64,000 bases of DNA from Nitrospirota bacterium (GCA_963663225.1 OY760142.1:2304001-2368000); one strand, 5' to 3'. Shown: positions 1 to 64,000, numbered from the stretch's first letter. Program-made: numbers and translations. Notes: a model not told the origin generated them from the letters alone.

Positions 1-329
1 GGAGAATCTGTGAGAAAGAAAGCGTGGTGTTTGGGGAGAGAACTGGCTGCCGGCAACCGCGACTGATGGTAGATTCGAATCAAATCTCCCGTCTGTCGCT
101 GTACTTCGATGCATTGTACCGTTCTCCATTCATGAGCAGCTTTTTCAGCCTGTCGAGAAAACACTCATTGCGGCATTGATCCTTGTAATCCATTCTTCGT
201 TGACCTGGCGGCAAAATCGATTTTTTTAAATGCAGTTTTCACCAACCATAATCCTGTGAGCCATCCGGATTGTCATTTTTCAATGATTTCTATATAATCA
301 TGACGCCAGCTGAATCCAAGGAGACTATA

Positions 330-653
330 ATGTTCAAAAAAAATGATGGTAGCGGATATAAAGCACCTCTTGAAAAAATAACCTTCAAGACTCTCGCGTA
401 TGGCGAAAAAACACTTCTTGCCGAATTCAGACTTGAAAAAGGGGCGGTTCTGCCAAGGCATAGCCATCCTCATGAACAGACAGGATACCTTGTGTCCGGC
501 AGGATACGTCTGACAATTGGTGAGGAAACATATGATGTTGTGCCGGGTGACAGCTGGAGCATTCCCGGCAACGTGGACCATAATGCAGTTGCCCATGAGA
601 ACTCCACTGCGGTAGAGGTGTTTTCCCCGATACGACAGGACTACATACCCTAG
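330..653 (+). CDS. Cupin domain protein
   Basis: Motifs PRHSHPHEQTGYLVSG and IPGNVDH; GGAG RBS before ATG 330 (the ORF track start at 270 looks over-extended). Confidence 0.85.
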   Translation: MFKKNDGSGYKAPLEKITFKTLAYGEKTLLAEFRLEKGAVLPRHSHPHEQTGYLVSGRIRLTIGEETYDVVPGDSWSIPGNVDHNAVAHENSTAVEVFSPIRQDYIP

Positions 654-761
654 AGCGGCAGGTGTACCGGATTTTCACACTGTTTTGGCAGTGATTAACG
701 CACCTTGCCGCATAGTGGTCGATAACAGCCTATATTGTTCTGCTAGAAGAGAGGTACGCAT

Positions 762-2111
762 ATGAAAGCAGCAGTCAAAGAAGGATTTTCGCGCATACAG
801 ATGATGTTTGCAGATTTTTTCGGACTTGGCCGTGCGGTAACAATAACCACTATAGTGTTTGTATGCTGTGTTGTATTTGGAGCTGTTTTCTGGTTCTTTT
901 ACTCAGCCCCTCCCCGTACTCTTACGATCACGAGCGGCCCGGACGGAAGTACGTTCCAAAGAAACGCCGCCCGATATGCCAAGATACTGGCGCGCAACGG
1001 TGTAAAATTGAACATTATTCCTTCTGAGGGTTCGCAGGAGAACCTGAAGAGATTGATTGATCCGAAGTTCAAGGTTGATATTGGGTTTGTCCAGGGAGGA
1101 GTTGCCAAGGGGGAAACTATCGACAAACTGGTGTCGCTCGGGAGCGTATTTTACGAGCCGCTTATGATTTTTTACCGCAGTCCCAGGCCGATAGAGCTGC
1201 TGTCACAGTTGAAGGGGAAACGGCTGGCCATCGGTCCCGAAGGCAGTGGAACGCGAACTTTGGCATTGGCACTGCTCGACCTGAACGGCATAAAACCCGG
1301 TGAAGGCACCGCGATGAATGAAGACGATTCAGATGACGCAGCAAAGGCCCTGCTCGCGGGCACGGTCGATGTCGTGTTCATGATGGGAGATTCCGCCTCG
1401 ACCCAGGTCATGCGCACGCTCATGCACACGCCGACGATCCATTTATATAGCTTTACCCAGGCGGATGGATATGTTCGTCGCATCAACTATCTGAGCAAAC
1501 TGGAACTTCCAAAAGGGTCCATCGATTTTGGAAAAAATATTCCCAGCCAGGACGTCTATCTGATCGGTCCTACGGCGGAGATTATTGCGCGGAATGATCT
1601 GCATCCCGCCTTGTCGGATTTGCTGCTGGAGGCCGCACGGGAGATACATGGCAGCGCGACCCTGCTCAGGCGCCAGGGCGAATTCCCAGCCCCGCTTGAA
1701 CACGAGTATCGGATAAGCGAGGACGCAAGCAGATTCTATAAATCAGGGAAGACCCTCCTTTACCGCTATCTTCCATTTCAATTGGCAAGTTTGGCCAACC
1801 GGTTTCTTCTGATATTCGTACCGATGGTAGTACTGCTGATTCCGGGATTAAAGATTATTCCCGCAATCTATCGATGGAGGATCAACCTCGGCATTTACCG
1901 CTGGTATCGAGCATTGCTCGCTCTGGAGAAAGACTTGCTCTCGAATATAAATCTTGAAAAACAAAAAGAGCTGGTTGAGCGGCTTGACCGTATTGAGCAG
2001 GCGGTCAATGCCATGAAAGTACCGGTTTCCTTTGCTGAACAGTTCTACGTCCTGCGAGGACATATAGACTTTGTCAGAAGCCGTCTCATGGCAAAAGCAG
2101 AGGCACGCTGA
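762..2111 (+). CDS. TAXI-family TRAP solute-binding protein, membrane-anchored variant
   Basis: SEGSQENL, DIGFVQGG and LAIGPEGSGT motifs; N- and C-terminal TM segments; GAGG RBS. Confidence 0.8.
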   Translation: MKAAVKEGFSRIQMMFADFFGLGRAVTITTIVFVCCVVFGAVFWFFYSAPPRTLTITSGPDGSTFQRNAARYAKILARNGVKLNIIPSEGSQENLKRLIDPKFKVDIGFVQGGVAKGETIDKLVSLGSVFYEPLMIFYRSPRPIELLSQLKGKRLAIGPEGSGTRTLALALLDLNGIKPGEGTAMNEDDSDDAAKALLAGTVDVVFMMGDSASTQVMRTLMHTPTIHLYSFTQADGYVRRINYLSKLELPKGSIDFGKNIPSQDVYLIGPTAEIIARNDLHPALSDLLLEAAREIHGSATLLRRQGEFPAPLEHEYRISEDASRFYKSGKTLLYRYLPFQLASLANRFLLIFVPMVVLLIPGLKIIPAIYRWRINLGIYRWYRALLALEKDLLSNINLEKQKELVERLDRIEQAVNAMKVPVSFAEQFYVLRGHIDFVRSRLMAKAEAR

Positions 2112-2150
2112 GACGCTTTTTACAGGGTATCGCCGTAAGGAAAAAAGGAT

Positions 2151-2501
2151 GTGAAAATGAAAAAGATATTGTCTGTCGTGATTTTTCTTGTGGCAATGCA
2201 GGGAAATATTTCCGCTTCGCCGGGCGGTTTTCCGGACAGGCCGTTCATGCTGGCAGAAGAGAGCACAGCCAAAGTCGAGCTGTATGTGACAGACTGGTGC
2301 CCGTACTGCCGGAGAGCGATACATTTTTTCCAAACGCGCAAAATTCCTGTCATTATATATGACATTGAAAAAGACAGGGACGCCGCCCGCAGAAAGAACG
2401 AACTAGACAGTCGGAGAGGGGTTCCATTTGCAATCATCAATGGGAAGGGGATCCACGGCTTTTCCGAAGAGGCTTATCAGAGAGCGCTAGGAAGCAGGTG
2501 A
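2151..2501 (+). CDS. Exported glutaredoxin-like (NrdH-type) redoxin
   Basis: Signal-peptide-like N-terminus, WCPYC active site, GVP motif. Confidence 0.85.
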   Translation: MKMKKILSVVIFLVAMQGNISASPGGFPDRPFMLAEESTAKVELYVTDWCPYCRRAIHFFQTRKIPVIIYDIEKDRDAARRKNELDSRRGVPFAIINGKGIHGFSEEAYQRALGSR

Positions 2502-2546
2502 ATTACGCTCATTCTCAGTTGCGATCATAAGAGATAAAAGACGGTT

Positions 2547-3452
2547 TTATGCAAAATACCGAAGATCTACCTTTTTCCGGCGGATAACGCTGTGATAGGT
2601 CTCGTCGGGATGGCCGAGAGCAATGACCGAATATATGGTTTCGTTCGCGGGGATGCCGAGTGACCGTTGAATGGCCGGGTCATTTTTCATGGCGGCAACG
2701 GCAAACCCGATCAGGCAGGAGCCAAGCCCCATGCTGTGTGCGGCCAGCAGAATATTCTGCGAGGCCAGAAGTGCGTCTTCTCCGGGGCAGCTTGCGCCGG
2801 GTTTTGAGCCCACGATAATGGCCGCTGTCGCACCATGAAAAAGCCTGTCCTTGCCGTCCTGCTCCCATTCCTCAAGCGCCTTTCGGACGGTTTCATAGTG
2901 GTCCCGGTAGTATGTTGCGAGTTCAGACTTTCCAATCAGTTTGAGAATGGTGCGAAGAACGGGGTTTGCCGCCTGGGCATTCAATGCTTTAAAATAATCA
3001 CCGATGCTGCGTGCAAAGGCGATGACGCCCTTTCTGTTCGGTACTATGGTGAATGTCCATTTTTGGCTGTTGGTTCCAGAGGGCGCGGTGACCCCGATCT
3101 TGACAAGATCTTCGAGAGCCGGTCTGTCCACCGGCTGGTCCGTGTAATTGCGGCAGGATCGCCGTGATGCCATAAACCGCTGCAAGTCAGCAGTGTTGAA
3201 CTTACCAAACGGGAGCCAGCGGCCGTCAGCGGTGAACGTCTGATATGTTCCCATTTCATCACTGAGCACGGGAATGTGTATGGCATGCTGAGGACAGGCA
3301 GCCTCGCAATGGCCGCATGCAAAAGAATCATTTTCGTTTTTTGCGGCCTTTCCATTTACCAGCGAAAGCGCCTGCCTCGGACAGACTTTGATGCAAATTC
3401 CGCATCCGGTGCAGCGATTTAGGTCTACTTCAACCTGTTTATTTTCCTTCAT
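2547..3452 (-). CDS. Nitroreductase with N-terminal 4Fe-4S ferredoxin domain
   Basis: CTGCGICIKVCP; second motif SFACGHCEAACP; RRSCRNY and APSGTNSQ nitroreductase motifs. Confidence 0.9.
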   Translation of the reverse strand: MKENKQVEVDLNRCTGCGICIKVCPRQALSLVNGKAAKNENDSFACGHCEAACPQHAIHIPVLSDEMGTYQTFTADGRWLPFGKFNTADLQRFMASRRSCRNYTDQPVDRPALEDLVKIGVTAPSGTNSQKWTFTIVPNRKGVIAFARSIGDYFKALNAQAANPVLRTILKLIGKSELATYYRDHYETVRKALEEWEQDGKDRLFHGATAAIIVGSKPGASCPGEDALLASQNILLAAHSMGLGSCLIGFAVAAMKNDPAIQRSLGIPANETIYSVIALGHPDETYHSVIRRKKVDLRYFA

Positions 3453-3470
3453 GAGTTGATCCCGGCAAAG

Positions 3471-6167
3471 TTATTTTGCCATATCCCGAAGTGTTTCCTC
3501 CAGTTCCTTCAGATGTTTTCCATATCCTGCCCAATCCTCCCTGCGGAGTGATTCCTTTGCCTTGCGCAGCTGCTCCATGGCTCTGGCTCCCAGTTCCCTG
3601 GGCTTTAGTGCGGCGGCAGGAGTCCCTTTTTCGATCATCCGTAGACTCGGTAGTGACCCGGTGAACAGCCGTTGAACGGATGCCTCAAGAGTATCTTCCA
3701 TCACGACGTCGTTGCCGTACGCAACAATGACTCTGCGGAGTTCGGGCAGCCCTCCTTTATCCGTGGCAACCAGGAACAACGGCTGGACATAGACGAGCGA
3801 GTCTTCAATGGGGATGATCAGGAGACTCCCCCGGATTACACCGGAGCCGCGCTGGCCCCAAAGTGTGAGTTGCTGCGAGATATATGCGTCCTGGTCGATG
3901 CGGGCGTCGATCTGGCGCGGCCCGAAAACCAGCCGGTCGCGCGGGAATGTATACACGATGACCTTGCCATAGTTATCACCATCGCATCGGGCCGCCATCC
4001 ACGCAGCGAGGTTGTCCCGTTTCGCCGGAGTAAAGGGCAGCAGGAGAATAAACTCTTCCGACTTTCCCCTGGGAAGCTTTGTGATGAGATAATAGGGGTC
4101 CATGGTTTTCTGGCGGTAGGCCGGAATTTCCCAAAGATCCTCCTTGTTATAGAACACCGTAGGATCGGTCATGTGGAAGGTCGAGAATATCCTTGCCTGA
4201 ATGCTGAGCAGAGCGCGGGGATACCGTATGTGGCGTCTTACGTCAGGCGGCATGTCGCCAAGCGGACGGAACAGGGTCGGAAACACGGAGGAATACGTTT
4301 TTATCAGGATGTCCTGTGGGTCCACGATATAAAAAGCAACGCTGCCGTCATAGGCATCCACAACCACCTTGACGGAGTTCCGGATATAATTGGTTCCTCT
4401 TCTGACCGGTTTTGAATACGGAAGGCTGCCGCTCTGCGTATACGCGTCGATAATCCAGAACAGCCTGCCGTCGTCACCCACGACCATGTACGGGTCTGGA
4501 TCATAGGACAGGAATGGTGCAATGGCAGACACCCGGTTCAGGATCGTGCGGTAGTACAGTATTTTGCTTTCGTTTGTTATATCGCTTGAAAGAACGATTT
4601 TGAAATTGCCGAAATAGGCTGCATAGAGAAGCCGCATCAGGGTTGACGACAGCCGCACGCCTCCGCGCCCTGCATACTCGGTGTAAACGCTCTCCGTGGC
4701 CGTTGGATAGTTGAATTCCTTTGTTTTCGTGTTTACGATCACATAGTCATTCGGGCTTTCTCCATAATAGATTTCCGGACGCGTCACTTTCGGACCGGAA
4801 CTCGTAACGGGAGGGATGTCCTTGACAAGGAATTCCGGAAGCCCTTCTTTGGTGATGCCGCTTACCGGTCCCATGGCAATCCCGAAACCATGCGTAAAGA
4901 CGAGCCGTTCGTTGATCCAGGATTTGCCCGGCAGGTCCGCGTAGGACAGCTCCCTTGGCGACAGCATCACCTGAACATAATTACCGTTCACGGTGTAGCG
5001 GTCATTATCCACATCGTTAAAATGGTAATACGTGCGTATTTGTTGCAACTGACTGTATGTCTTCAAGAGAGGTTCTTCATCCCAGAGCCTGATGTTTTGA
5101 ATTGTGGAGATATTGCGCCGTATGTCTGTTATGGTCAGTTGTTTACTTGCGGTGAACGGGTGCAATTCCATATTTTCAAGGCCATAGCCAAGGCGGGTGA
5201 AGCGGATATGATTGGCAAGAAACGGCTGCTCGAGCACGCTTTCATTCGGAGAGACCTTGAAGTTCTGGACCAGCGTAGGATATAATTTCAGTCCGAGTAC
5301 GTACGCGCCCGCAAGCACGACGATCGCCAGGAGCGGCACGGCAAGGGACCGGTGTGTGGCAAAAAAAGAAACAACCACGGCGGCGGCGACAGCGAGAGCG
5401 GCCAGGGCCGAAAGCGTCACGAGACGCGCGTGCACGTCGGTGTAAGAAGCCCCATACAGGACGCCATGTTCGGTATTCATCAGGCCATACCGGTCGAGGG
5501 AGAAGGTTATTGCGAGGCTAAGCAGAAACAGCGATACGAGGACGCCGAGGTGGCGCTTTACGAATGGATCAACGGAGAAAAACCGGCCCAGCAGCACGAC
5601 GCCGCCCCGGACTACATAAATGGCAGCGGTAAGGGCAGTCGTGATTATGAGTATGCTGCGTGTCAGCGTGTTTATGGCATCGAGAAAAGGATACTGAAAC
5701 AGGAAAAAGGAGATGTCTTTCCCAAAAAGGGGATCGGCAAGTCCTGCAGGAGCACTGTTGAGAAAGAGCAGTGTTTGCTCCCAGTATCGTGTGCCGACGG
5801 GAAAAGCAAGCAGAAACGCAAGGAGCGCAACAAGAAACGACAAGCCTCCGATAAGCCGGTTGAGATCGAGTTGCTGCAGTTGCGGCACGCTTTCCAGCAG
5901 AGGGCTCATGCCGCTGAGCGGGAACGCTCGTTTTCCGGCGATAAAAAGATTAATCAAAACCACAAGGAAGACAAACACGCCGAAGGCAAGCCCGCACAGC
6001 ACCTTGGTGAGGAGCGTCTTCGCAAAAACAGCTTGGTACCCTGTTTCCCCGAAAAACTGCCAGTCCGCCACAAACGAGAGGAATTCTCGCGCTCCGGCAA
6101 CAAGGATGAGTACTCCGGCAATAGTAATAATGATAGTCCAGTTTTTCGGCAACTTTTTAGCCATCAC
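3471..6167 (-). CDS. UPF0182 family membrane protein
   Basis: 898 aa; DPLFGKDISFFLF, GASYTDVHA, NIRLWD and NYIRNSVKVVVDAYDG motifs. Confidence 0.92.
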   Translation of the reverse strand: MMAKKLPKNWTIIITIAGVLILVAGAREFLSFVADWQFFGETGYQAVFAKTLLTKVLCGLAFGVFVFLVVLINLFIAGKRAFPLSGMSPLLESVPQLQQLDLNRLIGGLSFLVALLAFLLAFPVGTRYWEQTLLFLNSAPAGLADPLFGKDISFFLFQYPFLDAINTLTRSILIITTALTAAIYVVRGGVVLLGRFFSVDPFVKRHLGVLVSLFLLSLAITFSLDRYGLMNTEHGVLYGASYTDVHARLVTLSALAALAVAAAVVVSFFATHRSLAVPLLAIVVLAGAYVLGLKLYPTLVQNFKVSPNESVLEQPFLANHIRFTRLGYGLENMELHPFTASKQLTITDIRRNISTIQNIRLWDEEPLLKTYSQLQQIRTYYHFNDVDNDRYTVNGNYVQVMLSPRELSYADLPGKSWINERLVFTHGFGIAMGPVSGITKEGLPEFLVKDIPPVTSSGPKVTRPEIYYGESPNDYVIVNTKTKEFNYPTATESVYTEYAGRGGVRLSSTLMRLLYAAYFGNFKIVLSSDITNESKILYYRTILNRVSAIAPFLSYDPDPYMVVGDDGRLFWIIDAYTQSGSLPYSKPVRRGTNYIRNSVKVVVDAYDGSVAFYIVDPQDILIKTYSSVFPTLFRPLGDMPPDVRRHIRYPRALLSIQARIFSTFHMTDPTVFYNKEDLWEIPAYRQKTMDPYYLITKLPRGKSEEFILLLPFTPAKRDNLAAWMAARCDGDNYGKVIVYTFPRDRLVFGPRQIDARIDQDAYISQQLTLWGQRGSGVIRGSLLIIPIEDSLVYVQPLFLVATDKGGLPELRRVIVAYGNDVVMEDTLEASVQRLFTGSLPSLRMIEKGTPAAALKPRELGARAMEQLRKAKESLRREDWAGYGKHLKELEETLRDMAK

Positions 6168-6314
6168 ATCCTCCTGTGCGGCAGGTCATCATTGCAGGGC
6201 AGCCGGTCTTGAAACATCAGCAGTGAATCAGCATGCCTCTGTTTCAGGATAATATAGACGGCAAAGCTGCAATGACGAACGCAGGGTGCTTTAGGGAAGT
6301 TATTTTATAAGAAA

Positions 6315-7016
6315 TCAGCCGTTGTTTTTCACTGCTTTATTCTGATAGGCAAATACGCTTTTAAATACTTCATCAACGTTTATCAGTTCGCCGATCGTGG
6401 CCCCTGCCTTGATTTTTTCCTGGATAATATGCTCGGTATCCAGGAGGTGTTTCGCTTTTTCCAGGACCGCTTCAGACTCCTGTTTCGGGACCACAACTAC
6501 TCCATTTGCGTCAACAACGATTATATCTCCCGGGTTCACTGCCGCGCCGGCACATTGTATTAAAACGTTGACCTGGCCATATCCCGAAATGGATCCAACG
6601 TTGGGAACAATGCCTTTACAGACAACGGGAAATTTGAGCTTTCTGATTTCCTCTACGTCGCGGCAGGCGCCGTCGATTATTGCTGCAATTGCTCCTCTGT
6701 TGATTGCCGACATCGTCATGTTCTCACCCCAGAAAGCGGTGTTCACCGAACCGTGGGAGTCGATGACGACGATATCGCCCGGCTCGCAGAGGTCGATGGC
6801 TTTGAATGCAGCGGCCAAATCCGATGCCAGCGTTTTTACGGTTATCGCGGTGCCTACCAGCCGGATGCCCTCAAAGAGCGGTTTCATATCGGATGTCATG
6901 GTGTTAAACCTGCCCATGCAGTCGGAGATAGAGCATGTTATTGAGTCGTACGCGAGCAATTTCCTAAAACCATCGACAACCGATTTTGCAGGGCGGTCTA
7001 TTTTTTGAACGATCAT
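6315..7016 (-). CDS. RraA family / HMG aldolase-like protein
   Basis: GDIVVID, AFWGE, IIDGACRD and VNPGDIIVVDANGVVVVP; start MIVQK after GGAG. Confidence 0.88.
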   Translation of the reverse strand: MIVQKIDRPAKSVVDGFRKLLAYDSITCSISDCMGRFNTMTSDMKPLFEGIRLVGTAITVKTLASDLAAAFKAIDLCEPGDIVVIDSHGSVNTAFWGENMTMSAINRGAIAAIIDGACRDVEEIRKLKFPVVCKGIVPNVGSISGYGQVNVLIQCAGAAVNPGDIIVVDANGVVVVPKQESEAVLEKAKHLLDTEHIIQEKIKAGATIGELINVDEVFKSVFAYQNKAVKNNG

Positions 7017-7099
7017 ACTGTTTTCTCCAATTCCTTTTGTGCGGTCTCTCTGTCTATAAAATTCGACAGGGGTGCTTATGTATTTAAGCGGAGACGGTG

Positions 7100-7396
7100 T
7101 TATTCGGGTTTTTGAAATTTTTGTTTCGCCTCGTTTATCGCTTTTTTCAGGTCCGACCAGGCAGTTTCCGCGCCTGCCTTCATGATGTCCCATGCTTCGC
7201 TGCTTGTTTCTGTCAATTCCTGCAGCTTGTGCATGGCTGCATCCCGCTGTTCCTTGAGTTCCTTGATCTGTTCGCTATACTTGATTTTAACATCCTCTTT
7301 TGCAGTATGGGCCTTGACTTCCAGCTCATCGATTTTGGCAGACCATTCTTTAAGTTGGGCAGCCAGTTTGTCGATGTATTCTTCTCTGTTTTTCAT
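7100..7396 (-). CDS. Small coiled-coil protein (stress-response-like)
   Basis: Charged heptad sequence YIDKLAAQLKEWSAKIDEL...AWSDLK; GGAGG RBS. Confidence 0.8.
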   Translation of the reverse strand: MKNREEYIDKLAAQLKEWSAKIDELEVKAHTAKEDVKIKYSEQIKELKEQRDAAMHKLQELTETSSEAWDIMKAGAETAWSDLKKAINEAKQKFQKPE

Positions 7397-7462
7397 GATC
7401 TTCCTCCTTGCTTGCGGTGTTTTCTGTACGGAACGTGCGGATGGAAAGACGTAATTTTTGAA

Positions 7463-7490
7463 AGTATAACATTTTAGGGGGGCATGTCAA
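7463..7490 (-). promoter_or_regulatory. Sigma70-type promoter for the coiled-coil gene
   Basis: Minus strand TTGACA-16 nt-TATACT with a TG extension. Confidence 0.55.
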
Positions 7491-7620
7491 GGTGGCCTGT
7501 GAGGACTTTCATGATCTTGTTTCAAGTACCCCATTTGTGATATAGTATCATATCTTGAGTAAACGGACTGGTTGCTTTCCGTCTTATAAACACTAAACCT
7601 TCCCGGCTGGAGGTCGCATC

Positions 7621-7956
7621 ATGCTTCACACAATGACGACAACCGCATTTACCCTGGACGGCTACCGCATTATAAAGAATCTGGGGTTGGTCAGGGGCAT
7701 TACGGTCCGGTCGCGATCAATTTTCGGCACTATCGGAGCTTCTTTGCAGACATTAATCGGCGGCAATATCTCTTTGTTCACGGGTTTGTGCGAAAAAACC
7801 AGAGAAGACGCGTTTGCCATGATGGTCAAACATGCCCAGGAATTGGGAGCAAATGCTGTAATCGGCATACGGTACGATGCAACCGATGTGATGCAGGGTG
7901 TCTCGGAAGTTTTGTGTTACGGCACCGCTGTGGTTGTGGAGCAAATAAGGGACTAA
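7621..7956 (+). CDS. YbjQ/UPF0145 family protein
   Basis: GLVRGITVRSRS, AQELGANAVIGIRYD and YGTAV; GGAGG RBS. Confidence 0.92.
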   Translation: MLHTMTTTAFTLDGYRIIKNLGLVRGITVRSRSIFGTIGASLQTLIGGNISLFTGLCEKTREDAFAMMVKHAQELGANAVIGIRYDATDVMQGVSEVLCYGTAVVVEQIRD

Positions 7957-8062
7957 AACGGTGTGTAGAAAAGACTTCTGATCGCGCCCATCGCGGCGTT
8001 TTGAGCATAGTGCCTCAGTCTTTGACGATGGCTATGATGACGCATACGAGGTGCATCATACT

Positions 8063-8737
8063 ATGAGAAAAATATTGATCGCAGAAGGTCTGGCAAGTTT
8101 GTTTCCAGAGAGAAACGCGTTTCGAATCCGTTCGGATATTCAAGTGTTCACCGCGGCTACGAACGATGATGTATTGAGCATTCATCGGGCCGAAAAAACC
8201 GACCTTATTATTACCCAACTCGAGCAGCCCGGACAGATGTCGACAGAGGATCTTTTTTATCATATTCGGAACAGCAGCGACCTGCGCGATGTTTCCACTA
8301 TCCTCATCTGCAGGGACACGCTCGCCCACCGGGAGCGATGCAAACGGTGCTGCGCGAATGCGGTCTTTACCATGCCGGTTGATGCAACGCTTCTGGAACT
8401 GAAAGTGCAGCAGTTTTTGAATGTCGCTCCAAGAAAATCGTATCGCGCCGTTCTTGCCGTGGCCATAGAAGGCAGATTCCAAAACAAGCCTCAGCCGTTC
8501 TGGACTGAAAATATCAGTACGAGCGGAATGCTTATCCGGACAAGAGAGCCTCTTTCAAAAGGTGCGGGGACCTTTTTCTCATTTTTCCTGCCGAATGGAA
8601 CGCATGTCAGCGGATATGGTGAAATCATGAGGGTTGTCCAGCCTGAAAGAGAGCCTGATAGTTTCCTGTACGGAATAAAGTTTACGGACATCGAGCCTGG
8701 AACAAAAACCGAAATTGAGGCAGTAGTCAACGGATAG
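8063..8737 (+). CDS. Receiver-like domain fused to a PilZ domain
   Basis: REC-fold pattern with degenerate active site; PilZ RxxxR (RKSYR) and NxSxxG (NISTSG). Confidence 0.8.
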   Translation: MRKILIAEGLASLFPERNAFRIRSDIQVFTAATNDDVLSIHRAEKTDLIITQLEQPGQMSTEDLFYHIRNSSDLRDVSTILICRDTLAHRERCKRCCANAVFTMPVDATLLELKVQQFLNVAPRKSYRAVLAVAIEGRFQNKPQPFWTENISTSGMLIRTREPLSKGAGTFFSFFLPNGTHVSGYGEIMRVVQPEREPDSFLYGIKFTDIEPGTKTEIEAVVNG

Positions 8738-8846
8738 CGCCGCTTTTTTATTGAACTATCTGTTTTATCTATGTTTTTTCTTTCCCCCTGCCTGCTCTTA
8801 TCTGAGTTTCTCAATTGGTTGGCAGCCAAAATATTGAATTATCTGC

Positions 8847-8876
8847 TTGACAATACGTATTAATTCCCTATACAAT
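8847..8876 (+). promoter_or_regulatory. Sigma70-type promoter
   Basis: TTGACA-18 nt-TACAAT upstream of the HTH gene. Confidence 0.5.
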
Positions 8877-9151
8877 CAGGAACCATCAGTAAATGCAGTG
8901 CTTTTCATTTGACACGACAGGCCTTTAGGTTTTCCAATATCTGGCATCAGATTTTGTGCTTTACCGAAGTGCACCGTGTATCTTTTCAACACGCGTCTAA
9001 CAATCAGCAATTTAATTTAATACTATAAAGATCATGCTGCCTGGCAATATGTTTTTGCCGTGCGGTGTCAGCGCGACTGTGCCGTAGCTGGACAACTCTT
9101 CCGTGCGCGCCATCCATGGGATAACTTTAACGGTGAAGTTGGAGGGCAATA

Positions 9152-9433
9152 ATGCGCGAAATAGGCAATATACTTCGGGAAAACAGAATTGTCCGTGGTT
9201 TTGATATTAATGACATTACCCGCATGACCAGAATCAGCGGGTATTACATCAAGTCAATGGAGGAAGGAAAGTTTCATGTTATTCCAAAGGTATATGACAG
9301 GGGCTATTTGAAGATATATGCTGATACCCTTGGAATCGACACGAAGTCATTACTGGATTTATATGAGAGAAAGCAGCGGGAGCCTTATTTGAACCAAACT
9401 GCCGGCTTGGCTTATACAGACACGAGCTTATAA
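9152..9433 (+). CDS. Helix-turn-helix protein resembling the RodZ N-terminal domain
   Basis: IGNILRENR...TRIS...MEEG...RGYLKIYADTLGID; GGAGG RBS. Confidence 0.8.
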   Translation: MREIGNILRENRIVRGFDINDITRMTRISGYYIKSMEEGKFHVIPKVYDRGYLKIYADTLGIDTKSLLDLYERKQREPYLNQTAGLAYTDTSL

Positions 9434-9482
9434 ACACTGCATACGTTATATTCTTTCATAACAGCAGGTGTAGTTCTTTTAT

Positions 9483-9519
9483 AAACAAAAAGGGGGGCGA
9501 ATCGCCCCCCTTTTTGTTT
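9483..9519. terminator. Bidirectional intrinsic terminator
   Basis: AAACAAAAAGGGGGGCGA/TCGCCCCCCTTTTTGTTT inverted repeat between convergent genes. Confidence 0.85.
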
Positions 9520-9539
9520 GATATACTGCACGACAGCGT

Positions 9540-10484
9540 CTAGACTTGATTTATCGCTGAAAGTTTCCAGGGATTGTCTCCCACTAGCCGGGTAAAGGTC
9601 CAGCATTCCTCAAATTTTACCGGCTCCGTTTTACTTCCGGCGACGACAGCACCTGTTGTTTCATCAATAGTGTAATCAAGGAGATTGGCAGTAAAAATGA
9701 CTCTGATGTAATCCTGCCCCGATTCCTGCCAAACTTCAATAATTTCCGTTTTTCGCACCGCAATGTTCTCAAGACGGTTGATTTTCTTTCCTTGCAGCAA
9801 ACCGGAAATATCCTGCTGAAAGAGATCTTTCATTTCAGTCGTCAGCAGATTGTTTACAGCCGAAAGATCCCTGTTCCCCCAGGCGCCCTGAATCTTAAAG
9901 AAGATGTCCATCGCCGTGTCTTTGAAACGGGTTTCGTCAAAGGAAGGGTCCATCTGGCGGACATACGCCATTCCTTCCATAGTTGTTGGGATTGCGGCTG
10001 CCTGCATCTGAACGCCTCTGCCGTACGATGGGGATTCTTCCGCAGGAACATTCGGGTGCGAACCACTTCCCTGATACGCAAGGGCGGATTCTCTTTTTTT
10101 CCTCATAATCATCGTGAAAACAAAATACCCGAGAGCGCCCAGCAGGAGTATTTCCAAAAGACCAAAGCCGCTTCCGCCCATGCCGCCGAAGCCGAACAGG
10201 CTGCCGAGCAGCATTCCACCGAGCATTCCACCAAGCAGTCCTCCACCCATGCTTCTTAAAAAGCCTCCGCCTGCAGGCTGTGCAGGCGCCGGTGCTGTTG
10301 ACGGCTGGCTTGGAGTGGCCGGATTGGAAGTCGAACGGCTTGGCGGGGAATAGCTTCTTGACCCGCTGCTGCCGGAGGACCTTCCTCCGCCTGCCCGTGC
10401 ATATGCATCGTATTCAAAGGTCACACCACACAAAAACAGCATTACCAGGAGCAAAGAAAAAACCTTCAGCATATTTTTTTTCAT
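9540..10484 (-). CDS. Tim44 domain-containing protein
   Basis: Signal peptide, ARAGGGRSSG, Gly-rich segment, TM helix, DPSFD...IQGAW...FEECWTFTR...WKLSAINQ. Confidence 0.9.
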   Translation of the reverse strand: MKKNMLKVFSLLLVMLFLCGVTFEYDAYARAGGGRSSGSSGSRSYSPPSRSTSNPATPSQPSTAPAPAQPAGGGFLRSMGGGLLGGMLGGMLLGSLFGFGGMGGSGFGLLEILLLGALGYFVFTMIMRKKRESALAYQGSGSHPNVPAEESPSYGRGVQMQAAAIPTTMEGMAYVRQMDPSFDETRFKDTAMDIFFKIQGAWGNRDLSAVNNLLTTEMKDLFQQDISGLLQGKKINRLENIAVRKTEIIEVWQESGQDYIRVIFTANLLDYTIDETTGAVVAGSKTEPVKFEECWTFTRLVGDNPWKLSAINQV

Positions 10485-10788
10485 TCTTCCAATCTCCTTT
10501 TTCTGGAAATCTTTCGGGAGGCAATTACCTGCCCAATGTGAGACAGTAATATACAACAAAAAGCATTATTCTCAAAGCAGAAAGATACCAGTAGAACAAA
10601 TAAAAACGCGCAGACAGGTTGTGGAATTACATGAACAGAGAGTAAACCTTGGTAATCGAAGAGATTTTTAATAAGTTTTCAGCAACAGTGTCTATAGCTG
10701 AATTCCATGAATATCTGAAATTATCGAGATAAAAAGTTTCGGGAAGTTTATTAATACTGTTTGATAGAGTTGCAAGATTCTTATAAGA

Positions 10789-10846
10789 TAGTAACACGCG
10801 GTGAAGAGCGTGCTTTTCGCGACTCCCTCGACCCGCTTGTTGGTAT
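10789..10846 (-). mobile_element. Degenerate integron attC-like site
   Basis: Minus strand TACCAAC-AAGCG-GGTCGAG...TTCACC-GCGT-GTTACTA imperfect hairpin, just after the stop of ORF 10859-11284. Confidence 0.6.
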
Positions 10847-10858
10847 TTCTCGGATTGG

Positions 10859-11284
10859 TCAGTACCACTTTTTTGGCCAGCGACCCTTTTCAGTGTAAAG
10901 CTCGGGGTAGAGCTGGCTTAAGATTATTCGCGATCTCATGATTTCCCGAAAATCAAAGCCGCCATATATGTGTTCTTCTTGACCACGTTTTTTGATTCTG
11001 ATCTCGCTTGCAGAAATCAAGCGCCTTTGAACAATAATCGATTCTATATCTTGGATGGGATATCGACGCCATGTCGTGCAATCTTTATCCTCCAAAATTC
11101 GCGGCCCCTGAGCTGTTGCGTCAGATGACCAGGAACGGTGCGTTGCTCCTGCACGTATCGTAATCCAAAAACTCCGTGGGACAGCAATCATCCCATGTTT
11201 TGCAAGGCACAGATCCCAGTTCTTAAATCCCCAATCAGAAAACACTGGACTTATTGTATCGACAACTTCCCAGCTGTTAGCCAT
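10859..11284 (-). CDS. Hypothetical protein, probable gene-cassette ORF
   Basis: 141-aa ORF with GGAG RBS, flanked by a GTTGGTAT core site and an attC-like hairpin. Confidence 0.65.
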   Translation of the reverse strand: MANSWEVVDTISPVFSDWGFKNWDLCLAKHGMIAVPRSFWITIRAGATHRSWSSDATAQGPRILEDKDCTTWRRYPIQDIESIIVQRRLISASEIRIKKRGQEEHIYGGFDFREIMRSRIILSQLYPELYTEKGRWPKKWY

Positions 11285-11888
11285 TCTGAACTCCAATTCT
11301 CATACCAACAAGCTATTAGTGTTTCGAAATACGGTAGCACAGATTAGCTGATTGATCAATGAATTTAAGAAAGAATTTATTGCATCTGACTGAATTTAAA
11401 AGCTTATTTTAAATGACTAATATTCAAAATTCGGAATAGTCGTCATGCTAAGACTAATATGCAATTTATGGAATAGCGTTTTAGGAGTAACGCAGTTACG
11501 GGTCTGTGGATGGATGAGCATAGAGCCTTTTGTGGATAGTAATCCTGCTGGTTGCGACAATCGCTGAGTTGACTTATTGGCGTGCGGATGTTATTATAGC
11601 CGCGCCGAGTAGGAAAAGAAACGGCGTGAAACATAGAAATATCAGGGAACAACCAAAGGGACTGGGAAAACAGAAATAAATCTGCGGGAAACCAAAACAC
11701 AATCAGAGTTAGGTGCAGAGCTGCCATTATTATCATATTCTTCTTCTTTCCTGAAATGATTTTCTTCCCCGTGCCAGGTATTAACTCACTAAAAAAGCTA
11801 GTCGAGCTAAACCAATCAGAATGAAATCGAACCATGGAGTTAGTATAAATAAGTACAACCTTGTAATTTTTATTTAAAGGAGATTGAC

Positions 11889-12323
11889 ATGTTTAAAAGA
11901 TTTATGGTTTTCATTATGTTGCTTGGACTGTGTTCCTTTGCATCCACGGCATCAGCGGCGTCGAAAGCGAAAGCGCCTGCCACGCCTGATATGCGGGAAG
12001 GCTTGTGGGGGATAACTCTTATTGCAGCAGTACCCGGTACTCCGAGAGGCATGCCGGTTCGTTACACGTATTGCATGGTCAAGAAGACGATTGTTCCGCA
12101 AAAGGTGAAGTCTGGCTGCAAAATATATGATGTAAAGGTAGAGGGCAACACCGTTTCCTGGCGTGGTCAGTGTGAAGCTGTGGAGACCGAGGGCAAAGTT
12201 ACCTATGAAGAAGGCACAAAGTTCGAAGGCTCTATTATTACAAGGACAACATATGTTGGTAACGACAGGAGAGATGAATTAACTAGTTCGATGCGAGGTG
12301 AGTATCTCGGCTCCTGCGATTAA
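11889..12323 (+). CDS. DUF3617-like exported protein
   Basis: Signal peptide, MREGLWGIT, paired Cys, C-terminal GEYLGSC. Confidence 0.8.
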   Translation: MFKRFMVFIMLLGLCSFASTASAASKAKAPATPDMREGLWGITLIAAVPGTPRGMPVRYTYCMVKKTIVPQKVKSGCKIYDVKVEGNTVSWRGQCEAVETEGKVTYEEGTKFEGSIITRTTYVGNDRRDELTSSMRGEYLGSCD

Positions 12324-12350
12324 AACGGTTTTATTTTTCCGAATTTTTTT

Positions 12351-12409
12351 CAGGGAGGGCACAGCGATCTGTTTCTTTATGAAATAGATATTGCCCTCCC
12401 TGTTCTTTT
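12351..12409 (+). terminator. Intrinsic terminator
   Basis: CAGGGAGGGCA...TGCCCTCCCTG followed by a T-rich tract. Confidence 0.65.
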
Positions 12410-12606
12410 GCATTTCTATGAGACTATCGTCTTTCTCATGAAGACGGCATTATACCGTCGCCCCATTAACAAAAATAATCCCTCCTCATTTTTGTATTTC
12501 TGACTCTTTTATGCTGCGGATAATTGACTTTCCGCCTGATATTACGATATGATAACTCATACAGCCTTTTTTATCTGATGAATTGAAAGAAAGGACAATC
12601 GGCTCT

Positions 12607-13569
12607 ATGGGCAAACATGTCATAAATCAGGCGCAGGATTTCGCAAAACTGTGGGGCGGGTTCCGCGCGTCGCGCGTTATTCTGACCGCAAATAATTATG
12701 CCATATTTGAACACCTCAAATCCCCAAAGACCGCAGGCGAAATTGCCCGTGTCGCGGGAATTGACCCGCGGGCCGCGGAGATACTGCTTGATGCGGTTGC
12801 AGCACTGGGATTGCTCAAAAAAACAGGTGCCCGGTATCGAAACACTTCGACAGCGAAACAATTTCTTCTGAAAGACAGCCCCTGGTATCAGGGGGACATG
12901 CTGCGCCACGCTGATTTTCTATGGAAAAACTGGTCTGATCTCGACAGAGTCGTCAAAACAGGACTTCCGAACCGTCCGGCAATCAGCGATAATGAGCCTT
13001 TCATAAAGGCAATGCATAACAACGCTGTACTGCGCGTGCATGATGTTATAAGGAATATTGATTTGCGGGGAGTAACAAAGGTTCTTGATCTGGGCGGTGG
13101 GCCGGGAACGTACAGCGGAGAACTGGCCAGACAGGGGATTGAGGTTGCCCTTTTCGATCTTCCGGAGACGATACAAATTGCCCGAAAGATGCTTGGTGAG
13201 AAGAAACAGGGGAATATTGCGTTCCGGACCGGTGATTTCCTTGCGGATGATATCGGCAGTGGTTATGATCTTGTGTTTATCAGCCAGATTCTACATTCCT
13301 TATCGCCTGAACAAAGCCGCACTCTTATAAAAAAGTCACATGCATCGCTGAATCCAAAAGGAAAAATCGCAATACAGGAATTTCTTCTGGAGAAGAACAG
13401 GGCTCATCCGATTGCAGGAGCTCTTTTCTCAGTCAACATGCTCGTCAATACACCATCCGGCAGAAGCTATTCTCCACAGGAGTTGAAGAGCTGGCTTAAA
13501 GGCGCCGGTTTTATAAAGATCGGAACAAAAATTTTGAACGATACCGTGCTGGTCAGCGGACAAAAATAA
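12607..13569 (+). CDS. O-methyltransferase (dimerisation + Methyltransf_2 domains)
   Basis: VLDLGGGPGTY SAM motif, GDFL, ISQILH; N-terminal winged-helix region. Confidence 0.9.
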   Translation: MGKHVINQAQDFAKLWGGFRASRVILTANNYAIFEHLKSPKTAGEIARVAGIDPRAAEILLDAVAALGLLKKTGARYRNTSTAKQFLLKDSPWYQGDMLRHADFLWKNWSDLDRVVKTGLPNRPAISDNEPFIKAMHNNAVLRVHDVIRNIDLRGVTKVLDLGGGPGTYSGELARQGIEVALFDLPETIQIARKMLGEKKQGNIAFRTGDFLADDIGSGYDLVFISQILHSLSPEQSRTLIKKSHASLNPKGKIAIQEFLLEKNRAHPIAGALFSVNMLVNTPSGRSYSPQELKSWLKGAGFIKIGTKILNDTVLVSGQK

Positions 13570-13619
13570 TGCATTCAGACGTCTGAAAACATTCAGGGCA
13601 CCATTATGGAGAGTCTATC

Positions 13620-14111
13620 GTGAGATCCTGGCTTGTGATTTTTTCCATCCTAAGTTTCTGCGTCCCCGCTCCCGCATCTGCTGATGAGATCGTACTTGAA
13701 GGCGGATTTGGGGTTTATGAATCGAGCGGCAGCCAGGCTGCTTTTCTGCGATATCAGAAGTATGTTACCCCGTTTTTAGGCTTGGACAGCTACTATGATC
13801 TGGCCGCAGCAGAGTGGAACGGAGACAACCACAATTCCGCCATCATTCTGACGAAAGGGTTCAGATGGAACATGACTGAAAAAATACATGCTGATTTTGA
13901 AGGAGGCGGGGCATACCTCAGGAGAACCACCGACAATCTCGGGACGCGCCTTCAATTCGCCTTCCGATTCGCCCTTGGTATGAAACTGGGCGATTTTGAT
14001 CTTGCGCTCGGCTATAATCACTTTTCGAATGGAAAAGGAATATTCGGGTGGACAAAAACCTCAAATCTTGGGGAGAATTTTCTGACGCTTCAGTTGGGAT
14101 ACCTGTTTTAG
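13620..14111 (+). CDS. PagL-like acyloxyacyl hydrolase (lipid A 3-O-deacylase family)
   Basis: Signal peptide, beta-barrel pattern, LGTRLQF, YNHFSNG and NLGEN motifs, terminal Phe. Confidence 0.75.
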   Translation: MRSWLVIFSILSFCVPAPASADEIVLEGGFGVYESSGSQAAFLRYQKYVTPFLGLDSYYDLAAAEWNGDNHNSAIILTKGFRWNMTEKIHADFEGGGAYLRRTTDNLGTRLQFAFRFALGMKLGDFDLALGYNHFSNGKGIFGWTKTSNLGENFLTLQLGYLF

Positions 14112-14174
14112 ACGGAACGATTTTGTATTTTGCAGCATGAACGATCATTCTACGAACGCGCGAGGTATGAGACT

Positions 14175-14876
14175 ATGATTCGTCCGGTGCTGATTGTGGA
14201 GGACGACAAGAAGATTGCCCGCATCGTTAAGGTATATCTCGAAGAGGCGGGATACCGCGTTGTGCACGTTGCCAACGGAAAAGACGCGATTGCGGCTGCG
14301 GCAAAGGAAAAGCCGCTTCTCGCGGTTCTGGACTTGATGCTGCCGGATATGGGTGGTGAACAGGTGATCCAGGAATTGAAGGTTCTTGACGATATTCCTG
14401 TGATCATGCTTACGGCGAAATCATCGGAAGACGACCGCATCGCCGGGTTCTCCCTTGGCGCTGATGATTACGTGGTAAAACCATTCAGCCCCCGTGAGCT
14501 GGTTGTGCGCGTGAAAGCAGTTTTAAAACGGACGCACTCTGATGATTTGTGTGATGCCGGTGCAGTTTGTTTTGAACAGGGCATGCTGACTCTCGATGGC
14601 CATCGCTATGAAGTAAAAAAGCAGGGGGAGAACATAGATCTGACTCCCACGGAATTCAAAGTGCTGTTCACCCTTGCTTCGACGCCGGGAAAAGTGTTCA
14701 CGCGTGACGAACTGGTGGAAAAAGCGCTCGGATACCAGTTCGAAGGTTATGAACGGAGCATTGATGCCCACATAAAAAATATCCGCCAGAAGATCGAGGA
14801 TGATCCGAAGAACCCGCTATTCATCCTGACGGTATATGGCGTGGGGTACAAATTTATCGGGAGACGGGATGCTTAA
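14175..14876 (+). CDS. OmpR/PhoB-family response regulator
   Basis: VEDD, LDLMLP, GADDYVVKPFSPREL, LTPTEF and VYGVGYKF. Confidence 0.95.
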   Translation: MIRPVLIVEDDKKIARIVKVYLEEAGYRVVHVANGKDAIAAAAKEKPLLAVLDLMLPDMGGEQVIQELKVLDDIPVIMLTAKSSEDDRIAGFSLGADDYVVKPFSPRELVVRVKAVLKRTHSDDLCDAGAVCFEQGMLTLDGHRYEVKKQGENIDLTPTEFKVLFTLASTPGKVFTRDELVEKALGYQFEGYERSIDAHIKNIRQKIEDDPKNPLFILTVYGVGYKFIGRRDA

Positions 14877-16215
14877 GAGCCTCTGGATAAAATTCCTTTT
14901 GCTGCTGCTCTCGGTGGCGTTCATTGCGCTGTCTTCCGCTCTGCTCCTCCGGGAGCTGATGGTCCGGGATTTTCGCTCGTACCTGGATGGTGAGCAGGAA
15001 GACAATGTGTATTCCCTTACTGCCGACCTTGAATCAGCCTATCAAACCCGGGGGGCATGGCCGCCGGATGCCGTGCAGCGAAATATGGTCTGGGCCCTCA
15101 AGCTGGGTTTTGAGACACGGCTTCTGGACAGAAACGGCGATGTCGTTATGGATACCGCACGTGCGCTTCGCGCGCTTCCGCCTGCGGCCAGGCAAAAGGT
15201 GCAGGAAGTTTCAGCTCTCAGGTCTCAAGAAACAGAAGGACCGTTCCTTCCCTATCCATTGTTCTCAGGAGGTAAGGAGATCGGAACGCTTGAAGTCAGG
15301 CCGTTGCAACCAAAACGCGAACCTGTTTTCATCAAGCGTTCGAACACCTTTCTCGTGATCGCCCTCGGCATCGTGGGAGGGTTTGCCGTATTTTTGAGCA
15401 TCATTTTTTCGCAGAAGCTTACGCGCCCCCTTAAAACACTGGCATCTGTTGCTGCAGGGATAAGTGAAGGAGACCTTTCACGGCGTGTTGCGGTACGGAA
15501 CCGCGATGAGCTGGGCAGGCTTGCAGATTCATTCAACCGCATGGCGCATACGTTGGAAACCCAGGAGTCGCTCAGAAAAAAACTGATCTCGAATATTACC
15601 CACGAATTGCGGACCCCTCTCACGGCAATGCAGGGAGAGATTGAGGGAATGATGGACGGACTTATCCCTGCGAACAACCAGCAGCTTCAGTCGTTGCACG
15701 AAGAAACGAACAGGCTCAAAAAAATGATAGATGGCATGGAAGAATTGGCCCAGGCCCAGGCGAGCGCGCTTACGCTCAAAAAAAGGCAGGTCGCGCTGAA
15801 GCCGTTTCTGGAAACTATTCTGGAACGCTTCAGGACGCAGATTGCCGGCAAAGAAATCGCCGTTGCACTGGTGTGCGATGAGGCGACAACCGCGGACGTA
15901 GACCCGGACCGCGCAAGCCAGATCGTAATCAATCTCCTGAGCAATTCAATCAAGTCCATCGAAAAGAAAGGCGCGATTACCCTTTCCGCAGTCCAGCAAG
16001 AAGCGGAAACGCTTCTGGAAGTCAAAGACACCGGCGTGGGAATCAGGGAAGATGAGATGCCGTTTATCTTTGAGCGTTTTTACCGGGGCGCAGCCGGCGG
16101 TCTTGGTCTTGGCCTTGCAATTGTTCGGGAGCTTGTGGATGCGCATGGAGGAAGAATAGAGGTCAAGAGCACCTTCGGCATGGGTACAGTTTTTTCGGTT
16201 TATTTTCCGGGCTGA
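14869..16215 (+). CDS. HAMP-domain sensor histidine kinase (BaeS-like)
   Basis: Two TM helices, HAMP (DELGRLADSFN), H-box THELRTPL, N, G1 and G2 boxes. Confidence 0.95.
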   Translation: MLKSLWIKFLLLLLSVAFIALSSALLLRELMVRDFRSYLDGEQEDNVYSLTADLESAYQTRGAWPPDAVQRNMVWALKLGFETRLLDRNGDVVMDTARALRALPPAARQKVQEVSALRSQETEGPFLPYPLFSGGKEIGTLEVRPLQPKREPVFIKRSNTFLVIALGIVGGFAVFLSIIFSQKLTRPLKTLASVAAGISEGDLSRRVAVRNRDELGRLADSFNRMAHTLETQESLRKKLISNITHELRTPLTAMQGEIEGMMDGLIPANNQQLQSLHEETNRLKKMIDGMEELAQAQASALTLKKRQVALKPFLETILERFRTQIAGKEIAVALVCDEATTADVDPDRASQIVINLLSNSIKSIEKKGAITLSAVQQEAETLLEVKDTGVGIREDEMPFIFERFYRGAAGGLGLGLAIVRELVDAHGGRIEVKSTFGMGTVFSVYFPG

Positions 16216-16221
16216 GGAGGA

Positions 16222-16260
16222 TTCACAATTCTTCATAATCCCTTCGCCGCCTCTTCATAA
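16222..16260 (+). promoter_or_regulatory. Tandem direct repeats, candidate OmpR-family binding boxes
   Basis: TTCACAA, TTCATAA, TTCGCCG and TTCATAA at 10/11/11-nt spacing. Confidence 0.6.
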
Positions 16261-16304
16261 TTCTCTGATAGAGTGTAAGCAAGATCAGAGAGGAAAGGAG
16301 GTGA

Positions 16305-16730
16305 ATGATTATGAAGAAGACGATGCTGATAACGGCTGTAGCGGCTGTGGCTCTCATTACTGCGGGTATCGCATTTGCGCAGGCGGGCGGCGGCTTGGGA
16401 CCGGGCGCGGGTTGCGCCTATGGCGCAGGTTACGGCGGTGCCAACGGAACCGTCAATATCGAGAATCTGAAAAAGTTCCAGAAAGAGACGCTGAGTCTGC
16501 GTGACGAGCTTATCACCAAGCGGGCCGAGATTGCCAACGAGTACGCAAAGCAGACTCCGGATACCGCGCGCATAACCGATCTCCGGAAACAGATGATCGA
16601 CATCCAGGCAACGATCCAGAAAGCGGCCGAAAAAAACGGTCTGCCGGCGTGGGGCCATGGATATGGCCGCGGCCACATGGGACGGGGCATGATGGGCGGT
16701 CGTGGAGCGGGTGCCTGTCCTTGTTTTTAG
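16305..16730 (+). CDS. Periplasmic Spy/CpxP/ZraP-like protein
   Basis: Signal peptide, Gly/Tyr- and Gly/Met/His-rich ends, KFQKETLSLRDELITKRAE...PD helical core. Confidence 0.8.
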   Translation: MIMKKTMLITAVAAVALITAGIAFAQAGGGLGPGAGCAYGAGYGGANGTVNIENLKKFQKETLSLRDELITKRAEIANEYAKQTPDTARITDLRKQMIDIQATIQKAAEKNGLPAWGHGYGRGHMGRGMMGGRGAGACPCF

Positions 16731-16749
16731 TAAAAATGTATACTAAAGT

Positions 16750-16781
16750 TGCTCAGAGGATTCATCAGAATCCTCTGAGCA
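16750..16781. repeat. Perfect 14-bp inverted repeat (hairpin)
   Basis: TGCTCAGAGGATTC-ATCA-GAATCCTCTGAGCA. Confidence 0.85.
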
Positions 16782-16797
16782 TGTTTCTCAGCAATAC

Positions 16798-17166
16798 GTG
16801 GTCAACACTATGAATAATTTAAAAAGCATAATAATGCTCCTTGTACTGGCTGCGATTTCGGGCGGTGGTTTTTTATCATCTGCATGGGCACAAGAGCAGC
16901 ATTTCCGTGATCGGGGCAGCCACCAGCCGTATGGTGGATACTGTGAAGGGCCGCGCTGGGGATGGTATGGGGCGCGAACGCCGGTTACAACGCTTGAAGA
17001 CGCCCGTAAACGGCTGGAGGAGTTTTTTAAAGACCAGGATGTTGTTGTCGGAACGATCGTGGATCAGCATAAATTTTTCAAGGCTGATATAAAAGATCGC
17101 AACGGCGTCTTGCTCGATCAGGTCATTATCCATAAACGGTCAGGCAGAATCCGGTCCATTCTTTGA
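16798..17166 (+). CDS. Exported hypothetical protein (PepSY-like C-terminus)
   Basis: Signal peptide; YGGYC..PRWGWYGA; C-terminal IIHKRSGRIRS. Confidence 0.7.
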   Translation: MVNTMNNLKSIIMLLVLAAISGGGFLSSAWAQEQHFRDRGSHQPYGGYCEGPRWGWYGARTPVTTLEDARKRLEEFFKDQDVVVGTIVDQHKFFKADIKDRNGVLLDQVIIHKRSGRIRSIL

Positions 17167-17366
17167 CAGGCGCGTGTTTGCCGGGTAGAAAAAAGCCCTC
17201 GTTCTATGATGCAATTGTTTTTATATTAATCAGAGAACCCAACTGCAATAACCTTGTTTTTTCCTATCTTCCCCTGTTCTCAGCTAAATCAGCCAGTACA
17301 ATTCATTAACTGCTCTGGAAAGGTCGAACACATTTCCAGAACCGGAAGGATAAGAAAGAGGAATAA

Positions 17367-17864
17367 ATGGATATGAAAAGCGAAATCAGTTTAAAAGAAT
17401 GGGCAACACCAGTTACTATGGGTGCTTTTGCGTTATCTGCGATTACCGGAATAATGTTGTTTTTTAAAATGCAGCTCGGCTTAATAAAACCGGTACATGA
17501 ATGGTTGAGCTGGCTGCTGGTCATTGGTGCACTATTTCATCTGATTGCAAACCGGCATGTTTTGCTAAAATATGCTTCTAGACCCCTTGGGAAGAGCATC
17601 CTGATATTTTTCCTGGTACTCATCTGCGTTTCCATGGTGCCGTTCGGAAACCAGCAGAGGGAGCATCCTCTAAAAAGGATATCTACAAGCTTAACGCAAG
17701 CTCCTTTGTCTGCAGTTGCACAGATTGCCAGCCATAAACCGGATGAAGCAATGAACCTTCTGAGCGTAAAAGGGATTCACATTGAAAACGCTGATCAGAC
17801 TATTCAGGACATTGCCGTAAAGAACGGCAAAGATCCGCTGCGCATCCTGGATGTAATTTTTTGA
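17367..17864 (+). CDS. DUF4405 family membrane protein
   Basis: WATP...AITGIMLFF...VHEWLS...FHL..N with TM His residues. Confidence 0.8.
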   Translation: MDMKSEISLKEWATPVTMGAFALSAITGIMLFFKMQLGLIKPVHEWLSWLLVIGALFHLIANRHVLLKYASRPLGKSILIFFLVLICVSMVPFGNQQREHPLKRISTSLTQAPLSAVAQIASHKPDEAMNLLSVKGIHIENADQTIQDIAVKNGKDPLRILDVIF

Positions 17865-17901
17865 TGCAAAGAAATTACTGCCATTTTCTCGAACAAACAA
17901 C

Positions 17902-17930
17902 TTGACAGCCTGCATAATATTTGTTAAATA
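17902..17930 (+). promoter_or_regulatory. Sigma70-type promoter for pflB
   Basis: TTGACA followed by an AT-rich -10 region (TGTTAAAT) directly before the riboswitch. Confidence 0.6.
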
Positions 17931-17933
17931 ATA

Positions 17934-18012
17934 GGTACCGTGTAACTGGCGTAAGTGGAATAAACCACAAGGGAGCACGGTTCTTCTGAAAAACAGCCGA
18001 ACGCCTGGGCAA
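17934..18012 (+). ncRNA. ZMP/ZTP riboswitch (pfl motif)
   Basis: P1 ACCGTG/CACGGT, ACTGGCG, P2 GTGG-AATAAA-CCAC, 3' GCCGAACGCCTGGGCA with GGCGT/ACGCC pseudoknot; upstream of pflB. Confidence 0.93.
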
Positions 18013-18049
18013 CCTGACACTATCTGTTGGGGGGGGCCAGGCGTTTTTT
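18000..18049 (+). terminator. Riboswitch expression-platform terminator
   Basis: AACGCCTGG/CCAGGCGTT stem with T run, overlapping the 3' aptamer hairpin. Confidence 0.85.
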
Positions 18050-18107
18050 ATTTGTATATCCTGGGAAAATATACGGTATGCTGGGTTGAGAAAAAGGAGA
18101 ATACAAT

Positions 18108-20333
18108 ATGGCAAAACGACAACCGTTTAAACGCGGTCGCTGGTCTTTGAAAACTGACCTGCAGGATTTTATCTATCGCAATTATACGCCCTATGAGGGA
18201 GGCCCTGAATTTCTTCAAAAACCCACAAAACGGACCCTGAACATCTGGGAAAAAGTCCGTTCTTTGATGGCGGAGGAGCGCAGAAGGGGAGGAGTGCTGG
18301 ATATTGACGTTGATGTCCCGGGAGGAATCCTTTCGCATGCCCCCGGCTATATCGACCGCAAAAAAGAGCTTATTGCGGGGCTGCAGACCGACGCACCCCT
18401 GAAACGGGCTGTTAAACCGGTGGGCGGCATCCGGCTTGTGGAAAAAGCGTGCAGTGCATATAACAAAAAATTAAATCCAAAAATTGTAGATATATACAGC
18501 CATTTCCGCAAATCTCACAACGAGGCGGTCTTTTCAATCTATACTGCAAAAATGAAACAGCTGCGGAAGCTTGGCATCATTACCGGCCTGCCGGACACTT
18601 ATGCACGGGGAAGGATCATCGGTGATTACCGGCGGGTTGCGCTCTATGGATTGGACCATCTTATTGCGGAAAAACAGAAAGATCTTGCAAAAATCGACGG
18701 TGCCATGGAAACAAAATCCATCCGTCAGCGGGAGGAAGTGGCTGACCAGATTCTTGCTCTGGAACAAATGTTGGAACTGGGTGGAAAATACGGTGTGGAT
18801 CTGCACCGACCCGCGGAAACCGCACGGGAAGCCATTCAAGGGACATATCTGGCATATCTTGCCGCTGCCAAGGAATCGGATGGAGCAGCCATGTCCATGG
18901 GCGGCGTGTCCGCATTCTTTGATTGTTATCTGGAAAGGGACATTAAAGCAGGGCTCCTCAATGAAATACAGGCCCAGGAATTGATCGACGATTTTACCAT
19001 TAAACTGCGCATGATCCGACAGCTCAGGCCGCCTGAATATGACCAGATTTTTGCCGGCGACCCTGTCTGGATCACGGTGGTACTCGGAGGCATGGCCAAC
19101 GACGGCCGTTGCAAAGTCACAAAAACGGACTACCGCTTTTTGCAGACCCTTCGCAACCTGGGGCCCGCGCCCGAGCCGAATCTGACCATACTGTATTCTC
19201 CCAGACTGCCTGAACCGTGGAAAAAATTTGTGGCGGAAATCTCGATACAGACCAGCGCGCTCCAATTTGAAAATGATGATTTAATGCGCCCCATAGCCGG
19301 AGATGATTACGGCATCTCCTGCTGCGTATCTCTTCTCAAGGCCGGAAGCCAGATGCAGTTTTTCGGAGCCCGGTGCAATCTGGCCAAGGCGCTGCTGCTG
19401 GCGCTGAATGAGGGGAGGGACGAAATACGCGGCGAAATTGTCGTGCCGAATGTGCCGAAGCTGAAAGGGTATCATCTGGATTACGACCAGGTGCATGCCA
19501 ATTTCATTTCTGTGCTGTCCTGGCTGGCGGAACAGTACGTGAAAACCATGAACGTTATCCACTGGTCCCACGATAAATACTACTATGAGAGCGCGCAGAT
19601 GGCTTTGCTGGACACGGACGTGGAGCGGCTCATGGCCTTCGGCATTGCCGGTTTTTCAGTGGTGGTTGACTCCTTGTGCGCGATCCGCTATGCAAAAGTA
19701 CATCCGGTGCGGGATGCACGGGGGCTGACGGAGAGTTTCAAAATGCAGGGCGAGTATCCTGCGTTCGGCAACGATGATGAACGGGCCGACAACAGGGCAC
19801 GGGACCTGATTATCACGTTTATTACGGAGCTGCGGAAACATGCGGTTTACCGCAGGGCCACGCCGACGCTTTCCATTTTGACCATTACCAGCAATGTGTT
19901 GTATGGCAAAAAAACCGGGGCCACACCGGACGGCCGGGCGGCAGGAGAACCGTTTGCACCGGGTGCCAATCCCATGTACGGCAGAGAGCGTAATGGAGTG
20001 CTGGCAAGCCTGAATGCCGTTGCGAAATTACCGTATTATGCCGCCCAAGACGGCATTTCCAATACGTTTTCGATTGTGCCGCAGGCGCTGGGATCTGATT
20101 TGTCAGAGCAGAAAGCGAATTTGATCGACATCCTGGACGGGTACTTCACCAAAGGCGGGCATCATATCAATGTGAACGTCCTCGACCGTGCATTGCTGAA
20201 AGACGCCATGAAGCATCCTGAAAACTATCCTCAGCTTACGATTCGTGTTTCCGGATATGCGGTGCATTTCACGCGGTTGTCGCGTGAGCACCAGGAAGAA
20301 ATACTGCGCCGGACGTTTCATGATATGCTTTAG
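18108..20333 (+). CDS. pflB: Pyruvate formate-lyase (formate C-acetyltransferase)
   Basis: [17 protein letters not shown], active-site ISCCVS, glycyl-radical motif TIRVSGYAV. Confidence 0.97.
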
Positions 20334-20397
20334 CTGTGCGCACAATACGGTGGCTGCGTTTGCAGGAACGGAATTTCGCTGAAGTGAGTATATAACG

Positions 20398-21135
20398 ATG
20401 AAACCAATTATTGGCCGTGTACATTCCGTGGAAACCATGGGGACCAGGGACGGACCGGGTTTACGGTGTGTTTTTTTTCTGGCGGGCTGCAATTTCCGAT
20501 GCCAGTTCTGCCAAAATCCGGATACTTGGTCTCAAAAAGGCTCCCAGCGCATGACGATTGAAGAGGTCCGGGAACGGTTGACCACATTGTTGCCGTATCT
20601 GCGGCCGCACGGCGGGGTTACGGTTTCCGGCGGCGAGCCCTGTTTGCAGGCTGCGTTTGTGGAAGCGCTTTTTAAAGTCGCCCATGAACTGGGGCTGAGC
20701 ACGGTGCTGGATACGAACGGCAGCTGTGCGCTGGGGAAACAACGATCATTATTGGCTGTAAGCGACATGGTTTTGTTGGACATTAAAGCCAGCGAAGAAA
20801 AGCTGCATCGTCGGATTACCGGAAAACCATTAGCGCCGGTTCTAAATTTTGGTAAACGCGCTGCCCAGGTTCCGGGCCGCCTGGTTATCCGGCGGGTTTT
20901 ACTGCCGGGCATCAATGATTCACCGGAAGAGCTTGAGCGTCTTGCTGCGTATGCCCTGGAACTGGACAACATTCCCGCTATCGAATTGATCCCATATCAT
21001 TGTCTCGGCATGCATAAGTGGAAAGAGCTTGGCTTCCGGTATCCCTTGCGGAAATGCAAGCCGCCTACCGGGTCCCAGTGGCACGCGGCTGCAAAACGTC
21101 TGGAACAGAGAGGACTGCTCGTGCACAGAGGTTGA
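20398..21135 (+). CDS. pflA: PFL-activating radical SAM enzyme
   Basis: DGPGLR, CNFRCQFCQNPDTW and GGVTVSGGEP; adjacent to pflB. Confidence 0.95.
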   Translation: MKPIIGRVHSVETMGTRDGPGLRCVFFLAGCNFRCQFCQNPDTWSQKGSQRMTIEEVRERLTTLLPYLRPHGGVTVSGGEPCLQAAFVEALFKVAHELGLSTVLDTNGSCALGKQRSLLAVSDMVLLDIKASEEKLHRRITGKPLAPVLNFGKRAAQVPGRLVIRRVLLPGINDSPEELERLAAYALELDNIPAIELIPYHCLGMHKWKELGFRYPLRKCKPPTGSQWHAAAKRLEQRGLLVHRG

Positions 21136-21272
21136 GAAGGGATGATTTGAGGGATGCCTGCGAAAAAAGTCAGGGAGATGCCGACAGGGCGGTACAGTCC
21201 GGAGTTTGCAGCCACTGAAAGTCGCAAGGTCAAGTCCATAGTTCATTCTGGCCGCTATGGTCGGCATGTTGA

Positions 21273-21689
21273 TCAATATCGAAGTTGAAATGTAACCCCG
21301 ATTGGCATGGTAAGCACTACCGGGAAAAGCGTATCAAGAGTTACCGGAGAAGTTGTATGTCTGTTGAGCATCGGTAAAATGTTCCAGCTGACCTTTGTGG
21401 AATCTTTTTCCTGAATGGCGTCCTGCTTCTCGATATCATGCCCTTTCGGGAGGTCAAAAACCGCATTTTCGAGCTTCGGAGCAGCAAAAACATTTTCGAA
21501 ATAGTCCATCTTGTAGTATCCTGCCAAGCCGCCTGTATCGCCAACAATCCAGGTTTTCTCTGCCGCCGGTATTGCAAAGACGTCCGCAGGATTGCTTGAC
21601 TGCGCGGCAAAAGCGAGAGGCTGGAAGGCACCCGCGACAGTCAGGGCGAGAAGAACTGGCAGAAAATATGTAAAGCTTCGTAGTGACAA
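21273..21689 (-). CDS. Exported hypothetical protein
   Basis: Signal peptide ending AFA; C-terminal GVTFQLRY resembles a beta-strand signal. Confidence 0.6.
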   Translation of the reverse strand: MSLRSFTYFLPVLLALTVAGAFQPLAFAAQSSNPADVFAIPAAEKTWIVGDTGGLAGYYKMDYFENVFAAPKLENAVFDLPKGHDIEKQDAIQEKDSTKVSWNILPMLNRHTTSPVTLDTLFPVVLTMPIGVTFQLRY

Positions 21690-21925
21690 TCCAGACGTCC
21701 TTATTGAGAGGATAAAACAAATTTATTTATGCTAAACTATAACTCTGCGGAACAGAAAAAGTCCATACATTTTTTATAGCTATGTTTTCTCCGGCTGTGC
21801 TGAAACACAAGGTTATATTGACTTTCTTGTAAAAAAAGGGTTTAATGTTCTTGCCTAAAAGTATGCGACACTGCTTAAATGATGAACAGAAAACCATATC
21901 CATTTTAGAGGGAAAGGAGAACATT

Positions 21926-22537
21926 ATGGCAATTGACGGTTCAAAAACAGCTATCCATGACAAAGAGTGGTTCAAAAAGCTTGCACGGTGCATCAGCCTC
22001 TTGTTCGTATTGGCAATATTGTTTCCTGCATCAGCACTTCCCCGATCTGCAGACAGGCTGGTGAATGATGATGAATATAAAGACAAGGATTTTCATCGCG
22101 GGATTATCACAGACTATTCGGACATGGTGAAAGGGGACAATATAAACTGGGTTTGGTTTAAATCCAACGAAAGCCTGGCTGGCTATACTGTAAAAGTAAA
22201 AAGTATAGAAAACAAGTCGGATATGCACAGCAGGTCGTTCGCGGATTCAGTAAAGAATATATTTGAGGATTATTTTGCTGACATGAAAGGAACGAAGGGA
22301 ACGCTTACTGCGGACTTGTGCATTACCGAGGTCCAGACGTTCAGCCCCGGCAAGGCATGGATACCTTTTGCGGGAGGCCACCAGATGCAGGCCGGTATCG
22401 GCATGGAATTAGTGCTTCGCGATCAAAGCGGAAATATAGTTGCAAAGCTCAGGGATTTCGAGCGCCAGGGTTCAGACCCGAAACAGGCTGCAGAAGAGGT
22501 CGCGGGACGCATGGCAAAAGAGATCCGCAAGCATTAG
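21926..22537 (+). CDS. Exported protein, DUF4410-like
   Basis: GGAG RBS; hydrophobic segment; ITE...PG..WIPFAGG pattern. Confidence 0.65.
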   Translation: MAIDGSKTAIHDKEWFKKLARCISLLFVLAILFPASALPRSADRLVNDDEYKDKDFHRGIITDYSDMVKGDNINWVWFKSNESLAGYTVKVKSIENKSDMHSRSFADSVKNIFEDYFADMKGTKGTLTADLCITEVQTFSPGKAWIPFAGGHQMQAGIGMELVLRDQSGNIVAKLRDFERQGSDPKQAAEEVAGRMAKEIRKH

Positions 22538-22604
22538 TCAAAACTGGTTTTAGCCGCAGGTGACCAGAAAACGGTTCCATTTGCGCGTATATTTCATTTA
22601 ACTG

Positions 22605-22640
22605 AAAGAGGGGTGTTTATTATTGCCCCTCTTTTCTTAT
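22605..22640 (+). terminator. Intrinsic terminator
   Basis: AAAGAGGGG...CCCCTCTTT followed by a T-rich tail. Confidence 0.6.
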
Positions 22641-22755
22641 TTAATACTGCGTTTTAGAATCCGTTTCCGTAAAGAGGTCAACTCAGCGGTAGAATATGTT
22701 GCTATACTTGTTTCATACAAAGAGGCAGGATGTCGCTTGCAATAACGGGAGTTCT

Positions 22756-25416
22756 ATGGCTAGCGCGAGTCGTTTTTTTATATTTCTTGTTTTATTAGTT
22801 TATTTTTTTGCTGCTTCAGTCCAGGCTGCAGAGGATGGCAAGGTACTTCGTGCGACGCTTTCGAACGGGTTGAGGGTGGTCATTGTGCAAAATACTCTGG
22901 CGCCGGTTGTCGCGACTCAGGTAAATTATCTTGTCGGCTCGAATGAGGCTCCTGATGGATTTCCCGGCATGGCACATGCTCAGGAGCACATGATGTTCCG
23001 CGGAAGTCCGGGATTGTCCGCGGCCCAACTCGCGCATATCATGGCCTTGATGGGCGGCAATTTTAATGCTGTTACTCAGCAGACAATCACCCAGTATTTG
23101 TTTACGGTCCCGAAGGACAATCTCGACGTGGCGCTTACGGTGGAGGCAGTGCGCATGCGTGACGTACTGGACACGCAAGACCTCTGGGAGGAGGAGCGGG
23201 GAGCGCTGGAACAGGAAGTAGCGCAGGATATTTCGAATCCGGAATACGTTTTTTTCACTCAGCTTCTTTCGTCGATGTTTGACGGCACTCCCTATGCACA
23301 CGATGCCTTGGGAACGCGCCCGTCTTTTCAGAAGACAACAGGTTCCATGCTCAAGACATTTTATAACCAGTGGTACGGGCCGAATAATGCAATACTTGTT
23401 GTCGCAGGAGACGTGGACCCGAAAGAAACTCTTGCAAAGATCCGCGGTCTTTTTGAACCGATCCCTTCGCGGCCGGCGCCGCCAAGGCCTGCTATACGGC
23501 TTCATCCTCTTAAACCTGCCGCCATTGCTTTAGAGACTGATTTGCCTTACGGTCTTGCTATTGTAGCATACCGGCTGCCGGGTTTTGACAGCCCTGACTT
23601 TGCCGCCGGCCAAATTCTTGCTGACGTGCTCGAAAATCGCAGGAGCAATCTCTCAGCACTGGTGCCGGCTGGAAAGGCGCTTTTCACCGAATTCAACGGT
23701 GAATCTTTTCCCCACGCATCATATGGTTATGCAACCGCGGCTTTTCCGTATGAGGGGGACGGAACCGCTCTTGTTGCTGCTATTAAAAATATTGTTGCGG
23801 AATACCGTAAAAATGGAGTCCCTCCGGATTTAGTTGAGTCGTCAAAACGCCATGAAATAGCCGAAGCCGAATTCCTGCAAAATTCCATCGAAGGACTCGC
23901 GTCGGCATGGTCCCAAGCGCTTGCCGTGGAAGGCCGGTCCTCTCCTGAAGACGATATCGCTGCAATAAAGAAAGTGACGCTTGACGATGTAAACCGCGTT
24001 CTGAAGGAATATCTGGTAAATGACACGGCAGTTACGGCCGTGCTCACGCCACGGCCTTCCGGGCGGCCGATTACTGTAAAAAAGTTCGGTGATAAGGAGT
24101 CTTTTTCGCCGAAGGAAACAATGCCGGTGGAACTTCCTTCCTGGGCAAAAAAATCAGCGAAAATTCCTTCCATTCCAACATCACGAATAAACCCTGAAGT
24201 CTTTACTCTGCCTAACGGGATTCGTCTCATTGTGCAGCCGGAGAACGTAAGCTCGACAGTAAGCGTGTTCGGGCAGATCAGGAATCATGCTGATCTTGAA
24301 GAACCCGAAGGCAAGGAAGGGATATCTGAAGTTCTGGAAAGCCTTTTCTCCTATGGAACGACATCCCTCGATCGTATTGCATTTGTGAAAGCGCAGGACG
24401 AAATCGGCGCGGACATTGCCGCGGGGACGCACTTCTCACTCAGGGTCTTGTCTGATAAATTTGAACGCGGCATGAAGCTGCTTGCCGACAATCTGCTGCA
24501 CCCTGCATTGCCGACAGACTTTTTCCCGGTAGTCCAGGCTGAAATACTGAATAAAGTGCAGGGCCAGCTGCTGAGTCCGGCTTATCTCACACAACGCGCC
24601 CTTCAAGAAGCCTTGTATCCCCAAGGAGACCCCGTGCTTCGCAAAGCGTCCCCTGAAACTGTGCGCGCTCTTTCGTTAAAAGATGTCGTTTCTTACTATG
24701 CAAAAGCATTTCGACCCGACATGACGACCATTGTTGTCGTCGGCAAAGTTACACCCGGAGAAACAAAGACTGTGGTTGAAAAATATTTCGGATCGTGGAA
24801 TGCACAGGGACCGAAACCGGACACAGCATTGCCGCAGGTCCCGCTGAATAAGTCATCTGCCATTGCGGTGCATGATGCAAGCAGGGTTCAAGACCAAGTC
24901 ACCCTAGCAGAGATAATAGGCATATCCCGGACGCACCCCGATTATTATAAGCTGCAACTGGGCAATCATGTTTTATCGGGTGCATTTTATGCGACGAGGT
25001 TGTACCGGGATTTACGCGAGAAAACCGGACTTGTTTACACGGTAGAATCCTTCCTTGAAGCAAAACAATCCCGCGCCCTGTTTGGCGTGTTCTTTGCCTG
25101 TGATCCACAGAATGTTTCAAGAGCCAGGATTCTGGTGGACCAGAATTTGAAGAAACTGCAGACAACAGCAGTTACCCCAGAGGAACTGGAGCGCGCCAAG
25201 ATACTGCTCATCCACCGGATACCGCTTTCGGAATCCAGTGTGGATACAATTGGCGAAGGCCTGCTTTCCCGTTCGGTTGAGGATTTGCCGCTCAATGAAC
25301 CTGTCCGTTCCGCGGAACAATATGTGAAGATAACGGCCGAACAGATCAGGGATGCCTTTGCAAAATGGATTCGGATTGACGATTTTGCGCAGGTGGTTGT
25401 CGGTTCGAATCCGTGA
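22756..25416 (+). CDS. M16 (pitrilysin family) zinc protease, exported, duplicated domains
   Basis: LSNGLRV, HxxEH (HAQEH), second half LPNGIRL and RLYRDLREKTGLVY. Confidence 0.93.
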   Translation: MASASRFFIFLVLLVYFFAASVQAAEDGKVLRATLSNGLRVVIVQNTLAPVVATQVNYLVGSNEAPDGFPGMAHAQEHMMFRGSPGLSAAQLAHIMALMGGNFNAVTQQTITQYLFTVPKDNLDVALTVEAVRMRDVLDTQDLWEEERGALEQEVAQDISNPEYVFFTQLLSSMFDGTPYAHDALGTRPSFQKTTGSMLKTFYNQWYGPNNAILVVAGDVDPKETLAKIRGLFEPIPSRPAPPRPAIRLHPLKPAAIALETDLPYGLAIVAYRLPGFDSPDFAAGQILADVLENRRSNLSALVPAGKALFTEFNGESFPHASYGYATAAFPYEGDGTALVAAIKNIVAEYRKNGVPPDLVESSKRHEIAEAEFLQNSIEGLASAWSQALAVEGRSSPEDDIAAIKKVTLDDVNRVLKEYLVNDTAVTAVLTPRPSGRPITVKKFGDKESFSPKETMPVELPSWAKKSAKIPSIPTSRINPEVFTLPNGIRLIVQPENVSSTVSVFGQIRNHADLEEPEGKEGISEVLESLFSYGTTSLDRIAFVKAQDEIGADIAAGTHFSLRVLSDKFERGMKLLADNLLHPALPTDFFPVVQAEILNKVQGQLLSPAYLTQRALQEALYPQGDPVLRKASPETVRALSLKDVVSYYAKAFRPDMTTIVVVGKVTPGETKTVVEKYFGSWNAQGPKPDTALPQVPLNKSSAIAVHDASRVQDQVTLAEIIGISRTHPDYYKLQLGNHVLSGAFYATRLYRDLREKTGLVYTVESFLEAKQSRALFGVFFACDPQNVSRARILVDQNLKKLQTTAVTPEELERAKILLIHRIPLSESSVDTIGEGLLSRSVEDLPLNEPVRSAEQYVKITAEQIRDAFAKWIRIDDFAQVVVGSNP

Positions 25417-25469
25417 TGTGAATTCGATACGCGGTGATGCAATATGATCAAGGAGGCCTTGGATTATTC

Positions 25470-26171
25470 ATGCCTGAAAAACAGGTGGTTCTTTTGTTCA
25501 TGAAAGCGCCGATCAGAGGGAAGGTGAAAACACGTCTGGCAGGACTCATCGGCGACGAGGCAGCTCTTGACTTATATAAGCATTTTATTTTTGATATTCT
25601 GACTACTGTCGAGCAAACAGGTTATGCAGTAAGAGTTTTCTTTTTTCCTCCGGAAGGAAAAACAGCCCTGTCAGACTCGCTTCCCCATCAGCACTATCTC
25701 ATGCCGCAGCAGGGAGATGATTTGGGCGCAAAAATGGAGAATGCTTTTGCACGCATCTTTGCGGAAGGTTTTTCGAGCGCCGTACTTATTGGAACCGATA
25801 TCCCGGATTTGCCTGCTGCGATCATTCATGAGGCCTTCTCTTCTCTGAAATTGAACGATGCGGTTATCGGTCCGGCAACGGATGGAGGTTATTACCTCAT
25901 TGGTTTTAAAAGAAAGACTTTTTTGCCGGACGTCTTTCGTGGAATGCCATGGGGTACACACAGGGTTCTTTCCGGCACGCTGGCTGTTTTGCAAAACGCC
26001 TTGTATCGGTTCCATCTTGTCCCTCGCTGGAACGACATTGACACCTTGGAGGATCTCCGGGCTTTTTTTGAGCGAAATAAAAATGTCGGCTTATCTCAAT
26101 CGAAAACCCTGCAGTATCTATTTGCCACCCGACTTTTGGAGAAAGAGGGACCAGTTGATAAATCCGTGTGA
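25470..26171 (+). CDS. DUF2064/TIGR04282-type glycosyltransferase-fold protein
   Basis: KAPIRGKVKTRL, QQGDDLG, LIGTDIP, IGPATDGGYYLIG and DIDTLEDL. Confidence 0.9.
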   Translation: MPEKQVVLLFMKAPIRGKVKTRLAGLIGDEAALDLYKHFIFDILTTVEQTGYAVRVFFFPPEGKTALSDSLPHQHYLMPQQGDDLGAKMENAFARIFAEGFSSAVLIGTDIPDLPAAIIHEAFSSLKLNDAVIGPATDGGYYLIGFKRKTFLPDVFRGMPWGTHRVLSGTLAVLQNALYRFHLVPRWNDIDTLEDLRAFFERNKNVGLSQSKTLQYLFATRLLEKEGPVDKSV

Positions 26172-26252
26172 CGGAGAATACGGCGGCAGGCACGCAAACG
26201 GATCGACTCCGGCGTTGCAGGAGCCAGAGAGAATTAAGGAGCAAACAAGCGC

Positions 26253-26981
26253 ATGCACCGGCTGAAAGTTCAACTCCTGCTTGTGGCGGTATTGATAGGC
26301 ACGATTACCGTTTTGCGCTGCTCTCCGGCTGGCGACGTTCTGACTTTTGAAAATCTTGTCCGACACCGGGAAACCCTGCTGCTCTGCGTTCAGGATCACT
26401 ACGGGCTTTCCGTTGTTGTTTTTATAGCGGTTTATATTTTTGCAGTAGGACTGTCTGTTCCCGGTGCGGAAATTATGACAATTGCGGCCGGGTTTCTGTT
26501 CGGTACGGCTGCGGCCACAGTTTATGTAAACATAGGGGCGACTGCGGGTTCAGCACTCGCCTTTCTGTCGGCGAGGTATCTGCTCGGGACACATTTGCAG
26601 AAAAGATATCAGGTGCAGTTGGGCGCATTCAATGAAGAGATAATAAAAAACGGTGCAAAATACCTTCTTGCTCTTCGGCTGGTTCCGCTGTTCCCGTTTT
26701 TTCTTGTAAACTTTCTTTCAGGACTTACAAAAATTCCCCTGAAGACTTTTATCTGGACAACTTCGCTTGGGATCATCCCTGCAAGCGCTCTTTATGCCTT
26801 TGCCGGAAAACAGCTGGGAACGGTCCAATCACCTGTGGAAATTTTATCATTCAACGTTGTTTTTGCCTTTGTAATGCTGGCCATTTTATCGTTGATACCG
26901 GTTGTGCTGCAACGCCGAAAAGATGCAAAGAATAAACGAGAAAGGACAATCCCCTATGGATCACCGAAAAACCGTAACTGA
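26253..26981 (+). CDS. TVP38/TMEM64 (DedA superfamily) membrane protein
   Basis: LSVPGA, GFLFG and LRLVPLFPFFLVN. Confidence 0.92.
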   Translation: MHRLKVQLLLVAVLIGTITVLRCSPAGDVLTFENLVRHRETLLLCVQDHYGLSVVVFIAVYIFAVGLSVPGAEIMTIAAGFLFGTAAATVYVNIGATAGSALAFLSARYLLGTHLQKRYQVQLGAFNEEIIKNGAKYLLALRLVPLFPFFLVNFLSGLTKIPLKTFIWTTSLGIIPASALYAFAGKQLGTVQSPVEILSFNVVFAFVMLAILSLIPVVLQRRKDAKNKRERTIPYGSPKNRN

Positions 26982-27591
26982 AATTTTAAAAAGACTTCAT
27001 AAAGAGTACGCCGGTACGCCTCAGACCGTACTTCGCTTTACTTCACCCTTTGAACTGCTTGTCGCGACCATCCTCTCTGCCCAGACCACGGATATTCAGG
27101 TCAACAAAGTGACGGAGACTTTGTTTAAAAAGTACCGGAGCATACAGGATTTTGCAGATGCAAAACCTCAAACACTTGAAAAAGATGTTGCATCGGTGAA
27201 TTTTTATCGCAATAAGGCCAAAAACATCAACAATGCGGCAAAAATGATCATCAAAGCATTCGGAGGAACGGTTCCGAATACCATGGAAGATCTCATTACG
27301 CTGCCCGGTGTCGCCCGAAAAACAGCGAATATCGTATTATCGCGGGCGTTCGGCATCAATGAAGGGATAGCCGTAGACACCCATGTAAGACGCCTAACAA
27401 ACCGGCTGGGGCTGACGAAACACAACGATCCGGTAAAAATCGAAAAGGATTTAATGCCGGTTACACCCCGAGAAGAATGGGACAACCTGTCGCATCTTTT
27501 GATTTTTCATGGCAGGAACATCTGCCAGGCAAAAAAGCCAAAACATGATACGTGCGTTCTGTTTGATATCTGCCCTTCAAGGAAAGCCTGA
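26956..27591 (+). CDS. nth: Endonuclease III
   Basis: PFELLVATILSAQTTD, HhH LPGVARKTAN, AVDTHV and C-terminal Fe-S motif. Confidence 0.96.
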   Translation: MDHRKTVTEILKRLHKEYAGTPQTVLRFTSPFELLVATILSAQTTDIQVNKVTETLFKKYRSIQDFADAKPQTLEKDVASVNFYRNKAKNINNAAKMIIKAFGGTVPNTMEDLITLPGVARKTANIVLSRAFGINEGIAVDTHVRRLTNRLGLTKHNDPVKIEKDLMPVTPREEWDNLSHLLIFHGRNICQAKKPKHDTCVLFDICPSRKA

Positions 27592-27829
27592 ACTCATCGC
27601 ATACGCGACGATGTCAAGGGCAACCTTTTTAAATAACAGGTGCTTCGGAACAGTTCTCAATGTAGGCCAGGGTATTTTGACGGATTGCTCTGTAACTGCT
27701 ACTTCGTCTTTTCCGCTACTATATTATCTTTTGTTGTTTTTAATCAATTCCCTGTGTTAAAATATGGCCTGATTATTATACGGTGTGACCAATACCGTCG
27801 CAGTTGTCTCGTGGAGAGGAGCAGAAGGT

Positions 27830-28684
27830 ATGATATATATCTGCCGGCAGTTGCTTCCGACGCTCGCTTTGGCAGGAGGAGCGCTCCTGATTATGGGGGC
27901 AGGGAGTGAAACGATTTCGAAAGCCTCCAACACCGCTTCGAGCGGCCCTACGAGTACCGCGACAACCAGTCTTCCAGCCAAGACGGATGCCGGTATTAAA
28001 ACCAAGCCGACCGACAGCACGCTCAGTACCTCAAATGGTAATCTAAAAAAGAACCGACAGCAGAGCATACTAACGGGTAATACCGTCAGCCATGTACTGC
28101 TTCCACCTCATGCTGAAGAACTTGCCAGGAGTCTTCAGTTTGACCGTCGAGTTCTTCTTATTGTAAAAGATGTTGTGCAGGAACATGTTCATATACACCG
28201 TTTGATCGGCTATGACGAGAATGGCTATCAAATTAAAGCGGCCGGCATTATGGTGCCGGTGCAAAGAGAGAAGGCAGATCAGGCCCTTATCCTGCTTCGC
28301 AAAAAATTGGCACCACTCCACTATATGCCTTTTATCGTGGAAATGAACCAGGGGCTTAAGATGGATAAAATCGGCATTATTAAAGGGACGGATCAATACG
28401 AAATACTGAGGATCATGAATACCGACGGTGACGAGGACGAGATTTCCAATCAGGATATAATCGATCGCCTCAAGGAGTGGAAAAAAATATCTTCGTTCGA
28501 CATTATTGGCGCGGACAACGACCGAATCGAAATCGAGTTTAAAACGCTGCCCAAAAACCTCAGGTCTTTTGCAGAGGAAGTAGGTGAATTCTGTCCAAGT
28601 GCGGTAACACAGGGGCCGGGAAGCATTAAGGAACTGGTCCGGGAGATTGCGCTGACACACCGGTTGCTTCTGATATGGGATTAA
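27830..28684 (+). CDS. DUF4253-like exported protein
   Basis: Signal segment, Ser/Thr linker, C-terminal FCPSAVTQG...LLLIWD. Confidence 0.75.
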   Translation: MIYICRQLLPTLALAGGALLIMGAGSETISKASNTASSGPTSTATTSLPAKTDAGIKTKPTDSTLSTSNGNLKKNRQQSILTGNTVSHVLLPPHAEELARSLQFDRRVLLIVKDVVQEHVHIHRLIGYDENGYQIKAAGIMVPVQREKADQALILLRKKLAPLHYMPFIVEMNQGLKMDKIGIIKGTDQYEILRIMNTDGDEDEISNQDIIDRLKEWKKISSFDIIGADNDRIEIEFKTLPKNLRSFAEEVGEFCPSAVTQGPGSIKELVREIALTHRLLLIWD

Positions 28685-28740
28685 AAGCAATCTGTCTGCG
28701 GAAGTTATACTAAAGATGGAATGACGGCAATGCCAGGCAT

Positions 28741-28772
28741 AAAAAAAGCAGGCGGGAAATTCCGCCTGCTTT
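28741..28772. terminator. Intrinsic terminator between convergent genes
   Basis: AAAGCAGGCGG-GAAATT-CCGCCTGCTTT with a 7-A run on the left (U tract on the minus strand). Confidence 0.85.
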
Positions 28773-28836
28773 ATGTGTTTCATTCAAGAATACATTCTTT
28801 CCGCTCTCTGAATAATGAATTAGCGGTATGGTAAAA

Positions 28837-29037
28837 CTACTTCTTTGCCGTGCCAGTGGGGGCCGACTTTGCTTCCTTCTTTTCCTTCTTTGCGGCCTTC
28901 TTTGCCTTCTTCTCTTTCTTTACTTCCTTCTTCGCGGGAGCCGTGGTGGTGGTCTTTGATGCTGGCTCTGCTGCGAATACTACGCCGACGGAAAGAGCAA
29001 ACGCCATTGCCGTCAAAAGAGCAACGATCTTTTTCAT
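28837..29037 (-). CDS. Small exported Lys/Ala-rich protein
   Basis: AAGGAGGT RBS; signal peptide MKKIVALL...VVFA; basic low-complexity mature part. Confidence 0.8.
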   Translation of the reverse strand: MKKIVALLTAMAFALSVGVVFAAEPASKTTTTAPAKKEVKKEKKAKKAAKKEKKEAKSAPTGTAKK

Positions 29038-29072
29038 TCTATTCACCTCCTTTCCCTGTGAGAATATGCTGC

Positions 29073-29101
29073 ACTTTATCAAATTCATGCCTCAATGTCA
29101 A
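29073..29101 (-). promoter_or_regulatory. Sigma70-type promoter for the small basic protein
   Basis: Minus strand TTGACA-17 nt-TAAAGT. Confidence 0.65.
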
Positions 29102-29337
29102 GTATAATCAGAACCTCTGACACATCGGCATGGGGGATAAACCCAACCGGCCTTACCAAATCTGCGGATATTTTTTTATCAGCCAAACGTTTCGTTCACT
29201 GAATAAGACACGGCTTCTCCAAAAAGGTTTAATGCATAGTAAAATCGAAAAACAACAGGATGATAGCCAACAATTCAAGAACGGACTGAAAAAAAGGCAG
29301 TCGATAATGCATTTTTTATATATGCAGGTTGCGGGTT

Positions 29338-30381
29338 TTATACCTGCTGATCAATCTCATTGTACGTAAGATGAGTAATGTCCCGGATGATTTTTATTAT
29401 GGCGTCAACATTGTTACCGCGTACCATGATGCCGAGAAGAAAGGGACGGTTCGGATGATAAACAATTCCGAATTCATATATCTGATAGAACTTTTGCTCC
29501 TTGTCGTCCGTCATGACAGTGATCAGCCGTCCCCCGTGCTTGCAGGCGATGCTGATATTCTGGGGGATGCCCGAAGCCATGCCGTCGCGAAAGGAGGACT
29601 GGGAAAGATATCGGAGGGCTTTTTCAGACATATCCTCCGAAAGGTAAGAAGCATTGAACAATACCCGGTAGAATGCGGCGAATGAGTTTAATGACAAAGA
29701 GTCTTCCTTTTTGTTCGGGTCATACTCGACGTCCAAATCTTTAAGGATTTTTTCAAACCGGGTGGACGGAAGATTCTTCTGCAGAAGGGTGTATGCGGCT
29801 GCATCATTATTGGCAATCATCCGGTAAATAAGGTCATTCACCGTATAGGAGTTTCCCGGTTCGATCTCTTTTGTCGGGAAAGGGGAGTCACGGTCAATAG
29901 TGCCTTCCTTGCCGGTGTAGGTTATGGTTTTGCGCAAAACCAGCGGGTTTGATTCTGCCCATTTGAAATATGCGATCATCAGCGGCAGTTTCCACTGGCT
30001 TTCTGACAAAAATTTTTCATTTCCTCCGATGCTGAACCGGTTTCCTGTGTTCATGTCCCGAAAGGAAACAGAAACCGTGGCGGCATCATGATTGTTAAGC
30101 GCGGTTTCGATCAGTGTGTTTATCTTGTATTTAAAGGGTTTCAATTCCTTGTTCTGAGAAGTTCCATCGGGTGTCTTCGATTCAATAGATGCTTTGATAA
30201 ATTTGAAGGTCCCTTCTGCGCGCCCCGATACTGCTTCGCTTTTGCCTGCGGGGAGAGGAGAAAACATGCTGAGCGCTGATCCGAGGAAGATGCCGAGTGC
30301 AAAAACACCCGCAACGAGGGTGAACATGAACTTTCGATTAATAGAAATCTTATCTTTTTTAAGAAGAGCATTATCTGACAT
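29338..30381 (-). CDS. Class A beta-lactamase-like serine hydrolase (divergent)
   Basis: N-terminal TM; SQWK (SxxK); GIPQNISIACKHG at the KTG position; YEFGIVY. Confidence 0.8.
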   Translation of the reverse strand: MSDNALLKKDKISINRKFMFTLVAGVFALGIFLGSALSMFSPLPAGKSEAVSGRAEGTFKFIKASIESKTPDGTSQNKELKPFKYKINTLIETALNNHDAATVSVSFRDMNTGNRFSIGGNEKFLSESQWKLPLMIAYFKWAESNPLVLRKTITYTGKEGTIDRDSPFPTKEIEPGNSYTVNDLIYRMIANNDAAAYTLLQKNLPSTRFEKILKDLDVEYDPNKKEDSLSLNSFAAFYRVLFNASYLSEDMSEKALRYLSQSSFRDGMASGIPQNISIACKHGGRLITVMTDDKEQKFYQIYEFGIVYHPNRPFLLGIMVRGNNVDAIIKIIRDITHLTYNEIDQQV

Positions 30382-30499
30382 ATTGATCTCAATAATATTA
30401 TTATATTACTCCTTTTCCAGAGTAAAAACAACCTACTCAAGTGCCTGTTTGTTGCCCGCTTTTGGGAGCTGCAGTCTGCTGGATATCTTCTCCTGTTGA

Positions 30500-30528
30500 T
30501 TGACAGGGAATAGAATCCGACGTATACT
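30500..30528 (+). promoter_or_regulatory. Near-consensus sigma70 promoter
   Basis: TTGACA-17 nt-TATACT. Confidence 0.8.
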
Positions 30529-30534
30529 AAAAAT

Positions 30535-30596
30535 AATTGGGATCTGCAAGGCGGACTGACGCGCCCGTTAGACTTCGAGTATCGGAGGGTTTCGGG
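30535..30596 (+). ncRNA. Structured 5' leader, candidate riboswitch aptamer
   Basis: Starts at the predicted TSS; P1 AATTGGG/CCCGTT enclosing TCTGC-AAG-GCGGA; second hairpin CTTCGA-GTA-TCGGAG; followed by a terminator. Confidence 0.6.
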
Positions 30597-30602
30597 AGAG
30601 AG

Positions 30603-30646
30603 GGCTGGTAAAAGTGCACGAAAAGCGCTTATGCCGGCCTTTTTTA
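30603..30646 (+). terminator. Leader (attenuator) terminator
   Basis: GGCTGGTA.AAGTGC/GCGCTT.TGCCGGCC followed by TTTTTT, with no gene between it and the promoter. Confidence 0.75.
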
Positions 30647-30744
30647 TTTTGATGGCTTACCCTTTGCCCGGCAAGTTGCCTGACTTTTTAGACAGCCCGT
30701 TGGCAAGAACCGTGGACTGCATAGTACGCTTCGCGAAGTGAAAA

Positions 30745-31539
30745 ATGTCAACTATAGTAATTTTTACAGATCTTGACGGCTCCCTGCTTGATTCCGATGC
30801 ATACTCTTTCGAGGATGCTTTGCCGGCCCTGTCGCTGCTTCGGAAAAGAAATATCCCGCTTATTTTGTGCTCAAGCAAGACCCGCACAGAGCTAGAGACC
30901 TATCGGAATAAGCTGGACAATCGACACCCGTTTATTGCTGAAAACGGTGCAGGAATATTTATTCCCAATAGGTATTTTCCATTTTTTATAAATGGGGAAA
31001 CGCGGGGTGGCTACCAGGTCATATCCTTTGGCATACCATATAAGGAGATCAGGAAACAGTTTACGCAGCTTCGAACGAGCCTTGGAGTGTCGGTACGGGG
31101 CTTCGGTGATATGACTGCAGAAGAGGTGTCGTCGCTGACAGGATTGACGAAGGATGAGGCAATGCTCGCGCTGCAACGGGACTATGAAGAACCTTTTATA
31201 TTTCCGGATGGGGTGAATGAACGTTTCCTGCATGCTATTGAGGCATCCGGTTTCAGATGGACTCAGGGAAGACTGTTTCATATGATGGGCGATTATCATA
31301 AGGGGAGGGCGGTAATCGAACTCAGGAATCTCTATGCTCAAAAAATCGAAACAGTTGCCACTATAGGGCTGGGAAACAGCCTGAATGATCTCTCCTTTCT
31401 CCGTTTGGTTGACCGGCCGGTGCTGATCAAAAACACAAACGGCACCCATGACCCTAGGGTAAACATACCGGGGCTTTATCGAACGAACGAAATCGGCCCC
31501 CGAGGATGGAATGAGGCCATACTGAAACTACTGCAATAA
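30745..31539 (+). CDS. Mannosyl/glucosyl-3-phosphoglycerate phosphatase (HAD-IIB)
   Basis: IFTDLDGSLL, CSSKTRTE, PFIAENG and GPRGWNEA. Confidence 0.92.
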   Translation: MSTIVIFTDLDGSLLDSDAYSFEDALPALSLLRKRNIPLILCSSKTRTELETYRNKLDNRHPFIAENGAGIFIPNRYFPFFINGETRGGYQVISFGIPYKEIRKQFTQLRTSLGVSVRGFGDMTAEEVSSLTGLTKDEAMLALQRDYEEPFIFPDGVNERFLHAIEASGFRWTQGRLFHMMGDYHKGRAVIELRNLYAQKIETVATIGLGNSLNDLSFLRLVDRPVLIKNTNGTHDPRVNIPGLYRTNEIGPRGWNEAILKLLQ

Positions 31540-31701
31540 CAGAGGCAGGTATGCAGCATTGTGATAAAACCGTCGGCAAGAACGCGATCTGCTAAGTATT
31601 CCCGCAAGAGAAGAGGCGGCACGGCAGAGAAGATTTGAGAGAGAAACGACTCTTTCTTTGCTATTATTAAAATGAAGATATACGGGTGGCGGGGCAGCCT
31701 T

Positions 31702-32961
31702 ATGGAAACTATTCCCATGCGGAAAGAGGTCCGTGATCAGTTGGACCGGATACGAACAGCTGACATTCTTGTCGGCATCCCGAGCTTTAATAATGCGCGG
31801 ACCATCGGGCATGTGGTCAAAGCCATTCAGGCAGGTCTTGTAAAATATTTTCCAGACTGCAAAGCAGTCTTGGTGAATTCAGACGGCGGTTCGACGGACA
31901 ACACGATGTCCATCGTGCGGGAAACCGTAATCGAGGATTTCCAATCCATACTTCTTCATCATCGTACGGCGCCTCTCTTTAAGCTGGCCGCCCCTTATTC
32001 AGGAATCCCCGGTAAAGGCAGCGCGTTTCGCATGATTTTTGAGATCGCGGACGCACTTGCCGTCAAGGCCTGCGCCGTGGTGGATTCGGATCTCAGGAGC
32101 ATTACTCCGGAATGGATTGAACTCCTTCTGAAGCCGGTGCTGCACGATGGGTTTGATTTTGTCGCTCCTTTCTATCACCGGCACAAATACGACGGAACAA
32201 TTACGAACAGTATTGTGTATCCTCTCACGCGGGCGCTGTATGGAAAGCGCGTTCGCCAGCCTATTGGAGGTGATTTTGGATTTTCAAGCAGCGTGGGGCG
32301 TTTTTTCCTTTCCAAAGATGTTTGGCAGACGGATGTAGCCAGATTCGGGATCGATATCTGGATGACGACTACTGCGATAGCCAATGATTTCAAAATAGCC
32401 CAGGCTTTTCTGGGTGCAAAGATCCATGATACCAAGGACCCCGGAGCTGATTTGAGCGCGATGCTCTATCAGGTAGTAGGGGCCGCTTTCGATCTGATGG
32501 AAGCATATCCTGACATATGGAAAACGGTGAGCGGTTCAGTTTCTGTCCCTACCTTTGGGTTCCAGTATACGGTGGGTCTGGAGCACGTGCCGGTCAACGT
32601 TTCAAGGATGATGACTATTTTTCAGAAAGGGATCAAGGATTTGCGTGATATATGGATCGATATTCTCGGAGCCGGTGATTTTGGACAAATCGAGCAGCTT
32701 GGCAGCATGTCTGAGCGGGAATTCAGATTTCCTCTTTCTCTCTGGACGCGTATTGTGTATGACTATGCTCTTGCCTATCATAAGAAGAAGCTTCCTCGCG
32801 AGCATCTGCTCAAGTCGTTAACACCGCTGTATCTGGGTAAAACAGCATCTTTTGTGATGGAAACAGAGGCCATGGAGCAGTGCGATGCCGAGGGGCAGGT
32901 TGAAAATTTGTGCGTGGAATTTGAAAAGAACAAGGATCACTTGATACACAACTGGCAATAA
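31702..32961 (+). CDS. Glucosylglycerate/mannosylglycerate synthase-like glycosyltransferase
   Basis: VGIPSFNN, NSDGGSTD, PGKGSAF, RHKYDGTITN, RQPIGGDFG and FGIDIWMTT. Confidence 0.8.
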   Translation: METIPMRKEVRDQLDRIRTADILVGIPSFNNARTIGHVVKAIQAGLVKYFPDCKAVLVNSDGGSTDNTMSIVRETVIEDFQSILLHHRTAPLFKLAAPYSGIPGKGSAFRMIFEIADALAVKACAVVDSDLRSITPEWIELLLKPVLHDGFDFVAPFYHRHKYDGTITNSIVYPLTRALYGKRVRQPIGGDFGFSSSVGRFFLSKDVWQTDVARFGIDIWMTTTAIANDFKIAQAFLGAKIHDTKDPGADLSAMLYQVVGAAFDLMEAYPDIWKTVSGSVSVPTFGFQYTVGLEHVPVNVSRMMTIFQKGIKDLRDIWIDILGAGDFGQIEQLGSMSEREFRFPLSLWTRIVYDYALAYHKKKLPREHLLKSLTPLYLGKTASFVMETEAMEQCDAEGQVENLCVEFEKNKDHLIHNWQ

Positions 32962-32979
32962 TTGACACGGAGGTGTGCC

Positions 32980-33678
32980 ATGCAGGATTTCCTTAATTTA
33001 ATTCTTGAACCGCTCAAAGGTATTTATACGGACTTTGCACATTTTTTCCCGAATCTGCTCGCAATGCTGATCATTATTGCGATTGGCATTCTGGTTGCCC
33101 GCCTGTTGAAGGCCATTCTGCTGAAACTGCTGAAAGCGATTAACTTTGACGTCTGGAGCGATAGAATGGGTTTTACCACGGTTATGCGGAAAGGGGACCT
33201 GTGGTCCAAGCCGTCGTCGGCAATCGGCTCGTTTTTTTACTGGCTTTTGATTATCGTGGCGTTCATGGCGGGGCTCAGCGCTCTGAAAATTCAGGCTATT
33301 GACAATCTTGTAGCGCAATTTGTTCTGTATATTCCCCGGGTGCTGTCAGCCGTGCTGATTGTCATTGCAGGCTATATCATAACGGGCTTTATCGGCAGGG
33401 CGCTTTTAATCTCGGCGGTCAACCGGGGCTATCATTTTGCCAAACTGCTTGCGGAAGCGGCTCGTCTGTTATTGATTGTGTTGTTTATCGCAATGGCACT
33501 GGAACAGCTCCAGGTCGCACCGGGGATCGTTATTTCAGCGTTCTCCATCATTTTTGGAGGGATTGTTCTGGCGCTGGCAATTGCCTTCGGCGTGGGAGGA
33601 ATCGACGCCGCGAAGAAAATCATAGAACATAAGACAACCCAGACAACCGATGAAAAAAAGGATATGGAGCATATTTAA
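32980..33678 (+). CDS. Conserved TM-helix (MscS/CmpX-like) membrane protein
   Basis: Repeated P.(L/V)..A/M..I helices, LEQLQV and ALAIAFGVGG. Confidence 0.8.
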   Translation: MQDFLNLILEPLKGIYTDFAHFFPNLLAMLIIIAIGILVARLLKAILLKLLKAINFDVWSDRMGFTTVMRKGDLWSKPSSAIGSFFYWLLIIVAFMAGLSALKIQAIDNLVAQFVLYIPRVLSAVLIVIAGYIITGFIGRALLISAVNRGYHFAKLLAEAARLLLIVLFIAMALEQLQVAPGIVISAFSIIFGGIVLALAIAFGVGGIDAAKKIIEHKTTQTTDEKKDMEHI

Positions 33679-33687
33679 GGAGAGAGC

Positions 33688-34896
33688 ATGTCGGATTTTT
33701 ATCAGACAGGGGTAATTACCACGCTGCATAATTTAGGGAAACCGTCTCTGGAGCGCCTGGAACAGGAGCTGAAAGCATATTCACAGATGCGCCCGATAGC
33801 CCTGGTGCTTCCTGCCCTTTATTCCGAATTCGAAGGTCCGGCAATGCCGAAGATAATCGAAGAACTCTCCAAAGTAAAATATCTAGCAGAAATAGTTCTC
33901 GTGATTGACAAAGCCACGGAAAAAGAATTTCTTCGTGCAAAATCTTTTATGTCGCCCATTTCCACTGAGGTTAATATTGTTTACAACGATGGTAAACGGA
34001 TCAGTGAGATCTATGATACGCTCGCTCGGAATAAACTTGATGCGGGACAGCGCGGAAAGGGCCGATCAGTCTGGCTGGCGTACGGGTATGTACTTGCCTG
34101 CGGCCGTTCGGACATTATTGCACTTCATGATTGTGATATTTTGACCTACAGCCGCGAAATGCTGGCGCGGCTGTGCTATCCGGTGGCAAACCCGAACCTT
34201 GATTATGTATTTTGCAAGGGTTTCTACAGCAGAGTATCGGACAGAATGCACGGACGGGTGACCAGACTTCTCATAACACCACTTATCCGGTCTCTCCAGG
34301 CACTGCATGGCGCACATCCGTTTCTCAGCTTTCTGGACAGTTTCCGCTATCCGTTGTCGGGTGAATTTTGCATGATCACGGACATGGCCCGCGTGAACAG
34401 AATTCCCTGGGACTGGGGGCTGGAAGTCGGTTCTCTCGCAGAAGTGCACCGCAACTATTCGCCGCGTCGGATTTGCCAGGTGGACATAGCTGCTACGTAT
34501 GAACATAAGCATCAGGACCTTTCTGCAGAAGATCCGGAAAAAGGTCTTATGAAAATGACTGTTGATATTTGCAAATCCATATTCAGGACGCTGGCTTCGG
34601 AAGGAGTAACTTTTTCCGACGGCTTCTTCAAATCTCTTTCAGTTTCCTATATGCGGTATGCGGAAGATACGATCGGAAAATATGAGGCTGATGCGGCTAT
34701 AAACGGACTCCTGTTCGACAGACATGAAGAGGCAAAAGCGGTTGACGTGTTCGCAAAAGCCATTGCCCTGGGAGCGCAACGCTACATGGAAAACCCGCTG
34801 GCAATGCCGCTTATCCCGAACTGGAGCAGGGTCACCTCCGCCATCCCCGGCATTCTGCCGATGCTCAAAAAAGCGGTTGAGGAGGATAATAAATAA
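33688..34896 (+). CDS. Glucosyl-3-phosphoglycerate synthase-like glycosyltransferase
   Basis: MSDFYQTGVITTLH, GKGRSVW, ALHDCDI, FCKGFYSR, RYPLSGEF and DWGLEVG. Confidence 0.85.
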   Translation: MSDFYQTGVITTLHNLGKPSLERLEQELKAYSQMRPIALVLPALYSEFEGPAMPKIIEELSKVKYLAEIVLVIDKATEKEFLRAKSFMSPISTEVNIVYNDGKRISEIYDTLARNKLDAGQRGKGRSVWLAYGYVLACGRSDIIALHDCDILTYSREMLARLCYPVANPNLDYVFCKGFYSRVSDRMHGRVTRLLITPLIRSLQALHGAHPFLSFLDSFRYPLSGEFCMITDMARVNRIPWDWGLEVGSLAEVHRNYSPRRICQVDIAATYEHKHQDLSAEDPEKGLMKMTVDICKSIFRTLASEGVTFSDGFFKSLSVSYMRYAEDTIGKYEADAAINGLLFDRHEEAKAVDVFAKAIALGAQRYMENPLAMPLIPNWSRVTSAIPGILPMLKKAVEEDNK

Positions 34897-35074
34897 AAGC
34901 GCGGATTTGCTCGGCATGCACGAAAACGGCTGAATAGAGAGAGCATATATTTACCATGAATCAGCAACTTTTTACTTGCTCAAAAACACACATCATACTA
35001 TAGTAATATTTGCTTATGCAACACTGTACTTGCATTGTGCAGTGAATTGTGTTCGTAGGATGAAGGAGTTCCTT

Positions 35075-35284
35075 ATGGCTGAAACAACTCTAAGAATATC
35101 GGGAATGAGCTGTGCTCATTGTGTAATGAGAGTAAGCAAAGCGCTCAAGGCGATACCCGGCGTTACTGATGCACAGGTTGATCTTCAGAAGGCAGAGGCA
35201 CAGGTTTCATATGATGAGGCCAGGGTGGGTGTCGAAAAGCTCATCGAAGCGGTTGGAGAAGCCGGTTATCAGGCCAATTCATGA
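35075..35284 (+). CDS. copZ: Heavy-metal-associated (CopZ-like) chaperone
   Basis: GMSCAHC motif and C-terminal EAGY; AAGGAG RBS. Confidence 0.85.
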   Translation: MAETTLRISGMSCAHCVMRVSKALKAIPGVTDAQVDLQKAEAQVSYDEARVGVEKLIEAVGEAGYQANS

Positions 35285-35309
35285 TTTACTACGAACCTAG
35301 CGCGCTCGC

Positions 35310-35339
35310 TTGACAACCTGACAAACCCTTCAGTATAAT
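35310..35339 (+). promoter_or_regulatory. Sigma70-type promoter
   Basis: TTGACA-18 nt-TATAAT. Confidence 0.7.
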
Positions 35340-35441
35340 CTTTACGACTTTGTTCGGAACGGTTTTTTTGAAACGACTGTTGGCAACGACGAAGCTTATG
35401 CTGCGCGATATCTCACAGAATGCTTAAACGGGGAGAAACAG

Positions 35442-36200
35442 ATGGATGAATTGATCAAGTGGAAGGTCATTTTTGCAAAAAAGCACAAACGGCAACTCCC
35501 TCTTGATATAGAACACTGCTCTCCTCTTGCGCTCCGCAGCATTATTCTTGATGTGCGCACACCCGACCATATTCTGGAACGAATTGCCCACGTATATTAC
35601 GACAGTGACGATGTTCTGCGCGACCTTGTTCGTTGTCCCAACCTTTCCGAAACGAGTCTTGCCTTTATCGCGCTGACAGGTTCAGAGGAGATCAAAGCCT
35701 TTATCTCGGAGACCCGCGTCATGGATGTCTTATTTGCGGATGCCGAGGCTTCAGGAGCAGAAGGGCAGAGCGGAAGAAAGAAGCTTAATATTCAGCAGAT
35801 CATATTGAAAATGAGTGCTCCTCAGAAAATTAAACTCGCACTGACAGGAGCCAAAGAAGCGCGCGGCCTGCTGATTCGAGAGTCGAGCAAAATAATTGCG
35901 ATGTCGGTTCTTGACAACCCCCGGATTACCATAGGAGAAATCGAATTCTTTTCAAAATCCACGAACTTAAGCGAAGATGTTATACGCAAGATCGGTACAA
36001 ATTCCGAGTGGTCCAAGAGATATTCCGTTGCCGCCGCCCTGGTGAATAACCCAAAGACACCGGTGGGCATCTCTATGCCTTTTGTGAACAGACTGACTGA
36101 CCGGGATCTCGGAATCCTCGAAAAGAGCCGCAACGTGCCGGAGGCTGTCAGAACAGCTGCCAGAAGCAGAATTATGAAGAAAAAGATGGGCAAAGGGTAG
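35442..36200 (+). CDS. Conserved hypothetical helical-repeat protein
   Basis: KIKLALTG.KEAR.LLIR, VLDNPRIT and ALVNNPKTP repeat-like motifs. Confidence 0.8.
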   Translation: MDELIKWKVIFAKKHKRQLPLDIEHCSPLALRSIILDVRTPDHILERIAHVYYDSDDVLRDLVRCPNLSETSLAFIALTGSEEIKAFISETRVMDVLFADAEASGAEGQSGRKKLNIQQIILKMSAPQKIKLALTGAKEARGLLIRESSKIIAMSVLDNPRITIGEIEFFSKSTNLSEDVIRKIGTNSEWSKRYSVAAALVNNPKTPVGISMPFVNRLTDRDLGILEKSRNVPEAVRTAARSRIMKKKMGKG

Positions 36201-36351
36201 GCTCTCCTATAACGTTGGTTTAGTCAAAAATCCTGGTACTCACTTCACAAGATATTGTTCACCCGTCCTAAATTTATAACAATGATCTGCAAAACATCTC
36301 TCAATGTTATTTAACAGTCTGATTCCGCTGCTTTTAGACGCATAAAAATAG

Positions 36352-36380
36352 TTGCATATGTTTGCATATCCTGTTAATAT
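36352..36380 (+). promoter_or_regulatory. Promoter of the selenoprotein gene, overlapped by a tandem TTGCATAT repeat
   Basis: TTGCAT-17 nt-TAATAT with TG extension; TTGCATAT at 36352 and 36362. Confidence 0.55.
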
Positions 36381-36430
36381 AAACGAATGAGGCGTGAACA
36401 ATTATTCAGATATTCAGACAGGAGGCAAAC

Positions 36431-36721
36431 GTGGTAAGTTTTACGGACAATGCGATTCGCAAGCTAAAAGAAGTTGTTGAGAAAGACGGGACGCCGGGCG
36501 ATGGAATAAGAATTTATACGGTTCCCGGCGGTTGAAGGCCGTCGTTGGCTATGGACATAGCCAAGGATGCCCAGAAGGGCGATATTCTGCTTGAAGAGCA
36601 GGGGCTAAAGTTATATTTGGGAGAAGAAGCAAACAACATGCTGATGAATACGAAACTTGATTTTCAGGAGGAGCGTGGTTTTACGTTGACCGGCATGCCG
36701 CCGGCTTCCTGCAGCTGTTAG
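36431..36721 (+). CDS. HesB/IscA-like selenoprotein (UGA at 36533-36535 read as Sec), 96 aa
   Basis: GGAGG RBS + GTG; MVSFTDNAIRKLKEV...GIRIYTVPGG-U-RPSLAMDI...GDILLEEQGLKLYL...LDF...GF...SCSC; the frame stays open and HesB-like past the UGA; hairpin downstream. Confidence 0.9.
36540..36569 (+). promoter_or_regulatory. Bacterial SECIS-like hairpin
   Basis: TTGGCTAT-GGAC-ATAGCCAA 8-bp stem, extended by CGTC/GATG; G-led loop begins 17 nt after the UGA. Confidence 0.8.
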
Positions 36722-36747
36722 CAACAAAAGGGATCTATGATTTCGTG

Positions 36748-36782
36748 ACCGCCGTATCCGGAACGGGTGCGGCGGTTTTTTT
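36748..36782 (+). terminator. Intrinsic terminator
   Basis: ACCGCCGTATCCG-GAA-CGGGTGCGGCGGT followed by a T run. Confidence 0.88.
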
Positions 36783-36821
36783 GTGCCAACAACGATCGAT
36801 GCAAGGCGCTGTCAGCTTTTC

Positions 36822-38060
36822 CTAGGGGAAGTGTTTGAAAATGAGCGAAGCATTTGTTCCTCCGAAACCGAGAGAATTAGAGAGCGCGGTCTTAATATCT
36901 TGTACACGCATGGTATTTGGCACATAGTCCAGATCGCACTCGGGATCGGTATGATGAAAGTTTATTGTGGGTGGAATGATGCCTTCAGAAATAGCGAGAA
37001 TGCTGATGATAGCTTCAACCGCACCTCCGGCGCCGAGCATATGGCCGAGCATGGACTTGGATGAACTTACCGCAAGCCAGCGTGCATGCGCATCGAAGAC
37101 TTTTTTTATGGCAATCGTTTCGATTCTATCGTTTGGCTTCGTAGAGGTGCCGTGCGCGTTAATATAATCGACTTCTTCCGGTGCCACAGCAGCGTCAGAA
37201 AGTGCGAGCTGCATGGCACGCGCCGGGCCGTCGCCGCTTGGATCGGGTTTTGTATAGTGATATGCGTCAGCCGTCAGTCCATAGCCCGCAAGTTCGGCAT
37301 GGATTTTAGCGCCGCGTTTGACCGCATGCTCCAGATTTTCGAGAAGAAGCACTCCGGCCCCCTCGGCAAGCACGAACCCGTCGCGGTCACGCTCAAAAGG
37401 GCGGCTGGCGCCCGCAGGGTCGCTGTTTCTTCGCGAGAGAGCCCGGGCCTGGCAAAAACCGGCTAGTATCAGCGGAGTAATTGGTGCTTCAGCACCGCCT
37501 GCAAGCATCATATCCGCATCGCCGCGTTGAATAATTTTCATGGCCTCACCGAGAGCGTGGGTACCGGCTGCACAGGCGGTCGATATGGAAAAGCAGGGGC
37601 CTTTCGCACCGATTTTCATGGAAACGTATCCGGACGCCATGTTTACCAGCGACATGGGAGCGTAGAAAGGAGAAACCATCCTGGGCCCTCCATTCGAAAG
37701 AGCCCGCATGTTTTTTTCAGCGGTGGTCACTCCTCCCCGTCCTGATCCCACCAAAACGCCGATACGATGCGCGGAACGAGAACCGATCGAAATGCGTGCG
37801 TCCTGCATTGCCATTAAAGCAGAGGCGAGTGCGTACTGAATGTACGGGTCCGTCTTCTGGGCGTCCTTGGCGGTCATGCATTGGAGAGGATCGAAGTTTT
37901 TTACTTCTCCTGCGATGCGGCAGGGAAATGCGGAAACATCGAATTTTGTAATACGTCCTATGCCTGATTGGCCGTTTTTGATTGACGTCCAAAGCGTCCG
38001 AACATCGTTTCCGAGCGGGGTTACTGCTCCGATCCCGGTTATAACCACGCGAATTGTCAT
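36822..38060 (-). CDS. fabF: Beta-ketoacyl-ACP synthase II
   Basis: RVVITGIG, STACAAG, YINAHGTST, GHMLGAGG and SNSLGFGGTN. Confidence 0.95.
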   Translation of the reverse strand: MTIRVVITGIGAVTPLGNDVRTLWTSIKNGQSGIGRITKFDVSAFPCRIAGEVKNFDPLQCMTAKDAQKTDPYIQYALASALMAMQDARISIGSRSAHRIGVLVGSGRGGVTTAEKNMRALSNGGPRMVSPFYAPMSLVNMASGYVSMKIGAKGPCFSISTACAAGTHALGEAMKIIQRGDADMMLAGGAEAPITPLILAGFCQARALSRRNSDPAGASRPFERDRDGFVLAEGAGVLLLENLEHAVKRGAKIHAELAGYGLTADAYHYTKPDPSGDGPARAMQLALSDAAVAPEEVDYINAHGTSTKPNDRIETIAIKKVFDAHARWLAVSSSKSMLGHMLGAGGAVEAIISILAISEGIIPPTINFHHTDPECDLDYVPNTMRVQDIKTALSNSLGFGGTNASLIFKHFP

Positions 38061-38230
38061 AAACTGCAGTATATTTTTTTTTCGCATATTTGTCAAAGGA
38101 GTCGTTTCGTAAGCGGAGAGATTACAGCCGTTGCAGGTCGGCGGAACGAGCCGTTACCGCAGGTGGGGTATCCGTCGGGGCAGTGCAGGTTTTTTATTGA
38201 CTTTATTCTCATAACAGAGTAGTTTTTTTT

Positions 38231-38698
38231 ATGATTCGGAAGGCAAAAACAACCGATGTCAAGGCAATACAGTCGCTGGTCAACCAATATGCGACTTCAG
38301 GCCAGATGCTGCCCCGGTCATTGAATGAGTTATATGAATACCTGCGGGACTTCCAGGTATATGAAGATGCCGGCTCTCTTGTTGGCGTGTGTGCGCTCCA
38401 CATAAGTTGGGACGGGCTTGCTGAAATCCGATCACTCGCAGTCAGACCGGACAGAGTACAACAAGGCATAGGAGCCGAACTGGTGCAGCATTGCCTTGCT
38501 GAAGCTGCTGACCTGCAGGTGGAACGAGTATTCGCCCTGACCTATCAGGATGTTTTTTTTAAAAAGCTTGGTTTTCAAGACATAGATAAAAAAGAACTCC
38601 CTCACAAGATTTGGACCGATTGTCTGCATTGCGCCAAATTCCCGGACTGCGACGAGTCCGCGCTCATCATTACAATTCCTTCCAGAACAGAAGCCTGA
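38231..38698 (+). CDS. GNAT acetyltransferase, short ArgA (N-acetylglutamate synthase)-like
   Basis: MLPRSLNELYE, LAEIRSLAV, VFALTY and LPHKIWTDC..C.KFPDCDE. Confidence 0.88.
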   Translation: MIRKAKTTDVKAIQSLVNQYATSGQMLPRSLNELYEYLRDFQVYEDAGSLVGVCALHISWDGLAEIRSLAVRPDRVQQGIGAELVQHCLAEAADLQVERVFALTYQDVFFKKLGFQDIDKKELPHKIWTDCLHCAKFPDCDESALIITIPSRTEA

Positions 38699-38838
38699 TA
38701 AGCGGATTAAACGTGGAGAAGCAGCATTCTGCTCCACCATAACGGTCCTGCATCGGTAGTAGATGATGCGTTGGCATCAGTATTGCATAAATACTGAAAA
38801 TATTTTTTTGTATAAATTGCCATATTCAAAAAAACAAT

Positions 38839-39969
38839 ATGTTATCTCTCTATATTCATATTCCTTTTTGTGTCGGAAAGTGTTTGTACTGTGGCTTTTA
38901 TTCAACACTTTATTTGCCGAAGAAAGCTGATGAATTTATCGATGCTCTGCGCATCGAAGTGGAGCAGTGCCGGAAAAAATTTGTTGGCAGACGGGTCGGG
39001 ACGATTTACATCGGCGGCGGCACACCGACCGTATTGTCGGTTGAACAATTAAAACGAGTGGTAGATCTTGTAAAGAAAAACTTCATGCTCGACGATATTC
39101 CGGAGTTCACTATCGAGGCAAACCCGAACTCTGTTACAGCCGATAGTCTTGCATCCCTCGTTCGTCAAGGAGTGAACAGGCTGAGTCTGGGAGTTCAGTC
39201 GTTTTCTGACCGGACGCTGCAAACGCTTGGGCGGCCCCACAGCGTACAACAGGCCGTGGATGCCATTACACTTGCGCGAACAACGGGATTTAAAAATATC
39301 GGCATCGATCTGATCTTTGGCGTACCGGAGCAGAGCACGACAGAATGGAAAAAAACAATCGATACAGCAACAGCGCTTCACCCTGAACATATTTCGGCAT
39401 ACAGCCTTTCCATCGATGAAGGATCACAATTTATGCAGCTCATTCAAGCGGGCACTCTCGCTCTGCCTGACGAAGAAACTGTTGCAGGTATGTATGAATT
39501 GACCGTCCAAAAACTACAGCAAACAGGCTATCATCGCTATGAAATTTCAAATTTTTCCTTTCCCGGATTTGCGTGCAGGCATAACCTGAACTACTGGAAT
39601 CGCGGCGAGTATCTGGGGATCGGGCCGGGTTCCGCTTCGTTTATCGGTGAAAGACGATATGAGAATATTGCAGACATCGATGAATATATCCTTCGTTTGC
39701 GGAACGGCTGTTCAATAATCGCGCGCGAGGAGGCCGTCGGTATTGATGCTGCAGCGAGGGAATATTTGCTGCTTGGACTCAGGACTGCACAAGGAGTGGA
39801 TCTTTGCCGCGTCCAGCTGGAGTTCGGAACGGATTCTTTAAAACAGCTGGAGAAAAATATAACCGCACTGGAAGCCGCAGGATTGGTCTTCCGAGCGAAT
39901 GGGTATTTGCGGCTGACAGACCGCGGATTTTTATTATCTGACGAGGCTCTGGCGCGGCTTTCGGCATAA
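38839..39969 (+). CDS. hemW: Radical SAM heme chaperone
   Basis: YIHIPFC...CLYC, GGGTP, YEISNF and HNLNYW. Confidence 0.92.
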   Translation: MLSLYIHIPFCVGKCLYCGFYSTLYLPKKADEFIDALRIEVEQCRKKFVGRRVGTIYIGGGTPTVLSVEQLKRVVDLVKKNFMLDDIPEFTIEANPNSVTADSLASLVRQGVNRLSLGVQSFSDRTLQTLGRPHSVQQAVDAITLARTTGFKNIGIDLIFGVPEQSTTEWKKTIDTATALHPEHISAYSLSIDEGSQFMQLIQAGTLALPDEETVAGMYELTVQKLQQTGYHRYEISNFSFPGFACRHNLNYWNRGEYLGIGPGSASFIGERRYENIADIDEYILRLRNGCSIIAREEAVGIDAAAREYLLLGLRTAQGVDLCRVQLEFGTDSLKQLEKNITALEAAGLVFRANGYLRLTDRGFLLSDEALARLSA

Positions 39970-40044
39970 ATTTTTGTTTACACCCGCACTACGCCATGCT
40001 ATAGTATTTCGTTCTTAACGAGAAAATCGGAGGTCGCTGTAATC

Positions 40045-42360
40045 GTGCATAAAAACCTCATGGCCGTGGGAGCATGGCTCATGCTGTTTATCGCAGCAAT
40101 TGTGTTTCCCTGTGCGGCGCAAGACACAAAAATTACGCTGATTGAGATTCAGGGAAACAAGAGAATTGAAACGGCGACAATCCTCGCAAAGCTCAGATCG
40201 AAAGAAGGCGATTTTTTTTCTCCCTCCCTTATCAAGGAAGACATCAAGGCACTCTATCAACTTGGTCATTTCGAGGATGTCCAGGTAAAAACCGAGGGTT
40301 TTGAAAGCGGCCTCAAAATTATCTTCTCGCTAAAAGAGAAACCGCTCATCCGGGAAATAATCTATGAGGGCAACGATGAGGTGTCGCTGGAAACCCTGAA
40401 GGAAGGCATCACCTTATTGCCGAGGACGGCGTACAACCAGCAGTTGATTAATGAAAATGCCGAGAAACTGCGGCTCAAGTACCAGGACAAGGGCTTTTAT
40501 GAAGCCGTCGTGGTGCCCGTAGTTACCGAGCTTCGCAACGGCGACAGAAACGTTACATTTTATATAGAAGAAGGCAAAAAGGTAAAATTATCTGATGTCG
40601 TTATTACAGGAAACACTGCACTGACATCAAAAGAGATAAAAGACGCTTTAAAGAACCAGGAATGGTGGATATTTTCTTTTTTTGGACACAGCGGCGCATT
40701 AAGGACGGACGAGCTCAAGGAAGATGTTGAAACCATTAAGAACCTTTACTTCAACAAGGGCTATATCCAGGTGCAGGTGGATGACCCGGTCATTGAGTTC
40801 AAAGACAAGAAAAAGAAAAACAAGCTTGTTTTGCGCTTCAATGTTAAGGAAGGCGACCAATTCCGTGTTGGTTCAGTAACATTCAAAGGGAATTCCATAA
40901 TTTCGAGCAGTGAACTCACGAAAGAGGTCAAACTGAAACCCGGTGATGTATTCAGCAGAGACTTGCTTCGGCATGATGTTAGCAGAGTTATGGATCGCTA
41001 CGACGGAATTGCCCGTCCGTTTGCCAGTGTTATCCCGCAGTTTAACATTGATTCCGCTAGAAAAACGGTCGCGCTCACGATGGAAATTCAAGAAGGCGGG
41101 GAAGTACGAATCGGCAGGATTGAAATTACCGGCAACCCAAAGACCCGCGACAAGGTCATCCGGCGGGAAATACGTCTTGACGAAGGAGATCTTTACAGCA
41201 AAAAAGCACTTAAGAGAAGCTATGACCGGATCAACAACCTTAACTTTTTCGAAAGCGTCGACATCGTCCCTGAGCGCAGACAAGATTCGATCATGGATCT
41301 GAACGTCAAGGTCAAGGAAAAATCAACCGGCATGATAAGCGTCGGCGGAGGTTACAGTTCGGTCGATAAAATGATGGGCATGATCGAGTTCACGCAGGGC
41401 AATCTTTTCGGTCGCGGCCAGCTTCTCAAGATCAAAGCACAGGTTGCCATGGCTGGGACGACCAATCAATATATGTTTAGCTTTGTTGAGCCCTATCTTT
41501 TTGACAAACAAATCTCCGGCAGAGTTGATCTTTACTCGCAGACCACAGAGTATGACGGTTATAACGCCAAATCAAAGGGTTTTGGGCTGTCAATCGGAAA
41601 AACCTTCGGAGAATATGTTTCTACTTCGCTCAAATACGGACTGGATAGTACAAAATATACTTTATCAACAGAAAACTCTGACACTCCCCCGAACGATATT
41701 AAAACTCTCATTAATGACTATGGGGATGGAGACCCCAACAGTGCCACGATTATGACGAGTTCGGTAACATGGAGCATCTCCAGAGATTCGAGGGATTATT
41801 ATCTCGATCCCAAAACAGGTTCAAGAAACAGTTTCTTCGTCCAATATGCAGGCGGTCCGCTCGGGGGGGATCCAAATTTCTATAAAACGGTAATCGATTC
41901 CGCCTGGTACTATCCACTGTTTTGGGACACCGTTTTTATGGTCCGCGGCAGGTTCGGATATATGGAATCACTCATTGATAAGCCTGTACCGTTAACCGAG
42001 CGGTTTTTTGTGGGCGGTCCCGGCAGTGTCCGTGGCTTCCAATATGGAGGCGCAGGCCCCATTGATGATACCGGTAATCGGCTCGGCGGAACTAAAGAGC
42101 TTATTTTTAATTTTGAATACAATTTCCCGTTGTATCCGGCCGCGAGGCTAAAAGGTCTTGTATTCTATGACATTGGAAGGGCTTTTGGCATAGAACCGTT
42201 CAGGTCCTTTAAAATAGAGGATTTGGCACATTCTTATGGATTCGGTATTTACTGGCTTTCACCGTTCGGTCCGCTTAAGTTCGAATTCGGTTTCCCGTTA
42301 AAGAAAAATTCAACAGACAAATTGAGTTCGTTTGATTTTTCGATTGGTTCACAGTTCTAG
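40045..42360 (+). CDS. bamA: Outer-membrane protein assembly factor
   Basis: POTRA repeats, KTRDKVIRRE, VRGF motif, terminal FSIGSQF. Confidence 0.97.
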   Translation: MHKNLMAVGAWLMLFIAAIVFPCAAQDTKITLIEIQGNKRIETATILAKLRSKEGDFFSPSLIKEDIKALYQLGHFEDVQVKTEGFESGLKIIFSLKEKPLIREIIYEGNDEVSLETLKEGITLLPRTAYNQQLINENAEKLRLKYQDKGFYEAVVVPVVTELRNGDRNVTFYIEEGKKVKLSDVVITGNTALTSKEIKDALKNQEWWIFSFFGHSGALRTDELKEDVETIKNLYFNKGYIQVQVDDPVIEFKDKKKKNKLVLRFNVKEGDQFRVGSVTFKGNSIISSSELTKEVKLKPGDVFSRDLLRHDVSRVMDRYDGIARPFASVIPQFNIDSARKTVALTMEIQEGGEVRIGRIEITGNPKTRDKVIRREIRLDEGDLYSKKALKRSYDRINNLNFFESVDIVPERRQDSIMDLNVKVKEKSTGMISVGGGYSSVDKMMGMIEFTQGNLFGRGQLLKIKAQVAMAGTTNQYMFSFVEPYLFDKQISGRVDLYSQTTEYDGYNAKSKGFGLSIGKTFGEYVSTSLKYGLDSTKYTLSTENSDTPPNDIKTLINDYGDGDPNSATIMTSSVTWSISRDSRDYYLDPKTGSRNSFFVQYAGGPLGGDPNFYKTVIDSAWYYPLFWDTVFMVRGRFGYMESLIDKPVPLTERFFVGGPGSVRGFQYGGAGPIDDTGNRLGGTKELIFNFEYNFPLYPAARLKGLVFYDIGRAFGIEPFRSFKIEDLAHSYGFGIYWLSPFGPLKFEFGFPLKKNSTDKLSSFDFSIGSQF

Positions 42361-42461
42361 CAGCGTTTGTTCCTAGATGACGGGCTTACCAAGGGAGTAT
42401 CTTCGATAATGTACTGATCGGCAAGGTAGTAATGATTGTAACTATTCAGGGAGGTATCACA

Positions 42462-43010
42462 ATGAAAAAAGTAGCAGTGGCGTGCGCCATGGTTCTGATG
42501 CTGACGACGGGTGCCATGGCAGGAGACGGAAAGACGGCGTATGTTGACACTCAGGCTGTTTTTGAGAAGACCAGTCTGGGCAAAAAATATCAGGGTATTG
42601 TACGGGAATATTATGAAAGCCGCAAGAAAATTTTGGACACGGATGCCGCGGAAATACAAAAACTGCAGGAAGAATACGGCAAGCAAAAACAGGCAAAACT
42701 GCTGAACGAAAAGGCACAGAAAAGCAAAGAAGAGGTGATCAACCGCAAAATCAACGAATTCCAGAAAAAACGCGATGAATTCGGGGCGGAAATAGGGAAA
42801 AAGAATGAGGAATTGTCAACTGAGTTCAGCCAAAAGATGCAGGAAATTATTAAAGCGGTAGCCAAAAAGGAAAAGGTATCGCTGGTGCTGACAAAGGGCA
42901 TTAATATCATGTCAAAGTCAGAAGTTCCATCAGTCTTATATGCAGAGGATGAACTGGATCTTACAGAAAAGATTGTTGCTGAAATGAACAAAAGAGAGCC
43001 GGGAAAATAA
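42462..43010 (+). CDS. skp: Periplasmic chaperone Skp/OmpH
   Basis: Signal peptide, AYVD, coiled coils, VLYA...DLT; lies between bamA and lpxD. Confidence 0.92.
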   Translation: MKKVAVACAMVLMLTTGAMAGDGKTAYVDTQAVFEKTSLGKKYQGIVREYYESRKKILDTDAAEIQKLQEEYGKQKQAKLLNEKAQKSKEEVINRKINEFQKKRDEFGAEIGKKNEELSTEFSQKMQEIIKAVAKKEKVSLVLTKGINIMSKSEVPSVLYAEDELDLTEKIVAEMNKREPGK

Positions 43011-43048
43011 CAGAGGGGTGAATCCTTGCAGCAAAGGGGATTGTAACG

Positions 43049-44077
43049 ATGAAACTTAAAGATCTGGCTGACAAACTTGGCGCTCAACTGGACGGTGCAG
43101 GAGAAGTAGAAATTACTGGTGCGATCGGCCTCCTTGAAGCAGGAACAGGGCATATTACTTTTTTTGAAGGAAAAAACTTCAAACAACTGGATCAAGTGCG
43201 TGCCTCGGCTGTTCTTGTGCCTTTGGACGCACCGAAATTCCCTTTTGCGGTACTGCGCGTTAAAAATCCGCGGCTGGCTTTTGCCCGGGTGCTTGAAATA
43301 TTTTACGTCAAACCGCATCAGTCGCTTGGTATAAGCAAACAGGCGGTAGTTGGCCAGAATGTCGTTATCGGTTCGGAAGCGACGCTGCATCCGTTCGTGG
43401 TGGTTGCAGATGACGTGCGAATCGGCAATCGGGTGACTCTCTACCCCGGTGTTTACGTGGGACAGGGATCAATAATAGATGACGACTGTATTGTCTATCC
43501 GAATGCGGTCATACGGGAAGGTACCCGCATCGGCAAACGGGTAATTATCCATGCGGGAGCGACAATCGGCAGCGACGGATTCGGATTTGTTACGGATGGC
43601 GGGAAACATCACAAAATACCGCAAGTAGGCGGAGTGGTTGTTGAAGATGACGTGGAAATTGGCGCCAATACGACGGTAGATCGCGCGACGCTGGGCAACA
43701 CCCTGATCAAACAGGGGACCAAAATCGACAATCTGGTGCAGATTGCCCATAACGTTACCATTGGGGAGCACTGTTTCCTCATGTCCCAGGTCGGGATTGC
43801 CGGGAGCTGCACGATCGGCAATTATGTTGTTCTGGCTGGTCAGGTCGGACTGGCTGACCATATCACGATCGGCGACCGCGCCATGGTCGGCGCCAAGTCG
43901 GGTATTATGAGAGACATCAAGGCAGGTCAAATAGCGGCAGGAAGCCCCGCCTTGCCGCATAAAGAGTGGGCTAAGGTGTACTCTGTTCTGCCGAAATTGC
44001 CAGAGCTCAGAAGGCATATTATGGATCTTGAAAAACAGGTGCTTGAGTTAAAACAACAGGTAGCAGAGCATAAATAG
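43049..44077 (+). CDS. lpxD: UDP-3-O-acylglucosamine N-acyltransferase
   Basis: Hexapeptide repeats, IGSDGFGF and [12 protein letters not shown]. Confidence 0.97.
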
Positions 44078-44093
44078 AGAGGAGGACCGCCTT

Positions 44094-44531
44094 ATGTTTG
44101 ACATTAATGAGATTATCAAAACTCTTCCTCACCGGTATCCTTTTCTTCTTGTCGACCGGATATTGGAATTTGAAAAAGGCAAACGAATTGTAGGGTTGAA
44201 GAACGTAACGATCAACGAGCCGTTCTTTCAGGGACACTTCCCCGGTCATCCCATCATGCCGGGAGTGCTGCTCCTTGAGGCCATGGCACAGACGGGAGGG
44301 GTTCTTGCTTTGAAATCCCAACCGGAACATGATGTCCAGAACAAAGTGATTTATTTTATGAGCATTGACAAGGCAAAGTTCCGCAAGCCTGTTGTGCCGG
44401 GGGATCAGGTCCGATTTGAACTCGACATCATCAAGCATCGCGGCAATATAACCGGACTGAAGGCAGTTGCGAAAGTTGACGGCGCAGTAGTAGCAGAAGC
44501 TGAAATGATGGCTATGATCGTAGACAAATAA
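44094..44531 (+). CDS. fabZ: 3-hydroxyacyl-ACP dehydratase
   Basis: LPHRYPFLLVDR and FFQGHFP..PIMPGVL. Confidence 0.98.
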   Translation: MFDINEIIKTLPHRYPFLLVDRILEFEKGKRIVGLKNVTINEPFFQGHFPGHPIMPGVLLLEAMAQTGGVLALKSQPEHDVQNKVIYFMSIDKAKFRKPVVPGDQVRFELDIIKHRGNITGLKAVAKVDGAVVAEAEMMAMIVDK

Positions 44532-44548
44532 AATTAGAGGAGCAGATT

Positions 44549-45322
44549 GTGAACATACATCCGACGGCATTAGTACATCCGAATGCAAAACTGGCCGAGG
44601 GAGTGGAAATAGGCCCTTATTCGTCGATTGGCGAGCACGTGACGATCGGCAAAGATACAAAAATTGCGGCGCATGTGGTGATTGAAGGGTGGACCACCAT
44701 CGGCGAGAGAAACCATATTTATCCATTTTCGAGTGTTGGCATGCCACCGCAGGACATCGGCTACAAAGAAGAAGAAACATCCCTCATCATCGGCGATGAT
44801 AATATCATCAGAGAATGCGCCACGATACATCGGGCCACCACCAAAGAGGATCGAAAAACGGTGATTGGCAACAAAAATTTTCTCATGGCCTATTCGCATG
44901 TTGCGCATGACTGCAAACTGGGAAGTAATATCATTATGGCAAACTCCGTGGCACTCGGCGGCCATATTGTCATTGAAGATTATGCCATTATCGGCGGTAT
45001 TGTGTGCGTGCACCAATTTGTGAGGATCGGGTCCTATTGCATGATCGGCGGAGGGTCTGCGGTATCCCTTGATATTCCTCCCTATGTCAGCGCAGCAGGA
45101 AACCATGCGACGTTATACGGCTTGAATTTGATCGGACTCAAACGGAGGGGATTTGGAGAAGAGGCAATCAGCAATATTAAAAAAGCATACAAACTCATTT
45201 TCCGATCGGGATTGACGCTCGAGGAATCAATCAAAAAAACGTCGGCGGAAATTCCGGATGCAAAAGAAGTTCGGCATCTGCTCAATTTTATCCGCGGAAC
45301 TCGACGAGGAATAACACGATAA
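44549..45322 (+). CDS. lpxA: Acyl-ACP--UDP-GlcNAc(3N) acyltransferase
   Basis: IHPTA, MAYSHVAHDC, HQFVRIG and GLNLIGLKRRGF. Confidence 0.97.
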   Translation: MNIHPTALVHPNAKLAEGVEIGPYSSIGEHVTIGKDTKIAAHVVIEGWTTIGERNHIYPFSSVGMPPQDIGYKEEETSLIIGDDNIIRECATIHRATTKEDRKTVIGNKNFLMAYSHVAHDCKLGSNIIMANSVALGGHIVIEDYAIIGGIVCVHQFVRIGSYCMIGGGSAVSLDIPPYVSAAGNHATLYGLNLIGLKRRGFGEEAISNIKKAYKLIFRSGLTLEESIKKTSAEIPDAKEVRHLLNFIRGTRRGITR

Positions 45323-45329
45323 ACAGCTT

Positions 45330-46148
45330 ATGAAGATAGGTCTAATCGCAGGGAACGGCAGGTTCCCGATCATTTTTGCGCAGGCGGCAAAGCAAAAAGG
45401 AATGCAGGTCATCGCGGTGGCGCATGAAGGCGAAACATCGCCTGAGCTTTCGCAGTGGGTGGACGGCATTTTCTGGATCAAGGTCGGCCAGCTCGGCAAG
45501 ATCATTTCCATTTTTAAAGAACAGCAGGTAAGCGACGTGATGATGGCCGGCGGCATCAAAAAGACGCACCTCTTTTCAGGAGCCATGCCCGATTTGCGGG
45601 GCATAGCCTTCCTTACCAAAATGATTCATAAAAAAGACGATTCCATTTTACGGGCTGTTGCCGCTGAGCTGGAATCTGAAGGCATTACGGTGAGGGAATC
45701 AACCCAGTATCTTGACAGTATCCTGGCTGCGCCCGGTGTTTTGACAAAAAGAAAACCGTCAAAGGACGAACATAAGGACATCGACTTCGGCTGGCAGATA
45801 GCAAAAGAGGTCGGCAGACTTGATATCGGCCAGACGGTGCTTGTGAAAGACCAGGCCGTGCTCGCCGTGGAGGCGATTGAGGGGACAGACGAAACCATCC
45901 GCCGGGGGGGGCTTTTGTGCAAGAAAGGGGCAGTTGTGGTCAAAGTCTGCAAACCCAACCAGGATTTGCGGTTCGACCTCCCTGCTATCGGCACGCAGAC
46001 TATTAAAAGCATGGAGCAGGTCAAGGCATCCTGTCTTGCCATTGAGGCGGGAAAAACCATTATTATCGATCGGGAAGCCGTCGTGCGCGATGCTGACCGG
46101 GCGGGTATTGCCGTTATAGCAATACAGGACATAGGTGAAAACATATGA
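45330..46148 (+). CDS. lpxI: UDP-2,3-diacylglucosamine pyrophosphatase
   Basis: GLIAGNGRFP, DIGQ, AVEAIEGTD and QDLRFDLP. Confidence 0.95.
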   Translation: MKIGLIAGNGRFPIIFAQAAKQKGMQVIAVAHEGETSPELSQWVDGIFWIKVGQLGKIISIFKEQQVSDVMMAGGIKKTHLFSGAMPDLRGIAFLTKMIHKKDDSILRAVAAELESEGITVRESTQYLDSILAAPGVLTKRKPSKDEHKDIDFGWQIAKEVGRLDIGQTVLVKDQAVLAVEAIEGTDETIRRGGLLCKKGAVVVKVCKPNQDLRFDLPAIGTQTIKSMEQVKASCLAIEAGKTIIIDREAVVRDADRAGIAVIAIQDIGENI

Positions 46149-47095
46149 AAAAAATCAAAGTCGGCGTGATCGGCGTGGGCTATCTGGGACAGTTCCATGC
46201 TGAAAAATATGCTGGCATCCCGGATGCGGAGCTTGTCGGCGTTGTTGATGCGGATGGTGCCCGTGCCGTCCAGATAGCAAACAAGCTGCAGACCCGTGCT
46301 TTTTCCTTGCCGTCGGATTTGCTCGGGAAAGTAGATGCGGTGAATATCGTCGTCCCGACAACCCTGCACTACGGGGTCGCGAAGCAATTTTTGGAACAGA
46401 GCATCCATGTTCTTCTCGAAAAACCGATGTGTGTGACTTCCGAGCAGGCTGATGAGCTCAACAGTCTTGCTGCCCGTCAAGGTGTGATTTTGCAAATCGG
46501 TCACATAGAACGGTTCAATCCTGCCGTCATCGCAATAAAGAAGATGCTGGGTACTCCGCGCTACCTGACCTCAGAGCGCATGGCCCCTTTTACAGTCCGC
46601 TGTACGGATGTCAATGTGGTGCTGGATCTCATGATCCATGATCTTGACATTGTCTCGGACCTTTCAGAATCAGAACCGGAGAAAGTCAGCGCTGTAGGTG
46701 CATCAGTCATTACCAGAGAGATTGACGCGGCGTCAGCCCGTATTGTCTTTCGAAACGGATGCATTGCCGACGTTGTTGCCAGCAGGGTATCGGATGAAAA
46801 AAAACGTGTTCTGCGGGCATTCGATGAAGACAAAGTTCTTTTTGCCGACTACCAGACACAAAAAGCGATAGTATCGCGCAGAGGAGGCAATGCTGTTCCG
46901 GAGCTGATATCGCAGGATATCTCCCTGGAACGGCGCGATACGCTCAATGAAGAAATCAAGGCTTTCATCGCCAGTATCCAAACCAATACGCGCCCGCTGG
47001 TGTCAGGCATCGAAGGGAAAAGAGCTCTGACGCTCGCGCGGCTGATTACCGAAAATATTGAAAAAGGCATTACCGGTCTTGTTCCGGTGCCGTAG
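46145..47095 (+). CDS. gnnA: Gfo/Idh/MocA oxidoreductase, probable UDP-GlcNAc 3-dehydrogenase
   Basis: GVGYLGQFHA, EKP, GHIERFNP and DLMIHDLD; located between lpxA/lpxI and lpxB. Confidence 0.8.
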   Translation: MKKIKVGVIGVGYLGQFHAEKYAGIPDAELVGVVDADGARAVQIANKLQTRAFSLPSDLLGKVDAVNIVVPTTLHYGVAKQFLEQSIHVLLEKPMCVTSEQADELNSLAARQGVILQIGHIERFNPAVIAIKKMLGTPRYLTSERMAPFTVRCTDVNVVLDLMIHDLDIVSDLSESEPEKVSAVGASVITREIDAASARIVFRNGCIADVVASRVSDEKKRVLRAFDEDKVLFADYQTQKAIVSRRGGNAVPELISQDISLERRDTLNEEIKAFIASIQTNTRPLVSGIEGKRALTLARLITENIEKGITGLVPVP

Positions 47096-47112
47096 AGAGG
47101 AGCTTTATTATT

Positions 47113-48213
47113 ATGACAGTACCTATGGTTGACTTGAAAATACAATATGAAGCGTTAAAAGAGGAAATCAATGCGGCCGTTCTGGGTGTTATGCAAAGCA
47201 CGCAATTCATCCTCGGCCCCCACGGAAAAGCCCTCGAAGAGGAGGTGGCCAGGTACCACGGGGTGAAGCATGCCGTATCCGTGGCCTCGGGAACAGACGC
47301 GCTCCATCTTGCGCTTCGTGCTGCGGGAATACAGCAGGGCGATGAGGTAATTACCACGGCCTTCACGTTTATCGCAACTGCTGAAGCGGTATCGTATCTT
47401 GGCGCCGTACCGGTGTTTATAGATATCGATCCCGCCACCTTTAATATGGATGTCTCAAAAATTGAAGCGGCTATTACCAAAAAGACGAAGGCCATACTTC
47501 CGGTGCATCTGTACGGACAGCCGGTGGACATGGATGGTTTGATGCAGGTTGCCAAAAAACACGGTCTCAAGGTTATTGAGGACTGCGCACAATCTTTTGG
47601 AGCGGACTATCGTGGAAAAAAGACCGGTACTTTTGGAGAATTCGGCTGTTTCAGTTTCTTCCCGAGCAAGAACCTCGGCGGCTACGGTGATGGCGGCATG
47701 GTGATCACTGATGATGCAAAGCTGGCAGAACATCTGCTGAGTCTGCGAAACCACGGAAGCCATGTCCGATATTACCATGATGAAATCGGATATAACAGCA
47801 GGCTTGATGAGATGCAGGCCGCTATTCTACGCATCAAATTCAAACATATTGAAGAATTCAACACAAAACGCAGAAATAATGCTCATTTGTACGGCACGTA
47901 TCTTTCAGGAAACGGTATTCAGATTCCATCCGAAATGAATGAATCGAAGCATGTTTTCCACCAGTATACCATTAAGATCAAGAACCGGGATGCAGTAAAG
48001 AAAAAACTGGATGATGAAAAAATCACCTCATCCATGATCTACTATCCTGTCCCGCTCCATCTTCAATCCGCGTACAAAAACCTGGGAATGGCCCCTGGAA
48101 GCCTGCCGATGACCGAACAGGTCTCGCATGAAGTGCTGTCGCTTCCCATGTATCCCGAGCTTACCGAGGCGCAGGTCAAACAAGTGTCCGAAGCGGTGAA
48201 AAGAGCGCTCTAG
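47113..48213 (+). CDS. gnnB: DegT/DnrJ PLP aminotransferase, probable UDP-3-keto-GlcNAc aminotransferase
   Basis: SGTDAL, EDCAQ, SFFPSKNLG and NSRLDEMQA; synteny with gnnA and lpxB. Confidence 0.8.
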   Translation: MTVPMVDLKIQYEALKEEINAAVLGVMQSTQFILGPHGKALEEEVARYHGVKHAVSVASGTDALHLALRAAGIQQGDEVITTAFTFIATAEAVSYLGAVPVFIDIDPATFNMDVSKIEAAITKKTKAILPVHLYGQPVDMDGLMQVAKKHGLKVIEDCAQSFGADYRGKKTGTFGEFGCFSFFPSKNLGGYGDGGMVITDDAKLAEHLLSLRNHGSHVRYYHDEIGYNSRLDEMQAAILRIKFKHIEEFNTKRRNNAHLYGTYLSGNGIQIPSEMNESKHVFHQYTIKIKNRDAVKKKLDDEKITSSMIYYPVPLHLQSAYKNLGMAPGSLPMTEQVSHEVLSLPMYPELTEAQVKQVSEAVKRAL

Positions 48214-48239
48214 CAAGAGATGACAATCAGAAGACCGGC

Positions 48240-49379
48240 ATGAAAAAAGTCATGATTATGTCGGGAGAGGCGTCGGGCGACTTGCACGGCGCAAACCTCG
48301 CGCGTGAACTTCGAAAGCTTGATCCGTCCATCGCCCTGTACGGTGTCGGCAGCAAACACATGCGGGATGCCGGTGTCCAAATGTTTGCGGATGCCTCTGA
48401 AATTTCCGTTGTAGGTGCTGTGGAAGTGCTGACGCATCTGAGCGCCATACTCAGGGTTTTGAACAGATTAAAAAGTTTTTTGAAACAGGAACGCCCCGAT
48501 CTTCTAGTTCTCATAGATTTTCCGGATTTTAACATCAGGCTCGGCAAGGCCGCACGGAAATTGGGCATTCCGATCCTGTATTATATAAGCCCCCAGGTAT
48601 GGGCGTGGCGCAAAGGCCGTATCAAGACGATTGCCGCTTTGGTCAAGGCCATGATCGTGGTCTTTCCCTTTGAGGTGGAGATTTATAAAACTGCCGGTGT
48701 GGATGTGCGGTATGTCGGGCATCCTCTGACTGATATCGTGCAATCCCCCCTGAGCCGGATCGATGCGCGAAAACAACTCGGCCTTGATCCGGAAAAGAAG
48801 ACCGTAGCACTGTTGCCGGGAAGCAGGACGAAGGAAATCACCTATCTTCTTCCTGATATGCTGGCAGCAGGAAAAATTCTGCAAAAACGTTTTCCGGATA
48901 TTCAATTTGTTTTACCGGTTGCGCCCACACTTTCAGAAAACTTTATCCGTACGATTACGAACAAGAGTGGAATTGTCGTAAAACTCATTGATGGCCGGGT
49001 ATACGATGTCCTTCGCGCCTCGGATGCTGCCATGGTAACGTCCGGGACGGCAACCCTTGAAACCGGACTTATGGGCGTACCGATGGTCATTGTTTACCGC
49101 CTTTCCTCCCTGTCCTATCACATAGGCAGACTGCTCATCGATGTCAAACAGATAGGATTGGTGAATATTGTCGCAGGGGAAAAGATAGTGCCTGAACTGG
49201 TTCAACACGACGCAACGCCTGAAAAAATAGCAGCAGCCATGACGGAAATCATGGGCAATCCGGAATATTATAAGCAGATACAGAACAAGCTTGCAGGAGT
49301 TCATGCGCAGCTTGGGGAAACAGGTGCAAGCATACGTGTCGCTTCTATCGTACTGGATTTTCTGAAGGGCATTAACTGA
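48240..49379 (+). CDS. lpxB: Lipid A disaccharide synthase
   Basis: GEASGDLHG, IDFPDFN, SPQVWAWR, LLPGSR and SGTATLE. Confidence 0.97.
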   Translation: MKKVMIMSGEASGDLHGANLARELRKLDPSIALYGVGSKHMRDAGVQMFADASEISVVGAVEVLTHLSAILRVLNRLKSFLKQERPDLLVLIDFPDFNIRLGKAARKLGIPILYYISPQVWAWRKGRIKTIAALVKAMIVVFPFEVEIYKTAGVDVRYVGHPLTDIVQSPLSRIDARKQLGLDPEKKTVALLPGSRTKEITYLLPDMLAAGKILQKRFPDIQFVLPVAPTLSENFIRTITNKSGIVVKLIDGRVYDVLRASDAAMVTSGTATLETGLMGVPMVIVYRLSSLSYHIGRLLIDVKQIGLVNIVAGEKIVPELVQHDATPEKIAAAMTEIMGNPEYYKQIQNKLAGVHAQLGETGASIRVASIVLDFLKGIN

Positions 49380-49381
49380 AT

Positions 49382-51136
49382 ATGATTTGGGAAATTTATA
49401 AACGGCTGCTGACCTATTTGAAGCCTTACAAGATGCGTCTTGTCTGGGCGATGGTTTTTATGGTTCTTACAGGTATCCTGACAGCGGCGGAAGCTTATAT
49501 CGTGAAACCGGTCGTGGACAGGGTTTTCCTGGATATTAAGAATAATTTGTTTTTTTTGTATCTTCTGCCGCTGGCGATTATCCTTATCGTTGTTTTAAAG
49601 GGGGCAGCTGCATATGTCCGAGACTATCTGCTCGGTTATATTGGCCAGCGGATCGTAAATGACATACGAGATCAAGTCTATTCCCATTTGACTTCACTGT
49701 CTTTTTCTTTTTACACGCGAACCCCGACCGGAATCCTAATCTCCCGGATTATCAATGATGTGAACCTTGTCCAGGGGTCGCTGACCAGGGCGCCGTCCAG
49801 CGTGGTGCAGGGTGTGGTCACAATCGTGGCATTGAGCGGTTATATTATTTATACGGATTGGAAACTTGCCGCGCTTTCGGTGCTGGCCCTTCCCTTGCTT
49901 GGTGTCGTCTTTTCGAAATTCAGCAGACGGTTCAGGCGGGTAAGCACGCAGATGCAGGAGCAATACGGCGAGATCACCATGCATCTCCATGAAACCATTG
50001 CAGGCATGCGGATTGTAAAAGCGTTCGGCATGGAGGCATATGAAAACAAAAGGTTCGCCCAGAGAAACAAAGCCCTTTTTAATTCGCTTATGCGAGGTAT
50101 CAAGACCAGCGCACTATCGTCTCCCATGATGGAAACAATCAATATGACAAGCATCGCGCTGGTGATCCTCGTGGGCGGTATATGGATCAGCCAGGGCAGG
50201 TTGACCGTGGGAGAATTTTTTTCTTTCTTAACGGCCTTGTATTTAATGTATCGGCCTGTGAAAGATTTGAATAATGTCAATAATATCGTACAGGATGGTG
50301 TGGCTGCAGCGAAGCGCATTTTTGATGTTTTGGACACGAAATCGGAAATCACAGATCGGAACGACGCAGGAACTGCGCCACGTGATTTCAAGACAATTGA
50401 ATTCAGGGACCTTTCATTCAAGTATGAAGATGCCTTTGTGCTGAAAGGAATAAACTTCACAGTCAAAGCTGGTGAAACAATTGCAATTGTGGGCAAGAGC
50501 GGCGGAGGAAAAACCACATTTGTAAACCTTATTCCCCGTTTTTACGATGTTTCTGACGGGGCAATTCTTATTGATGGCCGGGATATTCGCAATGTCACGA
50601 TAAAGTCGCTTCGCTCTTTGATGGCAATCGTCACACAGCAAACGTTTCTGTTTAATGATTCAGTGAAGGAAAATATTTCTTATGGTAATCCGGAGATGCC
50701 TTTCTCTAAAGTGGTTGCCGCCGCACATGCAGCTCATGCGGATGGATTCATACAGTGCCTCCCAAAAGGATACGACACTGTTATCGGCGAATCGGGAATA
50801 AAGCTTTCCGGAGGGCAACGCCAGCGAGTTTCTATCGCGCGTGCACTCCTGAAGAATGCTCCGATTCTCATCCTGGACGAAGCAACGTCTTCTCTCGATA
50901 CGGAGTCAGAGCGTGAAGTGCAGAAAGCGCTCGATGTATTGATGAAGGGAAGGACCAGTTTTGTGATAGCCCATCGGTTATCAACGATTCTTAATGCGGA
51001 CCGGATTATTGTGCTCAAAGACGGCCGCATTGTTGAACAGGGAAAACACCAGGATTTGCTCGCACGGGACGGCGAATACAAAAACCTGTATGAACAGCAG
51101 TTTAGGGACGAATTGCAACCGAAGACAGAAGAGTAA
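49382..51136 (+). CDS. msbA: Lipid A flippase ABC transporter
   Basis: TM domain with Walker A GKSGGGKT, LSGGQ and LDEATS; within the lipid A operon. Confidence 0.92.
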   Translation: MIWEIYKRLLTYLKPYKMRLVWAMVFMVLTGILTAAEAYIVKPVVDRVFLDIKNNLFFLYLLPLAIILIVVLKGAAAYVRDYLLGYIGQRIVNDIRDQVYSHLTSLSFSFYTRTPTGILISRIINDVNLVQGSLTRAPSSVVQGVVTIVALSGYIIYTDWKLAALSVLALPLLGVVFSKFSRRFRRVSTQMQEQYGEITMHLHETIAGMRIVKAFGMEAYENKRFAQRNKALFNSLMRGIKTSALSSPMMETINMTSIALVILVGGIWISQGRLTVGEFFSFLTALYLMYRPVKDLNNVNNIVQDGVAAAKRIFDVLDTKSEITDRNDAGTAPRDFKTIEFRDLSFKYEDAFVLKGINFTVKAGETIAIVGKSGGGKTTFVNLIPRFYDVSDGAILIDGRDIRNVTIKSLRSLMAIVTQQTFLFNDSVKENISYGNPEMPFSKVVAAAHAAHADGFIQCLPKGYDTVIGESGIKLSGGQRQRVSIARALLKNAPILILDEATSSLDTESEREVQKALDVLMKGRTSFVIAHRLSTILNADRIIVLKDGRIVEQGKHQDLLARDGEYKNLYEQQFRDELQPKTEE

Positions 51137-51241
51137 AACGTATATATAGTTCCGGTATTTAAGCACGAAATATTTATGGAGGCTTCAAAGCTGAAAATGC
51201 TGCTTCCTGTATATTGAAATCCTGGATGTATGGAGCATGTT

Positions 51242-52504
51242 ATGTACATCATTTATAATTTATTTCTGATTATTGCGACGATATTGCTCTTTCCGCTGAT
51301 CCTTTTCAAGCTGATCACGGTTCCGAAATACCGGGGTGGAATCACCCAGAAATTCGGCAGACTGCGAAAGGGCGTCCTCAGAGTCACCAGAGGAACGCGC
51401 CCTATCTGGGTGCACGCCGTTTCTGTGGGAGAAGTAATGGCAGCCCATCCGCTCATCAGAGAGCTTAAGAAGAAATACCCGGGGCGTGCGTTGATTCTTT
51501 CGACGGTGACGGTCACGGGAAACTATACCGCCCGGCGCCGGGTTCCCGAGGCGGATGCTGTTTTTTTCTTTCCGTTTGACTATCCATGGGTCGTACGTCA
51601 TGTTATTCGCGGCATCAACCCTCAGGTGGTACTGGTTGCCGAAACAGAACTCTGGCCCAATTTTTTCCGGGAACTGAAAAAGGCGGGAATACCTTCAGCC
51701 GTGATAAACGGCAGGATTTCCCTGAAGTCCCACAGAAACTATCTGCGCTTCAGATCATTTTTCCGTCTTGTTTTCGAGAATGTGGACCTCTTTTGCATGC
51801 AATCCGATGCAGATGCACTGCGGATCAAAGAAATAGGGGCCGCCCCCGAAAAGGTTATTGTGACCGGAAATCTCAAATTTGACCAGAAAATATCAATGCC
51901 CCAATCTCTGCCCGCGCTCATTCCGCCGGGGAAAAAGGTCATCACCGCGGGCAGTACACACCGGGGAGAAGAAGAAATACTGCTGGAAATTTTTACACAG
52001 CTCAGGACAAAATATCCAGGGCTGCTGCTCATTCTGGCTCCGCGTCATCCTGAACGGTTTGATGAAGTTGCAGGACTCATCAGCAAGGCTGGCTACGAAT
52101 GCCAGCGCAGAACCGAATTAAGAGGGACGATTAAAGATGTTCTGCTGCTTGACACAATCGGTGAACTGAGAGCCTTTTACTCGATTTGCGACATTGCCTT
52201 TGTGGGTGGAAGTCTCGTCAAGGTAGGAGGGCATAACCTTCTCGAACCCGCAGCAATGAAAAAACCCGTGGTCTTCAGCCGTTATATGTTCAACTTCAAG
52301 GAAATATCAGAAGCATTGCTGTCAGCGGGCGGAGGTGTCATGGTACGGGATAAATGGGACCTCTTTTCTCAATTCGAAAAACTGTTATCTGATAAAGAAC
52401 TGGCAGCGCGCATGGGAGAACAGGCATTTCAGGTAATCGAAGCAAACTCAGGTGCGGCGAAAAAAACCATTGACGCAATCGGCAGGTTCCTTGTTGCTCA
52501 ATAA
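51242..52504 (+). CDS. waaA: Kdo transferase
   Basis: WVHAVSVGE, ETELWPN, APRHPERF and GGHNLLEP. Confidence 0.96.
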   Translation: MYIIYNLFLIIATILLFPLILFKLITVPKYRGGITQKFGRLRKGVLRVTRGTRPIWVHAVSVGEVMAAHPLIRELKKKYPGRALILSTVTVTGNYTARRRVPEADAVFFFPFDYPWVVRHVIRGINPQVVLVAETELWPNFFRELKKAGIPSAVINGRISLKSHRNYLRFRSFFRLVFENVDLFCMQSDADALRIKEIGAAPEKVIVTGNLKFDQKISMPQSLPALIPPGKKVITAGSTHRGEEEILLEIFTQLRTKYPGLLLILAPRHPERFDEVAGLISKAGYECQRRTELRGTIKDVLLLDTIGELRAFYSICDIAFVGGSLVKVGGHNLLEPAAMKKPVVFSRYMFNFKEISEALLSAGGGVMVRDKWDLFSQFEKLLSDKELAARMGEQAFQVIEANSGAAKKTIDAIGRFLVAQ

Positions 52505-53567
52505 ATCCTATTTTGAAGATCTGATGTACGGAAGAGCTGCATCTTGTTTCTGGGATCCTGTGCTGTGCGCACTGTCCCGGGGATACGGCATAGCCATCCG
52601 CATGCGGCGTGCGCTCTACTCGTTGCGGTTTTATCAATCCAAAGAACTTTCTCTTCCGGTCATCTCCGTCGGCAACATTACCCTTGGAGGCACCGGGAAA
52701 ACTCCGACCGTTATCGGCATTGGTACGCTCCTCCTTCAGAAAGGAAAACGCCCTGCGGTCATTAGCAGGGGCTACGGCAGAACAAGTGAAGGCGATGCCT
52801 TGGTTGTATCCGACGGACGGACGGTTCTTGTGGATGCGCAGACCGGCGGGGATGAACCTGTTCTTATCGGCTCAAAGCTGCGGGGTGCTCCCGTCGTTGT
52901 GGGGAAAAGCAAGTACCACGCCGCTCTGAACGCGGTGCACCTGTTCGATCCGGATGTGCTGATACTGGACGACGGATATCAGCATATACGACTGAAAAGA
53001 ACACTTGACATAGTGCTTGTTGACGCTGAAAATCCTTTCGGAAATGGCAGGCTGTTTCCTGCCGGGATATTGCGGGAACCAGTGTCCGCCCTCAGCCGCG
53101 CCCATGCCGTGTTGATTACCAAGGGCGAGCGAACCGAGGATGTGGAACGGTTAAAAAAAATCATCGCACAACTGACAAAAGCCCGGATTTTTTCTTCTCA
53201 GTTTCTCCCGATTGATGTAATAGACTGCTGCAGTGGCGAGCGGCAACCCTTATCCTTCCTGCAGGGCGCCAGAGTGCTTATGCTTGCGGGTATTGCGCGA
53301 CCGGCGTCCTTGGCCGCTCTCCTGAAATCGCTGGATGCATCTGTCGTTGCTGAAAGCATCTATCCGGATCACTATGTGTACGAAAAATCCGACCTTGCGG
53401 TGTGCTATAAAAAAGCAATTGCTGAGAATGCCGATATTATTATTACCACTGAAAAAGACGCTGTGCGACTGAAACCGCTCAAACCCCAGGGAGTATATGC
53501 ACTCAGTATAGAATTATCAGTGCATGAGCGGGAAGAGTGGAACGCATTCATTCTCGCGCACGTCTGA
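52491..53567 (+). CDS. lpxK: Tetraacyldisaccharide 4'-kinase (start uncertain)
   Basis: SVGNITLGGTGKTP, SRGYG, LDDGYQH and TTEKDAV. Confidence 0.95.
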   Translation: MLLNKSYFEDLMYGRAASCFWDPVLCALSRGYGIAIRMRRALYSLRFYQSKELSLPVISVGNITLGGTGKTPTVIGIGTLLLQKGKRPAVISRGYGRTSEGDALVVSDGRTVLVDAQTGGDEPVLIGSKLRGAPVVVGKSKYHAALNAVHLFDPDVLILDDGYQHIRLKRTLDIVLVDAENPFGNGRLFPAGILREPVSALSRAHAVLITKGERTEDVERLKKIIAQLTKARIFSSQFLPIDVIDCCSGERQPLSFLQGARVLMLAGIARPASLAALLKSLDASVVAESIYPDHYVYEKSDLAVCYKKAIAENADIIITTEKDAVRLKPLKPQGVYALSIELSVHEREEWNAFILAHV

Positions 53568-53622
53568 CAGCAGTCAGAGCACAGGCTCAACGCATACGCT
53601 TCACAGAACAAGGGTATGTCAT

Positions 53623-54204
53623 ATGAATAAAGCCGTTTTTCTCGACAGAGATGGAACTATTAATGAGGAAGTGGGGTACATCACCGACCTGAATAAACTT
53701 CGGCTGATTCCCGGCGCCGCTGCAGCAATCAGAAAGTTAAATGAGGCCGGTTTTAAAGTCGTCGTGGTTACAAACCAGGCGGGAGTTGCCCGCGGTCATT
53801 TTACCGAACCGTTTATTTTGGAAACACACAGACTTTTTTTAGCAATGCTTCGTGCAGAAGATGCCCGTATCGACGGAATCTATTACTGTCCGCACCATCC
53901 TACGATAGGGAATACCTCGTACACGATCGACTGTGACTGCCGGAAGCCGAAAACAGGGATGATAGACCGGGCGGCACGGGACCTTCATATCAACGTCAAC
54001 ACATCGTATATGGTGGGAGACAAGTGGAGTGATATCGAAATGGGCCAGCGAGCAGGTGCTCATACTGTTCTGGTGAGAACCGGTTTCGGATCCGATGAAC
54101 AGAATAATGACAGGCCTTCTACGGTGGCAGAACCTGATTTTATTTCCCGGGATATATCGGAAGCAGTTGAATGGATACTGCGCCACACATTGAATAATAC
54201 ATGA
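53623..54204 (+). CDS. gmhB: Heptose 1,7-bisphosphate phosphatase
   Basis: FLDRDGTIN, TNQAG and CPHHP..CDCRKP. Confidence 0.93.
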   Translation: MNKAVFLDRDGTINEEVGYITDLNKLRLIPGAAAAIRKLNEAGFKVVVVTNQAGVARGHFTEPFILETHRLFLAMLRAEDARIDGIYYCPHHPTIGNTSYTIDCDCRKPKTGMIDRAARDLHINVNTSYMVGDKWSDIEMGQRAGAHTVLVRTGFGSDEQNNDRPSTVAEPDFISRDISEAVEWILRHTLNNT

Positions 54205-55271
54205 TGGGACAAACGCCTGAAAAAATTCTTGTGATGCGATATCGCTTTATCGGAGATACGCTCCTCACAATTCCATTTCTTCGAAATTTACGCAGAGCAA
54301 AACCTAACGCGTACATTGCGTGGATGGTGGCGCCTCTGTCGTCCGATGTGGTGAAAAACAATCCCTATGTAGATGAATTGATTTACTGGGACCCGGTAAC
54401 GATTCACGCTGACAGCAAAGGGACTCATCGTTCTTTTTTTTCCAAAGTGCAGTTTGTAAAAAGATTGCGTGCAAAACAGTTTGACACGGTCTATGTGCTA
54501 AAACGGTCTCTTTCCAGCGCGATCCTGGCATTGTTGAGCGGGGCGCCGAAACGAATCGGGTTCGACACGGAAGGCAGGGGAATCCTTTTAACCATTAAGG
54601 TCCCGTATCGTAATGACATTCACGAAGTAGAAAATTTTTTGTCGGTTTTACGGGCTGACGCCGTACCGGTTATGGATGATTACCTCGAACTCTGGACCCG
54701 GCCGGAAGATGACGCTGCGGTTGATCAGCTTTTATCAGAGGCAGGGATTGAAGCAGGCAGACCCATCGTAGCGCTCCATCCGTTTTCCGCGGTCGTTGAA
54801 CGGGGATGGCCGCTGCAGAATTTTGCAGAGCTTGGCGTACGTCTTTCCGAGTACGGCTACTCTCCCGTGGTTCTTGGCGGAAACAAAGACACCGAGGCGT
54901 TTCGAAGCGCAGCACATCTTTTTTCGAAGCAGACTGTCAGTCTGGTGGGAAAACTTTCCATTCTGCAGACCGCTTCCCTGTTGAGGAAAGCTTCACTTTT
55001 TGTCGGCAACGACAGCGGTATCATGCATCTGGCGGCCGCGGCGGGAGCGCCGCTTGTGGCGATTTTTGGTCCGCAGTCTCCTGGCAAATTTGGCCCCTGG
55101 AGTTCGCAAGCCACGTTATTGTATAAAAAATTTCCGTGCTCACCCTGCAGGCAAAAATTTTTCACTGAATGTGCACCCTCTCCCAGAAAGAGGCCTGCAT
55201 GTGTGGAAACAATTACCGTGGACGAGACACTGCAGGCGTGCATAAACCGGCTCTCATCTGCGCGGCCATGA
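54201..55271 (+). CDS. LPS heptosyltransferase (GT9, WaaF-like)
   Basis: IGDTLL, NPYVD and GNDSGIMHLAAA...IFGP. Confidence 0.9.
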   Translation: MMGQTPEKILVMRYRFIGDTLLTIPFLRNLRRAKPNAYIAWMVAPLSSDVVKNNPYVDELIYWDPVTIHADSKGTHRSFFSKVQFVKRLRAKQFDTVYVLKRSLSSAILALLSGAPKRIGFDTEGRGILLTIKVPYRNDIHEVENFLSVLRADAVPVMDDYLELWTRPEDDAAVDQLLSEAGIEAGRPIVALHPFSAVVERGWPLQNFAELGVRLSEYGYSPVVLGGNKDTEAFRSAAHLFSKQTVSLVGKLSILQTASLLRKASLFVGNDSGIMHLAAAAGAPLVAIFGPQSPGKFGPWSSQATLLYKKFPCSPCRQKFFTECAPSPRKRPACVETITVDETLQACINRLSSARP

Positions 55272-55343
55272 TATCCGGGATTTGATTGCCTCGTAAGTAA
55301 TCAGACGGGGCGTTCACAATCCAGATTCTCCAGAAGGATTGCT

Positions 55344-56117
55344 ATGCGTCAGAAAATATCAGTTGTCATTATCACGCTAAACGAAGAGCGGAACATCAAG
55401 CGCACCCTCGAAAGCGTTGCCTGGTCAGACGAAATCATTATCGTCGACTCCGGCAGTTCCGACAAAACGATTTCGATCTGCCGTGAGTACACAGATAGTG
55501 TTTTTCATCAAGAATGGCTTGGCTTTGCGGAACAAAAAAATTTCGCCATTGGAAAAGCAACCGGTGACTGGGTGTTGAGCCTGGATGCTGACGAACCGGT
55601 AGAGCCCGCACTGGCGGATGAAATACGTTCACTTATTTCCGAAACAAACTCCTGTGACGGCTACCGGATTCCGAGGAGAACTTTTTTTCTCGGAAAAGAA
55701 ATCAAACACGGAGGCTGGTACCCTGATTACAATTTAAGACTTTTTCGGACTGGAAAAGGTTGTTTTGAAGAACGTGCCGTGCATGAGGCAATGCGGATTC
55801 AAGGTCGTCTCGGCACCACGCGCCACGCGATACTGCATTATGCCTATCCCGATCTCGCATCATATGTATCGTCAATGAACAAATACTCAACTCTGGCCGT
55901 GGAAGTTATGGAAACAAAAGGGATCGGTTTTTTCAGGCAGAGTTGGATGAACATTGTTTTCCGACCGTTTTTCACATTCGTTCATAAGTATATTTTCAGA
56001 TTCGGATTTCTTGATGGAAAACATGGATTGATCCTCAATATATTCCACGCGTATTATGTCTTTACCAAATACGCAAAAGCGTGGGAACATTCGAACCGGA
56101 GACATATTGAAGGCTAA
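55344..56117 (+). CDS. GT2 LPS core glucosyltransferase (WaaE/KdtX-like)
   Basis: VDSGSSD, LDADE, GGWYPD, VHE and GFLDG. Confidence 0.9.
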   Translation: MRQKISVVIITLNEERNIKRTLESVAWSDEIIIVDSGSSDKTISICREYTDSVFHQEWLGFAEQKNFAIGKATGDWVLSLDADEPVEPALADEIRSLISETNSCDGYRIPRRTFFLGKEIKHGGWYPDYNLRLFRTGKGCFEERAVHEAMRIQGRLGTTRHAILHYAYPDLASYVSSMNKYSTLAVEVMETKGIGFFRQSWMNIVFRPFFTFVHKYIFRFGFLDGKHGLILNIFHAYYVFTKYAKAWEHSNRRHIEG

Positions 56118-56120
56118 ACG

Positions 56121-57212
56121 ATGAAGATCCTTTTTGTGAATAATTCTAGGGGAAGAGGCGGGGGCGAAGAGTTTTTACGGGATCTTCTGCCAGGGCTCAT
56201 TGAAGCAGGAGCAACCGTCGGGCTTATTTGCCGTCCGAACACCCCCTTGACCGAAATGTTTTTAAAATCAAAGGTTGCCGTCCACACGGTCGACCGTTCG
56301 GGTCTTGCTGCCCTTCTGTCAATCGTGAGGATCTCCCGGATTATTCGGAAAAACGATTATACCATTATAAGCATCCAGCGGGGGCACGATATTCTGCAGT
56401 CATGGGCTGCGGCGCATGCATCGTTCCGGAACCCGGCCCTGATTTACACGGTGCAGGTGCCGGAATTTTTGAAGTCGCGTTTTCTTCTCCAACGAATGGA
56501 TGCTGTCACGACTATCTCACGATATATTGCTGAAAAATTGAGGCATTTTGCACCAGCGATTTCACAAATACTTGCCATTCTTTACTATGGAATTGATGTC
56601 AATAAATTTTCACAAATTCACATTACTCGAGGATGGTTGAGAGATCGTTTCAATCTAGAACGAAACGTCAAAATTATCGCGACAGTCGGCGACCTATGGA
56701 AAAACCAGATAGAATTCTTGGACTCCCTGGCGATCATCAGACGAACCTTACCAGGCACATTATTTGCCTTGGTTGGTGAAAAGTCTGATTCCAAAGAAGT
56801 AGCAATGTTCAAACGTAAGGCAGATGAACTTGGGGTGGCAGACGCGATATTATGGGTGGGAAGACTGTCAAAAGACGATATGATGCAATTCTATGCAGAT
56901 GTCGATGTGGCGGTCAGCACTCATCGGAATGAAGGGTTCGGGATCTGGGTACTGGAAACCCTTGCAATGGGAACTCCGGTTGTTTCGGTGAACGCCGGCG
57001 GAATCAGAGATTCCCTGAAGGATTGCCCTGCAGGTCTCTTGGTGGACGGCGGTCCGGCAGAGATGTCCGAAGCGTTAGTCAGAATTTTGACCGATGATAC
57101 CTTACGGAAGAATATGGCAGCTGCCGGACCCCGTTGGGTGGCGGAACGATTCAAGAAGGAACGCATGATAAATGATTATTACCGTTTTTTTAAACACGTC
57201 GAAAAGAAATAA
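56121..57212 (+). CDS. GT4 glycosyltransferase
   Basis: GGGE and EGFGIWVLETLAMGTPV. Confidence 0.88.
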   Translation: MKILFVNNSRGRGGGEEFLRDLLPGLIEAGATVGLICRPNTPLTEMFLKSKVAVHTVDRSGLAALLSIVRISRIIRKNDYTIISIQRGHDILQSWAAAHASFRNPALIYTVQVPEFLKSRFLLQRMDAVTTISRYIAEKLRHFAPAISQILAILYYGIDVNKFSQIHITRGWLRDRFNLERNVKIIATVGDLWKNQIEFLDSLAIIRRTLPGTLFALVGEKSDSKEVAMFKRKADELGVADAILWVGRLSKDDMMQFYADVDVAVSTHRNEGFGIWVLETLAMGTPVVSVNAGGIRDSLKDCPAGLLVDGGPAEMSEALVRILTDDTLRKNMAAAGPRWVAERFKKERMINDYYRFFKHVEKK

Positions 57213-57248
57213 AAACCAAGTTCGTATCACCGGGTGTGCATATTTTCT

Positions 57249-58349
57249 ATGAATATTCTTCTGATCATTTCAAAAAATGATAAATATGGAGCTCAGAGAG
57301 TTTTTCTCGAGCAGGTGATGGCGTTGCACCAGATGAAACACTCCCTGATTATTGTAGGACGCGGTGATATAGGATATATTCCTGATGGGGTACGGGCGTT
57401 GGGTTTGCAATATTACAGCACTCCAATGAAGGGAATAAACGACCTTCTGTTTTTACGCCGGCTTGTAAAGCAGAACAATATCCATATTATACATACAGCG
57501 CTTGACAGGGCTGATTATTTCGGATTGATTCTTTCGAAGCTGACAGGGCGTCCAGTTATCAGCACCATGAATGTACGAAGGTATCATATTGGGTATCGTT
57601 TTGCAGATAGAGTCGTCACTGTGTCGAATACACAAAAAGGCCTGTTGCTTAAGCATGGCGTGCAGACACAAAAAATAAGAGTAATCCGGCCTGGAATTGA
57701 TGTAGAACGGTATTCAAGTCCTGTTCCTGAAAAACAGAAAGATTGGAAACAGAAGCTTAATACCGAACAATACAGCATTGTTTTCATCCACATATCGAGC
57801 GTCATACCTCAAAAAAGCCATGGGGTGTCCATTGAACTCGTGGAAGAATGCAAAAAAAGAGGAGAGACTCCGCTCTTGATTATTGCTGGAGATCCGCTTC
57901 AGGGTGATTATTATGATTCTCTCATCGCTAAAATTAACATCAGCGGGCTGGGGAAAAATGTTTTTTTTACCGGCTGGACGTCAGACCTGCCGGAATTGCT
58001 TTCCTTGAGCCATTTTACGCTTCTTCCTTCTGTTCATGAGGCTTTTGGGATGGTGCTGCTGGAGGGAATGGCGGCAGGAACTCCCATTATTGCGAGAGAA
58101 GGCGAGGGAGGGGCTGAATTGATTGAAGAATATGGTACCGGATTCCTTTATAGCCCGACTTTCAGTGTATCGACTTTAGCGAAGCAATTGCTGACTCTCC
58201 GGCATGACAGCCGATCCTATAAAGTCCTATCGGATCGGTGCAGAGAACTTGCGAAACGGGAGTTTTCTACAGCACAGTTTGGAAAACAACTTGTAGACGT
58301 GTACAATTCCCTTCTTCCTGGTAGTTGTCAGAACAAAAAACCGGTCTAA
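57249..58349 (+). CDS. GT4 glycosyltransferase
   Basis: YGAQR and EAFGMVLLEGMAAGTP. Confidence 0.88.
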   Translation: MNILLIISKNDKYGAQRVFLEQVMALHQMKHSLIIVGRGDIGYIPDGVRALGLQYYSTPMKGINDLLFLRRLVKQNNIHIIHTALDRADYFGLILSKLTGRPVISTMNVRRYHIGYRFADRVVTVSNTQKGLLLKHGVQTQKIRVIRPGIDVERYSSPVPEKQKDWKQKLNTEQYSIVFIHISSVIPQKSHGVSIELVEECKKRGETPLLIIAGDPLQGDYYDSLIAKINISGLGKNVFFTGWTSDLPELLSLSHFTLLPSVHEAFGMVLLEGMAAGTPIIAREGEGGAELIEEYGTGFLYSPTFSVSTLAKQLLTLRHDSRSYKVLSDRCRELAKREFSTAQFGKQLVDVYNSLLPGSCQNKKPV

Positions 58350-58501
58350 TATCCAGGAAGATTCCAGAGGCTGTCGGGTTTATATTATAGACTTTACAAT
58401 TATTTAAAAAAAATGTAATCTGCCATTTTGAACATTTGACATCGTTGATGCAGATATCGACAACACTGCATGCGGGTAACCAATCCGCCAGAGGTGGTAC
58501 T

Positions 58502-59272
58502 ATGAAAGTTGTAATTTTAGCAGGAGGACTTGGTACAAGGATTAGCGAAGAAACAGTCGTTCGACCCAAACCCATGGTTGAAATTGGCGGTAAACCGATT
58601 CTCTGGCATATCATGAAAATATATTCACACTTTGGTTTTAATGAGTTTGTTATCTGTCTCGGTTTCAAAGGCTACATGATAAAAGAGTATTTTTCCAATT
58701 ATTTTTTGCATATGAGCGACATCACGTTTGACATGTGCAAAAACTCCATGCAGGTGCATCAACAATACGCCGAACCGTGGAAAGTAACGCTCGTGGACAC
58801 GGGCGAAGAAACGATGACGGGTGGCAGATTAAAACGGGTTGCCGACTATGTTGGCAAAGAAACCTTTATGATGACATACGGCGACGGTGTTGGAAATGTG
58901 AATATTCAGGATTTGTTTTCATTTCATAAAAAACACAACAGGTATGCGACGATGACATCGGTTCAGCCTTCTGGAAGATTCGGGGCGATGAACATAGATG
59001 GAAACAGCGCAGTGGTCTCTTTTCAGGAAAAACCAAAAGGAGACGGTTCCTGGATCAATGGTGGTTTCTTTATGCTCGAGCCGCACGTGATCGACTACAT
59101 AAAATCCGATGAAACTATTTGGGAGCGCGAACCACTGGAGAATCTGGTAAAAGACCATCAGTTGATGGCATATAAACATAATGGATTTTGGCAACCCATG
59201 GATACGCTCAGGGACAAGAATCAACTCGAAAATCTTTGGAAGTCTGGCAATGCACCGTGGAAGGTATGGTGA
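58502..59272 (+). CDS. rfbF: Glucose-1-phosphate cytidylyltransferase
   Basis: [28 protein letters not shown] and [11 protein letters not shown]. Confidence 0.97.
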
Positions 59273-59400
59273 TTCTCGTTAAGATAACCGATCAGATGTC
59301 ACAATAGTTCTTATGACGACGCTGTTTCTGTACTTTTGTTAAAGTGCGGTAGGCAAAGTTCACTTTTGGAATTAAAAGTGGTTTCATAACAGGCATATCA

Positions 59401-60519
59401 ATGAAAGATAATATAAAAAAACACGGAAATTTGGAAAATTCTTTCGAAGGTTTTTTTAAAGACAAGCGCGTTTTTATTACCGGGCATACCGGTTTTAAGG
59501 GTTCCTGGCTTTGTCTGTGGCTGTCCGCGCTTGGCGCGGAAGTCAACGGTTATGCCCTGAATCCGCCAACGGATCCAAGTCTGTTCGAGCTTGCAGACAT
59601 CAAAAAACTCGTTTTCTCAACAATCGCCGATGTGAGGGACAATGCTGCACTAACAAAAACGATGCTTGCCGTCCGTCCTGAGATTGTCATCCATATGGCG
59701 GCGCAGCCGCTCGTACGTGATTCCTATAAAATACCGGCAGAGACGTATTCCGTCAATGTCATGGGTACGGTGAATTTGTTCGAATCCGTGCGCCAGTGTG
59801 ATACCGTAAGAGCAGTACTGAATGTAACAACAGATAAATGTTATGAGAATAAAGAATGGGTGTGGGGTTACAGGGAGAACGAACCGCTTGGGGGATACGA
59901 TCCCTATTCAAACAGCAAGGCCTGTTCGGAACTGGTAACGTCGGCCTACCGAAACTCATATTTCAACCCAAAAGACTATGCGTCACACGGTGTGACGATC
60001 GCGTCGGCCAGAGCCGGAAATGTCATCGGCGGTGGTGACTGGGCCACGGACAGATTGGTGCCCGATTGCATCAGGGCTCTTTTGAAAAAAGAAAAAATTC
60101 TGATCAGAAACCCACAGGCGATTCGTCCATGGCAGCATGTGCTCGAGCCACTGAACGGATATCTCATGCTGGCAAAAAAAATGTGTGAAGATGGACCGCG
60201 CTACGCAAAACCCTGGAACTTTGGTCCTGATGATGCCGATGCGAAGCCGGTCGAATGGCTGGTTAAGCAGTTGTGTGTGGCATGGGGTGAGGGAGCTTCC
60301 TATACGATTGACGCCGCTGCGCACCCCCATGAAGCTCACTACCTGAAGCTCGACTGCTCCCAGGCTATGAATGAACTGGACTGGCATCCCAAGTGGAATT
60401 TGGAAACAACGATAAGCAGCATTCTCGACTGGACACAAGAATATCGAAATCATCGCGATATTAAAAGCATTTGTTTAAAACAAATTGAAAAATATCTTAC
60501 ACAAGAGGATGCTGCATGA
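59401..60519 (+). CDS. rfbG: CDP-glucose 4,6-dehydratase
   Basis: [23 protein letters not shown] and [11 protein letters not shown]. Confidence 0.97.
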
Positions 60520-61739
60520 ATTGCAGATTTTGCAGGAAAGAAAATATTTTCAAGTTTCTTGAGCTTGGAACCATCGCCTTGGCAAACAGCTTTCTTACTG
60601 ATCAGGAATTAGCGTCTGGAGGAGAGCCCACCTATCCCTTGGATGTACATTTTTGCGAACAATGCGGTTTGGTGCAAATCGGCCATGTAGTGGCGCCCGA
60701 TGCGCTTTTTAAAGAGTATATATATTTTTCCGCCACGTCGGATCTGGTTCATAAACATGCCGACTACCTAGCGAAAAGTTTTCAGAGGCGTTTTGGTCTT
60801 ACGGGCGATTCTCGAGTTATTGAGATTGCCAGCAATGACGGAACTGTGTTGCGGTATTTCAAAAAAACCGGTGTCAAGACTCTTGGCGTAGAGCCTGCCA
60901 AGAACATCGCAGCGGTGGCTGAAAAATCGGGCATCGAAACAGTCAATGATTTCTTCAACGAGACAACATCGTGTCAGATAAAAAATAAGTATGGTCCGGC
61001 CGATGTTATCCTCGCCCGCCATGTGTTTGCTCATGTTCCGGAAATTCATGGATTTGTGAAAGGCCTAAAAAATCTTTTAGATGACCATGGCGTGATTGCA
61101 ATCGAAGCTCCTTATCTTATTGACTTTATCGAAAAGACAGAATTTGACACGGTTTATCACGAACACTATTCATACCTGTCAATGCGTGCCATGTCCTACC
61201 TGTTCAATCTTTATGGGATGGAAATTTTTGACGCCGAAAGAGTAACCATCCACGGGGGATCTCTTATTTATTTTATCGGGAACAAAGGAAAGCATGAAGT
61301 CGCCTCGAACGCACCAAAATTGATACAGTCAGAGTTTGAAAAGAAGCTTGATCAAAGGGAAACTTATATCAATTTTGCAAAACGGACATCAAGGATTAAA
61401 ACAGACTTGATTGACCTGTTAAAAAAGATCAAAGCATCGGGAAAAAGAATCGCCGCCTACGGAGCGCCGGCCAAGGGAAATACCTTGCTCAATTATTGCG
61501 GCATTACGCGGAATCTTGTTGAATACACTGTTGATAAAAGCCCTTACAAGCAGAATCTTTTTACACCGGGCGCTCATCTGCGGGTATTTCATCCGGATAA
61601 ACTTGTTCAGGACATGCCGGATTTTGTATTATTACTAGCATGGAATTTTGCTGAAGAAATTTTTGAACAGCAGAAAGAATACCGCTCAAAGGGTGGCAAA
61701 TTTATTCTGCCCATTCCCGATGTCAGGATTGTGTCATGA
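60516..61739 (+). CDS. NDP-hexose C-methyltransferase
   Basis: Zn-finger CRFC...[35 protein letters not shown] and LLAWNF. Confidence 0.9.
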
Positions 61740-62275
61740 TTTTCACAGAGACAATCCTGAACGGTTCTTATCTTATCGATATGGAGCCTGTTGAAGACGA
61801 AAGAGGTTTTTTCTCACGAAGTTTTTGCCGGAAAGAATTTTCTTCCCACGGGCTGAAAACGAATATTGCGCAATGCAATGTCTCTTTTAACAAAAAAAAG
61901 AGTACCTTGCGCGGCATGCACTTTCAAATACCGCCGAAAGCAGAGGCAAAACTTGTACGCTGTACCCGTGGTGCGATATATGATGTTATCATTGATCTGC
62001 GACCTCAATCAGTAACATACTGCAAATGGGCGGCATTTGATTTGACGGCACAAAATTGCAAGGCACTTTACATACCGGAAGGATTTGCCCACGGTTTTCA
62101 AACGGCGGAAGACAATTCTGAAGTTTTTTACCAGATGTTTGAGACCTATGCCCCGGATTATGCTGCGGGCGTAAGATGGGATGATCCGGCTTTCGGTATC
62201 ACTTGGCCACTTAACAACCCTATTATGTCTGAAAAAGACCTGAGATATCCTCTTTTTTCAAAGACCTCAATATGA
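61736..62275 (+). CDS. rfbC: NDP-4-keto-6-deoxyhexose 3,5-epimerase (RmlC family)
   Basis: DERGFF, LRGMHFQ and IPEGFAHGF. Confidence 0.93.
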
Positions 62276-63132
62276 AGATTCTTCTTATTGGTAAGACCGG
62301 ACAGCTTGGCGGTGATATACTGAAAAATGGTACAAGCCATGAAATTCATGCACCTGAACGGTCCATGCTGAATATTGAATCGAAAGATGAAATTGAGAAA
62401 GCAGTAAAGACATATAAACCCTCAGTGGTAATAAACACTGCGGCATTTCATAATGTTCCGCTCTGTGAAACTGAGTATGAAAAAGCTTTTCGCGTAAACT
62501 GCATTGCTGTCAGGGATATTGCACTTGTCTGCAAAAAAATGAGCGCTCGATTCGTAACTTTCAGTTCGGATTATGTCTTTGGTGGCGAAAAACGATTTCC
62601 TTATCAAGAAACAGACCAGCCCGCCCCCTTGCAAGTGTATGGTATTTCACGAGTTGCAGGGGAGTATGCCGCACTTGCGGCAGCGCATGATATCACCACT
62701 ATTATCAGAACCTGTGGACTCTACGGCATATCCGGGGCGCGTTCCAAGGGAGGTAATTTTGTCGATAAACGAATTCAGGAGGCAAGGGGGCAATCATCTC
62801 TCGAAATGGGATGTGAACAAATAGTTTGCCCAACGTATACGGATGATCTCAGCAGGGCTGTATTGCGCCTAATCGAGCATCCTCGGGCCCAGTCTGGAAT
62901 TTATCATCTTGTTAATGAAGGAGAATGCAGTTGGCATGAATTTACTAAAACTATTTACGAGATCATGAATATTCGTGTCGAGGTCAAGCCGGTTGACAGA
63001 CAGGGAATGAGCGGGACGATGAGACGGCCTCTTTACTCTGTTTTGAAAAATACAAATGCCAGAGCCTTGGGAATAACGCTCCCGTCCTGGCGTGATGCGC
63101 TGGTGAGATATTTAAAAGAAAAACACAAGTAA
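62272..63132 (+). CDS. rfbD: NDP-4-ketohexose reductase (RmlD family)
   Basis: GKTGQLG, SSDYVFGG, P..VYG and RPLYSVL. Confidence 0.9.
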   Translation: MKILLIGKTGQLGGDILKNGTSHEIHAPERSMLNIESKDEIEKAVKTYKPSVVINTAAFHNVPLCETEYEKAFRVNCIAVRDIALVCKKMSARFVTFSSDYVFGGEKRFPYQETDQPAPLQVYGISRVAGEYAALAAAHDITTIIRTCGLYGISGARSKGGNFVDKRIQEARGQSSLEMGCEQIVCPTYTDDLSRAVLRLIEHPRAQSGIYHLVNEGECSWHEFTKTIYEIMNIRVEVKPVDRQGMSGTMRRPLYSVLKNTNARALGITLPSWRDALVRYLKEKHK

Positions 63133-63309
63133 CCGGTATTTTCAAATTGATAGCCGGTAGTGATTTTCAAACCGCCATCAAACGCGGCTTCTAAAATTAT
63201 TTTTGCGCTACCTCTTTTGCAGACAATTAAAGATATTCTATTATCAAAGGACATCAGTTCCAGCCCTGCACGTTGACACTATTCAAGGAATACCTCGGAA
63301 AGGATTGTT

Positions 63310-64000
63310 ATGGAAGTTTTCTGCCCGCTCTGCCAAAAAGAGTCCCAACTCTATTTACGCACTATGGACTACAATAGAAAAATATCTCAGGAACAATTTA
63401 ATTACAATTTCTGTCCATCCTGCAGGCTGATTTTCCTATCACCGATTCCAGAGGAATTGGGCAGGTATTATACTGCTGAGTATTATCCAGTGCCTCGATC
63501 ATACGAACAACTGGAAAAAGAGGCAGAACAGGACCGGTACAAAATTAAGATTATCCAGCAGTTTGTTTCTAAAGGCAGATTACTTGAAATAGGTCCTTCT
63601 TATGGCAAGTTTGCATTGCTGGCTAAACAGGCCGGTTTTGAGGTAGAAGTATTAGAACGTGACAAAAGCTGCTGCAATTTTTTGCAGGATGTCGTCGGAA
63701 TAAAGGCGATAAATAGCGATAATCCTGCGGAGAGTCTTCGTAATGCCAAGCCCTATGATGTGATTGTATTGTGGCATGTCCTCGAACATCTGCCAAATCC
63801 ATGGAAAACGCTTGAAACGCTTGCGGGCAAATTGCTGCCGGGGAGTATTTTGGTCATCGCAACACCAAATCCCGACGCAATACAGTTTAAGACTCTTGGA
63901 CGTTTCTGGACGCATATAGACGCGCCCCGTCATCTTTCATTGGTTCCTCTATCCCTTCTCCGGGAGAAGGCTCAATTTCTAAGCCTCAAGATCATATTAT
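63310..64000 (+). CDS. Class I SAM methyltransferase, truncated by the window end (absent from the ORF track)
   Basis: MEVFCPLC...FCPSC; RLLEIGPSYG; YDVIVLWHVLEHLPNP; frame open to the end of the window. Confidence 0.85.
   Translation, partial: MEVFCPLCQKESQLYLRTMDYNRKISQEQFNYNFCPSCRLIFLSPIPEELGRYYTAEYYPVPRSYEQLEKEAEQDRYKIKIIQQFVSKGRLLEIGPSYGKFALLAKQAGFEVEVLERDKSCCNFLQDVVGIKAINSDNPAESLRNAKPYDVIVLWHVLEHLPNPWKTLETLAGKLLPGSILVIATPNPDAIQFKTLGRFWTHIDAPRHLSLVPLSLLREKAQFLSLKIIL

Follow-up and report, generated by a model that had tools for sequence, protein, structure and literature searches.

Positions 30551-30650 of the window, by which we mean the whole 64,000-nucleotide stretch of Nitrospirota DNA analysed here, probably hold one copy of a cis-acting leader RNA not described before, which we see as a candidate for a structurally new class of riboswitch that controls read-through into salt-stress genes; this assignment was made without binding or regulation data, and no RNA-seq run on record covers the locus. 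That the motif is a cis-regulatory leader we state with high confidence. Na+ is favoured as the ligand because Na+ exchangers predominate among the first genes behind the motif, and, ligand binding being inferred, the case for Na+ specifically falls a little short of being probable. Possible, and still slightly doubtful in our judgement, is a wider proposal for which direct sensing is again an inference: alkali-cation riboswitches would gain a third class, unrelated in structure to the others and, at a minimal core of 34 nt, among the smallest, which would directly sense Na+ or possibly K+ or ionic strength and through which one RNA would wire a salt-stress regulon in Nitrospirota and some neighbours. 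To our knowledge, no riboswitch is known for K+ or ionic strength. The regulon of such a third class would comprise Na+ extrusion, Na+/Ca2+ exchange, glycosyl-glycerate and trehalose synthesis and an unknown 141-aa protein. An earlier note on this DNA had proposed a transcriptional riboswitch, and the conserved structured RNA with a terminator before Na+ and osmolyte genes described below supports it as a candidate, its ligand and antiterminator being inferred.

The leader in the window consists of the following elements:

30500-30528, plus strand: sigma-70-type promoter TTGACA-17-TATACT (TTGACA at 30500-30505, TATACT at 30523-30528), with 11 of 12 matches
30535-30550, plus strand: variable, unconserved 5′ leader holding the AAUUGGG and UCUGC arms (alignments)
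30551-30563, plus strand: near-invariant 5′ block GCGGACUGACGCG, numbered G1-G13 (alignments and CM matches)
30564-30596, plus strand: P hairpin, closing CCCG (30564-67) with CGGG (30593-96), inner part variable
30596-30602, plus strand: conserved 3′ block GAGAG (consensus GARAG) and the 2-nt linker AG (alignments)
30603-30650, plus strand: intrinsic terminator, hairpin at 30603-30639 (GGCUGG...CCGGCC) and U-tract at 30640-30650 (RNAfold)

The promoter, which the earlier note had called near-perfect, is the best of four promoter-like sites in 30000-31200, a region in which shuffled sequences give 1.7 ± 1.3, and a transcript start near 30535 is inferred from it. Upstream of the promoter lies a divergent gene for a class-A beta-lactamase-fold protein (PF13354; 29338-30381, minus strand). 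Folding of 30535-30650 with RNAfold gave a minimum free energy (MFE) of -47.4 kcal/mol (z = -4.09), equalled by none of 200 shuffles, and the intrinsic terminator previously placed at 30603-30646 was recovered as a hairpin with a U-tract. RNAfold lengthens this hairpin to 30597-30645 via A/G:U pairs, with UUUUUUAUUUU then at 30640-50; our simple terminator scan did not list it, the loop exceeding the 8-nt limit of that scan. The leader had also been described as free of ORFs, and we found none of at least 40 aa on the plus strand between 30535 and the ATG at 30745.

A BLAST search with the leader as query detected it in six of 41 relatives, one genome carrying two copies. A first CM (R1), built from seven copies, matched 31 of the 64 genomes of the window's family (18 of 32 of high quality), with 40 matches in total and up to three per genome; the order-level search comprised the same 64 genomes. 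A second CM (R2), restricted to the core, built on 45 sequences and lacking the terminator, found one copy in the window's own genome and, across the phylum, matched 25 of 151 sampled genomes at E ≤ 0.01, or 20 of 151 once five chance matches in five separate genomes are subtracted. By family, with the chance matches included, R2 matched 14/27 genomes in f1, 4/6 in f2, 2/12 in f3, 1/11 in f8 and 3/27 in f10, and all matches in f3 (two) and f10 (three) are among the five chance ones. The motif is carried, beyond the window's family, by two other families of its phylum, and in a second phylum group 4 of 151 genomes have it, the three seeds among them. An exact-pattern scan over the genomes of 185,579 species returned 78 stretches, on which 45 R1 matches at E ≤ 0.01 lie; nearly all of these 45 are in records labelled Nitrospirota or Nitrospirae, the few others Deltaproteobacteria, Desulfuromonadales or Thermodesulfobacteriota, and three of the differently labelled genomes belong to the other phylum group. 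Stretches without an R1 match, from Streptomyces and other high-GC genomes, were rejected as chance matches. The same judgement was passed on the weak CM matches L138-L142 and L070, the last of these being one of the 45, and on the pattern match L208, which lack a terminator and the gene context. The metagenome pattern scan returned 112 stretches, and genomes and metagenomes pooled gave 132 distinct instances with 127 distinct cores. Both pattern scans fixed the conserved blocks, so that conservation figures derived from them are circular and only the CM searches are unbiased; furthermore, the instances are not phylogenetically independent.

In the alignment, a variable leader is followed by the invariant GCGGACUGACGCG, a free hairpin closed by CC(C/U)G/CGGG, GA(A/G)AG, a 2-nt linker and the terminator. 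The consensus core reads GCGGACKGACGCG (GCGGAC(U/G)GACGCG, 13 nt), then a variable hairpin closed by CCYG/CRGG, then GARAG, with the terminator 1-2 nt further on; it measures 34-65 nt, the smallest version (~34 nt) having a 4-bp stem and a 7-nt loop. Among the CM matches examined, the only variants of the 5′ block were A5>U (L035, L136), C10>G (L147) and one copy with two changes (L037). The four closing pairs of the P stem are standard, U-G pairs included, in 98.3% of 405 cells from 102 sequences, 11 cells being changed on both sides (CCUG/CAGG, CUUG/CAAG), a level reached in none of 500 shuffles, and sliding the register lowers pairing to at most 64%. The 127 distinct hairpins are 15-45 nt long and none of them is branched; their median is 10 bp and their mean z -2.16. 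In the terminator stem, the pairs t4-t7 covary (G-C to A-U and back), whereas the first three, GGC/GCC, are fixed. The comparison of related leaders for covariation that the earlier note had suggested came out in favour of a conserved structure, in the P stem and in the terminator, and the riboswitch criterion of a conserved structured 5′ leader with covariation-supported helices is met by these two.

The earlier note had further described two mutually exclusive folds, and this pair is not conserved. The first, AAUUGGG/CCCGUU around UCUGC-AAG-GCGGA, fails because the 5′ leader that it uses varies between relatives, both in what it reads and in how long it is; another family has almost no 5′ leader, its -10 box standing only ~7-10 nt before the motif (GCGGAC). 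The second, CCCG...CGGG around CUUCGA-GUA-UCGGAG, is the P hairpin, which is conserved, covaries and is part of the window MFE, where it coexists with the terminator.

The U-G pairs and the compensation on one strand show that the structure acts at the RNA level, on the gene strand. They bear on the notion that the motif is fortuitous or a DNA-level operator, with the block serving as a transcription-factor site and the hairpins incidental. The block does lie just downstream of the promoter, where repressors often bind; but it is not palindromic, U-G pairs and double changes, confined to one strand, preserve the pairing of the stem, and the hairpin varies between 15 and 45 nt while its flanks stay fixed, so that we find this explanation scarcely credible. 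Three further ideas about the core gained no support. A GCG/CGC mini-hairpin within the 5′ block is invariant, and the sole C10>G variant (L147) breaks its pairing without compensation; a leader peptide is contradicted by a start codon that is not conserved and a hairpin length that is not a multiple of three; and for pairing between the linker and either A9/G8 or the 2 nt that precede the block no pattern emerged.

A strict terminator test, requiring a hairpin flush with at least four U and a dG of at most -8, was passed by 116 of the 132 pooled instances. The 16 failures comprise two cut by contig ends, one that diverges past the core (L086), one apparent chance match (L208) and 12 in which hairpins are present and the U-run is interrupted or an internal T-run was missed by the rule. 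L086 (minus strand, motif near 3056-3189) has its leader and core in common with L043, diverges after GGGCU and lacks a terminator, as could result from a chimeric assembly or from rearrangement of the copy. Among 127 instances the left arm of the terminator reads GGCUGG in 81, GGCCAG in 33 and GGCUAG in 10, and never GGCCGG. Unequal conservation of the two terminator arms was looked for and not seen. A promoter-like site lies upstream in 83 of the 129 instances with at least 60 nt of flank, 24 of these scoring 12/12.

Downstream, a median of 26 nt separates the U-tract from the start codon, and the distance is at most 30 nt in 62 of 105 instances, leaving in most cases no room for another promoter, and the genes are therefore driven by read-through from the leader. 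The criterion that a riboswitch should have an intrinsic terminator between aptamer and coding region without a separate promoter is met. These distances also bear on whether the locus might instead encode a stand-alone trans-acting sRNA of ~110 nt, with the conserved single-stranded block as its seed, the terminator as its end and the operon under its own promoter. Its layout would be alike (strong promoter, unpaired conserved block, hairpin and U-tailed terminator), and the window's own gap from terminator to ATG is 98 nt. Against this, the promoter scan found no promoter-like site between 30646 and 30745, and a separate promoter past 30646 was what the earlier note had named as refuting its riboswitch; up to three copies occur per genome, each directly before co-oriented salt-stress genes of different families, and the short gaps elsewhere argue in the same direction. 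We regard a stand-alone sRNA as very improbable and retain the cis-regulatory leader.

The operon behind the leader in the window contains four genes:

30745-31539, plus strand: first gene, MPGP-family HAD phosphatase of the glycosyl-3-phosphoglycerate phosphatase type (TIGR01486, 229 bits against a cut-off of 164.75)
31672-32961, plus strand: GT2 glycosyltransferase of 429 aa, weakly GpgS-like
32962-33678, plus strand: membrane protein of 238 aa with mechanosensitive-channel TM helices, MscS-like (PF05552; NF033912 under its cut-off)
33688-34896, plus strand: GpgS-like glucosyl-3-phosphoglycerate synthase homologue of 402 aa (NF040724, E = 2e-110, 369 bits, under the 700-bit equivalog cut-off)

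The osmolyte-synthesis operon that the earlier note had named is recognisable in the MPGP-family phosphatase and the two GpgS-like glycosyltransferases. Judged by these profile matches it is a predicted osmolyte operon of the glycosyl-glycerate type, and the scores do not distinguish glucosylglycerate, mannosylglycerate and mannosylglucosylglycerate. The MscS-like protein sits between the two glycosyltransferases in relatives also, and the operon is followed by a gene for a CopZ-like HMA-domain protein (34976-35284, plus strand).

Across the 132 instances, the first same-strand gene was recognised in 108, an unrecognised ORF in 12 and lost to a contig end in 12. The recognised first genes are:

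Na_H_Exchanger (PF00999): 32 instances
141-aa protein without a family: 25 instances
MPGP phosphatase: 20 instances
CitMHS/NhaD-like transporter (PF03600): 14 instances
Na_Ca_ex (PF01699): 8 instances
CBS-domain protein: 3 instances
GpgS: 2 instances
Usp: 2 instances
DUF5752 or TreT: 2 instances

In seven of the 12 unrecognised cases (L057, L111, L158, L168, L187, L205, L257) a recognised gene follows farther down; the ORF in L057, L111, L158 and L168 looks like a spurious call just before the recognised gene, while the 169-173-aa ORF common to L187 and L205, which has no family, we take to be a real gene. L206 and L207 have a first gene for a ~210-aa protein in common; by profile scan the copy in L207 is a beta-class carbonic anhydrase (PF00484), an enzyme that would bring bicarbonate/CO2 chemistry into the regulon. 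Farther along, the operons contain, among others, Na_Ca_ex, DUF4147 (glycerate-kinase-like), GT429, the MscS-like protein, OtsA and P139-OmpA-M23. The gene of the 141-aa family (for example L035:1029-1451, minus strand), which ranks second among those lying immediately behind the motif, is often followed by one for a 155-aa membrane-like protein; no Pfam or NCBIfam family covers the 141-aa protein, and the ESM Atlas holds only 'hypothetical protein' clusters for it, from Nitrospirota and Thermodesulfobacteriota. A second motif copy in a genome of the same genus (L007:1726-3146, plus strand) precedes DUF5752 and a TreT-type trehalose synthase, a gene order that would tie DUF5752 to salt stress and trehalose. 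The link to ions and osmolarity suspected from the window alone thus extends to Na+ transporters and osmolyte-synthesis genes of unrelated families, and the riboswitch criterion of one RNA before several non-homologous genes of one physiological theme is met.

The same genes could in principle answer to another osmotic signal, the riboswitch then binding c-di-AMP (probably as an OFF switch), K+, Li+ or a metabolite such as glutamate, or responding to ionic strength. The genome encodes a DAC-domain diadenylate cyclase and has no ydaO-type riboswitch, and c-di-AMP therefore stays a possible ligand. Compatible-solute genes are classic targets of c-di-AMP and K+ according to the accessible portions of PMC9337991 and PMC5737381, and a few operons have M23 peptidase and OmpA genes farther on. 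Na+/H+ and Na+/Ca2+ exchangers are nevertheless the most frequent first genes, no K+ or osmolyte uptake genes occur among the classified first and downstream genes, and a minimal core of 34 nt is small for a dinucleotide. An OFF switch would in addition need a ligand-free antiterminator, and none was found. We consider a signal of this kind distinctly unlikely.

With Na+ as the preferred signal, regulation can be pictured as follows. By default the hairpin and the terminator would both form and transcription would stop at ~30646. The terminator begins with GGC, and the salt signal, most likely Na+, would order the 5′ block against these bases, the linker and GARAG. The left arm of the terminator would thereby be held back, and RNA polymerase would read on into the osmolyte operon. 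A default fold that terminates, together with the absence of a ligand-free antiterminator, favours an ON switch, a polarity that also suits genes required under high salt. Four points are inference only: that a ligand binds directly, which ligand it is, the ON polarity and the antiterminator pairing.

Simple base pairing of the 5′ block with either terminator arm was tried as antiterminator and rejected: the duplex energies of -9.1 and -9.3 kcal/mol are no better than the -10.2 kcal/mol of shuffled blocks, and there is no excess complementarity. By elimination, the 5′ block is the only conserved unpaired partner for the left arm of the terminator. We have drawn an outer helix in which C2 would pair with t5, G3 with t4 and G4 with t3, A5 would be bulged, and C6 and K7 would pair with t2 and t1; G8 and A9 would form an internal loop opposite the linker, and C10-G59, G11.A58, C12-R57 and G13.A56 would lead into the P stem. 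Under the wider proposal of a third class, the irregular, G.A-rich helix adjoining the terminator would be the ion pocket. In 102 sequences the pairs G4-C, C6-G, G3-Y and C10-G are each kept in 101, U7-G in 69 and C12-G in 51; the columns barely vary, and no compensatory change is seen. The outer helix is present in the MFE of the truncated window RNA 30551-30612 (RNAfold), whereas truncated window RNAs fold no better than shuffles (z = -0.3 to -0.9); of 116 truncated transcripts, 30 show pairing between the aptamer region and the first six bases of the terminator, with the 5′ block accounting for about half of those paired bases. Positions K7 and R57 are associated, with (U,A) in 55, (G,G) in 33, (U,G) in 30 and (G,A) in 9 instances (odds ratio 6.7, uncorrected for phylogeny), which would fit a stability trade-off within one helix and may equally reflect shared ancestry. 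The capture of the terminator's left arm by this outer helix remains a hypothesis, possible and rather doubtful at present.

The lack of covariation-supported pairing in the conserved flanks leaves room for protein-dependent attenuation, in which the 5′ block and GARAG bind an unidentified protein that acts as an antiterminator or promotes termination, as in ANTAR, BglG/LicT or PyrR systems, and it is the protein that senses salt. Near-invariant purine-rich stretches flanking a free hairpin would suit such a system, the 13-nt invariant stretch could equally be a protein-binding site, and the element lies directly against the terminator as protein-bound antiterminator sites do. Yet no candidate regulator travels with the motif. 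The 141-aa protein, its commonest unknown neighbour, was rejected as a trans factor, a single query having failed to find it in the window's own genome. The hexaloop GACKGA of the possible mini-hairpin lacks the A1/G4 pattern of ANTAR targets, and a single small RNA serving unrelated families of genes is characteristic of riboswitches. We therefore hold protein-dependent attenuation to be unlikely, though worth keeping in mind, and prefer a riboswitch.

Were this reading correct, it would establish direct RNA control of trehalose synthesis and of the synthesis of compatible solutes of the glucosylglycerate/mannosylglycerate type, assign a role in salt stress to the 141-aa family, DUF5752 and the MscS-like protein, and open a way into the physiology of uncultured Nitrospirota from groundwater and sediment. 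As far as the available part of PMC9337991 goes, Na+ sensing has been reported for only one protein (NhaR) and two related RNA classes, and its authors expected further Na+ sensors. A new small aptamer would be a second, independent RNA solution to selective cation recognition, useful for structures and biosensors.

The leader was compared with Rfam 15, a check that the earlier note had proposed with DUF1646, nhaA-I and ydaO in mind. At E ≤ 10 neither these nor any other Rfam family matched the leader in 30380-30760, and at E ≤ 1 nothing matched the motif in 16 diverse other instances. RF03071 (Na+-I, DUF1646; gathering score 40.5 bits) had no match in the whole genome at E ≤ 1 and none on the window leader or the 16 instances, and neither RF03057 (nhaA-I) nor RF00379 (c-di-AMP) matched the genome or the leader. 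As controls, RF03071 found true members at 55.6 and 47.5 bits and RF00379 one at 100.4 bits. The view that this is not the ydaO aptamer consequently holds for window and genome alike, and so does the suspicion that the motif might be new rather than DUF1646, there being no RF03071 match and a different layout. The sole match at gathering score in the whole window is a ZTP (pfl) riboswitch (RF01750, 65.2 bits) at 17932-18017 on the plus strand. Literature searches, which extended in part only to titles and the openings of abstracts, gave no description of the motif; PMC11109978 lists other candidates in the portion available, and the supplementary lists of that paper and of PMC5737381 were not covered and may hold an unnamed equivalent.

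Among known systems, the protein-bound antiterminator RNAs (ANTAR, RAT/BglG) are alike in having a short conserved RNA element abutting a terminator; they differ in that for our motif no cognate protein has been identified and in that it does not overlap the terminator sequence. Closer in genes and logic is Na+-I (RF03071): the accessible text of PMC9337991 and PMC5737381 describes a small aptamer followed by an intrinsic terminator, with presumed ON logic, before genes for Na+/H+ antiporters including NhaD, other cation transporters and osmoprotectant synthesis. Its consensus, in contrast, is GGUUGGGC...GCUUUCAAGA-linker-ggCUuCugGGGUGgGaAGcc with two hairpins and a conserved P2 loop, and neither the sequence nor the layout is shared with GCGGACKGACGCG-hairpin-GARAG. 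Our motif, with its one variable hairpin between conserved flanks and its unconserved loop, does not meet the structural criterion for Na+-I, which asks for a conserved base and a bulge in P1, an unstructured linker and a conserved GGGUG-type loop in P2. We encountered true Na+-I examples in a different phylum group (2 of 121 sampled genomes), and three Firmicutes genomes gave only a sub-threshold Na+-I match. One locus of that other phylum group (L261:1304-1554, minus strand) is a natural tandem with a Na+-I aptamer directly upstream of a c-di-AMP riboswitch, an arrangement published for Dehalobacter in PMC9337991, as far as that source was accessible. The classes Li+-I/Na+-II (nhaA-I, RF03057) and Li+-II (nhaA-II) are similar, judging from the part of PMC9646797 at hand, in being leaders of cation-transporter genes with small aptamers and activation by alkali cations; they are associated mainly with nhaA genes, whereas behind our motif stand CPA-type, NhaD-like and CaCA exchangers and osmolyte genes. 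Finally, the c-di-AMP riboswitch (ydaO, RF00379) likewise controls osmotic-stress genes through termination, but does so with a pseudo-symmetric aptamer of 134 positions and a regulon centred on K+ and osmolyte uptake and on cell-wall genes.
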